The translations under genes and the position numbers were made by a program. A stretch of DNA of 62,788 nucleotides, filler included, from Globobulimina sp. (lineage: Eukaryota): NCBI GenBank assembly GCA_003354225.1. It is 9 parts of 9 records of this genome, joined end to end, with 100 filler letters (N's around TTAATTAATTAA, not from the genome) between each part and the next. Parts side by side here need not be neighbours in the genome. Positions count along the whole stretch, not along the records: positions 48,971 to 55,837 come from PIVH01000226.1; 8 more parts are not named here. The stretch is one strand, 5' to 3'. Position 1 is the stretch's first letter; each line of letters begins with the position of its first letter. The notes beneath the pieces were generated by a model. The model made no database searches. It was not told where the DNA came from and saw nothing but the letters and a program-made list of their open reading frames with translations. Below, piece by piece: positions 1 to 62,788 of this stretch.

Positions 1-265
1 ATATATTCCAAAAGATAACCCCCCCCGTTTGGATAACCCCCCCCCCCCTTTTGTATACATTTGTTCTGACTTTGCAAAGCGTTTCTCAGATAACTCAATC
101 AAATGTATACAACTTATCCGAATAGAAAAAAATAAGGCAACAACGTTGTTTATATCTGAATTGGTAAACAAAGAATACAAAAACATTATAAATTTATAAT
201 TGTGGAATTTATAGAAAGACAAAGTGGGGCAACTCAGTGTGACAAAAACAAACAGTGCAATGCCG

Positions 266-1486
266 TCATTCCGCAAATTGTAATTGAGGACTTGGGCTCT
301 TGTCATTTTGATTTGCTTTTGATGTCAACATTTTCTTTAAATCATAAGAAAATCCATAATAAAATTCTGTTTTATAATAAATGAAAGATAAAAATGAATA
401 TGCAATGCCAATTAACGCCCCACATAATACATCGCTATAATGATGTTTGGGATCTGCTAATCGAGAACAGCCCACATATATTGCAAATATTGTGGGTGAA
501 ATGGCAATCAATACACTGAGAATTTGACAATTTTTTAAATAAATAAATATCGGTAAAAAAAAATAACAGTCACCGTTGAACACATTGATTAATTTTTTAT
601 CTATTTTTACTTCATTAAATATGTGGCCATCCATCAATAAAATTACTTTGTTTCTATCATCGGCTTCGTTCATATTTGCATCAAAAACGATATCATGAAA
701 TGCAGCGGATACATTTTTATCATTTTTTTTCGTTGGTTTTGGTGATTTTCTTCGCTGCGCCTCATTCGGATTTGAATTGGCATTCGCATTAATATTAAAA
801 TGATTTATTTTATAAAAATATATTATCTTTCTTGCATTTAATAGACTGTGGAATAAATAAATTGTCAAAATGAAAAATATTGAAAATACATAGCTTGTAT
901 GACCGGATGGAAAGGACTTCGTTGCATCATTTTTATCCTCATTGCTCAAATAGTTTGGACGAGGGCGACCTACGCCGTTCTTGATGCCATCGGTTGTCAA
1001 TGCTGTCCATACGATGGATATTGATACTGAGCGCAATAATATTTCAAATTTAATTAATAATATTTTCCATAATTTATTTGTTTTGTCAAATAATGAATGA
1101 TAGCAATGAATAATCGCCATATTTATACAGAATATCAATAACCACAACATGGGACAAAATATGTTGACTGCAACGAATGAAACGGTTGATGTCAACAATG
1201 GATATCCAAGTGCTGGATCGGCATTATGTACCACATAATTCCCACAATCAAACGGGTCGTCTCCTCCTGGGATGCATTGTTGATGTGGGGCAGCATCGTT
1301 AAGGTACAATAAAATTGAAACGCAAATGATAATCACAACCCAGTCACATATTTTATTTGCATTAGAAAACCATGAACAACCATATGGATTAGGGAATACT
1401 TTGCACGAAAGCATTCTTACGGTGCGATGTTGGGACTTGGAGGACAATGTTTTGTAGTGCACATTGCATATTGAATCGGAAAACAT
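266..1486 (-). CDS. PAP2-family lipid phosphate phosphatase
   Basis: All three PAP2 motifs are present: KNGVGRPRP (C1), SFPSGH (C2), SRLADPKHHYSDVLCG (C3). Several hydrophobic helices. Confidence 0.92.
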   Translation of the reverse strand: MFSDSICNVHYKTLSSKSQHRTVRMLSCKVFPNPYGCSWFSNANKICDWVVIIICVSILLYLNDAAPHQQCIPGGDDPFDCGNYVVHNADPALGYPLLTSTVSFVAVNIFCPMLWLLIFCINMAIIHCYHSLFDKTNKLWKILLIKFEILLRSVSISIVWTALTTDGIKNGVGRPRPNYLSNEDKNDATKSFPSGHTSYVFSIFFILTIYLFHSLLNARKIIYFYKINHFNINANANSNPNEAQRRKSPKPTKKNDKNVSAAFHDIVFDANMNEADDRNKVILLMDGHIFNEVKIDKKLINVFNGDCYFFLPIFIYLKNCQILSVLIAISPTIFAIYVGCSRLADPKHHYSDVLCGALIGIAYSFLSFIYYKTEFYYGFSYDLKKMLTSKANQNDKSPSPQLQFAE

Positions 1487-1533
1487 TTTTAAAATGAAAA
1501 ATATTGCAGATCGAATACATTTGATTTATTGTT

Positions 1534-2148
1534 TTAAATGTTGTTGTCATTTGTATGAACAGTTGATTCAACACATTCAAACTTTGTGAATTTTTTGTTC
1601 GCACAAAGTTTTAACACAAAGTAATACGATGAATGTTGAATTGGTTTTTTTTTAATCACCACATTATTTTCATAAAATGTAACATTCCAATCATGACAGT
1701 TTAATTTTACAGTGACTGTTGTTTGGGAGTCCCAATGTCCAGATCTGTTTGGATAAAAATAATTGAGTGTGCGCCCAATGTCTGCATTAGGATGATTTAT
1801 GTAAAGTGGATGTTTGTGAGCTATTACGCCAATATATCTATAACAACCGGGTTTAACCAATGCTTTCACTGACCACAAATGAATACCTTTATTATATCCA
1901 TGCTCACGTTCAGTTTGTGCATAAATTAAATAACTACTGCAACATCCATTTCCTGCTATTATTCTCCCATCATTTGTTAATGAAAATTGTTTTTCATTGA
2001 ATCCATTCTGGGCAATTCTGCGAGTTCGTGGGTAAAAATCGTAAATTAATTGCGTTATAGCACTGGGGATTGGCATGAATAAACTTATTGTTTGTTCCAC
2101 AAATCTCATGTATCCATTTACCAGTACCAATTGAAGCTTTTCATCCAT
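1534..2148 (-). CDS. SPRY/B30.2-like beta-sandwich protein with an N-terminal helical motif
   Basis: Beta-strand pattern GIHLWSVK...YIGV...VTVKLNC.DW.VTFY.N...YYFV. First ATG (MDEK) is at 2148; the track start at 2154 is TTG. Confidence 0.55.
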   Translation of the reverse strand: MDEKLQLVLVNGYMRFVEQTISLFMPIPSAITQLIYDFYPRTRRIAQNGFNEKQFSLTNDGRIIAGNGCCSSYLIYAQTEREHGYNKGIHLWSVKALVKPGCYRYIGVIAHKHPLYINHPNADIGRTLNYFYPNRSGHWDSQTTVTVKLNCHDWNVTFYENNVVIKKKPIQHSSYYFVLKLCANKKFTKFECVESTVHTNDNNI

Positions 2149-2219
2149 TCTCAAACTTTAATGTATTATATTAATGTTTTTTTTTTTAAAACGTTGATTA
2201 TGATACACGCATAAATACA

Positions 2220-3518
2220 TTAAAAATGCAAGGATTGGTTGGTTTGATCATGTTTGCAAGGATTGGTTGGTTTCAATCTTAGAGTTTGATCACTTTTCGA
2301 TTCATTCAATTTAACACCAAATTTTGCAGCTTGTTCTTGAATTGTTGTATGTAACCAGTTTAATTCCTTATTTTCAGCATAATGGACCTGGAAATTTTTA
2401 AGTTTACTCCCTTTCAAAATAATATCTTCAACATTTCCAGATTCTGAATCTAAATCAACAAAATACATAAAACTCAAATCATCATTAAAACCATCATGTT
2501 GTTGGTTCCCTGTTATCCCTTCATAATCACTCAAAAAATCACCACAACCATAAAATATAACTTTATTTCTATATATCTCAAATCCTTTAATATGATGTGA
2601 GGAATGTCCATGAATTAAATCCATTTCAATGTTCATATTATTACATTCTTTGTCCGTATAATCGATCAAACCATGAGCAAATTTTATAAATTTTTTGTTT
2701 ATATCAAATCCCCAATTTGACCCCCAATGAATTGACAAAATTATTATATTTTTAAATGTATCCTGTTTTTTATTCTGTACATATTGCAAAACATTCGTTT
2801 TTATATGTTCCATGACCAATGGTATATGCTTCAAATCATATGGCTCAACCATAGCAATCCCGCTTTGTTCATTTGTGGCGTTCCATTGTTTTGGACAGCC
2901 GCTCGATTCACTGCCCACACCAAACACAAATATTCTACATTTCTTATCAGGTTTTTCAATGACTGCCGGTCTCCAGGCACTCAATGCATTTTCCCCGGCG
3001 CCGCAAAATAAAATATTCTCTTTGCGCAACGCACTCAATGTTTCGCTTAATCCATTATATCCAAAATCTAATACATGATTATTTGCCAGATTACATACTA
3101 AATTATTACATGTTTCATCATTTGTGGCTTGTTTTTCGTCTGTTATTTGTAGCTGAATGTCTGTGTTGATTGCATTGAGTGAATAAATATTTGCTGGATT
3201 CATTCGATAATTAATCCCTTTTGAAGGCCAATAATCGTCGCTTGTTGTAATGGATGTTTCTAAATTAATTAATTTTATATCCGGTGAATATATTTTAAAC
3301 GCTTTGAGCAAATCACCCCAAATATAATTGCTTTGTGATGTTATTTGTTTTGATGGTAATTTGCCGTTTCGTTTTTCTGCGATTTGCACATAAACTCTAG
3401 CATCTTTTACGTAAGATTCACGCAATTGCGGTTTGCACGGATGAGCTAAGACTTGGTCGATTCCACGACCAAGCATAACATCGCCAGTTAAAAAAATACG
3501 AACTGTTCCACGAGACAT
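2220..3518 (-). CDS. CapA/PGA_cap-family metallophosphoesterase (bacterial-type), intronless
   Basis: Motifs GDVMLGRG, NLETSIT, ANNHVLDFG, HWGSNWG, HGHSSHH and YGCGDF. Likely start MSRG at 3518; the track start at 3611 overlaps the neighbouring gene. Confidence 0.88.
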   Translation of the reverse strand: MSRGTVRIFLTGDVMLGRGIDQVLAHPCKPQLRESYVKDARVYVQIAEKRNGKLPSKQITSQSNYIWGDLLKAFKIYSPDIKLINLETSITTSDDYWPSKGINYRMNPANIYSLNAINTDIQLQITDEKQATNDETCNNLVCNLANNHVLDFGYNGLSETLSALRKENILFCGAGENALSAWRPAVIEKPDKKCRIFVFGVGSESSGCPKQWNATNEQSGIAMVEPYDLKHIPLVMEHIKTNVLQYVQNKKQDTFKNIIILSIHWGSNWGFDINKKFIKFAHGLIDYTDKECNNMNIEMDLIHGHSSHHIKGFEIYRNKVIFYGCGDFLSDYEGITGNQQHDGFNDDLSFMYFVDLDSESGNVEDIILKGSKLKNFQVHYAENKELNWLHTTIQEQAAKFGVKLNESKSDQTLRLKPTNPCKHDQTNQSLHF

Positions 3519-3597
3519 CCAAGTAAAAAAACTGTAAAGCTTAAAAGCTATCACTTTCCGTAAAAGTGAGGCGAGCAATAATTTATAGCATTGACGA

Positions 3598-4369
3598 TCA
3601 ATAATTTTCACACGGAGTCAAATGGCATCCCAATAGTCCTCGACCATTCCATTTTTGTGGGATAAGTTGTAACGTAGCATATCCCTCAGGATTTCGTTTA
3701 ATTATAACCGGTATTTGCTTGTTTATACTTTGTTTAACAATGTCTTGCATCAATTTTGGTGATTGATTTGATGATGACATTGACCCAAATTTAATCACTA
3801 AATCACCAGATCGTAATCCTGCCGCATGACTTGGTGAACCATTAAAAATTCGATCAATTACATAAAATGGTTTTAGTTCATTTAAATCAATTTCATCTTT
3901 CTTTTTTTTGTCATCTTCTTCTTTATTTGCATTGGATATAAATGCTTTCATATTTGCAATAATGTCTGTTTTCTTATTATTATCGTTTGTTTTTTGTTCA
4001 ATTTGTTCCATTTTATTGTCACTCATATTATTTTTATTATTGTTTTTCTTTGCAAATACATCAACAAGCAATTGTTCAATTTGTTTCATGAGAGAAACAT
4101 GATCATTTTGTAACATTACAACTTTTTTCCTGATTTCAGCTATGCGCCAAATGTCAATATCAGCTCTGGGAAATCCTTCATTGTCCACATACTTTGGTTT
4201 TCTTTTGACCTGTTTCGATGTCACGCAATGAATGCATTGAACTGTGCATAGTACATACATTTCTAAATTCGCTCGGTATTTGGTACAATAAACCTTGTAT
4301 TTGCATTTCCAACTCTCCTCTTTGTGTCTCAAGCGACTTGAGTTTGTCTCTAGGACTTAGTGTTGACAT
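3598..4369 (-). CDS. PSMD9: 26S proteasome assembly chaperone Nas2/p27 (Nas2_N + PDZ), one intron
   Basis: Exon 1 MSTLSPRDK...EFRN joins VKRKPKYVDNEGFPRADID in frame through a 49-nt GTATGT...CAG intron (4210-4258). PDZ motif SPSHAAGLRSGD and C-terminal WNGRGLLGCHL. Confidence 0.92.
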
Positions 4370-4396
4370 TGTAAGTTTGTAGTTTTATTTTTAATC

Positions 4397-5404
4397 ATGT
4401 ACCCGTTAACTGTGGTTTCTTTGCTAGGGGTCATCTTAGGAACTACATTGGTCCAATACCTTTACATTGTGCCACCGGCCATTGCAAACAATGGTAATGT
4501 TTCTAATAATAATGTGGGATATTGGGGTGCAAGTAATAGTGACTTTGATTGGTGTGAAAGGAATTATGTACTAACTCAATACATAGCAGAACCATGGAAT
4601 TCTATAACATCTATGGTTTATGTGGTTGTAGCAATATTATCAATGCATCACACATCAATGCGAGTGCCATCAAGCATTTATATCTCTGATATTACCTTTG
4701 TGACAGCTATAGTAATTCTTATTGGTTTAGGTTCGACTGCATTTCATGCCACATTGTTATATAAAACACAGTTATTTGACGAGATGCCGATGCATTGGTT
4801 GGTGTCATACTCGTCAGTCATGCTTTATACACGCAATGATTACAAATATAAAACCAGTGATTCATCACAAACATCAACACAAATTAAATCCAAAAATTCC
4901 CGAAATTTCTATTTATATTTATTAACGACAATCTTTTGTGTCTCAACGGTAATCATTGTGTGGAAAACACCAAAAAATAGCAAAACGCATGAATTTGCGC
5001 GATTTTCTTGGGCGTTGACATTTGTTTTAGGCTTTGTTTATTGTTTTGGAGTTTGCTGTAAAATGGCCAATCAAGTTCATGATAAAAAGCCCGATAATAT
5101 GCATTATGTTAAAATAAATCAATATTTTGATAAATCATTTATTTCGTTTACAGTGGCTTTGGTTGGTTGGATTTGTGACAATTATTATTGCGAAATACTG
5201 CATAATTTCACCATTTATCAGTTTAATATCCCATATTTACATTTTCATGCGTTTCTATGGCACATTGGAACCTGTGTTGGCTTACATTATTTTATTAATG
5301 TTGTTTTGGCGCATCGCATTGTTTTTCAATATAATAAGGATATCAAATGCACCACATTTTTGGGTATTTTGCCGTGCATTGCTATCGCACAAAAATCACA
5401 ATGA
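4397..5404 (+). CDS. Alkaline ceramidase (CREST superfamily, ACER3-like)
   Basis: GYWG...DWCERNY...AEPWNSITS, GSTAFHATL, QLFDEMPM and HAFLWH motifs; multiple TM helices. Confidence 0.92.
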   Translation: MYPLTVVSLLGVILGTTLVQYLYIVPPAIANNGNVSNNNVGYWGASNSDFDWCERNYVLTQYIAEPWNSITSMVYVVVAILSMHHTSMRVPSSIYISDITFVTAIVILIGLGSTAFHATLLYKTQLFDEMPMHWLVSYSSVMLYTRNDYKYKTSDSSQTSTQIKSKNSRNFYLYLLTTIFCVSTVIIVWKTPKNSKTHEFARFSWALTFVLGFVYCFGVCCKMANQVHDKKPDNMHYVKINQYFDKSFISFTVALVGWICDNYYCEILHNFTIYQFNIPYLHFHAFLWHIGTCVGLHYFINVVLAHRIVFQYNKDIKCTTFLGILPCIAIAQKSQ

Positions 5405-5733
5405 CTTTGTATAGGACTAATTATTAATTAGTTAACTGCTTCGTTTATGACGCTTTGCTTTTTCTTTAATTTGCATATTATTTTCCGCTTAAAATGCAAG
5501 TTTTCAATTGGCTTCGTGTTCGATTTCAGACAAACAAAAAAAAACAAATTTTAATATTTATAACACAATCACAAAACAACCCAATACAATATCAAATTTA
5601 CAAGAATGAAAAGTAATATCATAGCTATATTGTTTTGCGGTGTAAAAAACACAAAAAAATAAGAATATTATAATAATTATATGTATATAATTAAGTAAAA
5701 ATTGATTAGCTATAAGTTATACCCATTACTTTT

Positions 5734-6849
5734 TCAACTGCTTTCCCCAGACTTCTTATATAGAATAATATAGATAGGAACCGCATGATAATCCCGATTA
5801 ATAACAAAAATTGTTGGATTTCGCACATCATTCACCAACGAATCATACATTTGCGGTGCCTTAACCATGGACGAATTGCCTAAGCAATACTTGCCAGTAA
5901 TCACTTTACAGGCCAACATTGCATAAATTCCAGACTCTGCGTCTTTTTTTGAATAACCCGCCGCCGTTCTGGCATCTTTTGCAAAATATGAGCCTTTCCC
6001 ATACATATAACGTCGGTTATAGTCTCTGTTGAAGCCGTTCACTATGATTTTCTCGATATTCTCAAGCGACGTGCCATGGAACAAAATCCTCTCTCTTTCA
6101 GATATATCGTCCATTGTAATTGTACTCAATATATTTTCATAGATTAATAAGTTTTGTTTCACATTTTTCTCAATTTTATAAATAGAAACCAGCTCAATCT
6201 TTAAACCGTACATTGTCGACCAAAACAAGCGCCGTATTGTGTGTCCCCGCTCCTCCATATTTAATGGCAGCATACCCGCAGAATCTACACATTTCGCCAA
6301 AGGTAACAGTTTTTTATCAATTTTATGCGCATAGTTTACCTCCAAATATATCTCACAACGCGTGGCTGCAAAATAATCACTTAACATTTTGTTTTCTCGC
6401 AATAGCACCTTTTGTGCGTTTTGGTCAAACAAAAATAGTGTTTGCGCTCTGATTGGGATGGAATGAGTGTCTTTAATCATGGTTTTGAGCCGGAGGATGG
6501 TGTGGGAATATTTAATGTCACTGTTAAGTTTTAATTGGCGACCTTTGTATTGAATACTTATAATTGATTCGCTGTGGTCAGATCGGATACGCATTTTGAG
6601 CAACAAAGTTTGTCCACTCGATATTCCATAATCTGACAGCGTTAAATGGCTTTTTGTCAATGGTTTCAAATTAGGAATACAGAGTTTGAAGACTTCAGAG
6701 TTGAGATTGATTTTAGAAGCTGCTTTTTCTGTTAGTTGTTTGATGGTCGCTGTAGCTTCTATTTGTATTTCAATCGTCCTTTTCTTTCGGTTTAGATGTT
6801 TCGGACAAACACTATGTTGTATTCGTGGAACAAGGGTTTTGATTGGTGA
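5734..6849 (-). CDS. Tandem ubiquitin-like domains + PARP/ARTD catalytic domain (last exon; 5' end probably off contig)
   Basis: The frame is open upstream of the track start to an AG acceptor at 6850, giving TIEIQIEATATIKQL...TLSDYGI (UBL1) and TILRLK...IPIRAQTL...LSDY (UBL2). ART motifs LFHGT, YGKGSYFA, AGY and PTIFVI. Confidence 0.85.
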   Translation of the reverse strand, partial: SPIKTLVPRIQHSVCPKHLNRKKRTIEIQIEATATIKQLTEKAASKINLNSEVFKLCIPNLKPLTKSHLTLSDYGISSGQTLLLKMRIRSDHSESIISIQYKGRQLKLNSDIKYSHTILRLKTMIKDTHSIPIRAQTLFLFDQNAQKVLLRENKMLSDYFAATRCEIYLEVNYAHKIDKKLLPLAKCVDSAGMLPLNMEERGHTIRRLFWSTMYGLKIELVSIYKIEKNVKQNLLIYENILSTITMDDISERERILFHGTSLENIEKIIVNGFNRDYNRRYMYGKGSYFAKDARTAAGYSKKDAESGIYAMLACKVITGKYCLGNSSMVKAPQMYDSLVNDVRNPTIFVINRDYHAVPIYIILYKKSGESS

Positions 6850-6902
6850 CTAATTTAATTGTTGTTTATTTATTATATGTTTCAAAAACTATCTCTTCAG
6901 TT

Positions 6903-7002
6903 NNNNNNNNNNNNNNNNNNNNNNNNNNNNNNNNNNNNNNNNNNNNTTAATTAATTAANNNNNNNNNNNNNNNNNNNNNNNNNNNNNNNNNNNNNNNNNN
7001 NN
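6903..7002. other. Artificial contig linker (N44-TTAATTAATTAA-N44); identical linkers at 13905-14004, 20907-21006, 27904-28003, 34895-34994, 41885-41984, 48871-48970, 55838-55937
   Basis: Identical 100-nt pattern with an all-frame stop cassette, repeated eight times between pieces of non-increasing length. Confidence 0.99.
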
Positions 7003-7958
7003 ATCCCGTCCGGATAAAAAAAAGTCCGAAGGTTGAGATAAAAAAAGTGAAGGTGTTTTTTTATATTATATGTCATTATTGACCTTATATCGGTGCGATT
7101 TCAAAACATTTAAATCATAAAAGCAACTTTAATTAAATACAAAGAGCAGTTTGCACATCTTATTGCTGTTCTGTTGTCGATAGAAAATAATAAACTGCAT
7201 AATACGATAGAAAATATTATTTTCAAGTTCATCGTATCATATACACCAATTCTGATCAGTTAATGGGTATCGTAGTGATACCCCAAATGTAAATGGTTGA
7301 TATGTCCATAACAGATAACATTTCTTCTACATCAGATGCTGAATTACATTATGTTTCTAATATGAATTTATTACAATTTTCTTTGCATTCTTTACTTGCT
7401 CCGTAATGATGGATTTCTTATCATACATCTAATCATTCTCCAAAAAACATAGGTATATGGATGACCTGAATAGTCACGCATTTTTGTTTGTGAATCTGTC
7501 CACGTGGCTGGTTTATAATTATAAGTTACTGTACTGTTTTTTCCTTTTGATGAGTTTTGAATCAAAGCCTAGGTCATCGTGGAGAATATTTGGAAGCAAT
7601 TCAGATGAGGTAGATCCTGTTCAATGTTACAAAAGCACACCAGTTGAGATTTGTTCTTTGTTTTTTGACAATTCCATCGATCAAATTTATAACAATACAA
7701 AAAGGCAAAATATCTTCAAAAGTTTGGATTTATTGAAAATGGACATTGTACAAACAACGAAACAGCAGCAAAACCATTGGATAATAAAAACAATAAACAA
7801 GAAGAGTTTAAATTTGATCATAGGATGTTTATCGACAATGAGTTGTGTTTAAAATCCCGAAAATGTCACGATTTAATCAAATCAAACACATTCAACGATG
7901 TAACAAATTTTATCACATTTTTAAAACAAAATGGATGTTTGTGTTGTTTGAATGTTAA

Positions 7959-10268
7959 TTAACTGGCAATCATTTTAATTGTAAAAGATTTAATTTGTTC
8001 AGCAATTTCTTCAATTTCTGTAATGTTAAATGAATTACTTTCAGTATCAATGAATTGATATAAAATGAATAAAGATTGAACAATTTGGCATTTATTTTTC
8101 AAATAATTCAAAATATTTTCTATGGAATGTGGATTTGATGGAACATGAACAATGACATTGTTTTTATGATAAAAATATAAAACAATCCATATTTGAATAA
8201 ATGACTTAATATTTGTAATATCTTTCAAATCCAAAGAAACAAATTGATTTTTTAAAGTGGAATACATTAAAATAAATTTTTCATTTTGTTGTTTCTTTTT
8301 TTCTTCATTATTGATATAATTATGATATCTATCTAATAATAACTGTTTCGACATTGTTTCAAATGAAGTACAAACATCATTCGTTTCGTTTAATTGGATT
8401 TTCCATTCATTTTCATCATTTTCTAGAATTTTCTCAAGTTTATGTAATAATGATTGAGCTTTAAAGAACAATGAAAACTCTTTATTCTCTTCGTTTGCAA
8501 TTGTATTACAATTATTTTCTGTTAATATTTGTGAGATAGACTTCAAAATATTATATCTATCATTTGTTGTCAATTGAAATGAATTATTTTTATAAAAATC
8601 AAAGGGTTCATTTAATTTAATACTGGCAATATACGCATAAGCAATGAGTAATATATTAATAATTTTGGAGAACACTGTTTGTAACAAATAATGTAATAAT
8701 TCAATCCGTATTGCATCGCAAATATTAATTGTTTCTATGGATAACAATAAACATTCAAAATTAAAATATAATTTGCCGATTATTTTTGATAATCTGTCCC
8801 ATTCTTTTAAAACTTGATTGTTATTTTTATTTTTATATTCTTTTACAAATTGCTGCGACATTTTATTTTGCAATGTAACAATAATAATCTCTGACAATTG
8901 GCGGTTTTCCAATGCATCCAATTCGCAGTATAAATAATTTAAAATTGAAACACATTCGTTTTTAGACAATATATTATATTCTTTTTGTTTATTTAACATA
9001 CATTTAATAATATTATTATCCACTAACAGTTTTATAATAAACTTTAAATGGTGGTTCCAAATACATTGTGGTATAAAATTAATGATCCAACAATCATTTG
9101 TAAATGTGATATCATTTTCGTTCTCATTTTGTTTGCTTTCAACCGAGCTCAACAATGTTTGATTTAAACTTTGTATAAATATATTTCTTGAGAATAGATC
9201 AATTGAACCCATCCATGGTTTCATATATTTATCATAAAATGCATCAAATGAACATATTTTATTTTCTTGAATAATATTCTTTAATTTATCACTATATTTA
9301 TTTTTAAATAGGTCCATATTTATATATCCATTGCATAGTTTGCAAATATTCATTTTATTTTTATTTTTAACAATATTTGTTTGAATATAATCTTGTAATT
9401 CAGACATATTTTTGAATAAATATTTTTCAATGTCATTCAACAATTCTTTATTTTCGATATATCCGTCATTATTTAGTAAAGAGTTACGGATTCGTTTTGA
9501 TCTCAGATTATAAAAATTATTGCTCACAATATATGATTTATTATTTACATTTACTAATTTAAACTTGTCACATTTTGTTGCATTCAGTAAATGCAACAAT
9601 AGCTTGGGATTAATATTAAAAGTATTATCATTATTTAATTGCGTATAGAATTCATTGAGATTTTTGATTGCTGAATGAGATGGAATTGCATTCAATATTT
9701 TATTTTGATATTGTTCTGATTGAATTAATTTAATCTGTTGCTTCCAATGCGATATTAACGAAATATTTGGTGATTGCCGTAATGTGATAAGTATTCCATC
9801 AATGAATTGTTGGAATTGTTTTGTTGTTTTGAATAATTGCGTTAATGCATATTTTTCATTTTCATTATCTTTGCGTTCCAATGAATCAATGATAACACTT
9901 TGTAGGTCTTTCATTGTCATTAAATATGAATGTTGTTTCATTGTATCAATAACTAAGTGTTTCGTACGTTGTTTATAGGTCTGAGTACATATAAATTCTT
10001 TATTTAGACAGTAAAATTGTTCCATTTCCTCAGCTATTTGTAATGCTTTCTGCTTTGCGGGACAGTCAATACATTTGTTGATAAAATCAATGTGAATAAT
10101 TCCATTTTTCTCCACTGCATTCTTGATAGTATTCACCACAAACTCTTCTGTAAAAAATGTACTTTTATCACCACTCCAATATAGTTTCAAGTTTGACTTT
10201 GATAAATAATCTCGAATGAATTTATCATGCAATGAAGTGTTTGTGGCAAACTCAGTCATCCGTCGCAT
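7959..10268 (-). CDS. Divergent E3 UFM1-protein ligase 1-like protein
   Basis: Similarity to UFL1 recalled by eye: N-terminal LYWSGDKSTFFTEEF...GIIHI, central LLHYLLQTVFSKIINILL and C-terminal VIVHVPSNPHSIENILNYL. The 769-aa length fits. Confidence 0.5.
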   Translation of the reverse strand: MRRMTEFATNTSLHDKFIRDYLSKSNLKLYWSGDKSTFFTEEFVVNTIKNAVEKNGIIHIDFINKCIDCPAKQKALQIAEEMEQFYCLNKEFICTQTYKQRTKHLVIDTMKQHSYLMTMKDLQSVIIDSLERKDNENEKYALTQLFKTTKQFQQFIDGILITLRQSPNISLISHWKQQIKLIQSEQYQNKILNAIPSHSAIKNLNEFYTQLNNDNTFNINPKLLLHLLNATKCDKFKLVNVNNKSYIVSNNFYNLRSKRIRNSLLNNDGYIENKELLNDIEKYLFKNMSELQDYIQTNIVKNKNKMNICKLCNGYINMDLFKNKYSDKLKNIIQENKICSFDAFYDKYMKPWMGSIDLFSRNIFIQSLNQTLLSSVESKQNENENDITFTNDCWIINFIPQCIWNHHLKFIIKLLVDNNIIKCMLNKQKEYNILSKNECVSILNYLYCELDALENRQLSEIIIVTLQNKMSQQFVKEYKNKNNNQVLKEWDRLSKIIGKLYFNFECLLLSIETINICDAIRIELLHYLLQTVFSKIINILLIAYAYIASIKLNEPFDFYKNNSFQLTTNDRYNILKSISQILTENNCNTIANEENKEFSLFFKAQSLLHKLEKILENDENEWKIQLNETNDVCTSFETMSKQLLLDRYHNYINNEEKKKQQNEKFILMYSTLKNQFVSLDLKDITNIKSFIQIWIVLYFYHKNNVIVHVPSNPHSIENILNYLKNKCQIVQSLFILYQFIDTESNSFNITEIEEIAEQIKSFTIKMIAS

Positions 10269-10333
10269 TGAGCTGCAAGTAGAAACCCGTACGTCTGCGC
10301 GTGCAAAAACGACAAAAATAGTTTATTCGGATC

Positions 10334-13300
10334 ATGGGCAATTGCAATCTGTGCAGCAACGTGAGACCAAGATACAAAATCTATGTAATTGGCGTATTTG
10401 ATGGAAACATAGATGACTTATGTTCTTTTTCCAAATTGTACCCAAACCAGTTGCCGCGGATTGGTAGATATTTACTGAAACAATTAAATATTCGCATTCA
10501 ACAAAACAAATCCAACATCATCCACAATGACATTAACTTAGCAATGCACGCATGGAACGATTTAATTTTTTCATGCAATTCAGATATTGAAAAGTTTGAA
10601 AGTCACATACTTCAATCCATGATCTTATTATTTGCGCAGCAGTCCCTACAGCTTCACCTATTGGCGATGCAAACAGTTAAGATTTCGTTTTATTGTTCGG
10701 AAAATGTGTTGCATGCTTTTCTTTTATTACAGCTACGAGTTTATTTACCATACAGTCACAAAATGTCAATGGATGAGTTATTGCGATTTGTCGATTCTTG
10801 CACATTATTAGCGGACTCGCAGCAAATACCGGTTCGCATTGATGCATTGAAAACATTATCAATTATTTTTACACATTTGCGGAGCTCGCCTTTTTGTCCT
10901 GATTTATATACAAAATACGACCGTATTATTCGCGCAATACTGTCAAATATGGCTACCAATTGCAACAATAATGAAAATGGCAAAATTGAAAATGAAAAAC
11001 AATGCGATATTTATGGTGAACATTGTTATGAACAATTTTGCAGTTTGATATCAACGAATACATTATCGATTATGCTGTCTGCGATGTCGTCCATTTTGAC
11101 CGAAAATTATGGTTGGAGTCCAACCAAATTTGTAATCAAATTATTTGATATTTTAGCCTTGAAAGGCTCATCAATTGAGGCAATCTCAATTGTTCAAGAA
11201 ATATTACATATTTTATCAAATTTGCAGAATGGCGAAGATAACGCCAACGAAACTTTCGCTGAATACATTGTCAGATTAAATACAATGGATTCTATGATCA
11301 TTGCATTAAAAGAGTTTTCGTCGCGTGTTTTATCTAAAAATAGCGGCACAAAAATCAATAGAAATCCAATATTATCAAAACTATGTGGTTTATTACATAT
11401 TATTGATGAGGCCGCAGCAAAAAAGGATTCATTGGACATTTCAACCGAAAAAATATTAAAATTTGCTCGGAATTTATTAGATTGTATACAGTTTTATGTG
11501 GTTGATATTTCTTATATTGATTCACAATCCGTTTTATTGAGAGCAATGATTAAATATTTAATAAACAGTAAATCTATGATCCATACTCAGTTACAGTTGG
11601 AATGCATGCTAAGGACATTGGCGCATAGAACTGGCACAATTACACTCTCGCAACATACACAAGGCGATATCATGAAAAAGTTATTAAACTTTCATTTAAA
11701 ACAACAGTGCGTAGAGAATAATGATTTAAATATTGAATTGTTGCAATTATCAATACAAAATCTAATATTATTATCATCGAATGACGACTATTTACATGAA
11801 ATGGGATTTAATCAAACTGAATGGGCAATAAATAGAGTTGAAACATTTTTAGAGTCGCAAATAAAATATAAAATAAATTTATCACCAACATATTATTTAT
11901 CACCAACACAATCGACAACACCTTTATCATCAACATCTGCTGCATCTTCTTCGTCGCCAACACACAGTCACAGTACGACGCGATATCTTAATTTAGATGT
12001 TACTGGCCATGGTATTGGTGGTTTTACTGTGTACAAATTGCCATATTATCAAAGAGAATGGTTATATGCCACAATTTATTCATATTTACAAAATGCAACA
12101 AAACAATTCACGCAGTATACATTATTACATATAACATACACAATCATTATCATTGCCATATCGCCGCATAATTTTAAATCAAATGATAAAAACAAAACAA
12201 TTACCGATGAAATAATTGATTTTGAGTTATTGTTACCATTTTTGCTCTCAATACAAAAATTAGCAGATTCATATTCTACAGAAAATGCAATAAAAGATTC
12301 CGTTATTTGTCATTCAATTATATTAAGCGTATTATTATATATTCGGAATTTTTTACATTGTTCATATGCAAAGAAATCAAATTATAGGTTGTTGTTTCAT
12401 AAATTTTGTCAAATTGTGGAGAATGTATATTTAAAATGTAAACAAAATAATGATATATGGTCGGAATTTCGTATTAATCAAAGCGGCCTTGTAACAGTTA
12501 GCAAACATGCTGTTTATGATAATAACAATGATAAACAGATACAAATATTTACAAATATAATGCCGTTTGATGATATTATTGAATCTTTAACATTGTATTT
12601 TGATTTGATCGCAGCGCGAAGGTTATCCATTTCGACCAGAACAGAGTTATGGAATCAGTGTGATATTAAAAAAGCATTTCCAGTCACACTCATTTTGAAT
12701 AATTTATGTCAAGAAGATGTTGAAGCGGGTTTAGAAGGATCGCTATCATTATCTGCTATTTCGCAGTCGATACTATTAACTCCATCTCGTATGCAACATA
12801 GATATGTACATTCTGCTGCAAGTTTTGACGATCATTTTAAATTCGAAGATGCGAATCAAATCAAACAATCCATGACATCATTGGATACATTGCAGGCTTT
12901 TCAAGAGATAACACAGACATACTCAGAGAATCTGGACCAAATTAATAGAATTCAGTTATCGGTCACTGGCATCTGTACAGGTTTCAATAATAACGCTAAT
13001 AATTATACTATGAATGTGGAGAGCAGCGATAATAGTTTCAATATACAGACACAAACAAAAAGTTTTAACTTTGAAATGCCGGCCACCACCAAATCCCAGC
13101 ACACTGATAATGATTTGTTTGGCTCTAAACAATCAGTGATTGAATCTATAGAAGGTCAGCATGCTGCAGATCTTAGTCATTTTTACATTGAATATGAAAA
13201 TCAAGCAAATCCAACAAAGATACTACATAATGGATTGTGTAATAGGTTGGATTTAATTGATTTAGATTTAGGAGGGAATGAATGTGCAGAACATGAATTA

Positions 13301-13900
13301 AATGAATTGAATTATGAACAATATATAAACCAGCACCAGAATCATATAATTTATATAAATAGCAATGAACATCAGAATGGCAATGATTACCATGAAATAA
13401 ATGAGTTTAAGGAATCGCCAATGCGGCAGTTAAAAGCAAAGGGCAAATCGGCAGTGATTCAGATTAGAAATAGAACAAGAAAACTAACACAAAATATGAG
13501 TGTGCGGAACACGCAAAATGCGATCCGTCAGAAAACAAAACAAGGATCAAAAGCAATTAAAGAAAAATTTCACAATGTCAAAACTAAAATGTTTGAACAG
13601 TTAAAAAAAGAAAAAGAAAGAGATATACATATACGCACAAATGCGAATGTACATAAAGCGTCTTTAGATACGGATAATGTGCAAATAGAACTGATGGATT
13701 TTGCGAAACCTCCAAATCTTAATATAGCAATACAATCAAATGCCAATATATATGCACATACAACAAAATACGGACAGACGGCGCATACGGATTATTATGA
13801 TAATTATGAATCTGGAGATGATGAAATAAGTTATACATTCTCCACTGAACATAGTTTATCACAAACACCACAAAGTAATGGGAGTGTTAATACAATTTAA
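10334..13900 (+). CDS. EFR3-like ARM/HEAT protein (PI4K-alpha plasma-membrane scaffold family)
   Basis: N-terminus MGNCNLCSNVRPRYK...LPRIGRYL matches the EFR3 Cys-rich + RPRYK signature. Possible in-frame 57-nt intron at 10676-10732. Confidence 0.75.
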   Translation: MGNCNLCSNVRPRYKIYVIGVFDGNIDDLCSFSKLYPNQLPRIGRYLLKQLNIRIQQNKSNIIHNDINLAMHAWNDLIFSCNSDIEKFESHILQSMILLFAQQSLQLHLLAMQTVKISFYCSENVLHAFLLLQLRVYLPYSHKMSMDELLRFVDSCTLLADSQQIPVRIDALKTLSIIFTHLRSSPFCPDLYTKYDRIIRAILSNMATNCNNNENGKIENEKQCDIYGEHCYEQFCSLISTNTLSIMLSAMSSILTENYGWSPTKFVIKLFDILALKGSSIEAISIVQEILHILSNLQNGEDNANETFAEYIVRLNTMDSMIIALKEFSSRVLSKNSGTKINRNPILSKLCGLLHIIDEAAAKKDSLDISTEKILKFARNLLDCIQFYVVDISYIDSQSVLLRAMIKYLINSKSMIHTQLQLECMLRTLAHRTGTITLSQHTQGDIMKKLLNFHLKQQCVENNDLNIELLQLSIQNLILLSSNDDYLHEMGFNQTEWAINRVETFLESQIKYKINLSPTYYLSPTQSTTPLSSTSAASSSSPTHSHSTTRYLNLDVTGHGIGGFTVYKLPYYQREWLYATIYSYLQNATKQFTQYTLLHITYTIIIIAISPHNFKSNDKNKTITDEIIDFELLLPFLLSIQKLADSYSTENAIKDSVICHSIILSVLLYIRNFLHCSYAKKSNYRLLFHKFCQIVENVYLKCKQNNDIWSEFRINQSGLVTVSKHAVYDNNNDKQIQIFTNIMPFDDIIESLTLYFDLIAARRLSISTRTELWNQCDIKKAFPVTLILNNLCQEDVEAGLEGSLSLSAISQSILLTPSRMQHRYVHSAASFDDHFKFEDANQIKQSMTSLDTLQAFQEITQTYSENLDQINRIQLSVTGICTGFNNNANNYTMNVESSDNSFNIQTQTKSFNFEMPATTKSQHTDNDLFGSKQSVIESIEGQHAADLSHFYIEYENQANPTKILHNGLCNRLDLIDLDLGGNECAEHELNELNYEQYINQHQNHIIYINSNEHQNGNDYHEINEFKESPMRQLKAKGKSAVIQIRNRTRKLTQNMSVRNTQNAIRQKTKQGSKAIKEKFHNVKTKMFEQLKKEKERDIHIRTNANVHKASLDTDNVQIELMDFAKPPNLNIAIQSNANIYAHTTKYGQTAHTDYYDNYESGDDEISYTFSTEHSLSQTPQSNGSVNTI

Positions 13901-14004
13901 GAATNNNNNNNNNNNNNNNNNNNNNNNNNNNNNNNNNNNNNNNNNNNNTTAATTAATTAANNNNNNNNNNNNNNNNNNNNNNNNNNNNNNNNNNNNNNNN
14001 NNNN

Positions 14005-15908
14005 TCTCCAATTTTTGTATTACATAATACATATTTTTCTAGTTTAACTTCTTTATTCTCATTTGTTTTATCAATAATACTAATATTAAACACATCTTTT
14101 AATTCAAATACATCCCTTACTTCATGCAACTGATTTTTATTGTTTCTCATCGTTCGTTTGATTTTCCAAATTTTCTTATTTGAAACATCGGATTCATGAA
14201 TACATAAACCAGTGATAATTAAATCCGATGGATCGCGAACTCGCCATTCTAGCTCATTGTTATTATAATTTGGATCAATTTTTGTTTCATAACTGGACCA
14301 TCCAATGGTTTCTTTGTTAACTCTGATTGCTTCAGCTTTGATGAATACTTTTAATGCTAAATGTGCAAATTTTGTGTTATATTTATTGTATTTTGATAAC
14401 TTAAATGCTTTGCAATATGCAGCATAACTACAATAATTAATAGATGGCGACGCAAATACATTATTTGTAAAGTCATCATCATCCACCCCAGATATCTTAG
14501 ATGCGGTTATATGTCCGGGAGGTATCATACTTAATGTGGTTCCAGGCACAACCAAACCATCTCTCAATATTGAAGGTAACAATGACAAGGATGTAGAATG
14601 AAACCCGGCGCAGCCAGTCTTTACTACATTACTCAAATTATTCCTCCCTGTATTGATAGCATGCACTTTCCATCCCTTTGGCACATAATAAGCTCTTCCA
14701 CCTCGTTCAAATCGTTCCAAATCACGCTTTGGCGGATTTGTAAAATCTTTATAATATTTATCATTAAAACAGAATTTGTCGATATATTGATCATAAAAAT
14801 TTATTTGTTGACGAATATGCATATCATAGGCGCCAAAAACGTCCGTTTCGATAAAATGATTACCATTCATATCAGTTAATGGGTGACCTTTATGTAACAT
14901 ATTTAATTGATTCTTATTTCCAGTGCACCAAACATCTAATAATCTCAAATGAAAATATATTTTAAATAAATATTGATTTTCATTGTTGCAGTTCTTTGTA
15001 TATTTATAATTTTTATCTAATTTCCATCGTACTTTAATTGGTATCTTCTTTGTCTTAGCAATATAATCATTATCGCATAATATCTCAAATCTAATGTCAT
15101 TCAAATATGCATCACGCACTGTGTATGCTTTTACTTTGAAGCTATGAACTCGCGCAGAATAAGGAATAATTACAGTTAACCGGTCGGTTACATTAACGAC
15201 TAAATCGGATAAAGCACCAAACATTTTATACACTCCATTCCATGAACTTGCTGCAATATCTTTAATCACTGCGTATTTATCATCATTATGACGTTTCTCG
15301 TATATTTGCATCGGATATAATGTTTTAAATGATTTTTTTACGGCTTTTACAGGCAATGATAGTCCATCAGCGAAACTGTGAATATCTGTTGACTTTAATT
15401 GTGTGGTTGTCTTTCTTTTAATGCATTTGGAATGGTTTGTTATTGTAACTTGAATATGGAATGGTTGCTCGATTGCATTTGATTGGCGCAATGTATTTAA
15501 GACACCCTTAATAAATAATGGTTCATCATCATCTTTATCAATGTGCAATGCACCAAGTTTATATTGGATGTTTTTATCGGAATCGATATTACTAAAATTA
15601 TTTCTAACCATATCATCGATGATATCGTAGGTTACCCAAAACGCGATGGGTTGCTGCCATTTTTCTTCTTTGTCATTGCCATAAAAATGAAATATAAATT
15701 CTAATGTTTGATTTTCTAAACAATATGCCGTTTTTAACTGTTTTGTGTTTAAATCTAAACCACGAAGATGTTTCTTATCACAGTCACTTGAAATAGCTGC
15801 AACAAATTTAATTGGATTATATTTCTTTATAATGTCACTCACTCGAGATACTATATATAAATATAAATATCTATGTGTACGCACGCACACAACATCACAC
15901 AACATCAC
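14005..15908 (-). CDS. Protein with NEURL4-type ADP-ribosyltransferase-like domain (3' end truncated by contig end)
   Basis: RGGRAYYVPKGW...GFHST...SILRDGL...FASPSINY...IDPNYNNNELEW...GLCI follows the NEURL4 C-terminal ART pattern. The track start is probably intronic. Confidence 0.7.
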
Positions 15909-15953
15909 ACAACAACAATTTCACATAAGATCTTATGTTTTGTTGTTGTGTGA
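15905..15953. repeat. Inverted repeat/hairpin
   Basis: TCACACAACAACAA (15905-15918) is the exact reverse complement of 15940-15953, and ACATAAGATCTTATGT (15923-15938) is a perfect palindrome. Confidence 0.85.
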
Positions 15954-15977
15954 CATTCAGATGGAAACAAAGTCACT

Positions 15978-16903
15978 TAACACGCTGTATAAACTACTTT
16001 AGTTTCCTTTGCTTTTAATCTTTCAAATTCGGCAAACTCTTCATCAGTTTTCTCATCAACTTCTGATTCGTCTTCGTCTATGTTTACGTATATACCGCGT
16101 ACAAAATAACATTGTAAAATATTAAATATACAAAATACCTGTTTCTATTTCACGGGTTTCGTATTTTTGATCATCATCAAATTGATCATCACTATGTGCG
16201 ACTAATAAATCCATTATTTGTGGATATTTGCGGGCATATTGCATTATTGATTTATTATTGTTATCTTTGATATTCACCAAATCATTCTTCTTATAAAATG
16301 GCAACAATAATGCAACCGATTCAGGCTTATTATGGAGCACAGCATAATGTAAAGGTGTTTTTTTCGAATTATCAACCACAGAAAATGCATGATTTGGAAT
16401 ACATTTACTTTGATAAATAAAATATTTCAATAATACTTTGGATGTCTCATTGTCGACAGCTTGAGATTGAAAGCACAAATCATGAATGATATTGCATTTA
16501 AACGTATTCGTTAAACTGAAATTTGGAGCATATTTCTGCTCAAATTTACGAAGAAAATTTAATTTTTGTTGTGGTTTTATTTTATTATTTTTCCAAACAA
16601 CACTTAGCCAAATTCTTTGTTTAGATCTGCCGTATGGTGATCGTAATTGATTAATGGTTGATTTTCCACCTAAATTGTCGAGTGTTGGTGAAATAGCATC
16701 AAAATCGCAATTTTGAATATCTGCAAATAGTTTCTTTGCTAACTGATCATCCAATGGGAGTTCATCTAATTTATTATAAAAACAAAATTAAACATCATAT
16801 GCAAATTAGAAAACATAGAGAACCCACCAAACACTTGTGATGTGTGAAAAGCACCATATATTCCAGACGAGAAGGAAGGACGATACTGTTTCTTGGAATC
16901 CAT
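15978..16903 (-). CDS. Ankyrin-repeat protein, spliced (may continue into the ART exon)
   Basis: ATG at 16903. Phase-1 introns 16766-16827 and 16078-16138 keep the frame. Ankyrin motif TPLHYAVLHNKPESVALLL; acidic third exon DEDESEVDEK. Confidence 0.7.
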
Positions 16904-17121
16904 TATCAACGAAGTTTTATTCAATGGGAATTTTAGTTTTTTAATTGACTAAGCTTGATTTAAAAAGTTACTCTCACAAATATACTTTAGAATAGGACGT
17001 GTTTAGAATATTGCCTTTTGGAAATTTTTGATCTTGAATAAAATTCTATATTTATTCACTCATTCAATACTATTCTAAACTCGTCTAAAGTAACATTTTT
17101 TTCCACCCCTTAACCTCAATA

Positions 17122-17808
17122 ATGTCTTTCGTTGCGCTCACTGCTTTTTATTTATTATCATCAGTTTGCTGCCATGGTGCAAACCCACCACCAGTTGCGT
17201 TAAATATTTACAGTGAAGCTTGTTGTAGTGATTGCTGGAATTTTATGATGGGGACATTTAAAGACGCATTTTATTATAAAGATTGGACCAATATGACAAA
17301 TATTACATTTGTTCCAACCGGTAAATCGAATGAAACGTATAATTCTGATACAAAACAGTATGAATTTTCGTGTCAACATGGTTCGTCAGAATGCGATGGC
17401 AATTTGTATTTGGCGTGCGGCGTAGCAAAATTATATGGGAATGATCCACTGAAATATTCACCATTTGTTATTGATTTTTTGTCGGAAGTGGTGAAAGAAC
17501 AAAACGGTGAACATGACTGTCCCAATCGTAACATGGATATTGTCGCAAAAACAGTATGTGATGGTTTAGCAAATAATTGTGATTGGGATATATTGAGTCA
17601 ATGTCATGATAGTTCGGACGGAAATAATATTTATCATCAATTTGTATCTCAAACTCATGAGCAAGCGCCTGATTTAAATTGGGTTCCATGGATTATATTA
17701 AATGGTCAACATAATCAAAACGAGCAAGACGAATGTCAGAGCAATGTATTACAATGTACCTGTGATGTATATAAATCTGAAGGAGGACAAAGTGCTGCCT
17801 GTGCTTAA
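17122..17808 (+). CDS. GILT-family lysosomal thiol reductase
   Basis: Signal peptide, active site YSEACCSDC (CxxC), signature CQHGSSECDGN, and WVPWIILNG. Confidence 0.92.
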   Translation: MSFVALTAFYLLSSVCCHGANPPPVALNIYSEACCSDCWNFMMGTFKDAFYYKDWTNMTNITFVPTGKSNETYNSDTKQYEFSCQHGSSECDGNLYLACGVAKLYGNDPLKYSPFVIDFLSEVVKEQNGEHDCPNRNMDIVAKTVCDGLANNCDWDILSQCHDSSDGNNIYHQFVSQTHEQAPDLNWVPWIILNGQHNQNEQDECQSNVLQCTCDVYKSEGGQSAACA

Positions 17809-17889
17809 TTTATCAATTTAATTTTAATTGCATGTACAAGTTGCTCTAGTTACTTAGGTAGGAAAACTAATTTAATGCGTTACCACAGA

Positions 17890-18995
17890 ATGGACGAACA
17901 TGATACAAGTACTGCGGATATTGGATTCGTATCAAACAACAAATGGAAATGGATGGATACATTATCATTGTATTTACCAATGGTTTCGTTCAAAACACCT
18001 CCACATAAAGAACGATCGTATTCAATTCTTCAATTGTAACAGCGGTCATTGCAATCGCAATATTTATTTATTGGTCAATTCTTTCCTTTCTTTCACCTGA
18101 TACAGACACTATGTATGATATTTTATTTTTATTCGCGTTTTTGTTTAAAACTTTATGACGGTTAATATTATTATATTATTACTATAAAAAATTTTCGTTT
18201 CCATGGTATCAATTAAATTTAAATGTAAATGCTTCGACTTCGAGTATTAGCAAAACACGCAAAAGGACGATATTTTTAACCATTTGTATGGCTCTTTTAT
18301 TCTGCGGACAAATGGTTCGCAAATGTGTCGAATTAGCACATGGGAAAGAAAGCTATTTTGAAGCATTCTTGTTTTTGGTTGAAATGTATATATTGGAAAT
18401 ACCGAATATTTTCGGACAGTTTGTATTCAGCATAATAGTGTTAAATGTACAGATAAATATGGAAGACTTAATCGAACGTATTTCTCTCTATGATGCAACA
18501 AATGATTATGACGATGGAGCGGATATCGATGTATTTAAAGATACGTTACATAAATACAAAAAATCATTTGCTAAATTAAATGATGAATATTATCCAATTT
18601 GGTTTTGGATCAGTTTATTGAAATTATTTTCAATTATTTTATGGTTTTGGATCGCTATCACAAATTATAAGCATACAATGTATGAGTCACCACTTGCTGG
18701 AATATTATGGAGTTTATGGAATTTACTTTTTTTAATTGAATTTATCTGTTCTTCAAATGATATATCAAAAATTTATCATAGGTTCCAAGATATTATCTGG
18801 CAAATTGAAGATAAACAAGCAATATTTCGAAACAACGATGAGAAATTCAGCTATTTGTTGTTGAGAGGCTATGTATTTAAAAATAAAGCAACAATTCAAT
18901 TAGTGAAAGGTGGCGAAGTATCAATTAAGAATGCAATTATTTTTGTGGCTGTCTTTATATTTGCAAAACTCGCCACATATCGAGTTTTAGAATGA
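17890..18995 (+). pseudogene. Disrupted multi-pass (about 7TM) membrane protein gene
   Basis: The frame from ATG 17890 stops at 18037. A 1-nt shift near 18030 continues into hydrophobic helices with an in-frame TGA (18156-18158), then into the 18288-18995 ORF. Confidence 0.55.
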
Positions 18996-19051
18996 CTTTC
19001 TTTTCGTGTAAATATATTTATAGCTAAGACAAGTTGAAGTTGTACAAAGTT

Positions 19052-19480
19052 TTAACCAGAAGGTGCATAACATCGAGCAAGTTTTAGCGAGATATCATCT
19101 TTATTTTCAATATTTAATTGTTTCACATTAGGTGCTAACAATAAACAATCGCCCTGTTTAATATCCAAACCATTGATACTTCCCTTTCCCTCATAAACTA
19201 AAATAATCGCTGCCCACTTTGACGCACAACCAGCAATTTTATGTATTTCTAAACATTCTTTATTTTTGCCGTCAATCACCGTTCTATCCAATCTAAATTC
19301 ATTTATATCCGCACCTGCTTTATATTGATACGTATATTCCGCAATCTTATCACCTGTCATAATCACCGGGCTCTGTGCTTTGTAATTTAACATTGCACAC
19401 AAAACCGGCGTATCTCTTAATTTCGGGGTTAATCCGGCACGAACCACATTATCTGAACACGCCATAAGCACAGAATCCAT
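19052..19480 (-). pseudogene. C-terminal fragment of type I mannose-6-phosphate isomerase
   Basis: MACSDNVVRAGLTPK signature and C-terminal cupin region. I could not find the preceding HAY motif or N-terminal exons before the next gene ends at 20084. Confidence 0.65.
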
Positions 19481-20083
19481 TAACACAAATATTTTAAGAA
19501 ATGAATTGAACACAATAATAAAATATAAAAATGATATTGTTACAGTAATAATATTTATATCATTAATAAACAGGTTCTAAATACGTAATGTTAACGGAAT
19601 TGCTCTGATTAAAAATGATATTATTAAGTAATTGATTTTGTATCTAATCTTATTATTCCATAAAAATTAATAATAGTTTTCAATCCAATGATCTCTGATG
19701 TATACAATATATTGTCAGATGAAACAAAACAGAGAGTCAGAGACCAGGCCAGCATTGACTTCAGGAAATATTTTGCATAATAAAAGTGTTTGAAACTGCT
19801 TCATATCTTTCCTTTTAGATCCTATCTGATTGATACAATATACACACCACACAATACAACAGCGCAAAAGGCAAGCAAAATGACGAAAGAGTTAGTGTGG
19901 TCAACCCTACCTACAATTGATATGTCACAGAAAATAAACTGCGTTAGAGTCAGAATTTGAAAATGCTGCATGGTTTTTGAAATACGACCAAAAACACGTT
20001 ACAAGTTGAACAATTTGCAAAAACCAACAAAAAACGAAAACTAACAATTTAATTTCTAAATATTTCTAGATATTTGTTTCTAG

Positions 20084-20906
20084 CTAAATCTCCATATTAA
20101 TTTGGTCATCATCAGCCTGATTGGGATGAGGTGGTTGGAATCGTGAAGGACAAATCTTTGGCGCAATTAAAGTCCATCCATACAACAATACGGTGATTAA
20201 AACGCAAACCAAATTAACAGTCACCGAAGTCCATCCGCGTGCTTTTGAGTTTTTTGTAGCAAAATCGTCGCCCCATCCCGTGTACAGCATACACATATAA
20301 ATGGAGGCAAACGCCATGCAAATATGAAAGGTTACATTGGATTTTTTTTCCGAGGGATCCACATCAATCTGATTACTACGACTATGAGTACGGTCATCAT
20401 CATCTTCCTCTTCTTCCTCTTCCGCATCATCTGTATCTGCATCAGCAGACATTTTTGTTTCTGCGGCGGCTGCGGCGGCTGCTGAACCATCAGACATTTT
20501 TGTTTGATTCCGCGAGACAGAAAAGCCGGTGTAAGATATGGCAGCGGCCGTAATAATAAAACCTAACCACATTGTAACTGAGGATTGTTTGCCGGCAAAC
20601 CAATTACAGTCATCATTGGGACTCGATTCCAGCGCAGAATATGTTAAATATGAGATATAAAAGGAAACGAAGGAGGTAGTAAATATAGAGCCAGTCTGCA
20701 ATACCGGCGGCAAAATGCTTAACAACAAACACAAAATGATCAATATGGCCAACATGGCCTGCTCGAAGGAACACTGCTTGCTTCCACCCACTGTGTCATA
20801 CACAAACCATTGGAACTGGAACACCCAAAATGTGATAGTTATGCCATACATAAAGAGGGTGCCGCCGACCATCAATGTCTTGAATAAGCAAACAAGGCTT
20901 TTATTG
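20084..20906 (-). CDS. Serine incorporator (Serinc/TMS1) family, 5' truncated by contig end
   Basis: YISYLTYSALES.P...C, FHICMAFASIYMCMLYTGW and LLYGWTLIAPKICPSRF. Confidence 0.92.
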
Positions 20907-21082
20907 NNNNNNNNNNNNNNNNNNNNNNNNNNNNNNNNNNNNNNNNNNNNTTAATTAATTAANNNNNNNNNNNNNNNNNNNNNNNNNNNNNNNNNNNNNN
21001 NNNNNNGGCCGCAATGATTAATTACAACGACAAAGCAATAAAATAGGCCATACATCGCAAGGCCTATTTTTTTTAAATTCAT

Positions 21083-21541
21083 TTATAATATATTGGCTGC
21101 AGTGATTAATTCATTTAACATACAATTACCTTGTATTCTGGCGAGAGGCGAGTGTCGATGCTCAGTTACAGTTTGTACGGATGGAGCATACGATCTGTTA
21201 TATTGTGGTACACGTGCATGTAATGATGGCATTGGTTGTTGAGTATGAAATGATGGATTGTGATATGGTTTTGGCGGTTGATTAGAAACATTATATCCAT
21301 GTTGAAATGGATTTGGTGGATATTGATTATAATGATTATACCCAATTGGTGGATATTGTACATGTTCTGGCCTTGACGGATATTGTTCTGGCCTTTGCGG
21401 GTGATTGTAAGGATTGTACCCATTTGGTGGATATTGTACATGTTCTGGCCTTGGCTGATATTGTTCTGGCCTTGGCTGATATTGTTCTTGCCTTTGCTGT
21501 TGATTGTAAGGATAATACGCATTTAGTGGATATTGATTCAT
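21083..21541 (-). CDS. P/Q/Y/N-rich low-complexity repeat protein (probably first exon)
   Basis: Repeated QYQPRPE and EHVQYPPxGYNxYN units with matching DNA repeats. Likely donor GTAATT near 21128. Confidence 0.55.
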   Translation of the reverse strand: MNQYPLNAYYPYNQQQRQEQYQPRPEQYQPRPEHVQYPPNGYNPYNHPQRPEQYPSRPEHVQYPPIGYNHYNQYPPNPFQHGYNVSNQPPKPYHNPSFHTQQPMPSLHARVPQYNRSYAPSVQTVTEHRHSPLARIQGNCMLNELITAANIL

Positions 21542-21695
21542 GGTGACTACTTGTTTTTCTTCAAAACTTTAAGAATCAATATATGATCACTTTTTGTAAC
21601 CCATGTGTGTGTGTCTGTGAGGAACAAAGAAATAGCAAGGAGCTCCTACGCAAACAAGTTAAATTAAAACAAATTGGGGAATTCATGACTTAATT

Positions 21696-21992
21696 TTACA
21701 AATTTATTCCAATTAGATTATCATGAGTCACATGTCCAATAATTTGATATATTGTATCTTTGTTATAACCTTGAAATACAAATGAATCCACATGGACCAA
21801 AAATCTTCTTTCATCGCATGATGAAAAAGTATAACATTTGCTTTGCGGGTCACTATTTATATATCGGCCAATAATCGCAACTTTTTTGTTTACGAAATTC
21901 CCTGAATGTAATAATTCTCCATTTAAATGTACGAGACTACCATACATTGATATATGATTATCTTTTTTTTCTTCTTTTTTGGCTTCAGCCAT
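21696..21992 (-). CDS. RPA14/RPA3-like small OB-fold protein
   Basis: HLNGELL...FVNKKVAIIGR...YTFSSCD...YQIIGHV follows the RPA3 pattern. The C-terminal helix is absent or on another exon. Confidence 0.6.
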   Translation of the reverse strand: MAEAKKEEKKDNHISMYGSLVHLNGELLHSGNFVNKKVAIIGRYINSDPQSKCYTFSSCDERRFLVHVDSFVFQGYNKDTIYQIIGHVTHDNLIGINL

Positions 21993-22951
21993 TTCTTGCT
22001 TATTAGTTATGGATATAAATATATATTATCATTTCTTATATCCTCGCACCAAATGTATGTCCATAAATATATATAAATGGAGACACTGTCCATATCACTC
22101 CGATGCGATGAATCTGAGGCATTGTTGGATGATGATTGGGAGCCACTCTTATTATCAATATTCATTTTCTTTTACGTATGCTTCGTCGCCGAGATATTGG
22201 ATGGATATCTCCGAATCCCAAAACATTTCCCGAATTTTATGGTGTCGGAGTTTCTCAGCTTTTCTTCATATATGGGTTGTCTGGATGCAAGAAAATAAAA
22301 CACTTAACGGATCCATACTCGCTCCCCGCAGCTCCCAAAGCTTCTCGCGTTTCTCTATAAAAGTCCGGTCGTCAGCAAAAGCAACGTTTAATAGGTTGTT
22401 ATATTCGGGTTCCATCCGACATATATAACGGAATACTATCGTTATACTCTATATTACTGCGTTGCGATTAATTTGATTTATGTCGACGGCCACCAATATC
22501 CAATCCTTATTATTCTCGTTGGCGGCGATCTCGTGGTTACAGGCAAAAATGCATTTTTCTTTGCTGTTCCAGCTCCAAAATATCTCTCCACTCCAATCGC
22601 TTATCTCTCATAACGGTGCGACCAATAATTCTTACCAAAACGTCGCCGGCTGCGATGGGTCTGGCACCAGTTGGAGACTGGTCTTTCCACTAAATAAGCT
22701 GCGTTTCATCGCGTCCTTTTCTTTGACATATTGCATGCTATATTTGGCCTATTTATTGCTCAGTGTATAAAATACAGACATACCGAGTTGTATAGTATAG
22801 TTTTTACACCACGCACCGAGGATATCTGCACCCACAAGTGAGAGTGCTTTGGCCTCAAACAATACAGATAATGAACGGAATAAAATTAATTATTTTGAAA
22901 TAAAAAAGAAGCAGAAATGGAGTACAAACCTGCGATTGTCATTGGAGTGAT

Positions 22952-23022
22952 TTCACACAACAGGAATTGAACCTGTATCTCTGAAAACAAAATCAGTGCT
23001 CTATCTGTTGAGCTATGTGCAA
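22952..23022 (-). tRNA. Degenerate tRNA (pseudo-tRNA), anticodon ambiguous
   Basis: Minus strand folds as TTGCACA TA GCTC AACAGATA GAGC A CTGA TTTTGTTT TCAG AGAT ACAGG TTCAATT CCTGT TGTGTGA A. D and T stems are intact, the D-loop lacks GG and the anticodon arm is 1 nt short. Confidence 0.7.
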
Positions 23023-23146
23023 GCATATGCCTGCAATCCATAGTAATCTATATCTGCATTAATGCGTGCTGATAGCCGATAGGCGAGAGCCGATAGCTGA
23101 CATTGCAATTGCACAAGATACTTTGTAAAAAAAAAACTTTACAGAG

Positions 23147-24518
23147 TTACCAGAAACCAGATATTGGGTCAACAAACAATTTGTTGTTATTTTTCGCAAG
23201 TGTGATACATATACTCTTTAACCATTCGTTTCCTACATATTCAACTGTGTTGTCTACTTCAGAAAAAACGCGAATGGAACCATCCGAATAATCATCGCCA
23301 GGTTCTTCAATTGAGACCAAATGCATAAGAAAAACTCTCTCCATCTCCATTGTATATGATTTAAATTCAATTTGTTTGTTGACATATACCAATTTTAGTT
23401 TTATTTTGATAATTCTGCCCAAAATGGCATCATCGATTACAGCTGATGAACAAAATAAATTAAAAGAATTGATACCACCCTCTATTTGTCTTAATAAATT
23501 TTTTTCCTCATTTTCAAGCCTAAGTGCTTGTTCTAAAAGACAAAATAAAATACAATAATAATCAAACAAACACACCAAGCAATTCATTTTGCTCATAACA
23601 ATGTGCGATATAACTCATTCGACGTAAGTCCATATAACGTTTATCAGGCGATAACGCTTTTAACGATAAAACGCGACTGTGTTGTTTACACTTTTTTGCG
23701 AGTTTAGATCCTAACAATGTGCCATAACCCCATTTCATCATTCCTTTTTCGTTGAATCTTAAATCAGCCATATCTGCAGCAGGTCCTACAAACCACATTT
23801 TACTGTTAAAACTCAAATCTCGATCTACTGTATAAATATTTGCTGCCTGACCCATATATTGTGCCATTGTGCACGTAACGTTTTTGTGAGGAAAAGTGCA
23901 CTGAATTTAAGTACGCGAGACAACTTGCAATATTAAAGTGTTTGCATATATCGATGTCAATTTTAATTAAAACAACTATTCCAGGCATCGATATTGAATC
24001 CAATCCCAAACGATCTCTTCATTCACATGTTGCTTTGCCATGACCCAATCGTCATAGAATATGACTGCGCTCCAATCGTCATCAATAGCATGTGTTCGAT
24101 TATGGTCAACCCACCCACGGCAGTCATGTTTTAATTTACCCTCCACCCATGTCGCATTGTAATGCGGCACCATCCAATGTCTCATTCGCATTTGTTCAAA
24201 CGAGCAATATAAGCACAATTCTCCACCCCTCGATTCAAAAGAGTTTACAGAAACAATATGAGGTGTGCCTCTGAACTCTACCACTTTATTTGAAAATTCA
24301 TCTCCAACCAATTCTTGTTGATCCCATTCATGACACTGCCACATCCATTTGATACTTTGTTCGCTTACATCATATTTTTTTTGTGCCTCCCTATCCTCCC
24401 TCCAATAATATTTCTTTGCCTCCATTTTTATTCGTTTTTGTTTTGGTTCATCTATCTCTTCGTCTTCATGGATTTGGTTACTCCCAATCGATTTTCTTTT
24501 TGAACCACATATTTTCAT
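23147..24518 (-). CDS. Unknown gene in three consecutive fragments (spliced or disrupted)
   Basis: ORFs 23976-24518, 23562-23867 and 23147-23596 are co-oriented and near-contiguous with protein-like composition and an NLS-like PKQKRIK. No family recognised. Confidence 0.4.
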
Positions 24519-24833
24519 TATTACTGCCTTTGTTCCTATACATTTACTTTGATTTGCCTATTATGACTGGTATAGTATATATAGTCAAACCGGTTTAGCT
24601 GTGAATGTAGGATTCAAAACGCTGACTGAAAAACTGCTTTTGTAATAATTCAATGTTAATTTAAATTATACTAGAATAGCTGCCTTAATACGTACGCGCA
24701 TTTAACATCTGATTAAAAACAAAGTTTATTGATTTATTGCGCGATTATTTCAATTTATTGATCGGGTTACTTTCGCAGAAAAATTGCCAAACTATTGATA
24801 ACTACTGTAATATCAATATTAATATATTACATA

Positions 24834-24890
24834 AATAGAAATCACGCGATCAATAGAAATCATGCGATCAATACAAACTATTCGATCAAT
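24834..24890 (+). repeat. Three degenerate 18-bp tandem repeats
   Basis: AATAGAAATCACGCGATC / AATAGAAATCATGCGATC / AATACAAACTATTCGATC. Confidence 0.75.
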
Positions 24891-25014
24891 ATATTGGATT
24901 AAGAACATCTGCAAAATTGATTTTCAAAAAAGTAAATCGGAACGAGTCGATTTTTGAATATTCAGCAAAATGCAAGAAAAGATACATAATTATAATTTAG
25001 TACAAAAATATTAG

Positions 25015-25862
25015 TTATTTTAGTCTCTTCTTTTTCTTTGGAGGTTGACTATGTTGACATGTGACGCATATTGGTTTGGTGTAATTAGTATCCGTGTCAC
25101 CAAAATATCTGATCCATTCAGCAACATCTGCCAATTCTGTATATTGTCTAGATTCTGCACCACAACACTTTGCTTTGCATATTGAACAGGAGAATATGCG
25201 ATGCGTATCACATGGAATTTGAACTCGAGTATTATAATATTCGGAACATTCAAAATCTTGACACACGTCGCAATATGCCCGATGCTCCGAGCAATAAATA
25301 TAACAGCCACCACATTCGCAATACTCAGCTAAAAATACAATATCACATCTAATATAATTGTGGCCCATAAAATGTTTTCTGTACTCACATTGTATGATCC
25401 TTTCTTGATTTTCCCCTGCACATTCTGTGCAAAATACTTGCTTTGTTTGTGATGAAAAATACGGTCCTAAATCATCATCATCTGAGGCTGTATCCTCTTC
25501 ACAGTCATTCAATTGTAAAATTGAAATGTCTTTATAACATTCATTACAAGTGCGAAATTTCCCAGTTGCATACTCAGATATGTGTCTGGTGATCAGGCAA
25601 TGTAATTCAGGAACTGTTTCTTGGATTGTTTTCTCAATAAGTGCACGTTGTGCTTCGTCTTTGCTGTTGGTAAATTTCATGAAACACAATACAAAAGCAA
25701 GAGGAATGTTAGTTAAAGTTTTGTACAAAAAGGTAGTTAGATTTCGTGATTTGTATCATTATTCAAAAAACCGAGCGATCTAAATAAACTACGATAATCC
25801 AACCGTGCCGAGGCAGTGGCAGAATGTCTTATTTTTGTGTAAGGATTAAATGTTGTGGCCAT
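25015..25862 (-). CDS. Cys-rich (multi-CxxC) putative Zn-binding nuclear protein
   Basis: Many CxxC pairs and a C-terminal PPKKKKRLK NLS-like motif. A probable first exon from ATG 25862 can join via a phase-2 GTTGGA...CAG intron. Confidence 0.6.
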
Positions 25863-26018
25863 AATTCATTGTATTTACTATAGACAAAATAATAAAATAT
25901 ATATCAATATAATGTTTTGGCATTGTCGAAGTGTGATATGTTTTGAAAGATTAGAATGAAAAATGAACCACTTGCTCGACAAAAATTAGTTGCGAATTTC
26001 TACAATGAAGTGTTTGTG

Positions 26019-26735
26019 TCAAATATTATCCCAATAAGTTTGACCATAATATGTTAATAACTCTTTACCTTTTCTAATGGCCTTTTTTGCATATAACACA
26101 ACAATTATTTTCTCCCCATAATATTTCACTGGCAATTCGGCGGCTTCCACATTTTGCCTGTTTTCGCATCTCCTCCTTTTCCCATTCTTATTGTCAAGCA
26201 ATGTACAGTCATTAACTGTCGCCAATGTACATTTGTGAGATGGAACAATGATTAATTCTTTTCCATTGCTATTGGTTATCGCCCACAAACCTGGATTATC
26301 AATAAATCGGTCTACAAATTCCTCAGTTTTAAAATAATATGCTCCTCGATATATTCCAATGGGTTGATACTGTTTAATGTCTTGCTTTGCAAAAACACCA
26401 TATTGTCCAATCAATTCAACATTTTCATTTCTTTTTATTTTTCGTATTGCTATAAGTTCATTTGTCTGAAATGTCTCTGAGCGAATCCGCCGTGCGCCAC
26501 GAGATCTAATCCATTCATTCACTTTATATAATGCTTGTTCGTGTTTTGATAATTTGCAACGATCTTCTGGTTTATGAGGATGATTCCCCACTATCATCAT
26601 TTGCTTTTTAAAACGTATATGACGAAGGCCCCAGGTATTATATTCTGGATTTAGTTTCAGTTTCTTTTTCTTTTGTTTCTTTTTTTTTTGTTTCTTTTTC
26701 TGTGACTTCTTTTTCCTTTTCTGGTTACGTTTCAT
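26019..26735 (-). CDS. Minimal SET-domain protein with Lys-rich N-terminus
   Basis: YGVFAKQDI...IGIYRG, TVND, and YAKKAIRKGKELLTYYGQTYW. Confidence 0.82.
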   Translation of the reverse strand: MKRNQKRKKKSQKKKQKKKKQKKKKLKLNPEYNTWGLRHIRFKKQMMIVGNHPHKPEDRCKLSKHEQALYKVNEWIRSRGARRIRSETFQTNELIAIRKIKRNENVELIGQYGVFAKQDIKQYQPIGIYRGAYYFKTEEFVDRFIDNPGLWAITNSNGKELIIVPSHKCTLATVNDCTLLDNKNGKRRRCENRQNVEAAELPVKYYGEKIIVVLYAKKAIRKGKELLTYYGQTYWDNI

Positions 26736-26886
26736 TTTTGTACTTTTAGCAAAACATCAAAAAAAAGGAAAAAAACATTTAATAGTAAAAACTTTTAATT
26801 TCAATCAAGAGACAAACAGTGGTTTTATTGTAATTATTTGGAAATTGCTGGCATTGCGTAATAAACAAAAAAATTATAATAAAAAA

Positions 26887-27753
26887 TCACATTATTCTTC
26901 GTCGTTTTCTTTTTCTTTGCGCATTTTTCTTTTTCTCTTTACATAATTTACATAGACATTTAAAATAATATCTTCCAGCCCTAAATGCGTCGCCATAATT
27001 AAAAGTAAGCTCTTCACCACAAACAATATCTTTCGAAGCAACAAAATGTATCGATGCCATTCCGGATTTATTCACATATTTCTCACATATTAAATTTGGA
27101 TCACATGAATGATTAATAAACCTCGCAATATTCCCTTTTCTTTTCGCATCAATCCAATGCCCAGGACCGGCGTGTAGCATATACGAATTTGTGTCTTTGT
27201 TTTTTTTCAATAAGGCCATTGCATTTTGATATCCTTTGCTACATAAATTATCTCCAATATATTCCACGATATGTTCTCCGCTTTCAAACTTATTTATCTT
27301 TACTTCCAGTCCATAACCATATGTTGTTTTAATCACTTTTAATTTTTCTTTACTTACTTGATATGTATCAAATCTATTCTGACAATCCTTGCGTTCACAA
27401 TTCTGTGGTGTACATTCATAGTACATATTCACATTCTGCCAACAACCACTGCTTTTTTCCAATGCATCACTATGAACCCAATGTTGTTTGATTGAAGTGT
27501 AATGTTGTTTCGAAATTTCTTCAAAACCGGTTTCTTTTTTGATCTCCGCATTTATTTCCTTTTGATCCGAATGCTTATCCACATATTTTGAATCATAGAT
27601 TTCCTTATATTCCTTGTACGTATCAATTCCAAATAAAACTACTTTGTCTTTATATTCTCTCCATGATGCTGCGCGTTTTTTCGATTTGGTTCCGGCCCAT
27701 CTTTTCTTATTACCGATCATTTGGAACTTGTTACCTTTCTGAAAAAGTGGCAT
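26887..27753 (-). CDS. AWS-SET-postSET lysine methyltransferase (SETD2/NSD/ASH1-like)
   Basis: ECTPQNC...CQNRF (partial AWS), GYGL, EYIGD, IDAKRKGNIARFINHSCDPN, GEELTFNYG and CLCKLC. Confidence 0.92.
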   Translation of the reverse strand: MPLFQKGNKFQMIGNKKRWAGTKSKKRAASWREYKDKVVLFGIDTYKEYKEIYDSKYVDKHSDQKEINAEIKKETGFEEISKQHYTSIKQHWVHSDALEKSSGCWQNVNMYYECTPQNCERKDCQNRFDTYQVSKEKLKVIKTTYGYGLEVKINKFESGEHIVEYIGDNLCSKGYQNAMALLKKNKDTNSYMLHAGPGHWIDAKRKGNIARFINHSCDPNLICEKYVNKSGMASIHFVASKDIVCGEELTFNYGDAFRAGRYYFKCLCKLCKEKKKNAQRKRKRRRIM

Positions 27754-28021
27754 GACTGAAAAGGAACAGTGACTGACTGATTTATTTCAAATTTTAAGTT
27801 TTTCAAATTAAGATACACTAATGGCACGCACTAAAAAAAAAAGCATCACGCTAAATCTAAGAATACGATGCAATCAAACGCAGTTTAGACCGCCTACAAA
27901 GTGNNNNNNNNNNNNNNNNNNNNNNNNNNNNNNNNNNNNNNNNNNNNTTAATTAATTAANNNNNNNNNNNNNNNNNNNNNNNNNNNNNNNNNNNNNNNNN
28001 NNNGGGATGAACGACGTTTAA

Positions 28022-28546
28022 TTGATGAACTTAAAAGATGGAGTTAATATGAGATTCTTTTGGCAATGTAAACATATTTTTAAAAAACCCACTCTACTTG
28101 TTGACGAATACCGAGAAGATGGTCTTCCTAGTGTGTTTTTCAGAAAGGTGTATGAAAAGCAATGCATCAAATGCCACAAATGTGAAATTTATGAAGTTAG
28201 GGATAGGGACGACAAACGACTTTATAACGAAACAGGTCAATTAACAAGCCGCGAAGAACGTTATGCTTCTGAAGCCAATTTTAAAGATTTACCTGAACCG
28301 ACTGACTATAGTCTTACAACACCACCAAGACCTGAGAGCGGGGTTACAATATCACCTGGGCGCGATGGCTCTGACGCAATCAGGGCATTTAATGAAGCGA
28401 GCTCACGAATAGATGGGCGTGATGGCTCTGACGCAATCAGGGCATTTAATGAAGCGAGCTCACGAATAGATGGGCGCGGGCTTAAGATGTCAGACAGCAT
28501 ACATATATGCAATTGCGGAAAATTTAATCCACCTGGAGATGAGTAA
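28022..28546 (+). CDS. Phage hypothetical protein (CxxC, internal 19-aa duplication)
   Basis: Open frame directly upstream of terS; start uncertain. Confidence 0.55.
   Translation: MMNLKDGVNMRFFWQCKHIFKKPTLLVDEYREDGLPSVFFRKVYEKQCIKCHKCEIYEVRDRDDKRLYNETGQLTSREERYASEANFKDLPEPTDYSLTTPPRPESGVTISPGRDGSDAIRAFNEASSRIDGRDGSDAIRAFNEASSRIDGRGLKMSDSIHICNCGKFNPPGDE
28358..28477 (+). repeat. 57-bp in-frame tandem duplication
   Basis: 28358-28414 and 28415-28471 differ at one base and encode GRDGSDAIRAFNEASSRID twice. Confidence 0.95.
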
Positions 28547-28636
28547 ACTTTAAACAAGATTTAAATGTATTTCCATTTCTTCCTGTGTCATAATAGTTAA
28601 AACTGTTATGGCACATTTTAGTATTTGGAGACTAGT

Positions 28637-29287
28637 ATGTCAGAAGACAAGATAAAAACAATCAGAGATATTTTAAAAAGTCTGCCTGATGAAATTAAAG
28701 AATTGGCAAAGGACCTTCCACCGAAATACGTTCAGGCGGCTAACTTTTACCTTTGTGGTAGTAATATGGTTAACGCATGTATTCGTGCAAGAATCATAAA
28801 AACTACCGATAGCGAGCAAGCTAAACGTATTAAAGCATCCAATGTAATCAACCATGGCGTGGTGTCAGAATACCGTCAGGCTGTTCAAAACTATCAATGT
28901 TCAGAAACTGTAATGAACTTGCACGAAATTGACATTCGTCTATCTGCGATTGCACGTACTGATATTACTGAAATTGTATCATACGTTTCTGAACCTGTCA
29001 TGGGACAGAATGCGCAAGGTGAAGATATATTGGTTGGATATAGGACTCGTCCTTATTTAGTTCCTATCGAACAACTAAGTGCAAATCAACGGAATTCCAT
29101 TAAAGGTATCAAGCAATCTAAAACTGGTTTAGAAGTAGAGATGCATTGTGCGGTGAAGGCGATGGATATGTTAATTAAACGTAAAGGTGGCTATACTGAA
29201 AACGTTAACACCAATGCTGTTGAGAAAACAGTACATGCGTTCATGCCTGGTAACAATCGTGGACCTAATTCAAAACCGTCAGAGTAG
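28637..29287 (+). CDS. terS: Terminase small subunit
   Basis: Directly upstream of TerL. HTH-like N-terminus, LSAIARTDITE...IKGIKQSKTGLEVEMHCAVKAMDML; GGAG precedes ATG 28637. Confidence 0.82.
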   Translation: MSEDKIKTIRDILKSLPDEIKELAKDLPPKYVQAANFYLCGSNMVNACIRARIIKTTDSEQAKRIKASNVINHGVVSEYRQAVQNYQCSETVMNLHEIDIRLSAIARTDITEIVSYVSEPVMGQNAQGEDILVGYRTRPYLVPIEQLSANQRNSIKGIKQSKTGLEVEMHCAVKAMDMLIKRKGGYTENVNTNAVEKTVHAFMPGNNRGPNSKPSE

Positions 29288-29296
29288 GAACAGCCA

Positions 29297-30769
29297 ATGG
29301 AATTAGACATTGACTATCTACATGGGTGGATGGAAGAATGTGGTATTGATAATCCACATAATATACCTAAAGAACTGCAAGATGAATTTGATGTTGAGTT
29401 TGATATCGATACAATCCTATGGCCACAACCTGGAGGTCAAATGCAATATCAGTCTTGTGAGGCTGATATTATGCTCTACGGAGGTGAAGCAGGTTGCGGT
29501 AAGTCATACTCAATTCTTTATGAACATTTAAAATGGATAGATTTACCAAACTATGTAGGTGTTATTGGACGTAAGGAATATTCACAGATATTTGATGCCA
29601 ACGGACTGTGGGATGAAGCAGGAAGACTTTACCCCCAGTTCGGTGGTCGTGGTACGAAAGGTGATAAGCCAAAATTTGTATTTCCATCGGGTGCTCAAAT
29701 ATTCTTCAAGCATTCTCAACATGCATCCAAAATCGATTTATACTGGCAAGGTCTTGCTGGCGCCGTAATTCAATTAGATGAGATTACTCAATTTTCAAAA
29801 GATGAATTCCTCTATATTATGTCGCGTAACCGTTCAATGTCAGGTGTACGTTCATACATGCGAGGAACTTGTAATCCAGACCCAAATTCATTTGTACGCA
29901 AAATGATTGATTGGTGGATTGATGATGAAGGATTTGTCATACAAGAACGTTCTGGCGTTATTCGTTATTTTGTACATTATGAAGATGAATTCCATTGGGC
30001 TGACACAAGAGCTGAGTTAGTAGAGAAATTCAAACACAATAAAAAGCTTAAGCCGAAATCATTCACATTCATACGCGGACTATTATCCGATAACAAAATG
30101 TTAATGGATAAAGACCCTGACTATGAAGCGTCAATGCAAAATCTATCAAAAGCACAACGTATGGCATTAGCTGAAGGTAACTGGAATGAAGTGGATAACC
30201 CAGAAGCAATCTTCCACAGGGATGATATTAACAGAAACCGAATAGATAAAATTCCACTTGACTTCCTGAGTCGTATTGTTGTCGCTATTGACCCTGCGGG
30301 TTCCACTAACGACACTTCTGACGAAACAGGTATTAACGTAACGGGTTTAGGTAAAGATGGACACGCTTACGTTCTGGAAGAGATAGCTGAGAAATGGAAA
30401 CCTTCACAATGGGCAAAAGAAGCAATCCGTCTGTATGATAAGTACAATGCCGATTTGATAGTTGCAGAGAAGAATTTCGGCGGTGACATGGTTGCCAATA
30501 CTATTACTTCTGAGCGTTCTACTCTATTTCCTAAATTAGTTAATGCAAGTCGTGGTAAAGAATTACGGGCAGAACCTATATCAATTTTATACAAGAACAA
30601 TGTCGTACATCACGTTGGTTATAATCTCGGAAGACTTGAAGGTGAAATGTGTAGTTGGATACCAGGTAAATCTAAAAAGTCTCCAAACAGATTGGATTCA
30701 CTAGTTTGGTCAGTTACAGAACTATTGGTGGGACGAGGTAAAGGCATGCCTAACATACGTCAATTGTAA
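29297..30769 (+). CDS. terL: Terminase large subunit
   Basis: Q-motif PQPGGQ, Walker A GGEAGCGKS, Walker B IQLDE, coupling motif TCNP, nuclease motifs VAIDPA, SDETG and NRLD. Confidence 0.95.
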   Translation: MELDIDYLHGWMEECGIDNPHNIPKELQDEFDVEFDIDTILWPQPGGQMQYQSCEADIMLYGGEAGCGKSYSILYEHLKWIDLPNYVGVIGRKEYSQIFDANGLWDEAGRLYPQFGGRGTKGDKPKFVFPSGAQIFFKHSQHASKIDLYWQGLAGAVIQLDEITQFSKDEFLYIMSRNRSMSGVRSYMRGTCNPDPNSFVRKMIDWWIDDEGFVIQERSGVIRYFVHYEDEFHWADTRAELVEKFKHNKKLKPKSFTFIRGLLSDNKMLMDKDPDYEASMQNLSKAQRMALAEGNWNEVDNPEAIFHRDDINRNRIDKIPLDFLSRIVVAIDPAGSTNDTSDETGINVTGLGKDGHAYVLEEIAEKWKPSQWAKEAIRLYDKYNADLIVAEKNFGGDMVANTITSERSTLFPKLVNASRGKELRAEPISILYKNNVVHHVGYNLGRLEGEMCSWIPGKSKKSPNRLDSLVWSVTELLVGRGKGMPNIRQL

Positions 30770-30828
30770 TGTACTTGACTTGACTATCTATATACTATTA
30801 TTTAAATATTCATCAATTAGGGTACGAT

Positions 30829-32358
30829 ATGTTCTCTTTAAACCCAAAGAAGTGGCGCTCTAGTAAAACAAAGTCACAAGCAACACCTGTGGAAAAAAAG
30901 ACCTTAGACATCAATAATACGCCAGGTGTGGTTAGTTGTGGTGATAGTTCTTTTATCGGATTCCTACAAGCAAATGGTAACGCTGATTTATCATTCTACA
31001 CAATGATTAATTATTACGAACGGTGCGGACCTTTGGCAGATGCAATAGATAAAGTCGCGCAAGAAGTTCAGACTATTCAACCTCTGGTATGGGATAAGCA
31101 AGAAGAGAAATTCATTGAACATCCTATTGATGAATTGATTAACTATCCTCACGCTGATATCTCCAGAGAAGACTTCTTCTTCGGACTATGCGCTATGTAC
31201 TTACTAACTGGTAATGTATTCCCATACGTCTCCTTAGGAGTAAAGAAGAGACCTCTTGAGATGAACTTCTATAGTCCTCAGTTCATTAACCTTCAGCCTG
31301 ACTTCACGGACGGTTATATTGACCGAATAGTTAGCAATGGAGCATTCGGTACAGCTAATCAAGAAATTTATCAACGTTCTGAAGATATGCGAAGATTTCG
31401 TTACTTGAACAAGGATGAAACTGCACAAGTATGGCCAATAAGACGATTTAACCCACGCGGCGGTACTGGTAATGAATTATATGGATTAAGTCCAATTACA
31501 AGTATCTTTTACGAAATTGAGCAATACATTGCTTCAAGTACCCATAACTTATCCTTATTACTACGCGGTGCACGTCCGGGCGGTACCTTCAGTACTACAA
31601 ATGATATTCCATTAAGCGACGAACAATTTTCAAGAATGCAAGACCAAATTGATAAGTACTATGTTGGCGCTAATAATGCTGGTCGTCCCTTATTAATGGA
31701 AAACACCACTTGGTCAGAGTCAATTGTTAACAACCGTGATATGGATTACAGCACAATGCGTAAGAATATTCAAGCGATGATTTACAACCGTTTGAATATT
31801 CCATTGCCATCAATCTCTGGTGAAAACATGACTCTTGCTAATATGGATACCGCTAAACTTAACTTATACGATAATGCAGTAATGCCAATCACTAAAGTTT
31901 TGTTCAATCAATTAGGCAATTTTTTATTCCCATTGTACGAGGGAGTAAAAGGTGCACAACGTTATGAACTGCGTTTTGACGAAGGCGCAATACCAGCATT
32001 ACAAATGCGTCGTAATGAAGTTGTTAAACTGCGTAAAGAAATCGGAGTCAATAGTGATAATGAACTTCGTTCTGGATTAGGCGACGGACCAATCATCGGT
32101 GGTGATGTAGTTTACAAACCCAACAACATGGTTCCAATCGGCATTGATGAAAATGACCCATTGTCAGTAATAGGTACGACAACTGAAACCGTAACTAATA
32201 ACGTAACTAATGATGACGAAGTACCTATTCCCGAAGATGGAAGCAAAGCATTCAATACATTTGTTAAGACAATGCAACTTAAGCTAGACAGTAAAAAAGT
32301 ACGTATATTCACTAACGCTGAAATTCTTGCTAAGGCAAAACAGTATGGCATTAAATAA
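30829..32358 (+). CDS. Phage portal protein (HK97-like family)
   Basis: LLTGN, YGLSP, GARPGG, LSDEQF..., GANNAGRPLLME and DMDY; follows terL. Confidence 0.92.
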   Translation: MFSLNPKKWRSSKTKSQATPVEKKTLDINNTPGVVSCGDSSFIGFLQANGNADLSFYTMINYYERCGPLADAIDKVAQEVQTIQPLVWDKQEEKFIEHPIDELINYPHADISREDFFFGLCAMYLLTGNVFPYVSLGVKKRPLEMNFYSPQFINLQPDFTDGYIDRIVSNGAFGTANQEIYQRSEDMRRFRYLNKDETAQVWPIRRFNPRGGTGNELYGLSPITSIFYEIEQYIASSTHNLSLLLRGARPGGTFSTTNDIPLSDEQFSRMQDQIDKYYVGANNAGRPLLMENTTWSESIVNNRDMDYSTMRKNIQAMIYNRLNIPLPSISGENMTLANMDTAKLNLYDNAVMPITKVLFNQLGNFLFPLYEGVKGAQRYELRFDEGAIPALQMRRNEVVKLRKEIGVNSDNELRSGLGDGPIIGGDVVYKPNNMVPIGIDENDPLSVIGTTTETVTNNVTNDDEVPIPEDGSKAFNTFVKTMQLKLDSKKVRIFTNAEILAKAKQYGIK

Positions 32359-33229
32359 AGCCGAACAGGAACGCAGAACAAGAGAGCAACTCGCACAGAA
32401 GCTACGACTTGAAGCAGTAATGATTCCAAAGCTACGTGGCTTTTTTGCTCGTATGGATAAGCAGTTTAGACTCACTTATTTAGAATCAGCTACTATTATG
32501 ACAGCAGATTCGTTCGAACCTGAGCTCCTAGAGATTATACGTGGACAGTTTCGAAGAGTGGTCAAGGTATTCGGCAGCAACGTTAGAAATGAGGTTAAAT
32601 CATACTCACATCTTAATCTAGAGTACAAACAAAATGAAGCAACAATTGAAGAAGCATTACGCGAATTCATAACTGCTACTTCATTTGTGCATGCCGCATT
32701 TATAAATAGAACAAACAATAAAATATACAATTATGCCGTACAGAAAGCTATTGTAGAATTAACACTCGCTGGCGAAGAAGTAACAAGAGAATCAGTAGCC
32801 AGACGCGCATATGAAATTGCAAGAGTTCAGAATCTACCAAGAGCAAATAACATTGCGGTTACAGTTACTCAAAATGCCGCTGAAGGCGCAAAACAAACTG
32901 AACTTGAAGCGTTAGTACGAGCAAGAACAACCATCAGTGGTATACCAGTACGTGATGCAACTGAGAAAGAATGGAACAGTGTTCTAGATAGTTTTACCCG
33001 CATTGCACACGTTATCTCAGATGGACAAAGAGTTGCTTATGATGAACCTTATATCGTTGATGGGGAACTATTGATGTTCCCGGGCGATATATCGATGGGT
33101 GCAAGTGCAAAGAACACTAACCATTGTCGTTGCGGTTCGCAGCATGTATTGTCTGAATTTATGCTATCTTCTGAACAAGTAGACTTACGTCAACGCGATT
33201 TTACACAATCTAACTCTCCTATAATTTAA
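32345..33229 (+). CDS. Head morphogenesis protein (Mu gpF/SPP1 gp7-like)
   Basis: RANNIAVT, KEWNSVLDSFTRIAH...DGQ...FPGD...NHCRC. ATG 32345 overlaps the end of the portal gene. Confidence 0.88.
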   Translation: MALNKAEQERRTREQLAQKLRLEAVMIPKLRGFFARMDKQFRLTYLESATIMTADSFEPELLEIIRGQFRRVVKVFGSNVRNEVKSYSHLNLEYKQNEATIEEALREFITATSFVHAAFINRTNNKIYNYAVQKAIVELTLAGEEVTRESVARRAYEIARVQNLPRANNIAVTVTQNAAEGAKQTELEALVRARTTISGIPVRDATEKEWNSVLDSFTRIAHVISDGQRVAYDEPYIVDGELLMFPGDISMGASAKNTNHCRCGSQHVLSEFMLSSEQVDLRQRDFTQSNSPII

Positions 33230-33368
33230 CTGTGTACTTAATTACGAAATCATGTTATGTCGATTGTTCGATTATTTGTTTTTAACCTCTGTCAATATTA
33301 TTAAAATGGTTCTAATATACGAATAGGTGTTCACGTCCTGTGGCATCTATCCTTATAAAGGAATTACA

Positions 33369-33656
33369 ATGTCAAATCTCTTCGATGGCCTAGACGGCCG
33401 CTCAGATGGCACTGCTGATGGATTCAGTCTAGAATTCAAAATAACAGGTGCATTCAATATTCATATCTTTGGAACGTTTGGTGGAGCAGTAGTTACACTT
33501 CAACGTTATTCAAACACAACATCTCTATTTGAAAATACCGACTTAGTATGGACCTCAACGGCTCAATTTCAAGGTTTGTACATTACCCCACGTAGTGTTT
33601 ATCGTCTAAACATATCTGGTGTTACCACAACAGCGCTAATTGCAGAGAGGGCTTAA
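33369..33656 (+). CDS. Small beta-rich phage protein
   Basis: AAAGGA ribosome-binding site before ATG 33369; GTFGGAVVTLQ motif; next gene starts 2 nt after the stop. Confidence 0.7.
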   Translation: MSNLFDGLDGRSDGTADGFSLEFKITGAFNIHIFGTFGGAVVTLQRYSNTTSLFENTDLVWTSTAQFQGLYITPRSVYRLNISGVTTTALIAERA

Positions 33657-33658
33657 TT

Positions 33659-34894
33659 ATGTCGTTGCTAAGTAGAGGTGGATTTTTAGGTGGCACGTCT
33701 GAGGGCGTTGGTTTTCAAGTTTTCACTCAATCTGACAATAACCCAGGTGTATATGCAGATGCTGCTGCAAGAGATACGTATTTCAGTGTCAATCAGCCTG
33801 AAGTCGACCGGTTGGCAGATAACGAATTTCTCATCATTAAACTGTTAGATGATGGCGGTGGAAATATAGCATATCAGCAGTATAATGGTCCGTCAGGTTC
33901 TTATGTAAACACTAACTGGAACGATGTAACAAGTCTCACACAAGGTGATACAGGTGCACCCGGTGCAACAGGTAATAGCTACTTCTTTAGTTCTATTGCA
34001 GCACGCAACACGTTCTTTGGCACACCACCAAACCAGACATTACTTGAAGAAGACCTACCAATTGAAGTAAACACAGGCAGTGGTAAAGTAGCACCGTACA
34101 CATGGAAAGGTGCAACAGCACCAGTAAGCTATGACCCTAGTTTATTCATATTAGCTAGTGTTAAATCTGGCACCGGTTCATTCTTACTAGCACAGGCTCA
34201 TGGGATGAGTTCATCAGGTGAGAATGTGTCATTCTCAAATCTACAATCTGGTAAGGTATTCCATCCAACATGGCAAACATACGCTGACGGTAATACCTCC
34301 GTCGTACGAGTTAGAACAACACAACCCGAGTTTACCATCTCTGACAAAACAGCAAATCTACTGAATCCTGTATGGGATAACGGAGCTGTTACTAGTGCTG
34401 ATGAAACGGTTACGAAAGTGACGCTTGATTTTGTTAATCCAGTTACAAACTTAATTGTTAACGTACAGATTGATAGTGAAGACTTCTACAGAGGAGAGTT
34501 TGGGGCGTTCGGCACTGGTGAACAACTTATCGACGTTGACCCGCCAGTAGATGTAGAAGTCGGGAAACTAATAACCTTCAGCGTCAGTGACGGGGTAGCT
34601 GGTGATGTAACATTGAAAGGTAGTAACTCTATCTTAGATACAATGGGGCGACCTATACCATTCCAAAAAGTTATATTAGCTACTTGGGTTGATAATAAGG
34701 TTTTCGCTGATGATGATGCAACACTACAACTAAAAGCACCAGCCGCAGGAGATGCAACAATAAACTTTGCTAGTAGTACTGACGCGGTTAAAGGTGTTAT
34801 TAAATATGACGACGCTACCGACAAATTTAGTATTGATGTATCAGATGGTTTGTCAGAGTTATATCTAAACACTGCCGTCATAATCCATAGAGGT
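33659..34894 (+). CDS. Large putative virion structural/fibre-like protein (3' truncated)
   Basis: GAGG ribosome-binding site; G/S/T/D-rich composition; duplicated AARDTYF/AARNTFF motif; short GXY run GDTGAPGATG. Confidence 0.6.
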
Positions 34895-35186
34895 NNNNNN
34901 NNNNNNNNNNNNNNNNNNNNNNNNNNNNNNNNNNNNNNTTAATTAATTAANNNNNNNNNNNNNNNNNNNNNNNNNNNNNNNNNNNNNNNNNNNNTAATAA
35001 TTATAACAAATTTGATTAATGGATATTGGGATTATTTTGGGTTTGATTGTTTTTTGAATTTTTCGTATGAAGCCAGAAACAATTAAAACCTCCATCACTT
35101 CACTTCAGTTAGCTTACAACAAAAACGCTGCAGTTTTATGGAATGGATCATATTTTTGTTTGTAATGCGGTATTTTTGATAGCTTT

Positions 35187-35278
35187 TTTGATTTGTTCAA
35201 AATTTGTACAAAATCAACGATTATTTGTATTGGAAGTTTGATTTGTTCAAAATTTGATTTAAATCAACGATTATTTGT
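35187..35278 (+). repeat. Imperfect direct repeat, 50-bp period
   Basis: TTTGATTTGTTCAAAATTTG(n4)AAATCAACGATTATTTGT at 35187 and again at 35237. Confidence 0.85.
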
Positions 35279-35695
35279 CAAGCAAACCATAACTCAATTA
35301 TTACAAAGATTTTTTTATGTTTAATTATTATTTATTGCTTAATTATACAATTTAATTGTTTTATTACATCACTATATGGAGAAAAAGTATCGGGCCATGT
35401 ATGTTTTGTTTGATTATTTCGATTACAATGAGTATTTGGTTTGGATATGAATGCATTTTACCAGATTTAAATGATGAGATGTATCAAAATTTACATTTTC
35501 AATGTGAAAAGCTAACTGAATCTGCATTTGTTTTAAATTTTTTTTTGTCTTTAAATCAATTTAATGTTAACAAAGTTTTCAAGAAAGATAAATATCGAAA
35601 TATTATCATAAATGTTGTATTAATATTATTTGCTGCGGAATATGAAAAGGGAAATAATATTATACCATCTCGTACTGCCAACTGGTTATATTTTT

Positions 35696-35759
35696 TGCAG
35701 TGATACCAATTTGCAGTGATACCAATATTATACCATCTCATTGCAGTGATACCAATTTG
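35696..35759 (+). repeat. Three copies of TGCAGTGATACCAAT
   Basis: Two adjacent copies and a third after a short spacer that itself repeats ATATTATACCATCTC from about 35657. Confidence 0.75.
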
Positions 35760-36479
35760 TATTCTCACTTTGCAAGATGTAAATATTAGCAATAATAAGC
35801 ATAATGCACTGGATTCGAGATACTTTGCATTTGCATTGGTTCGATATACTTTTGCTTTTGCTTATTGTGCATTGTTCATATATTATTAACATATTATTTA
35901 GGTTCGACATTTCATTCATTACATTGTAAACAGTTAAAAGAATGCAATCGACAAAGATTGGAAGAATAGAACAAAAATGGAATCAATATTAATGATTCGA
36001 TGGATGAATATGATGCTAAATATGATCTATTTGGTGATGCAAATATTAGTGCAACGCAGAAATCATATCAACATTTAAATGATGTCATTGGTTTTTTGAA
36101 ACAACACAACTTTACGCCAGGTGTTATCAAACTAAATAACTTGATATGGATACCTCTTTTAATCGGTATTATAACCACTACACTGTATACTCAGTGTTAT
36201 GTTGACGTTTCATTAAAAAATGATTTGTAATATTAAATGTTAAATCAAATTAATAAATCAAAGCAATTATTGACGCGGATTTTTCTTGATTCACAGATTC
36301 AGAGCTTGATTGTTACAATCATTGAATTGAATATATTTATCAATACTGCTGATGTTAACATGTATGAAGCTAAGGTTGACATCTTTTTTTTTCCAAAACC
36401 ATTGTTTCGTGATTTCCCCATCGTGAGGTGTCTGTTGCTAACAGATTATCGATCATCTGACAATTAAACAAAAAGAAAA

Positions 36480-37838
36480 ATGGTATTTAATTTCGAGAAA
36501 AAAGGCCATTATCATGAACGAAATGTCGGTGTATTTATCACATCAATTATTATTGTAATTGGTATTTACATTCCAATCATTTGTTATTATTTGTTCAAAT
36601 TTTATAAAATAAGAAACACTCCGTATCTACAAAATCGATATCCAACATTAACCATAACGGCTGTATTGAGTATTGTAGCTGTATTATATATGTCAATCCT
36701 ATTTATGTTCCTGGTGCCACTGTTGATTATAGCCTGCGTTTACCGTTTAATACCAGACTTTTATGCTGAATTTGGAGTGCAGCAAGAATTATTGTTCTTG
36801 TCCAAAACGTATATCATATCAATGGTGTGTTTATTAGTGATGACTGCAGGCTTTGTCATCGATCAATTTGTGATTATCAACAGAGAAAATTCTAATCTTC
36901 TAATATTTTATTTTGCCATTGATTGGAACGTTAATGCGTTCATCATGTTTTTAGCAGCACTGGCAATGGTAAGGAGGTATCCAAATAAGTTGGCAAAAAT
37001 GAATATTAATAACGAAACAATTGCAAGTATTACAATCAGTACAATGCCGACAATGTCCACTGTGATGTCTGAATATAAGAATGTTCCGGGAACTCCGTCG
37101 TTAACTGCAGCGAAACAGCAACGAGTTTCAAATAAAAGTATTAAAATGGCCAATGTACTGTCGCATGAAGAAAGTTTTGAAGTATTTATTGACCATTTAG
37201 GTCATGAATATTGTATGGAATCGTTGTTGAGTATGATTGAGTTTACGCATTATAGAGATTATATATTATATAACGAAAAAGAATTAAACATTAAACAAGA
37301 AAGGCAATTTTTATATTGCGAGCTGCCTGCAAATATTGTTAAGTCTGATATTGTATATCCAGAATTTTATAAAGCAAATGGAAAATGTGGCCAGGGAGGA
37401 AAGATGATGAGGACTGTCCATGAGGCGTTACAAGAGTATATGAAAGGGAATGATATGGGGAAAATGGTAAAATCAGAGAGGATTAAAAAATATAAGAAAA
37501 TAGCATATGAAATATATGATAAGTGTATGTCATGTGTTGTGTTTTTAATTTGTTGCATGTAAAAATAAAATAAATATTTAAAATAACAAGATGTTCGCAT
37601 GGGTGCAGAGTTTGAAATAAATATTAGTTATGCTGTTCGAATGAGGCATATGTCACTAATGAATGATAAACATATTTGGATAAATGGAATGGAGGATGTT
37701 GATGAAACTCAGTTATTTTCATTATTTGATGATTGTTATCTTGAAATGGTTCGATTAATGCAACAATCATTTGGAAGATTTAAACGTGGAGAGAAATTTG
37801 AGAAAGTTGCAACTGTTTTACAACAAAATATGCAATGA
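36480..37838 (+). CDS. Transmembrane RGS-domain protein, one intron
   Basis: N-terminal TM helices, then RGS motifs FIDHLGHEYCMESL, IYDKY|VRMGAEFEINISY and MVRLMQQSFGRF, joined by a 66-nt GTATGT...AAG intron (37525-37590). Confidence 0.85.
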
Positions 37839-38260
37839 ATTTTTAGTCTGTTAATTAATGTTTTTATATTTTATAAAATATTAATTAATGTTTCCAATTT
37901 CGAATTGGAATCATTGGATTGTTTTTTTTTTGTTTTCATATAAGTGTTTTTACTTTATATGAATGTAGTAATTAATTATTATATTCCTTGGCTTTTTTAG
38001 TACTTGTTTTGAAGAGAACTTTGTTTTGAAAACAAAATCTCGGATTTTTTCTCAAACGTATAGAATGTACTCGATTCTAGATCTATAAAAGTAACAGAAT
38101 ATAATATTCTCTATGAAAGACGCTCGCGGTTTGCTGAGAAAAACCTCGATTCAAAGAACCAAAAAATAAGAATTAAAAAACAAAACATAAATATAGTATT
38201 ACACGCAAACGATTACAAACGATTACAAACGGGAAAAAAAAGATAATTTTTTAATAATTT

Positions 38261-39931
38261 TTATATAGAAATTGATTTAATTAATTTCCAATTTGCTTTG
38301 CCAAACATTGTACAACATTTATATCGAGGATATACGGTACAAAGTAATACGGAAAAAATCCAATATCCATGAATAGTGCACCAAAATGGCTTATTATTAT
38401 TATTATGATTATCATTATTTTTATTAATGATTAAACAATTGTTAAATCCGCGAATATCAATTTTTTCATGAAATGATTGAAATTCATCCTTATTATTAAA
38501 AGACAGAAATTCTTGTTTTTGAATATTAAAATCATTCCTTGTTTCCTCATTTAATAAACAATATTGTTTCGTAATATGTAATTTCGTTATTTCATACCGA
38601 TTTAAATTCGGATAATTTAGGGAAACATCGTCCCATTTATTATAATCATAAATCATTGAATTTGTATGTGTTACAATCTTTTTCCTGTCTTGTTTGATGA
38701 TGTTTGAATCTTCAAATTCCACCAATAACTTATTAATATCACCATTCCACCCAAAAAATAATGGTAAATCAGTCATATATTCAATATCCATATCATCAGT
38801 GTCCACATCCACATCCATATCCATATCCGTATCGCCACCATCATCAACAATTTGCATCGCCACTTTTTCATCATCATGCTCGTCATTATCACTATGCTTA
38901 AATTTGGAGATTATCGCCTTTTTAATTCTATTCCCCTGATAGCCAGATGGCAATATTATGGCTGCAATCTGTGTTTGATTCTGTTTATTTGACACAAACT
39001 CAATCGCATTCCAGTCCCATTTGAAATATTTCACATTAAATCCCAACTCTTGGAAATGATTCCCATTCTCCATCTTGCCATGCACCCAAATAATGGTTTT
39101 GGCCTCGGTCTGCGGAGTATTTAAGGTCTCATAATGATAGCATTCAACATACCAATCAATGACCGGTGCTGTCTTCCTCATCACATCCAATAATTTGATA
39201 TTGCCATCGATGTCGCTCTTACTGCCCATTCTCATCTGTTTCCATGTTTTGTTTACATAGCACTCACATAAATAGATCAAATAAAAAATAACAAATATAA
39301 TAACAGCGGCTAACTCTCCGGTGAAACACGTAAATAATGTTATTATCACAATTGAGGTTAAAATGATGGATAAAAAATGGCCATTTTCTTTTAATGATAA
39401 TACGATATCTCGACATGAACCCATTTCATTCTCATATTCGTCCTCATCCTCATCCTCATCCTCATCATCACTGTCTTTGTCAGATATGATATGATGATCT
39501 TTTTTCTTTGATTTGCTGCCATTGAGTAAAAATCCCTTTTTTTTTCTCTTTTTCTTTGATTTTTTGCCCGTATTACTAATATCATGATTACTATGAATGG
39601 GCGACGATGGGTCAATATCTACAAAATTATTATTCTTGTTATTATTTGTTTCGCCACTCAATACTGTTAATGTTGTGTTGGTAGCTTCATTCATTGCAAT
39701 ATCTTTAATTCTTTTGAGCGATTTATCCCTTTTAATCTTTTTTGAGTTAGATTTAGATTTTTTTATTTGAATATTATCATTTGAATGGGATGGATTGTAT
39801 GAATCGGAATCGCTATCCATGGTAAGTTTTTTCAAGCCCTTTGGGTATGCTGTTCCATCCACACCTTTATTATCACCACCACCATCCGCATCGGTTATAT
39901 TTCCAAATAACAACTCCTCTGAATCGGACAT
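38261..39931 (-). CDS. TMEM151-family membrane protein
   Basis: YLIYLCEC, APVIDWYVECYHYET, IVTH...YNKWDDVS and YWIFSVLLCTVYPR. Confidence 0.8.
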   Translation of the reverse strand: MSDSEELLFGNITDADGGGDNKGVDGTAYPKGLKKLTMDSDSDSYNPSHSNDNIQIKKSKSNSKKIKRDKSLKRIKDIAMNEATNTTLTVLSGETNNNKNNNFVDIDPSSPIHSNHDISNTGKKSKKKRKKKGFLLNGSKSKKKDHHIISDKDSDDEDEDEDEDEYENEMGSCRDIVLSLKENGHFLSIILTSIVIITLFTCFTGELAAVIIFVIFYLIYLCECYVNKTWKQMRMGSKSDIDGNIKLLDVMRKTAPVIDWYVECYHYETLNTPQTEAKTIIWVHGKMENGNHFQELGFNVKYFKWDWNAIEFVSNKQNQTQIAAIILPSGYQGNRIKKAIISKFKHSDNDEHDDEKVAMQIVDDGGDTDMDMDVDVDTDDMDIEYMTDLPLFFGWNGDINKLLVEFEDSNIIKQDRKKIVTHTNSMIYDYNKWDDVSLNYPNLNRYEITKLHITKQYCLLNEETRNDFNIQKQEFLSFNNKDEFQSFHEKIDIRGFNNCLIINKNNDNHNNNNKPFWCTIHGYWIFSVLLCTVYPRYKCCTMFGKANWKLIKSISI

Positions 39932-39998
39932 GGTAAGTTTGGCTTAATACCAGTTTTTAAGGTTTATTTTAATTTACTTACCTATTATCAAAGCAGTC

Positions 39999-40724
39999 AT
40001 GTTCAACTCACTACTATTTGTGATAGTGTCTTCATTGTCCATTTCAGTCACACTATCTGTAACCATTGGAGAAAGTTAATTATTTCAAGGAATAAGATGT
40101 TAGAAATTAAAATAAAACAATTAAACTTGTCAATATTACATAGAAGCGCCAGATTTTTCTAGTGTCGCATTAATGCCAGATTTAACATTCGATACACTAT
40201 CATTGGCGCAATTTAGTGGTTCATGGTTATTATTATTTTTTTATCCGCTCGATTTCACATTTGTATGTCCGACGGAGGTGATATCATTCAGTGAGGCAAG
40301 CACACAGTTTAAGGCGCTCAATACCAATGTTGTCGGTGCCTCTGTAGACTCACAATATACACATCTCGCATGGGCAAATACGCCGCGTGCTGAAGGGGGT
40401 TTGGGTGGTCTTGGCATTCCATTGATTGCGGATTTAACCCGTCAACTATCGCAAGATTATGGTGTTTTGATGCAAAGTGCGGGACATACGTGTCGTGGCA
40501 CATTTATTATTGATCCAAATGGCATCGTGCGGCATTTCAGTATGAATGATCCGCCGGTCGGTAGGAATGTGGATGAATATGTCCGTTTAATTCAAGCCTT
40601 TCAATACGCGGATAAACACGGCGAAGTATGTCCTGCTCAGTGGAAACCCGGTGCAAAAACAATTATTCCCGATCCACAAAACGCTTTGCAATATTTCAAG
40701 TCGCAAAATAAAGATGAAGTATAG
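39999..40724 (+). CDS. Typical 2-Cys peroxiredoxin with N-terminal signal peptide (Prx4-like), one intron
   Basis: Exon 1 MFNSLLFVIVSSLSISVTLSVTIGEK joins APDF through a 69-nt intron (40075-40143). FYPLDFTFVCPTE, GGLG, GEVCPAQW and YF motifs. Confidence 0.93.
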
Positions 40725-40846
40725 TACCAATGTCAAGGCTATTTCTTGTAATTTTATTAACTTAAATACTCTGATACTACTATTTGTAATGCATGTGATT
40801 CTGATAAGTGATGTCCGATAAACATACAGAGTTTTGAGTCAACAGA

Positions 40847-41884
40847 ATGGCTTCAACTGCCTCGAGTCAAATAATGGCAGGTTCACAAGAAAATGTTGAA
40901 AAACAAACAAAACCATTGTTAGATGGCACTGAAGAAGAGAAATATGGCACAGATAGCAAAGTAGCACCTTATGCAAATTATAATAATTCAAACGTATCAA
41001 AAGAAGGCAGTTTACACAGATTATATGTTGGACTCAGTATATTTTGCGTTTTTGGCTTAATGACACTTTGTGTGTATTTTTATAATGTGAACAAAACAAA
41101 TCCTATCATTCAGAGTGTAATATCAATTGTATGGTGTATTCGTATCTTGATTCGTTTAGTTGCATTATATGTAAAACAACGATGGTATTTTCAAAAAAAA
41201 TCAAAATTTAGAAAAATGAAATCTGAATTATTCAAAATGAAACAGTTTGGTAAGATATCAGCAATTTGGATCATATTAATTGTTATTGGTTATATATTGT
41301 TAATATCCGTGCCATTTATTGAATCTTTGTGTGGTGATATGCATGGATTTGAGTCACGCAATTATTTAATTGGTGGTATTGCTGAATTTGTAGTGAGTTT
41401 ATTCACCATTTGGGCATTCAATATCTGTCTATATTGGTACTGCGATCATCATATTCAAAGAATTAACGCCTTTGTGTTTGAGATTGGAAATAGAAAAGTA
41501 TACAGATCTTCAATTACAAATAATAACACTCGATTTGTTGAGATTAGCGCCTCAAATATCATTCAAATTAATGCAAGTAATACGTGTATCGAACAGGAAA
41601 TAAATTATACCAAACAGTTATGGGAGAAATGGGTTTCATATTCGTTCATTACGGATGCTATTTACTTATTATTTATTGTCAGTATCTGGTTATTTATGAA
41701 TATGGATAACTTTGAGAATAATATTGTTGTTATCAATATATTTTGTGAGAATAACATCGCTCCGCAGATTATAAATATTTTTTATTTTCAATTTTTAGGT
41801 TTTATTGGCTTATTATATGGCATTGTTAGGATGAATAATATGGCAAAAAGCAAAATATTGGAGAAAACAGTGAAAGAATTAGGA
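40847..41884 (+). CDS. Multi-pass membrane protein (3' truncated), similar in layout to 17890-18995
   Basis: About six hydrophobic helices with comparable spacing before the contig ends. Confidence 0.6.
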
Positions 41885-42183
41885 NNNNNNNNNNNNNNNN
41901 NNNNNNNNNNNNNNNNNNNNNNNNNNNNTTAATTAATTAANNNNNNNNNNNNNNNNNNNNNNNNNNNNNNNNNNNNNNNNNNNNCTTTTGTTTGTCTTTC
42001 TGTCGTTCATTGTTCACATTTATATTTACTGCAGAATAGAATATTAGATCTGAAAAGAACGACAAACAGAAATGGCTGCTTTCTCTCCACTTTGTTTCAT
42101 TGCTGCAACATTAGCATTTGTTGAAAGTTCGAATCCGCCCGATTTGCCATGCTGCACAAATTGACTCCATCTCTTCAAATATC

Positions 42184-42298
42184 TATTCAATTTATACTAG
42201 TACTGTTTTTCAGCCCCATATATCTACTTCTTTGTTGGTCGTGGGCTGCACTGCCTGTACTTGTTCCACTTGGAGCTTGTCAGCTTGTTGTCTTCTTA
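42184..42298 (+). repeat. Inverted partial copy of the ARF gene 5' region (46209-46314)
   Basis: TTTATACTAGTACTGTTTTTCAGCCCCATAT...GTTGGTC(G/A)TGGGCTGCACTGCCTGTACTTGTTCCACTTG is shared; ATG is GTG in the copy. Confidence 0.92.
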
Positions 42299-42410
42299 CA
42301 AATCACAACACGGTCTTTAGTTGTCATGTATTTTTTTTGAAAAGTTTGTGTGATTTGTCTAGTTTACAAAAAAACCTCAACTCCTTGCACTTCAAAAAAA
42401 ATTGTATAGT

Positions 42411-43164
42411 TTACAATTCATCTCTATTTGGTCTTGGCCTATCACGCCTACCCCGGGGATTGAATTTCTTTGGATCAAAATCTCTGCCTCTGCCTGGTCT
42501 GTCGGGTCGGTTTGGTCGCTCCCTCCCTCTGCCTGGCCTATTTCTATCCGGTCTGTCCCTCCTTGCCCTTGGATCAAAATTATTTGGATCAAAATTTTCC
42601 CGATCAAACTTCCTTGGATCAAAATCTCCAAATCGTGGATCACCACCGCCACGTTCATGTGGTGGCATATCCCGTAGTTTCCTCCGTTGTTCCCTTCGTT
42701 GTTCCCTTTCTGCTCTCCGTTGTTCCATTCTTTCCGTCCTTCTTTTTTCTCTCTCTTCGTCAGATCCTCTCTCTCGATTTATGCCATCCCTCCGCATATT
42801 GGCCATCATCTCTTCTGCTCTTTTTCGTGCGTCTTCAACATCAATATCTGGATTGCGATATGTTTCTCGTTCTTTTCGCATTCGCTCACGAATTGCTTGG
42901 ATATCTTCTGGAATGGGCGGGATTTTACCCATATCTGGTTTTGCTGCATCCATTGGATCCGCCGGTTCCACTCCAATGGCATCCGTATCATCAATAACTT
43001 CATCATCCTCTGGTGAATATGCTTTGCTTTCTGTGTTCTCGCACTATAAATGTTATAATTATATACAATTAATCGTGTGTTTTTGAGGTGTATTTGGTAA
43101 CTGTAATGATGTGGATATGAAGGAGTGCTGATAACAGCAGGAACTGCCAAATTAAAGAACGCAT
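42411..43164 (-). CDS. Signal peptide + Arg/Asp/Glu-rich protein ending in RDEL (predicted ER lumen), one intron
   Basis: ATG 43164 MRSLIWQFLLLSALLHIHIIT joins CENTESK in frame via a 58-nt intron (43044-43101). FDPR-type repeats and C-terminal RDEL. Confidence 0.75.
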
Positions 43165-43212
43165 AATTTCGAACCCCACTTTACTTGAGTTTTATTATTA
43201 TACTGTTGAACC

Positions 43213-43997
43213 ATGACAACTGCACATAAACCAACCTTTCACCCAGCAATAGGCACCGCCAACCAAGGTGGATATCGTTACGTTGTCAAACGGCAACAAT
43301 TCTCTAGTCGCGATTTGCCGGGACAGTTGGATTTAAAACTAAGGCAACCGGGTCAAAACACAACAGAAGAGATTGCTAAACGTGATCTTAAAGCTGAACT
43401 GGAACAACGTGAAGCAAAATATTATGCTAAAAAACAACTAGGTATCAATGTATAAACAGTAATTTTTGCAATTGATTATGAATTATTATCCTTGCGCTCC
43501 ACACAGAGAGACAACGCCAAGGACTGTTATCAGAACCAGCTGCCTTGGAATTGGAAAATAAAAATAAAGAAAGGTTAGCATTGACATATGAGAAAGAATT
43601 GGAAGGATTTGATGATTCTGATGATAGTGATAGTGGCTCAGAGGATGATTCTGCAGATGACAGCGATTTGGACTCTGAGGATGAAGAAAAGGCATTAATG
43701 GCCGAATTAGCAGCAATTAAAAAAGAGAAAGCATTGCAAAAAGCAAAGGAGGAAGCGGAAGAAGCAAAATTAAGGGAAATGCAAGAGGAAAATGCATTGA
43801 TTTGTGGGAATCCGTTAATAAATAATTCAAAAAATAGTAGTAATAAGAAATCGGCAACATTTACATTGAAAAGATCATGGACTGAAGATACCGTTTTTAA
43901 GAATCAAGCCCCGGAACCAAAGCGAAGGAAAAGATTTATAAATGATACGATTCGGAGTGATTTTCATAGGAAATTTATGATGAGATATATTAAATAA
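43213..43997 (+). CDS. CWC15: Spliceosomal protein Cwc15, one intron
   Basis: MTTAHKPTFHPA, SSRDLPG...LKLRQ.GQ and WTEDTVFKNQA...FINDTIRSDFHRKFM..YIK. Intron 43442-43506 restores the frame. Confidence 0.95.
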
Positions 43998-44205
43998 ATA
44001 ACATATTTGGGATTGTTTAAATTAAATGTTTGAATAAAATCTGTTTTATTGATCCAACAACTTGTTTGCAAGGGCTTTTTTTACAAAATAATTATGCACC
44101 TTTTGAGTTTTGGTACGCAAATACTTAAAAAAAATAATGTTTATTACAAAAACCAATCAACAATGCGTTAGGTCATTATGTATGTATACAGTACTCGTAT
44201 ATTGT

Positions 44206-45486
44206 TCAATTATCTTCAATTATAGTCCTTGCTAAAAACATCAAAGCAGCCATTTGTTCTTCACCCGCCGCCGCAATGGGCGGTGCATTTGGATTACCAA
44301 TAGGCGGCCCTTCAAACGTCATCCCAATTACATCATAATTCGGCGTACCGCTGCCCAGCGTAAGTATAAAATCGTGAAAAACACCAGATGTTAAATACCA
44401 TTGCGAAGACGGAATGGATACATAATCATTGCCATTAACAACCCACGCTCGCAATGACATATCCTCTCCTAATTGCTCATAAAAATCAAAATACTGCGCT
44501 TCCAACAGCTCTGTGGTGTGACCCCACGGCCATAAAATATAAGGGCCCGTGGTATGCATATCAATGGCAGCGCGAAGGTCAGAATCCTCCAATCTCGTTA
44601 ACAAAAAATCTCTCACTGACTGCGTTTCTGGCTCACTAAATACAAACGGACCGCAATAGTTATTGCTTGACGGAGTATGCGAACATCCACTGGGAATGCC
44701 CCAGAATTGTGATGGTCCATAGTTTCTGTTCAAATCGACCCCAAATGAGCCATCTTCATTATTCCGTCGGTTCTTTCTCCAGTTCCTTGTCGTCGAATCA
44801 ATCCAAGTATAGATATAACCATCGATATTGACAGTCGGTGTGATAAATATATCCAAATTCTCCAATATATGTCTTATGTCATCATCAAAAGCTGTCCATT
44901 TTTCGCACAACTCATTCAATATCCATGTTGTGGCTGAATTCGCCAACCATTCGCCACTATGAACAGACGCTTGAATGTACATTGAAGGCTTGGCAGTGCC
45001 CTCCGTGGATAGTTTAAAAACTGGAATCTCTCTCCCTTGCACAGTCCCAGTCGTTCCTAAAGTTAAATTTGTGACAAGATCTGGATATGTCTCCAATAGA
45101 TAATCAAAAAACGCTTCATATTCTGGCCATGACCGAAATTCATCAAAAAAGTCATTCGCTTCACTTTGCTGCATATGCGGTTTCCAGATGGTTCTGTTGT
45201 TAATTCGGGCCCTTTCGCGACCAATAACCACCGCATAGTCCGGCGCGGTGATTTCAAATTGTAACACTTTTTCATTCTGCTGGATCTGCACTAATCGCTG
45301 TTCCTCAATCACTACCTGCACTGTTAAGATGTTGTCGTTTTTAGTTCGATTATGTATTCCAAAGAATTCGTCTTCGAAAAAAACGGAAGCGATATCTTGT
45401 TGACGTATGCTGGCGAACGCACCAATTTGTAATCCGTTAACTGATCTGGAGCATACAATGCATGCAATCACTGATAAAGACAACAT
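44206..45486 (-). CDS. Secreted M14 zinc carboxypeptidase
   Basis: Signal peptide, HSGE (HxxE), WRKNRR, GVDLNRN, FSEPET, IDMH and TFE. Confidence 0.93.
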   Translation of the reverse strand: MLSLSVIACIVCSRSVNGLQIGAFASIRQQDIASVFFEDEFFGIHNRTKNDNILTVQVVIEEQRLVQIQQNEKVLQFEITAPDYAVVIGRERARINNRTIWKPHMQQSEANDFFDEFRSWPEYEAFFDYLLETYPDLVTNLTLGTTGTVQGREIPVFKLSTEGTAKPSMYIQASVHSGEWLANSATTWILNELCEKWTAFDDDIRHILENLDIFITPTVNIDGYIYTWIDSTTRNWRKNRRNNEDGSFGVDLNRNYGPSQFWGIPSGCSHTPSSNNYCGPFVFSEPETQSVRDFLLTRLEDSDLRAAIDMHTTGPYILWPWGHTTELLEAQYFDFYEQLGEDMSLRAWVVNGNDYVSIPSSQWYLTSGVFHDFILTLGSGTPNYDVIGMTFEGPPIGNPNAPPIAAAGEEQMAALMFLARTIIEDN

Positions 45487-45529
45487 TACTCGCGGAGGTT
45501 TTTTTTACTTACAAAGTTTTTATCGTGGA

Positions 45530-46258
45530 TCATTTTAGATTTTTGGTTAACCAGTCCAATCCTTCATATATTCCATCACCAGTCAGTGCACAACATTTTT
45601 GAATGTGCCATTTTCTGTTCTTAGTTAAGTTGTTTTGGTGTAACTCCAGTCTCTGTGTCAATTCTTTGACTGACATTGTAGACGAAAGATCACTCATATT
45701 TGCCCAAATTAAGAATATACATTCTTCCAATTCTTTGTTTCTTAATGCTTTGTGTAACTCAACTTTTGCAGTGCTATCATGTGCTGTTGGATCATAATAA
45801 TATTCATGACATACTGCACATAATGATGGTGGTATGATATTCAAAATTGTACTGCTGCTCAATTCCAATAACTTTTGAATATTACCAATATATCCAGTCA
45901 CCAACACAACAGATTTTTTATAGTCAATACATAAGCCATCCAACCGTTCTTTATTTGTGCTGTCAATCACAAATATTATTGCATCAGTGTTTGCGTAATA
46001 ATGTTTCCAAAGCGGTCGGATTTTAGCTTGACCGCCAACATCCCATATTGTTAGAGATAGATTGTTATGTTGAATGGTTTCCACATTGAATCCGATGGTT
46101 GGTAAACGTACAACGCGTGAACCTAATTTAAGATGATATAAAATGGTAGTTTTGCCACTGGCATCCAATCCAATCATTAAACAACGAGAGTCTCTCACAC
46201 CACAATAATAAGAACACAACAAGCTACAAGTGGAACAAGTACAGGCAGTGCAGCCCAT
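45530..46258 (-). CDS. ARF/ARL-family small GTPase with Cys-rich N-terminus and about 55-aa insertion
   Basis: GLDASGKT, PTIGFNVET, WDVGGQ, variant G4 ANMSD and CALTGDGIYEGLDWL. Likely start MGCTAC at 46258. Confidence 0.92.
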   Translation of the reverse strand: MGCTACTCSTCSLLCSYYCGVRDSRCLMIGLDASGKTTILYHLKLGSRVVRLPTIGFNVETIQHNNLSLTIWDVGGQAKIRPLWKHYYANTDAIIFVIDSTNKERLDGLCIDYKKSVVLVTGYIGNIQKLLELSSSTILNIIPPSLCAVCHEYYYDPTAHDSTAKVELHKALRNKELEECIFLIWANMSDLSSTMSVKELTQRLELHQNNLTKNRKWHIQKCCALTGDGIYEGLDWLTKNLK

Positions 46259-46316
46259 GACCAACGAAGAAGATATGGGGCTGAAAAACAGTACTAGTAT
46301 AAATAAATTGAATATT

Positions 46317-46877
46317 TTAGGCACGAGCCCAAACAGCATTTCCAGCTCCATGTTCATTCCACGAATCCGTACTTTGCGTGTATACCATATTTACAACACC
46401 CCATTGGAAATTCCACGTAAAATCACCGTCATAGACTAACCATCTGGGCACTTGAGCCATTAATGCATTATTTTCGTGGCTGTACACTCTCATACCATAT
46501 TTATCAACAGTCATAGTGTCGCCATTTGTTTTCGACACAAACTGTCCTCTATGCAATGTAGTGAGCTGTGGCACAATCCATAAGTAAGTACGCAATATTA
46601 TTTATATTTGTATAGCCGACTCCATCTGTATTTGTTCCATAGTACCATCGCGATGACAATACACCACTGTAATTTGCTGGATTATCATTAAAAACCGGCG
46701 GAACAATGAAATTTGTCCACCACCTCCGTTACATGATAATAAATTGGAATTCGATAACTGTGCTGTTCGGACATAACCGCCGTTTGCAATAAAAGACAAT
46801 GGCAAATCTGGCGGATTCGAACTTTCAACAAATACGAATGTTGCAGCAATGAAACAAAGTTGAGAGAAAGCAGCCAT
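46317..46877 (-). pseudogene. Frameshifted secreted-protein gene fragment
   Basis: Signal peptide MAAFSQLCFIAATFVFVES from ATG 46877. Protein-like text continues only by changing frame near 46710 and again near 46560. Confidence 0.45.
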
Positions 46878-46989
46878 TTCTGTTTGGCTATTTTCAGAAA
46901 AAAAACGTCGTTCTATTCTGCAGTAAATATAAATTTGAACAATGAAAGACAGAAAGACAAACAAAAGAAACAAAGCAGGTCTTATATTA

Positions 46990-48417
46990 TTATAATGATA
47001 ACATATATTTTGCATTTTTTGGTGCTGTAATGTTCAAATCTCTATATTTTTGCTTAAGTACACATTGATTGCAGGCTACCTCGAAATGATTCAATTCGTT
47101 TTTTAATTGGTGGTATAGCTCAGACATATTTTGTAAAATATTAATGTTATTATATTGCTTTAATAGTTGAATAATATAAATAATTTGTTCCATTCTGCAA
47201 CACCAAATATTTTTTATTTTTTTATACATGACCAAATCAGAGGAATTTATATGATATCTCCTATCATCGCTATTAATCACTGTGTTAAACACATATTTTG
47301 TAAAATATTCCACTGTTTCTGGCTCATTATTTGCGTTCAAACTTTGTATTGATTGACTTTTCAACAATACCTCCAAAATGAAAACATTTATTTTATATTT
47401 TTGAGCTTGAAATCCGAATCGTTTTAATTTGCCAAAACTGTCATTTCCATGTTTTTGAATAAATTCATTTCGATCTTTATGTGTTGTTAAATAATGCCAA
47501 CTCATTGGATTTGTGCTGGATAACACACCGCGATATTCTTTGATATCTGAATGCGTTAAGTTTACAAATTTAAACATTTGATTAAAATCAATCAAGTAAC
47601 ATTTATGTTCCTTCCCTGTCGAAACTAATACATTTTCTTTATGCAAGTCGTTGTGAAGCAAACCAACCGTCCACAGCTCATCCAATACAATGGATATATC
47701 CATGAAACATTTACTGACAAAATGTAATGTCTCCGCAGCGCTTGAATTTAACCATAACGATTCCTCAAAATCTCGATATTTGACGGTCTTTGATAAATAT
47801 TGCATCCATAATATTACATAAGATTTAGCATTGTCGTCATTCGTAAAATGTATAAATGGATAATAATGATCAAATACTTTGATTGTATGGCATTCCGTAC
47901 GCGTATCAGCACAAAATTGGTTCAAATATACCATTATCAAATATTCCTCAAAATGGGTCTGTTTATAAAATGGATAGGTTTTGATCACATAAATGGTGCC
48001 TTTGTCCCAATGATTCAATGATTCAACAATGTGCAAAAAGTTTAATAATGATTCAACAATACGGAAATTTACAGAATATGATGCATTGTATTTTATAGTG
48101 CATACGTTTGGAATCATTTTATTCTCATTCGATCCATAAAAATCTAAATATATGTACTCAAAGCATTCTTTATTGAGTTGAATAGAGTTATTTTGATTGT
48201 TTGCATTGCTGGGTTTGGCTAAAAATAAAATATCGTGCTGTTTATCATGTTGCCATCTTTTTGGGGATGGTTGAGTTGAATGTTTAGCAACTAATAGCAA
48301 ATTATTTTCAACAGTATCTGCCCAGCGGAAAATTGTTTGAATAATGGCAAAATTCAATATGATAAATAGACCAAATAGCGTATAAACTTTTGGAAACTGT
48401 TTGCTTAGTCTGCTCAT
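46990..48417 (-). CDS. Protein-kinase-like fold enzyme with N-terminal type II membrane anchor
   Basis: TM helix at about aa 11-30; YVIK, E in helix C, LHNDLHKENVLV catalytic loop and LIDFN. Confidence 0.75.
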   Translation of the reverse strand: MSRLSKQFPKVYTLFGLFIILNFAIIQTIFRWADTVENNLLLVAKHSTQPSPKRWQHDKQHDILFLAKPSNANNQNNSIQLNKECFEYIYLDFYGSNENKMIPNVCTIKYNASYSVNFRIVESLLNFLHIVESLNHWDKGTIYVIKTYPFYKQTHFEEYLIMVYLNQFCADTRTECHTIKVFDHYYPFIHFTNDDNAKSYVILWMQYLSKTVKYRDFEESLWLNSSAAETLHFVSKCFMDISIVLDELWTVGLLHNDLHKENVLVSTGKEHKCYLIDFNQMFKFVNLTHSDIKEYRGVLSSTNPMSWHYLTTHKDRNEFIQKHGNDSFGKLKRFGFQAQKYKINVFILEVLLKSQSIQSLNANNEPETVEYFTKYVFNTVINSDDRRYHINSSDLVMYKKIKNIWCCRMEQIIYIIQLLKQYNNINILQNMSELYHQLKNELNHFEVACNQCVLKQKYRDLNITAPKNAKYMLSL

Positions 48418-48490
48418 GCCCTGAAGTCCGCGGTCTAGCTGAAAAACTTAAAAAACATTGGATGAATTTGTCTAAGTTTGATCTGTAACA

Positions 48491-48870
48491 ATGTCTTTTT
48501 TCAAGACACAGAAGAAACAAGAAGATCTAGAATGGCCGTGTGTATTATGTACGTTGTTGAATAAATCAGATAGGAGAGATTGTGAAATATGTGGAACTTC
48601 AAAAGACCATCAACCGCCACCACAAAAACAAACATTGAATGCAGCGTTTTTCCAGAAAGAGGTAAGCAATAAAAATGTTTCAAAGAATAGTTGGAATGGA
48701 ATGGTTCGCGAAATTAAAATTGTTGACCAATTCGAGAATAAACAGTTAAAAGCATTGATAACACAAAAAGATACTTGTTCGGCAATTTGCGGCTATTTAA
48801 GTTGTGCCATTCCACACTATTTATTGTCGTCAAACCTTCAGTTTCCTTTTAATAAAACCTATCGAACAAT
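48491..48870 (+). CDS. RanBP2-type zinc-finger protein (3' truncated)
   Basis: WPCVLCTLLNKSDRRDCEICG. Confidence 0.8.
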
Positions 48871-49937
48871 NNNNNNNNNNNNNNNNNNNNNNNNNNNNNN
48901 NNNNNNNNNNNNNNTTAATTAATTAANNNNNNNNNNNNNNNNNNNNNNNNNNNNNNNNNNNNNNNNNNNNGTGAAAGAGAAACTAACCCAACTACACAAA
49001 ATTCATTTGGCAGAGCATCTTGCCATTGATTTCCCGAATCATTGAACTGAATTTATCTTTTGTTTCTTGTTTGGACACACATAGGTATTCTACCTGATAT
49101 ACGATGTATGATATGTTATCTATGTGTACGTACATATAACTTGATATCGACCTTTCGTCATGTATGTTATCTTTTTAGTCGATGTTTTTTCAGTAGTAAA
49201 CTGTAAGTTGTACTGTTAGTAAACCAGATATACTCATACCATATAATGTAAATGTCGTTTGACATATGTCATGTGTAATTTCTTGTTTTTCATTAATAAA
49301 ATAGTGAATTTTGCTTTACAAATTGTTTATTTTGTCGACCTTTTATTTTTAATCATATATACGGATCAACCCAGAAACCATTGGGCGCTGTTTTCGCCGC
49401 GTCTTAACCGTACAGTACTCCAGGCGTCATTTAATCAGCGTAGAAAAAGCTTTCCTTACGCCTACGGTATATGAGTTTTTCATTATCATTCCAATTCGAG
49501 TGGAACGCGAAGCGCACGCATAACAAACAGTACCCAAACACAGCGAGTGTCCGAATAATTAAGGTTAAGGCTTTTAAAATCGATTTTTTGCTTTGTTTTA
49601 TTGTTATTTATCACCTTCCTTGTTGGGCGCTGTTTCCTGTGGTAGTTTTTGGTCAGTTCAATTTATTCAATTTAGCACGGACTTATAATATAAGTACAAG
49701 GCTATTATCACAGACTATCACAAGTACATCACAAGATACTAACATATTATATTATTGAACATGTTAGAATTTTTATTAATATCAATATATGTGTTCTATG
49801 TGTTCTATTTCAGCAACCTCTGATATTCGTCACATCATTGATTCTCTCATCATTGTTGCCATCTTCTCTGCACATCAATGGACATGGTTTGATCATCCAT
49901 TCATCATCATCATTTGATCTTTTTGACTGCTGTGCAT

Positions 49938-52900
49938 TCAATTTCTATTTTTCATAATCATGTATTGTAATGATTCCGGTCTTATTTTGTATAATTCTTT
50001 AATAATAGTACCTACTATATTTATAATTTGTCCATTGACCATGTCATTAAATATATAGTCAGAACTTAGCATTAAATAACCATATCTTTCATTATCATTA
50101 CATGTTTTATAATTGGGTTTAACATGACCATTCATGTTTGAGGGGAGTATTTCCCATAGATTATTAATATGTTTTTCATAATTTTCTATATATATATTAT
50201 TCGGACACTCCCATATAAGGTGGCTAGTCGTTTCTAATGCATTATCATCACATCTGGAGCATGGTTGGTTTGTTTTGTAATTTAATACTAAACATCCTGT
50301 TCTAGCTTTTAACCAAAAGTCTCCTCCAGTTTGTAGATTAAGTTTATAATTTATTTTTGGTCTAGTTTTTTCTGCGTAATATGTTGATAATGATATCGAT
50401 TCACTTAGTTTGTTGTTATATTCTGCTATCCATGCTTGTTGTATAATATCTTTTATTATATCCTTTTTGGGAATATTTGTGTGATCGATATTATACTTCC
50501 TACAGCATTTTATAGCATGTGTGATCCATATCATACTCGTATTTTTATTATTGTATATTGTTTCTTGTTCTAATAAAACAATTTTTACTATATTATCTGT
50601 ATTTAATTTTTGAATATGTGCTAAATAATTAATAGTTCGTTTCTCGGCTTCCATTTGCATGGGGATCAGCCCTGTTTCACCATATAATACCATATTATTA
50701 CAGTTTCTTGGTAATCTAGCTATTGTTCTTATATACTCTCTTTGTTGGGTTTCTATGCCTCTAAAGGTTTCTATCGAGAACGGAATAGCTGCTATACCAT
50801 GTAATATTTTTGGTATGACATAGGTTTTCCATATTTTGGTTCCATATAATATAGGTCTAGATGTTACTGTAGCAGGTTTGTAGCATCTATATGTTTCTTT
50901 CCTAGTCTTTTCTGCTAAATCTCGTTTATGCTTCTTCATAATATCCATAGTGTTTTGACATAGAGTAATACCTAAATATTTTGCTTCTTTTTCTTCTTGT
51001 ATATAAATTTCTTTCTTGTCTCCTTCAGCTATGTATTTATGCCCTATAGACCAATTGCGTTCTTTCTCTATCGGTCTTTTTAATGGGATAATTAGGCTTT
51101 TAGGTCCTGAGAATTCTATTTTCCATTTATTAGCATAATCGCCTACAATTTTTAATAATTTTTCCATGTTATTTTCGTTTTTCGCAAATAATAACATGTC
51201 ATCGGCGAAAAATAAACCGGATATATTTTGTTTATTTTCTACTGGCCCTATTTCAATTCCAAGGTGACATTTTTCTATTTCTCTACCTAGATCTGCGATA
51301 AATAATGCCCATAATATAGGTGACATGGTACAACCCTGTCTTAAGCCTACTGGCATATTCAATCTATCAGTTTTTGTATCTTGAAATGTTATTGTAGCTC
51401 CTGGATTTTGGTAGCTACTTTTAATAGCATTTATCAGTTTATCTGGAAACCCATAATCTTTTAATTTTTTCCATAATCCATTTCTCCATACTCTATCATA
51501 CGCCTTACATATATCAAGTAAAGCAACAGTTGGGGATTGTGATCTTCTTAATTTATTAGCTCTTTGTACGGTATGTTGTATAACAAGTATACAATCTTCG
51601 ATTCTTTTATTTGCTCTAAAGCCATGTTGGATATATCCTAATATATTTTTTTTTTCTGTTATTTTTTCCAATCTTCCAGTCAATATTAATAGGTATAATT
51701 TACATAAATTACAGCCTAAACATAATGTTCTATAATTTTTAATTTTACTTTTTGATCCCTTTTTATGTAATAATGTTACTTCTTGAGTTTTTCCTATTTC
51801 TGGGAAATAGCTCGAGTCGAACCATTTATTAAAGAGGGCATGGCTTAGATGTGTCATTTCTTCAGGCCAGTTCTTAATAAACTCTGGAGGAATATTTGTC
51901 GTACCAGCCGAAGTATTATTTTTTAATTTGTGTATGGCATCCTTAATTTCTTTGACTGAAATTTCATTTTCTAAGTCTAATTTATCCGGTCCATTTATAA
52001 TGTCACTCATTCCTAATCGTTTTATTTCAGAATTTGATTCTGGCCAGATACCTAAAGTAAATATACTTTCCCAGAATTCTGTTATATGAGATTTAGTATT
52101 TTCTTCTCCAATTACTGGTATTTTATCATCATCAATCAATGTCACCTTTTCCCTTACTCCTCTTTTTAAAGTTTTCATAGTATCGTATAATTGGTGAAAT
52201 TTTCTTTTGGGATTATTAATCCATTTATTATGTGCATTTTCTATTCTCGCCATTTCAGCTCGTTGTCTGATTTGGCGTCTTTCTCTTATTTTCTTAAATA
52301 ATTCATTTATAATATTTCCTTTGAATTCAGGATTCTTTCGTAATTCTTTCCGATAATTGCTGATCTCTAGATTTAATTGTCTAATTTTTCTTGATTCTTT
52401 CTTCTTTTTTATGTTTTTATTTTTATATCCAATAGATTTTATTCCTGCTTCTTCTATAATTCTAAATATAGTATCTTCAGTAAGTTTTTCATTACTATTC
52501 ATTTCATTGATGTTTAATCTTATTTCTTCCTGGAATTGAGGCCAATTTGTATCGTCATTTATTTTCCATTTATCTTTAATTAATTTAGTTTGAATTATTT
52601 TTTCTTTAGTTTTAACACTAATTCGACTATGTATAAAACAATGATCTTTATTACCGATGTTACCATATATGGTGTTCTTTTCATCAATAATTGTTTTAAC
52701 ATTAGTTATATCTGGACTTCTTAATGCAATATCCAGTATTTGGGGATTTGTATTATTTTTGTTATATCCCCATGTCCATGTACCTGTAGTTGTTGTATCT
52801 GAATTTATTAATTTTAAATCCGAATCTCGAATAAAGTTTCTTATAATAAATCCATTGTTATTGATATTATCATGATTGTCTATTATTCCCCATTCATCAT

Positions 52901-53567
52901 TACCTATGTGACCGTTAAAGTCTCCAATTATGAAGACTTTATAGTTATGTAGTCTACACCAATTAATGTGTTGCATTAATCTTTGGCATATTATAGTATT
53001 GATTTCTCTAGCATCAGGGTCACTTTGGTTTCGTAAATATACTGCACATATAGCAGTCATAGCTTTATTTTGACATAATACCCATAAATAATTTATAGAT
53101 ATCTCGTCATCTATATCATCAATGTCTAATCTACTTGGCTTAGTTGATGGTTTAGCCCATATGCTGATTCCCCCAGTTGGTTTACCTATTTGCATTTTAT
53201 GGAAACTTTCATACTCATCAAATTTATGTGTGTCTAAGACTGTTCGGTATTTTGTTTCAACACAACAAATGATATCTGGATTTATAAATTTTATATTATC
53301 ACTTAATAATTCATATTTTGTGTTCATAGAACACACATTATTATATAAAATATCAATAAATTGATCATTATTAATATTTTCATGGTCTTGGCCTTTATAT
53401 TCTTTATAGTTTTCTATATTTGGTATTGAATTGTTATCTAAAATGGAATTGTTATTAAATTTGTTATTTGTGATAGAAATTGAACTGACCTTTATAAGTT
53501 TCCCGTCTTCAATAAATTTGATTCGGGACCTGCATACTTTATCCATCCTATGATGATTTCTCTGCAA
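49938..53567 (-). CDS. LINE ORF2: AP endonuclease + reverse transcriptase + C-terminal CCHC
   Basis: YNNV, CVET, GDFNGH, LD and DH (APE); NYRTL, QHGFR, DICKAYD, GLRQGCTMSP, FADD and YLG (RT); CSRC...ETTSHLIWEC. Confidence 0.96.
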   Translation of the reverse strand: MQRNHHRMDKVCRSRIKFIEDGKLIKVSSISITNNKFNNNSILDNNSIPNIENYKEYKGQDHENINNDQFIDILYNNVCSMNTKYELLSDNIKFINPDIICCVETKYRTVLDTHKFDEYESFHKMQIGKPTGGISIWAKPSTKPSRLDIDDIDDEISINYLWVLCQNKAMTAICAVYLRNQSDPDAREINTIICQRLMQHINWCRLHNYKVFIIGDFNGHIGNDEWGIIDNHDNINNNGFIIRNFIRDSDLKLINSDTTTTGTWTWGYNKNNTNPQILDIALRSPDITNVKTIIDEKNTIYGNIGNKDHCFIHSRISVKTKEKIIQTKLIKDKWKINDDTNWPQFQEEIRLNINEMNSNEKLTEDTIFRIIEEAGIKSIGYKNKNIKKKKESRKIRQLNLEISNYRKELRKNPEFKGNIINELFKKIRERRQIRQRAEMARIENAHNKWINNPKRKFHQLYDTMKTLKRGVREKVTLIDDDKIPVIGEENTKSHITEFWESIFTLGIWPESNSEIKRLGMSDIINGPDKLDLENEISVKEIKDAIHKLKNNTSAGTTNIPPEFIKNWPEEMTHLSHALFNKWFDSSYFPEIGKTQEVTLLHKKGSKSKIKNYRTLCLGCNLCKLYLLILTGRLEKITEKKNILGYIQHGFRANKRIEDCILVIQHTVQRANKLRRSQSPTVALLDICKAYDRVWRNGLWKKLKDYGFPDKLINAIKSSYQNPGATITFQDTKTDRLNMPVGLRQGCTMSPILWALFIADLGREIEKCHLGIEIGPVENKQNISGLFFADDMLLFAKNENNMEKLLKIVGDYANKWKIEFSGPKSLIIPLKRPIEKERNWSIGHKYIAEGDKKEIYIQEEKEAKYLGITLCQNTMDIMKKHKRDLAEKTRKETYRCYKPATVTSRPILYGTKIWKTYVIPKILHGIAAIPFSIETFRGIETQQREYIRTIARLPRNCNNMVLYGETGLIPMQMEAEKRTINYLAHIQKLNTDNIVKIVLLEQETIYNNKNTSMIWITHAIKCCRKYNIDHTNIPKKDIIKDIIQQAWIAEYNNKLSESISLSTYYAEKTRPKINYKLNLQTGGDFWLKARTGCLVLNYKTNQPCSRCDDNALETTSHLIWECPNNIYIENYEKHINNLWEILPSNMNGHVKPNYKTCNDNERYGYLMLSSDYIFNDMVNGQIINIVGTIIKELYKIRPESLQYMIMKNRN

Positions 53568-55837
53568 ATTTCATTAGCCAAAATTTTATTGCCATTTCTA
53601 GTTAATTTTATACCATTTACAAATTTTTCTACGGCATCAATTGTTTCTATAGGTGTTTTACTTTCAATTTCAGCTGCTTTCTTTACTTTATATACTTCAT
53701 GCGTTATGGCTGCTGTTAGACCTACGTATCTAATCGGCAATCCACTTGTTTGTGCTATTTTATTAATTTCTTCTGTAAGATATTTTTCTATTTCATTTAT
53801 AAGTCGAAGATATCCTGGATCGGATTCACTTCTCATATATTTACTACTACCCAATATTGGAGCAGTTAATGAAATCAACTGCACTGCATTAGGATTAATT
53901 TCATGAATATTATGGCATAATTTACTAACATCTCGTACGAGTTGTGAGCAATAATGTTTCCAATCTTCATATACTTGAGAGTTGTATACTTGATTAGCAA
54001 CAATATCTGCACAATCCATAATTCCCTTTATAATTATAACATGTTCTTTTTTATCTAACAGAGCTGGCATAATTGGCATCATAGATCTCAAACGAAGGCT
54101 CAGAAAGGCACTTCCGGATGATCTCATACCATGATAATGTATAAATTTTCTAGTTTCAAATTCATTGGTTGTAGCCAAAATAAAGTCTTCGAGTCCATAA
54201 TTGGTTGAATCTCCCATAATGGAGATTTTTAAACCATTTGGTACTTTAAATGCTTTACTTTGGTGTATAGGAGTTGGGTCCACTATCTGACCGTGCCTTT
54301 CTGCAATACAGTCCAGATAAAGTGGAATTTTTAATGGTTTGCTCTCCAGTGGTTGTTGATGGATTTTACCAGCTGGATACGCATGTACTTTACTGTCATA
54401 TGGGTTTGTTATAATTTCTGCGAATGTATCTGCATTTAATAAGTATTGTGTTGAATATTGCTGATAATAAGGGCATAAAGTTGGTAATATTCTATGAGCT
54501 TCAGCAATAGTTTCATTTCCGGACATTATTCGTTGTTGTTTAGGAAGGTCCCGGCTTCCATGGGAATCCGAACGTTCTCTATCATCTGTTGATTTTCTTT
54601 TAGGTATACTTGGAACACTTGAAACATTTTGAAGACCAAATAATGCTGCGGCAGAAAAATCCGACGATTTTTTAGGAGCATTCATAGGTTGATTATATTC
54701 CCCTTCCGATGAAGGGTCTCTAGAAATACGGAACCCCGGGGTCGGTCTATAAGGACGTCCCCCTCTTTGGTATCCTCTTCTACTTTCTGTATAATTTCTA
54801 TGTTTTTTAGGTTGTGTTTGCCATTCATTAGGATTTTTAAAACCGTCATCATCTGTTTGATGATCGCTTTCAATACCTTTTATACTACTACTTGTAGATA
54901 TTGGTCTACTCTGATCTACATCCTCATGTATAGATTCAGTAATAGATTTTGTATCTAATTCTGGTTTGTCGTGTACTTCTGTTGATGTATCCAAGTTTTC
55001 AGAACCGAATTTATCAAATATATTATCAGAAGTATCATCGGCTTCCAGTCTTTCTTTCGTAGCTTCTTTCTTCTGTTGGGATAATTTGTCAGTGTATAAT
55101 TGAAGTTCTATTTGATATTGGTGAGATTTGGGGTCTAATTTCTCACCTATAACTTTCTTAGCTTCTTTCAATTCTGATCTTGATAGGAATGAATTCCACG
55201 GTGCATCGCCCAATTTAAAATCGGATCGATGTTGTTTATCCGCGAATACAAACCTTTCTTCTCTAATTTTCTGTATGTTTCCTGTAGCGGGATATTTCTT
55301 TTCCCATTTTATATTTTGTATACATTTCATACGCACCGATTGAATGGCCTCATCTTTGGATATATCCGCGAATGACCATTTATCAACATAACTTGAAAAT
55401 TTATAATCCGTTAATTTCTTCTCTTCTTCATCTAAGTCTTTATATTTTGGGGCTAATATATTACATAAATAAGATATAGCTTTACCCAATAAATTATTAG
55501 TTGATGATATATCTTCTAATTTATATATATATATATTTACTTGATCCGTGTTGTAACCAATTCCTAAGTTTTTATTATCTATAAGGAACTTCAAGTTATA
55601 ATTTTCATTTCCAATTTTAGCACAGATCATTGCAAATGTTAAATTTCTTTTCAATACAATTTCTAGGAATTTATAATATTTATTAGAAATCCAACCATCT
55701 GTAAAAGTTTTAATATTTTCTTTATATCTAGCTATAGGGCAACGTTGTAATATATACTCAAAGTACAATTTCTTTTTAATCTTTGACAATCTACGAACCA
55801 TGTCCCAATCAAGACATTCGATCGCAGTTTGCATCAT
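53492..55837 (-). CDS. LINE ORF1 with degenerate SGNH/GDSL esterase-like domain (5' truncated)
   Basis: ISIMGDS (block I), IIIKGIMD (block III-like) and NGIKLTRNGNKILA (block V-like). Open to the contig edge. Confidence 0.75.
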   Translation of the reverse strand: MMQTAIECLDWDMVRRLSKIKKKLYFEYILQRCPIARYKENIKTFTDGWISNKYYKFLEIVLKRNLTFAMICAKIGNENYNLKFLIDNKNLGIGYNTDQVNIYIYKLEDISSTNNLLGKAISYLCNILAPKYKDLDEEEKKLTDYKFSSYVDKWSFADISKDEAIQSVRMKCIQNIKWEKKYPATGNIQKIREERFVFADKQHRSDFKLGDAPWNSFLSRSELKEAKKVIGEKLDPKSHQYQIELQLYTDKLSQQKKEATKERLEADDTSDNIFDKFGSENLDTSTEVHDKPELDTKSITESIHEDVDQSRPISTSSSIKGIESDHQTDDDGFKNPNEWQTQPKKHRNYTESRRGYQRGGRPYRPTPGFRISRDPSSEGEYNQPMNAPKKSSDFSAAALFGLQNVSSVPSIPKRKSTDDRERSDSHGSRDLPKQQRIMSGNETIAEAHRILPTLCPYYQQYSTQYLLNADTFAEIITNPYDSKVHAYPAGKIHQQPLESKPLKIPLYLDCIAERHGQIVDPTPIHQSKAFKVPNGLKISIMGDSTNYGLEDFILATTNEFETRKFIHYHGMRSSGSAFLSLRLRSMMPIMPALLDKKEHVIIIKGIMDCADIVANQVYNSQVYEDWKHYCSQLVRDVSKLCHNIHEINPNAVQLISLTAPILGSSKYMRSESDPGYLRLINEIEKYLTEEINKIAQTSGLPIRYVGLTAAITHEVYKVKKAAEIESKTPIETIDAVEKFVNGIKLTRNGNKILANEICREIIIGWIKYAGPESNLLKTGNL

Positions 55838-55960
55838 NNNNNNNNNNNNNNNNNNNNNNNNNNNNNNNNNNNNNNNNNNNNTTAATTAATTAANNNNNNN
55901 NNNNNNNNNNNNNNNNNNNNNNNNNNNNNNNNNNNNNATAATATATATATTAGTACTAAT

Positions 55961-58900
55961 ATGCGTATCTCTTATCGGGAACACTACTGTATTGTCAATA
56001 TTCAAATCAAACAATCGCAATTCCAGCGGGAATCGGTGCCGGCGAATAAACAAAAAACGTATCATGTAAATGATAGTATTGATTTACGAAAACGAAACGT
56101 TATCGCCGCGTCTTTTGCAGAGGAAGTGACGTTCCCAGGAGCCGAACCTGAATGGAATAAACCTGCATTGAACGTAAATATACCTGCATTTAGAAAGAAG
56201 AAATTATTTTATTATGCGCCAGATTGGAATGATGTGTTCCCTGAACACAAAGCTGAGGCGATCCCAACCGTCAAACCAGCGATTCCTCCCTCTCCACCAA
56301 ATGTATATACCAGAGGCGATACCACATTGCCTGCCGTCATTGAGAATAATAAAGAGTCCCTTCGACTCTCTCAATACCCATCTCCAAAGCGTTCAAATCA
56401 TAGTAAATACGTTAGAAAAAGAAGAAATAAACGAAATAATAATAAGCAACCAACCCAGAAATCTGACATACTCGCGGACCAATTACGTAATATAAAAAAG
56501 ACGGGAGCCTTTGTAAAATACGAGATTAGAAACAAAGAACTATGGGACTGCCGCTTCGATAAAATTGATATAAAAACTGCAGCCGTTGACTTAATGGAAT
56601 ATAAAGATGTATGGTTGGCGGAGAATGAATGTGATATTAGCAATGTACGAGTAACTGCAAATTCATTAAATATATATTCCCCGGTAAGTAAATTCATGGA
56701 TTTGATTAATGGCAAACATCCGGATTATGCGCAAGCCATTGGTATAATTTACAAATTCGCAAATACAAATCACCCCATTCATCGATTAGTAATCCATCAT
56801 TTGGTGCCTTCAACGATTATTATTGACAATAAAATGATGCTACATTTGGATCCAATTAGTTGCTCCAGAACAGAATCGATATTAATGGACTTAAACTGGA
56901 ACGTTCCATATCCAAAATGGCAATATAATGATATTGAAATAACATACATCAAAAAACAATTAGATTGGCGACCGACAAACATGTGCTTATTCAATATACC
57001 ATTAAGTATATTAAATAATAACTCATTACATCGAATATTAAATGAAAAAATAACCGCTGCAATAAACTCGACGTGCATCCTGTATACAATTATTAGTGCG
57101 ATGGAGAATGACTATGATGTGGAAAAAATAAATTTTATGCCATTGTTATTAGCATTAATTAGACCGCATGCGATTAAATTAGAGAGAATTGAGAAAGCCA
57201 AATTGGAATTAAATAAACTTAGATCGAAGCCGGTGCCAATGGACGAAGACACGAATGAAAATAATGCGGATAATAGTGATGACTCAGTAAATCAAGATCT
57301 GTGGTATGATAATTTAATCAATAACATCAATTCGGAATATTTAAATATTATCAAATTGATGGAAAAACACGCGGTATCGCCCGATGACGTAATAAATAGA
57401 AATAAAGTCCGAAATCGACGATGGTGTAGAAATACATTATACCATATGAGTAATGCAACGGGCAGCAATTTCGCATTGCCGTGGTGGATAAACGTGGCGA
57501 GTTGGGAGCGAATGATACATTTTGTAGCGGCGAGAAATTGCATACAAAATATTGACAAACCATTCAGATCGGACTTATTATTCGAAGAAAAGAAAGTATT
57601 TATCACACCGCTAACCACCATCGGAATAAACCCAATGCTATTAATTGGTGATGAAACATTGGGATTTCCCGCAATCGAATTTAGATTTGGCACTCTCACC
57701 AAATTAATGTGCTTATTACGCAGCAATATGTATTATGATTTTATTGCGTTCGCCAAAACGTGTGCCTGCGGCAAAAAATTTGTGCCCCATCCAAAGTGTC
57801 CAGAGCAAGAACATTATATTAAAAAGCAAACAAATAAAATAAAACAGAAATATAAAAAAGGATTAATATCAAAAAAAGCAATGGAAAGACAGATCAGCAA
57901 AATCGTATCAATTAAATGTATTCGTTGTGGATTTTGGGGCCATTTCGGACATGAATGCGAAAATAAAGACGAAGACGTCCGATGTTTATGCTGCTATCAA
58001 TCCAGACATATCCGGACATTAAATGCAATGATATGCAGTGATACTGCCAATTTAATTGATTTATTCACAAATTTGAATGACCTGATTACGAATTGGGAAG
58101 ATGTGGATTTTACCAATGTGGACCATTATAAATTGATGCGGTGCACAGTAAATGAAAAATTAAAGATTGAGGATTTATACAAAGTTATTGATACAAACAC
58201 AGCCAATCGGCAAACCTTATTAAACTCCGCGATATCCGAAGATGTCAAACAAAATAGAAATTATATGGATGCGGCGCAGAATAATAATGAATTACGAGCT
58301 GTTGATGCCATTGTAAACAATAATAATAATCCAATAAATCCAATCCAAACCAACACCATATTACCAACCAACTCGTTGCAAACCGTCGAAGAACAATTGT
58401 TAAATCATGGATTGGTGGACGAAGACTTCGATACCGCTCCCCCTCAAACAATCGAGTTTAATGAATCAAAAAGTATTATATTGGTTGATAATAATACGCC
58501 GAACCAATCAGAATCAGTGAACCAATCAAGAATTGAATTAGAAAACAACCCATATATCTCCCCATCGCTTATCCCTATGTTAACCGATACTGCCATGCTC
58601 CACTCCCTCCAAAATGATGAATTTACCGACAGTTTCTCAAATTTATTATCCAATAACCACCAATCACAAAATAACAACTCTCAATCACCAACCCATGTGA
58701 TTTATGAATTTAATGATGATCCAGAAACAAATACCATTGAACCTAGTAATCGGCCCAGAAAACCCCAACCAAAGAATCAACTCCATTCGGTATCAATTGC
58801 CCCAAATATACCAAAATATAAAGACCGAAATACCAATGACTCGTTCCAGGTAAATATGCTTAGAGATAAGATCAAGAAAACAAAAAAAGATAACAATAAC

Positions 58901-59002
58901 AATAACAAGTTACCTTTCAAGAATTTGAGGAAAAAAGCAAAATCAGCCAATGTAAACAAACGTAAACAACAAAAGTCCGATATGAGAAAAGATACAAAAT
59001 GA
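55961..59002 (+). CDS. LINE ORF1, gag-like with zinc knuckles
   Basis: CIRCGFWGHFGHEC (CX2CX4HX4C), CLCCYQSRH...C, upstream CACG...HPKC and a basic C-terminus. Confidence 0.85.
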   Translation: MRISYREHYCIVNIQIKQSQFQRESVPANKQKTYHVNDSIDLRKRNVIAASFAEEVTFPGAEPEWNKPALNVNIPAFRKKKLFYYAPDWNDVFPEHKAEAIPTVKPAIPPSPPNVYTRGDTTLPAVIENNKESLRLSQYPSPKRSNHSKYVRKRRNKRNNNKQPTQKSDILADQLRNIKKTGAFVKYEIRNKELWDCRFDKIDIKTAAVDLMEYKDVWLAENECDISNVRVTANSLNIYSPVSKFMDLINGKHPDYAQAIGIIYKFANTNHPIHRLVIHHLVPSTIIIDNKMMLHLDPISCSRTESILMDLNWNVPYPKWQYNDIEITYIKKQLDWRPTNMCLFNIPLSILNNNSLHRILNEKITAAINSTCILYTIISAMENDYDVEKINFMPLLLALIRPHAIKLERIEKAKLELNKLRSKPVPMDEDTNENNADNSDDSVNQDLWYDNLINNINSEYLNIIKLMEKHAVSPDDVINRNKVRNRRWCRNTLYHMSNATGSNFALPWWINVASWERMIHFVAARNCIQNIDKPFRSDLLFEEKKVFITPLTTIGINPMLLIGDETLGFPAIEFRFGTLTKLMCLLRSNMYYDFIAFAKTCACGKKFVPHPKCPEQEHYIKKQTNKIKQKYKKGLISKKAMERQISKIVSIKCIRCGFWGHFGHECENKDEDVRCLCCYQSRHIRTLNAMICSDTANLIDLFTNLNDLITNWEDVDFTNVDHYKLMRCTVNEKLKIEDLYKVIDTNTANRQTLLNSAISEDVKQNRNYMDAAQNNNELRAVDAIVNNNNNPINPIQTNTILPTNSLQTVEEQLLNHGLVDEDFDTAPPQTIEFNESKSIILVDNNTPNQSESVNQSRIELENNPYISPSLIPMLTDTAMLHSLQNDEFTDSFSNLLSNNHQSQNNNSQSPTHVIYEFNDDPETNTIEPSNRPRKPQPKNQLHSVSIAPNIPKYKDRNTNDSFQVNMLRDKIKKTKKDNNNNNKLPFKNLRKKAKSANVNKRKQQKSDMRKDTK

Positions 59003-59436
59003 TTAGAACGTCAGTTTTAACGCTCGCACAAGTCATCCTATGTAATATATATTATTTTAATTTAGTTATACAAATTGCAAACATACAAATTTTATTCCTT
59101 TGTTATTATTCTCTATTTCCTTATTATCCATGCTTTATACGCTTCGTTTTCCTTTTTGTAATTGATATTAAAAAAGACAGAGACTATTCTATTCTCTCGG
59201 ATTCGCACTTTGGGAGTTTATCCCATTGCGATCTGATACAATTTATAGAATGCTCTACTTTAAATCAATTAGTTTCCTTTTTAAATGGTAATATAAATTT
59301 GTTGCTACGGCAACCTCATTTAATTCAATTACACCAAATTTCTCTTTGCGGCGTGAAAAAAACCCTCGAAGTGACCTACAAACTGCACACAAACTTTACC
59401 CAGAAACGCTTACATTATAAATTAAAAGATGGTTAA
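58999..59436 (+). CDS. Putative intervening hydrophobic ORF between ORF1 and ORF2
   Basis: ATG overlaps the ORF1 stop (ATGA). Its stop lies just past the ORF2 ATG (8-nt overlap). 145 codons open in AT-rich DNA. Confidence 0.5.
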   Translation: MIRTSVLTLAQVILCNIYYFNLVIQIANIQILFLCYYSLFPYYPCFIRFVFLFVIDIKKDRDYSILSDSHFGSLSHCDLIQFIECSTLNQLVSFLNGNINLLLRQPHLIQLHQISLCGVKKTLEVTYKLHTNFTQKRLHYKLKDG

Positions 59437-62400
59437 ATATAACGTATTACAATACAATGTAAATGGGATCATAAGTCCCACAAAAATGTCGCAAGAACAA
59501 AAATGCAGGAAAATCCACCAAATAATGATATCAAAACAAATTGACTTTGCCCTCCTTCAGGAATGGAGTGCAACCCTTCGCCATGCAGTGACACCAACAA
59601 ATCCAAAATATACTGATTCAAATAATAAAACTCATTCCATAAAATTCCCAATCGAATATTTCCCCAAATATAAAGTCCATTATTCGGGAACAGAAACAGC
59701 TGTGCTGTATAGGGAAACTTTATTAGTAACTCCGATAAAATCCCCCCAAAACTATGACCATGCAAACCGTACCATGAATTGCCACATAACCACTGTTATC
59801 CTACATAGTGGTGATCAAAATATAGGCATCCATTCACTGTATAACTGCCCTAGAAACCCCAATATCGACCAACTTTTCAACTATCCTTTGACTGTTGATA
59901 ATAATGTCATTGCCGGGGATTTCAATATACCAAATGTTGTATGGGGCAGTAATAGATCGACTGCAGAATCAGATAACTTTGTCGATGGGATTGAATTCCT
60001 AAATATGCAAATTCTCAATGTAACAAATCCATCCTACACACACATCCATAAATCATTCCAAACGAAATCCTCCATCGATCTAACATTAATTTCCGATAAA
60101 TTAAAATACACCAAATGGAATATCCTCCACTCACTATATGACCCAAACTGTTCGGACCACGTTCCCATTGCCTCCGCCTTTGAAATTGAAAACGTCTTTG
60201 GCTTCAGTGAGACAAAAAAAACCTGGAACCTGGCGGACAAAAGTAAATGGCATAAATACACAGAAATGCTTGACACCAACATAAAAGACACAAAATTTGA
60301 TAAGAATCCGAATATATATACGGAACAACTCACTTATCTCATAATCTATACTGCCGAACAAACCATAGGATATAAGCATTATTACCGTGGCCACAAACCA
60401 TGGTGGAATAACAAAATAAGGAAACTGAAAAAACGTTGCAAACGCCTACGCCGTCGAATTCAGCGAATGAAGAAGAAAGCAAAACGTTATTGTACGGATT
60501 TCCATATCTTTCCAAAATATAAGCGATTGAAAAATGATTTAAATATCCTACAATCAAAGAAATACAAAACTATCCAAATAGCAAAAAATGCCCACTATAA
60601 CAGATTGAATCAATATATACAAACATGTAAAGACTATGGCCGCCGTTTCTGGCGTACCATATCAAATAATAAATCAAACAGTATAAATACAAACAATATC
60701 CCTCCATTAAATTATAAAAATAAAACAAATATTGTGGACCCTAAACAGCAGGCAAAGGCGCTCCAGGAAGCAATGACTCGACCGCCTAAACCAAAAGCAA
60801 GTAATAACCACAATGAATGGCACAAATATATAAACAAATATGTCCCAGAATATCTACGGAACCATAAAAATCCATCGATAAATGATATAAATGATATACA
60901 TGATATAAAACATGATAAAATTGCCCAAAATAATGATTCTAAAATTCACAGTCCATCCCAGATAAACACTGAAATTCCAATTCCTAATAATAATTATCAG
61001 ATATTAAATGACACAATATTAAAATATGAAATCCGTACTGTCATAAAAAATCTGGACACCCACAAAGCATACGGACCAGATCGAATACATAATCAAATGA
61101 TCAAACATGGTGGAGAGACGTTGATTGAATGCCTTCAACCACTTTTCAATAAATGCATGACTGAAGGGATCTTCCCGGGATACTGGAACTTTTCACATAT
61201 ACTACCAATTCCAAAGCCTAATAAGGACCATAGTGATCCCAAAAACTACAGACCCATTGCGGTCTCTTCGTGTCTAGGAAGAGTTTTTGAAAAAGTCCTA
61301 GCAAACAGACTTCAACATTTTTGTGTGACAAACAAAATATTTAATAACTATCAATGTGGATTTCAGATCAATCGATGTTGTGATGATGTACTTACAACCT
61401 TTATCACTGATATACAAACTTCATTTGATATGGTCAGCGATACGGATGTTGTTTTCACAGATTTCTCAAAAGCTTATGATAGTGTCTGGCACAACGGATT
61501 GCTGTATAAACTAATTAAAAATAATATAAATGGAAATATATTCAATGTTTTGGCTTCATTTATCCAGACCAGATATACAAAGGTGATTGCTAAAAAGGCA
61601 GAGTCAAATTGGGTCGCTCAGCCGATTGGTGTCCCGCAAGGGTCTGCGCTGTCCCCTATCCTATATATACTGTTTACAAATGATTTTGCTTTAAAATATC
61701 CAAACTTTGTCCATTTTGCCAGTTTTGCAGATGATACTGCTTTCTGGACCAGTCCGGGCACAAAGGACCCTCTGCGATACAAATTCCTCCAAAAGGAACT
61801 AAATAATTTTGGTGATTGGTGTGAAAAGTGGCAATTAATGATAAACCCATCGAAATGCCTATCCATGAACTTTTCGCATAGTAATCCTATCAAATTCCAT
61901 CCAAAATATACTGAAAACATTGACCCGATAACAAATAAAAAATCCCAAATTAGTAAGTATACCATAAACTCCATCCCTTTGAAATATGAAAAAACGGCAA
62001 GATATCTCGGCCTTTGGTTTGATGAAAGACTAAATTTTAATGCCCATTTTGCTAAAATTAAAGCTAAATCCATGCGTAGTTACTGGCGGTTATTCTTTAC
62101 CATCAAATCAGGCGTAAAACTGTCCCCGTTATCCATTGCAATCTTATATAAATCATTGGCACGATCCAGAATTGAGTTTGGTTTGACACATTATTTTCCG
62201 TATAATTCCAATAACTTACTCCAAATAATCCAAAATAAATTCCTCCGACTTGCAATTCCATGCAGACTGGACTCGCCAATGGATATCCTCCGATTCTGTC
62301 TAAAAATTGAACCGATCTCAAATAGAGCACATTACCTAACAATGAGGCAATTGGCCAGAGCCTATTACAACGACAATTACCATCCATTAAATAAAACCTA

Positions 62401-62788
62401 TTCAGCATTAACCAAATATGTACAAACCATAAAATCGCACAGATATCGAAGGAAAAATAAAAACAAATCGAACCAATTTGTGAACCTCAACAAAAATCCC
62501 CTAATAATTGCCATGAATTACTGCCGACATAATAATGACATAAAAGTACTTACACAAAACCAAAATAAAATGAATAAATCACAGATAACTTCCTCACCAG
62601 CATATAACCTAAAAATATTACCAACGAATTTTGACACAAACCTAATGCCAACCAAACCGACAACGCCCTCTGATTCAAAGATTACCATAGCATTCACCGA
62701 TGGTTCCTGCGACCCAAACCCTGGAAAAGGTGGCGCTGCGATCTATATTCCGCCCCAACCATCTCATATCTCACCATATAAAGAAGTG
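59429..62788 (+). CDS. LINE ORF2: AP endonuclease + RT + start of RNase H (missing from the ORF track; runs off the window)
   Basis: Manual translation from ATG 59429: LQYNVNG, LLQE, AGDFN, IDLT, SDH; NYRPI, DFSKAYD, GVPQGSALSP, FADD (61724, same frame), YLG; AFTDGSCDPNPGKGG (62690, same frame). Confidence 0.93.
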   Translation, partial: MVKYNVLQYNVNGIISPTKMSQEQKCRKIHQIMISKQIDFALLQEWSATLRHAVTPTNPKYTDSNNKTHSIKFPIEYFPKYKVHYSGTETAVLYRETLLVTPIKSPQNYDHANRTMNCHITTVILHSGDQNIGIHSLYNCPRNPNIDQLFNYPLTVDNNVIAGDFNIPNVVWGSNRSTAESDNFVDGIEFLNMQILNVTNPSYTHIHKSFQTKSSIDLTLISDKLKYTKWNILHSLYDPNCSDHVPIASAFEIENVFGFSETKKTWNLADKSKWHKYTEMLDTNIKDTKFDKNPNIYTEQLTYLIIYTAEQTIGYKHYYRGHKPWWNNKIRKLKKRCKRLRRRIQRMKKKAKRYCTDFHIFPKYKRLKNDLNILQSKKYKTIQIAKNAHYNRLNQYIQTCKDYGRRFWRTISNNKSNSINTNNIPPLNYKNKTNIVDPKQQAKALQEAMTRPPKPKASNNHNEWHKYINKYVPEYLRNHKNPSINDINDIHDIKHDKIAQNNDSKIHSPSQINTEIPIPNNNYQILNDTILKYEIRTVIKNLDTHKAYGPDRIHNQMIKHGGETLIECLQPLFNKCMTEGIFPGYWNFSHILPIPKPNKDHSDPKNYRPIAVSSCLGRVFEKVLANRLQHFCVTNKIFNNYQCGFQINRCCDDVLTTFITDIQTSFDMVSDTDVVFTDFSKAYDSVWHNGLLYKLIKNNINGNIFNVLASFIQTRYTKVIAKKAESNWVAQPIGVPQGSALSPILYILFTNDFALKYPNFVHFASFADDTAFWTSPGTKDPLRYKFLQKELNNFGDWCEKWQLMINPSKCLSMNFSHSNPIKFHPKYTENIDPITNKKSQISKYTINSIPLKYEKTARYLGLWFDERLNFNAHFAKIKAKSMRSYWRLFFTIKSGVKLSPLSIAILYKSLARSRIEFGLTHYFPYNSNNLLQIIQNKFLRLAIPCRLDSPMDILRFCLKIEPISNRAHYLTMRQLARAYYNDNYHPLNKTYSALTKYVQTIKSHRYRRKNKNKSNQFVNLNKNPLIIAMNYCRHNNDIKVLTQNQNKMNKSQITSSPAYNLKILPTNFDTNLMPTKPTTPSDSKITIAFTDGSCDPNPGKGGAAIYIPPQPSHISPYKEV

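Follow-up and report, generated by a model that had tools for sequence, protein, structure and literature searches.

Probable -1 frameshifting at the ORF1-ORF2 junction of a Globobulimina sp. LINE, with the element's own 3′ terminus as the likely stimulator

The stretch of DNA analyzed here, hereafter the window, is 62,788 nucleotides long, comes from the Globobulimina sp. assembly GCA_003354225.1, and consists of nine unrelated contigs with N/TTAATTAATTAA linkers between them. The host is an AT-rich eukaryote, and the sequence is 28% GC. The element under study sits on the minus strand of the contig at 48971-55837 (C226, PIVH01000226.1). Elsewhere in the window, the contig at 28004-34894 carries phage terminase and portal genes; thus, the assembly includes non-host DNA. 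On the plus strand at 55940-59002 lies a 1038-codon ORF with no Pfam match and with CCHC-like Cys/His motifs near residue 700, which possibly belongs to another mobile element. The principal parts of the element are the following.

53492-55837, minus strand: ORF1, 3′ half only, 781 codons; the open frame continues past the contig end
53540-54259, minus strand: SGNH/GDSL-fold domain, C-terminal in ORF1, with an invariant GDST and a last helix ending in Gly-Trp
53494-53492, minus strand: ORF1 stop codon, read from the sequence
49938-53570, minus strand: ORF2 frame, 1210 codons from stop to stop, -1 relative to ORF1
about 53351-52698, minus strand: APE endonuclease in ORF2 (Pfam Exo_endo_phos, E 2e-5)
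about 51764-50961, minus strand: reverse transcriptase in ORF2 (Pfam RVT_1, E 1.9e-31)
50261-50205, minus strand: CCHC motif in ORF2, read off the translation
49674-49703, minus strand: conserved 3′-UTR hairpin just upstream of the terminus, from pattern search and folding
49646-49650, minus strand: short poly(A) tail of five A's, then flanking DNA (sequence of the studied insertion)

The element is an APE-type non-LTR retrotransposon (LINE). Specifically, ORF2 combines an N-terminal APE endonuclease with a reverse transcriptase, its best PDB sequence matches are LINE-1 ORF2p (E 5e-21), and the 3′ ends of the family carry poly(A) or a simple repeat followed by copy-specific flanks (22 termini listed). 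The 5′ end of the studied copy is off the contig; full-length relatives have an ORF1 of 1600-1900 codons. The C-terminal ORF1 domain has no sequence match in Pfam or PDB, and its predicted structure (pLDDT 80.6) returns SGNH hydrolases as the top Foldseek matches (E 2.5e-5). Among 11 aligned relatives the GDS is kept, and 7 of the 11 aligned copies, including the studied one, have Lys in place of the block-V His, from which the domain may be catalytically altered. The combination of SGNH, APE, reverse transcriptase, and CCHC parts points to the RTEX or CR1/L2 clade, which we treat only as a lead. The CR1/RTEX SGNH-esterase elements likewise have an SGNH-fold domain ending ORF1 and an APE-reverse transcriptase ORF2; the family studied here differs in the length of its ORF1 and in the Lys substitution, and the source paper (PMC3905857) nowhere uses the word frameshift.

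The 3′ UTR is 287 nt long in the studied copy. Its hairpin pattern has 13 matches against 1 in the control, folds in most of the 10 ends examined, and is common to all subfamilies, making it a candidate recognition element for the reverse transcriptase. A search of the whole contig against Rfam gave 0 matches at E <= 1. Two further observations concern the 3′ region. In C35 (L041) and C2146 (L048), the terminal bases recur directly after the A tail, as if reverse transcription had restarted. A 15-nt perfect inverted repeat joins the 3′ flank (49545-49559) to the CCHC-coding region (50196-50210) and is probably due to chance.

An earlier first-pass annotation, made from this stretch by itself, drew attention to the place where ORF1 gives way to ORF2. 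The 3′ end of ORF1 reads TCA AAT TTA TTG AAG ACG GGA AAC TTA TAA, and its features are these.

53513-53519, minus strand: A AAT TTA heptamer, in ORF1 phase
53498-53504, minus strand: G GGA AAC slippery heptamer, the proposed -1 shift site
53491-53497, minus strand: 7-nt spacer containing the ORF1 stop, from the sequence
53544-53546, minus strand: AUG in the ORF2 frame, arising from the ORF1 Gly-Trp codons GGA TGG

Both heptamers are present exactly as that annotation described them, with X XXY YYZ phased in ORF1; likewise, its placement of ORF2 in the -1 frame and of an ORF2-frame ATG at 53546 is borne out by the sequence. The annotation also saw no obvious stem-loop downstream, and minimum-energy folding, the only form of local folding used, agrees: four downstream windows give z from -0.04 to +1.71, and a local stem-loop behind either heptamer was sought and rejected. 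The junction itself is not an assembly error, because a contig from run X3 (marine sediment, another study) aligns across 53426-53627 with neither differences nor gaps. Among the matches listed for runs X1, X2, and X4, no piece spans the junction.

How much weight can the two heptamers carry? Phased heptamers occur at a background rate of 0.4-0.6% per codon, and at the element's own rate two within 26 codons have a Poisson probability of about 0.005. When synonymous codons are shuffled 200,000 times with the ORF1 peptide held fixed, at least two heptamers appear in 5.6% of the trials; among shuffles with an open -1 frame the share is 12.8%. Taken alone, the pair is therefore only suggestive, and the weight of the frameshift case rests on conservation of the second heptamer, G GGA AAC.

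Relatives were collected by searches of the assembly that gave 14 matches at the DNA level, 39 to the ORF2 endonuclease, and 19 to ORF1; contigs were picked via protein homology and not via the heptamer motif, and C38068, whose contig ends before the junction, is excluded from every count. The junction is visible on 23 relatives' contigs, 15 with a -1 overlap and 8 with an in-frame UGA-C stop. Every one of the 15 overlapping elements has a phased slippery heptamer that sits 0-1 codons ahead of the ORF1 stop: G GGA AAC in nine, G GAA AAC in four, and G GGG GGA in two. Judged by the X XXY YYZ rule as excerpted from PMC3542737, 9/15 are exact, 4/15 have a tolerated GGA first triplet, and 2/15 (C57 and C1147, with G GGG GGA) deviate from the slippery consensus; C57 also carries a stop inside ORF1. 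The stop is the next codon after the heptamer in 12/15 and one codon later in 3/15. Mean column conservation is 0.89 over the heptamer versus 0.49 over the 30 nt upstream. In each case the downstream ORF lies in the -1 frame, is open from the site, and lacks a conserved start.

Individual relatives sharpen the picture. In C1150 and C148, an in-frame stop directly precedes the heptamer and the ORF2 frame opens exactly there, so it is not enterable earlier. C1150 keeps heptamer and downstream motif with 222 ORF1 codons on its contig and no SGNH match; thus, the site is independent of the SGNH domain. Outside the assembly, a profile of the ORF1 domain finds 6 proteins among 1.84 billion (two from NCBI, four from ENA), and 6/6 end in GN/EN, the residues encoded by the heptamer, or one residue later, as read from the protein ends alone. 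The two NCBI homologs may derive from a related assembly.

The notion of an ORF1-ORF2 fusion made by a -1 shift, as the first-pass annotation had it, thereby gains support from sequence conservation in one of its two forms. The version with two functional heptamers does not hold up: A AAT TTA occurs only in the studied copy and its closest relative (2/15), and it lies 22 nt from the pairing element described below, beyond the usual 5-9 nt spacing. A AAT TTA is probably an incidental or minor site.

Eukaryotic -1 signals have a stimulatory structure 5-9 nt downstream of the heptamer, according to the excerpt available from PMC3542737. Behind G GGA AAC, the candidate for that role is one arm of a predicted long-range duplex.

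53477-53490, minus strand: putative duplex 5′ arm, GGTCAGTTCAATTT (inverted repeat I16, 14/14 complementary; covariation)
49651-49664, minus strand: putative duplex 3′ arm, the last templated bases of the element; A's come next, then flanks that differ between copies

The GGTCAGTTCAATTT arm starts 7 nt after the heptamer, and the arms are 3812 nt apart in the studied copy. The complementarity was spotted there before relatives were examined. Inverted repeats of 14 nt are in themselves not rare in an AT-rich 6.9 kb (50 inverted pairs are listed in the element), and this one counts through its position and conservation only.

Conservation was assessed by pairing each element's last 20 bases with all of its 22-nt windows (4,362-9,528 windows per element). 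Both ends lie on one contig in six of the 15 -1 elements, which are 54-87% identical in ORF2 and have arms about 3.8-3.9 kb apart. In 6/6, the cognate duplex is the best of all windows. Specifically, the cognate energies are -19.8, -19.6, -22.5, -16.2, -20.6, and -21.9 kcal/mol, and the best alternatives, in the same order, are -10.5, -10.0, -12.4, -14.1, -10.9, and -15.7 kcal/mol. The first pair of values, -19.8 against -10.5, belongs to the studied copy; in C164 the margin is small (-16.2 versus -14.1). Complementarity runs over 11-16 bp. The motif exists in three versions that differ at several bases, and the terminus changes along with it: over the first ten positions, 59 of 60 cells are paired and 7 of 10 pairs show two-sided changes, and swapping partners between the two main motif types drops the pairing to -3 to -6 kcal/mol. 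With only six elements and three motif types, this covariation represents few independent branches. Translated, the motif gives K/E-V-S in one group but R-D-G/N in the other; the protein is therefore not what maintains it.

The pairing also yields a prediction. Junctions that read GGTCAGTAC and whose own ends are missing predicted termini ending in TTGTACTGACC, and four contigs have such termini; these TTGTACTGACC termini and GGTCAGTAC junctions lie on separate contigs that are not physically linked. The loose terminus pattern has 49 matches against 90 in the control, and we kept a match only where the hairpin and an ORF2 context accompanied it. The 3′ partner lies past the 3′ hairpin, in the terminal stretch, and is predicted to be mostly unpaired. 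The pairing could also arise between two RNA molecules. Separately, the group-A motif resembles the splice-donor consensus AG|GTRAGT. We rejected this reading: GT is missing from that position in the other group, and a donor at this site cannot join the ORFs because it lies behind the ORF1 stop.

Three of the 15 elements, C12573 (L032), C36382 (L054), and C579 (L083), keep the heptamer and lack the long-range pairing; their own termini are not on their contigs, and against the 15 termini tried the best value is -8.2 kcal/mol. A conserved local hairpin (z -2.6 to -4.1) is common to the three, 28-60 nt behind the heptamer. With its start at 28 nt, this hairpin is too distant for a canonical stimulator. 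In all, a predicted covarying helix at 6-7 nt is found in 6/6 elements with both ends, the motif type recurs in 12/15, and a structure at 5-9 nt is not found in 3/15.

The remaining eight contigs with a visible junction, C9599 (L036), C8255 (L009), C23994 (L021), C15783 (L013), C388 (L044), C11642 (L031), C46230 (L011), and C41028 (L082), show a different arrangement. In seven of them, an in-frame TGA followed by CA lies 32-91 codons before the endonuclease. The frames upstream of it span 433, 597, and at least 257, 392, 280, 32, and 1 codons, and three of them are similar to N-terminal ORF1 parts of sister -1 elements. In C41028, an SGNH-bearing ORF1 ends in TGA CTA and continues in frame for 64 codons to the next stop, with no endonuclease on the contig. 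The UGA-C elements mostly have a shorter ORF1 without the SGNH domain. Of the 10,983 stop triplets in the contigs of the junction study, 207 are TGA-CA. UGA-C, CAR YYA, and UGA-CUA are leaky stop contexts in the excerpted account of PMC3542737, and these junctions probably work by readthrough. An endonuclease tree of 20 rows (four of them short), which omits C579, C36382, and C41028 for want of endonuclease sequence, requires six changes between junction types, forced by well-supported branches. Long-range pairing is absent from 5/7 UGA-C elements tested, partial in C388, and complete in C9599. Absence from five of the seven would follow if the fusion is what has to be conserved and the duplex exists for the shift. 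Most simply read, the family requires low-level ORF1-ORF2 fusion and has two routes to it.

Some additional observations touch on this class. C15783 and the -1 element C19137 share 98% identity starting about 13 codons past the junction. In C8255, the nine bases directly after the leaky TGA complement the C19716 (L157) terminus type, at -8.3 kcal/mol, on contigs that are unlinked. Finally, the distant metagenome LINEs L171, L172, and L194 have an upstream ORF in the ORF2 frame with a single stop between and no nearby AUG, and they possibly use readthrough (L194 reads TGA CAA).

We propose that the ORF1-ORF2 fusion is made by programmed -1 frameshifting at G GGA AAC, stimulated by the element's 3′ terminus, and on the comparative sequence evidence we regard this as probable. 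Its parts differ in strength. That the long-range duplex forms is the part to which we would commit most firmly, as highly probable; that the shift occurs at G GGA AAC is very likely and nearly as secure; that the duplex is the stimulator is likely, at a distinctly lower level. The full-length RNA would fold back, placing its 3′ terminus as a duplex at the mRNA entrance of the ribosome. The ribosome would stall with GGA in the P site and AAC in the A site, and by tandem slippage a minority of ribosomes would move back one base and enter the ORF2 frame from codon 53498-53496. Most ribosomes would remain unshifted and terminate one codon later. The product of the shift would be an ORF1-ORF2 fusion of roughly 2800 residues (in C64, 1604 plus about 1200 codons). 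A wider proposal, toward which we lean only slightly, is that the RNA circularizes, that the 3′ end serving as the priming site is the sole stimulator, and that the family has repeatedly swapped this device with UGA-C readthrough while keeping the fusion.

A first alternative, which we judge improbable, accepts the -1 shift and gives the duplex another task: shielding the RNA from NMD, by bringing the poly(A) near the ORF1 stop, or keeping the 3′ end close to the ribosome so that the ORF2 protein is loaded preferentially in cis. A variant, drawn from an excerpt of PMC2689704, names NMD shielding or priming. In its favor, one subfamily has the heptamer without the pairing, and C9599 retains the motif behind a readthrough-type stop. 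However, the helix starts 6-7 nt behind the heptamer in 12/15, both where the stop follows at once and where it comes a codon further on. The readthrough-type relatives share the NMD problem, yet five of seven lack the pairing. Moreover, no other stimulator is seen in the 12 motif-bearing elements, whose local z values range from -1.25 to +1.53.

Slightly less probable still is that ORF2 is initiated separately, through termination-reinitiation or internal initiation, with either the 53546 AUG or a non-AUG codon as the start; the heptamer would then be a by-product, and the duplex would perhaps retain or recycle ribosomes. The AUG has a good context in the studied copy (A at -3, G at +4), where it could serve in addition to the shift, and in two relatives, the position of the ORF1 stop is conserved equally with the heptamer, and there are precedents: in the excerpts available, mammalian L1 ORF2 is thought to be made by AUG-independent initiation (PMC5009743), and Zorro3 requires its first ORF2 AUG (PMC1965478). 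Against this, the AUG simply falls within the GGA TGG codons of a conserved Gly-Trp in ORF1, and in most relatives it has no open path into ORF2. The first-pass annotation had offered this ATG as the alternative entry to ORF2, to be weighed by whether it or the heptamers were conserved. The heptamer is present in 15/15, and the ATG is open into ORF2 in 3/15; already in the nearest relative, C64, the equivalent AUG runs into a stop. There is no AUG before endonuclease motif I in 6/15, AUG positions are scattered from -14 to +33 codons with none conserved near the ORF1 stop, and no near-cognate start occurs at a shared position across the 15 elements. Reinitiation, furthermore, predicts neither a phased slippery heptamer nor the in-frame UGA-C of sister elements.

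Finally, coincidence or artefact, whether from AT-richness, shared repeat ancestry, or an indel error at the junction, is very hard to credit: heptamers are indeed common at 28% GC, the ORF1 peptide accounts for part of the double, and all DNA-level comparisons are drawn from one assembly, yet the junction is matched in another study's run and is conserved across elements as divergent as noted above, with compensatory changes over 3.8 kb, which contradicts coincidence for G GGA AAC and the duplex and leaves it likely for A AAT TTA.

The proposed signal has counterparts among known systems. Long-distance -1 elements are described in the excerpts of PMC5009743 and PMC3542737 for barley yellow dwarf virus (BYDV), red clover necrotic mosaic virus (RCNMV), and pea enation mosaic virus RNA 2 (PEMV2). 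Like these, the LINE has a slippery heptamer, a predicted structure about 6 nt behind it, and a polymerase as the proposed shift product, and its partner lies several kb away in the 3′ UTR (about 4 kb in the viruses). It differs in that no local bulged stem-loop is found in the studied copy or in the 12 motif elements, and in that the partner is a terminal stretch rather than the apical loop of a distal stem-loop. In luteo-, diantho-, and umbraviruses, as excerpted, the long-distance partner completes a local stem-loop, whereas the LINE's predicted helix of 11-16 bp replaces one. The carrier here is a LINE, unlike the RNA viruses with long-distance elements, and its terminal bases adjoin poly(A). 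By analogy, then, the LINE signal would work like a BYDV-type element and is not a member of that class.

Among retrotransposons, Dictyostelium TRE5-A and TRE3-A are APE-reverse transcriptase-zinc-finger LINEs with poly(A) ends for which a -1 shift is stated for ORF2; the available excerpt (PMC5911963) gives that statement without shift site, stimulator, or measurement, and we liken them by description only. Paramecium LINE groups 1-3 likewise mix junctions, with frameshifting or reinitiation in two and readthrough in the third; they differ in that the shift is +1, is inferred from consensus sequences, and has no 3′-end pairing described in the excerpt of PMC5405496. LINE frameshifting is therefore not new in itself, having been stated for TRE5-A and TRE3-A and suggested for Paramecium (PMC5911963, PMC5405496). 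Mammalian L1 is alike in being a bicistronic LINE RNA with ORF2 as a rare product, there by an initiation-based route (PMC5009743, in excerpt).

Bombyx SART1, too, is a bicistronic LINE, with rare ORF2 made via stop-start coupling. In contrast to L1 and SART1, the studied family has neither a conserved AUG nor a stop-start overlap. Pairing with the 3′ end as a frameshift stimulator in a retrotransposon was not found in the literature searched, which lay mostly outside subscription journals and Repbase reports. A metagenome scan with the endonuclease gave 45 pattern matches, none confirmed; an alignment-based scan gave 80 distant loci (20-34% identity), 16 of which have a long ORF2 and upstream sequence, and inspection by eye of the ORF ends of those 16 showed no G GGA AAC-stop junction. 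No look-alikes were found in the other genomes compared.

Two long-standing questions about LINEs are how a bicistronic RNA yields ORF2 and how the protein locates its own RNA. This family offers a signal that is precise and mutable, a seven-base site plus a 14-base helix with natural compensatory variants. If our proposal is true, a LINE makes a gag-pol-like fusion, long-distance stimulation extends from plant RNA viruses to retrotransposons, and the family provides an example of a stimulator built solely from a distant strand. More speculatively, because the stimulator is the 3′ end, reverse transcriptase would be made only from complete transcripts, and fresh enzyme would be produced beside the end where it primes. 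In BYDV, a "traffic control" idea holds that a polymerase initiating at the 3′ end disrupts the pairing (PMC5009743, in excerpt), and it transfers directly to the LINE 3′ end: enzyme engaging that end could break the duplex and shut ORF2 synthesis off. Cis-preference would then have a physical basis, and the element would possess a built-in check for complete transcripts as well as a means of switching from translation to reverse transcription.
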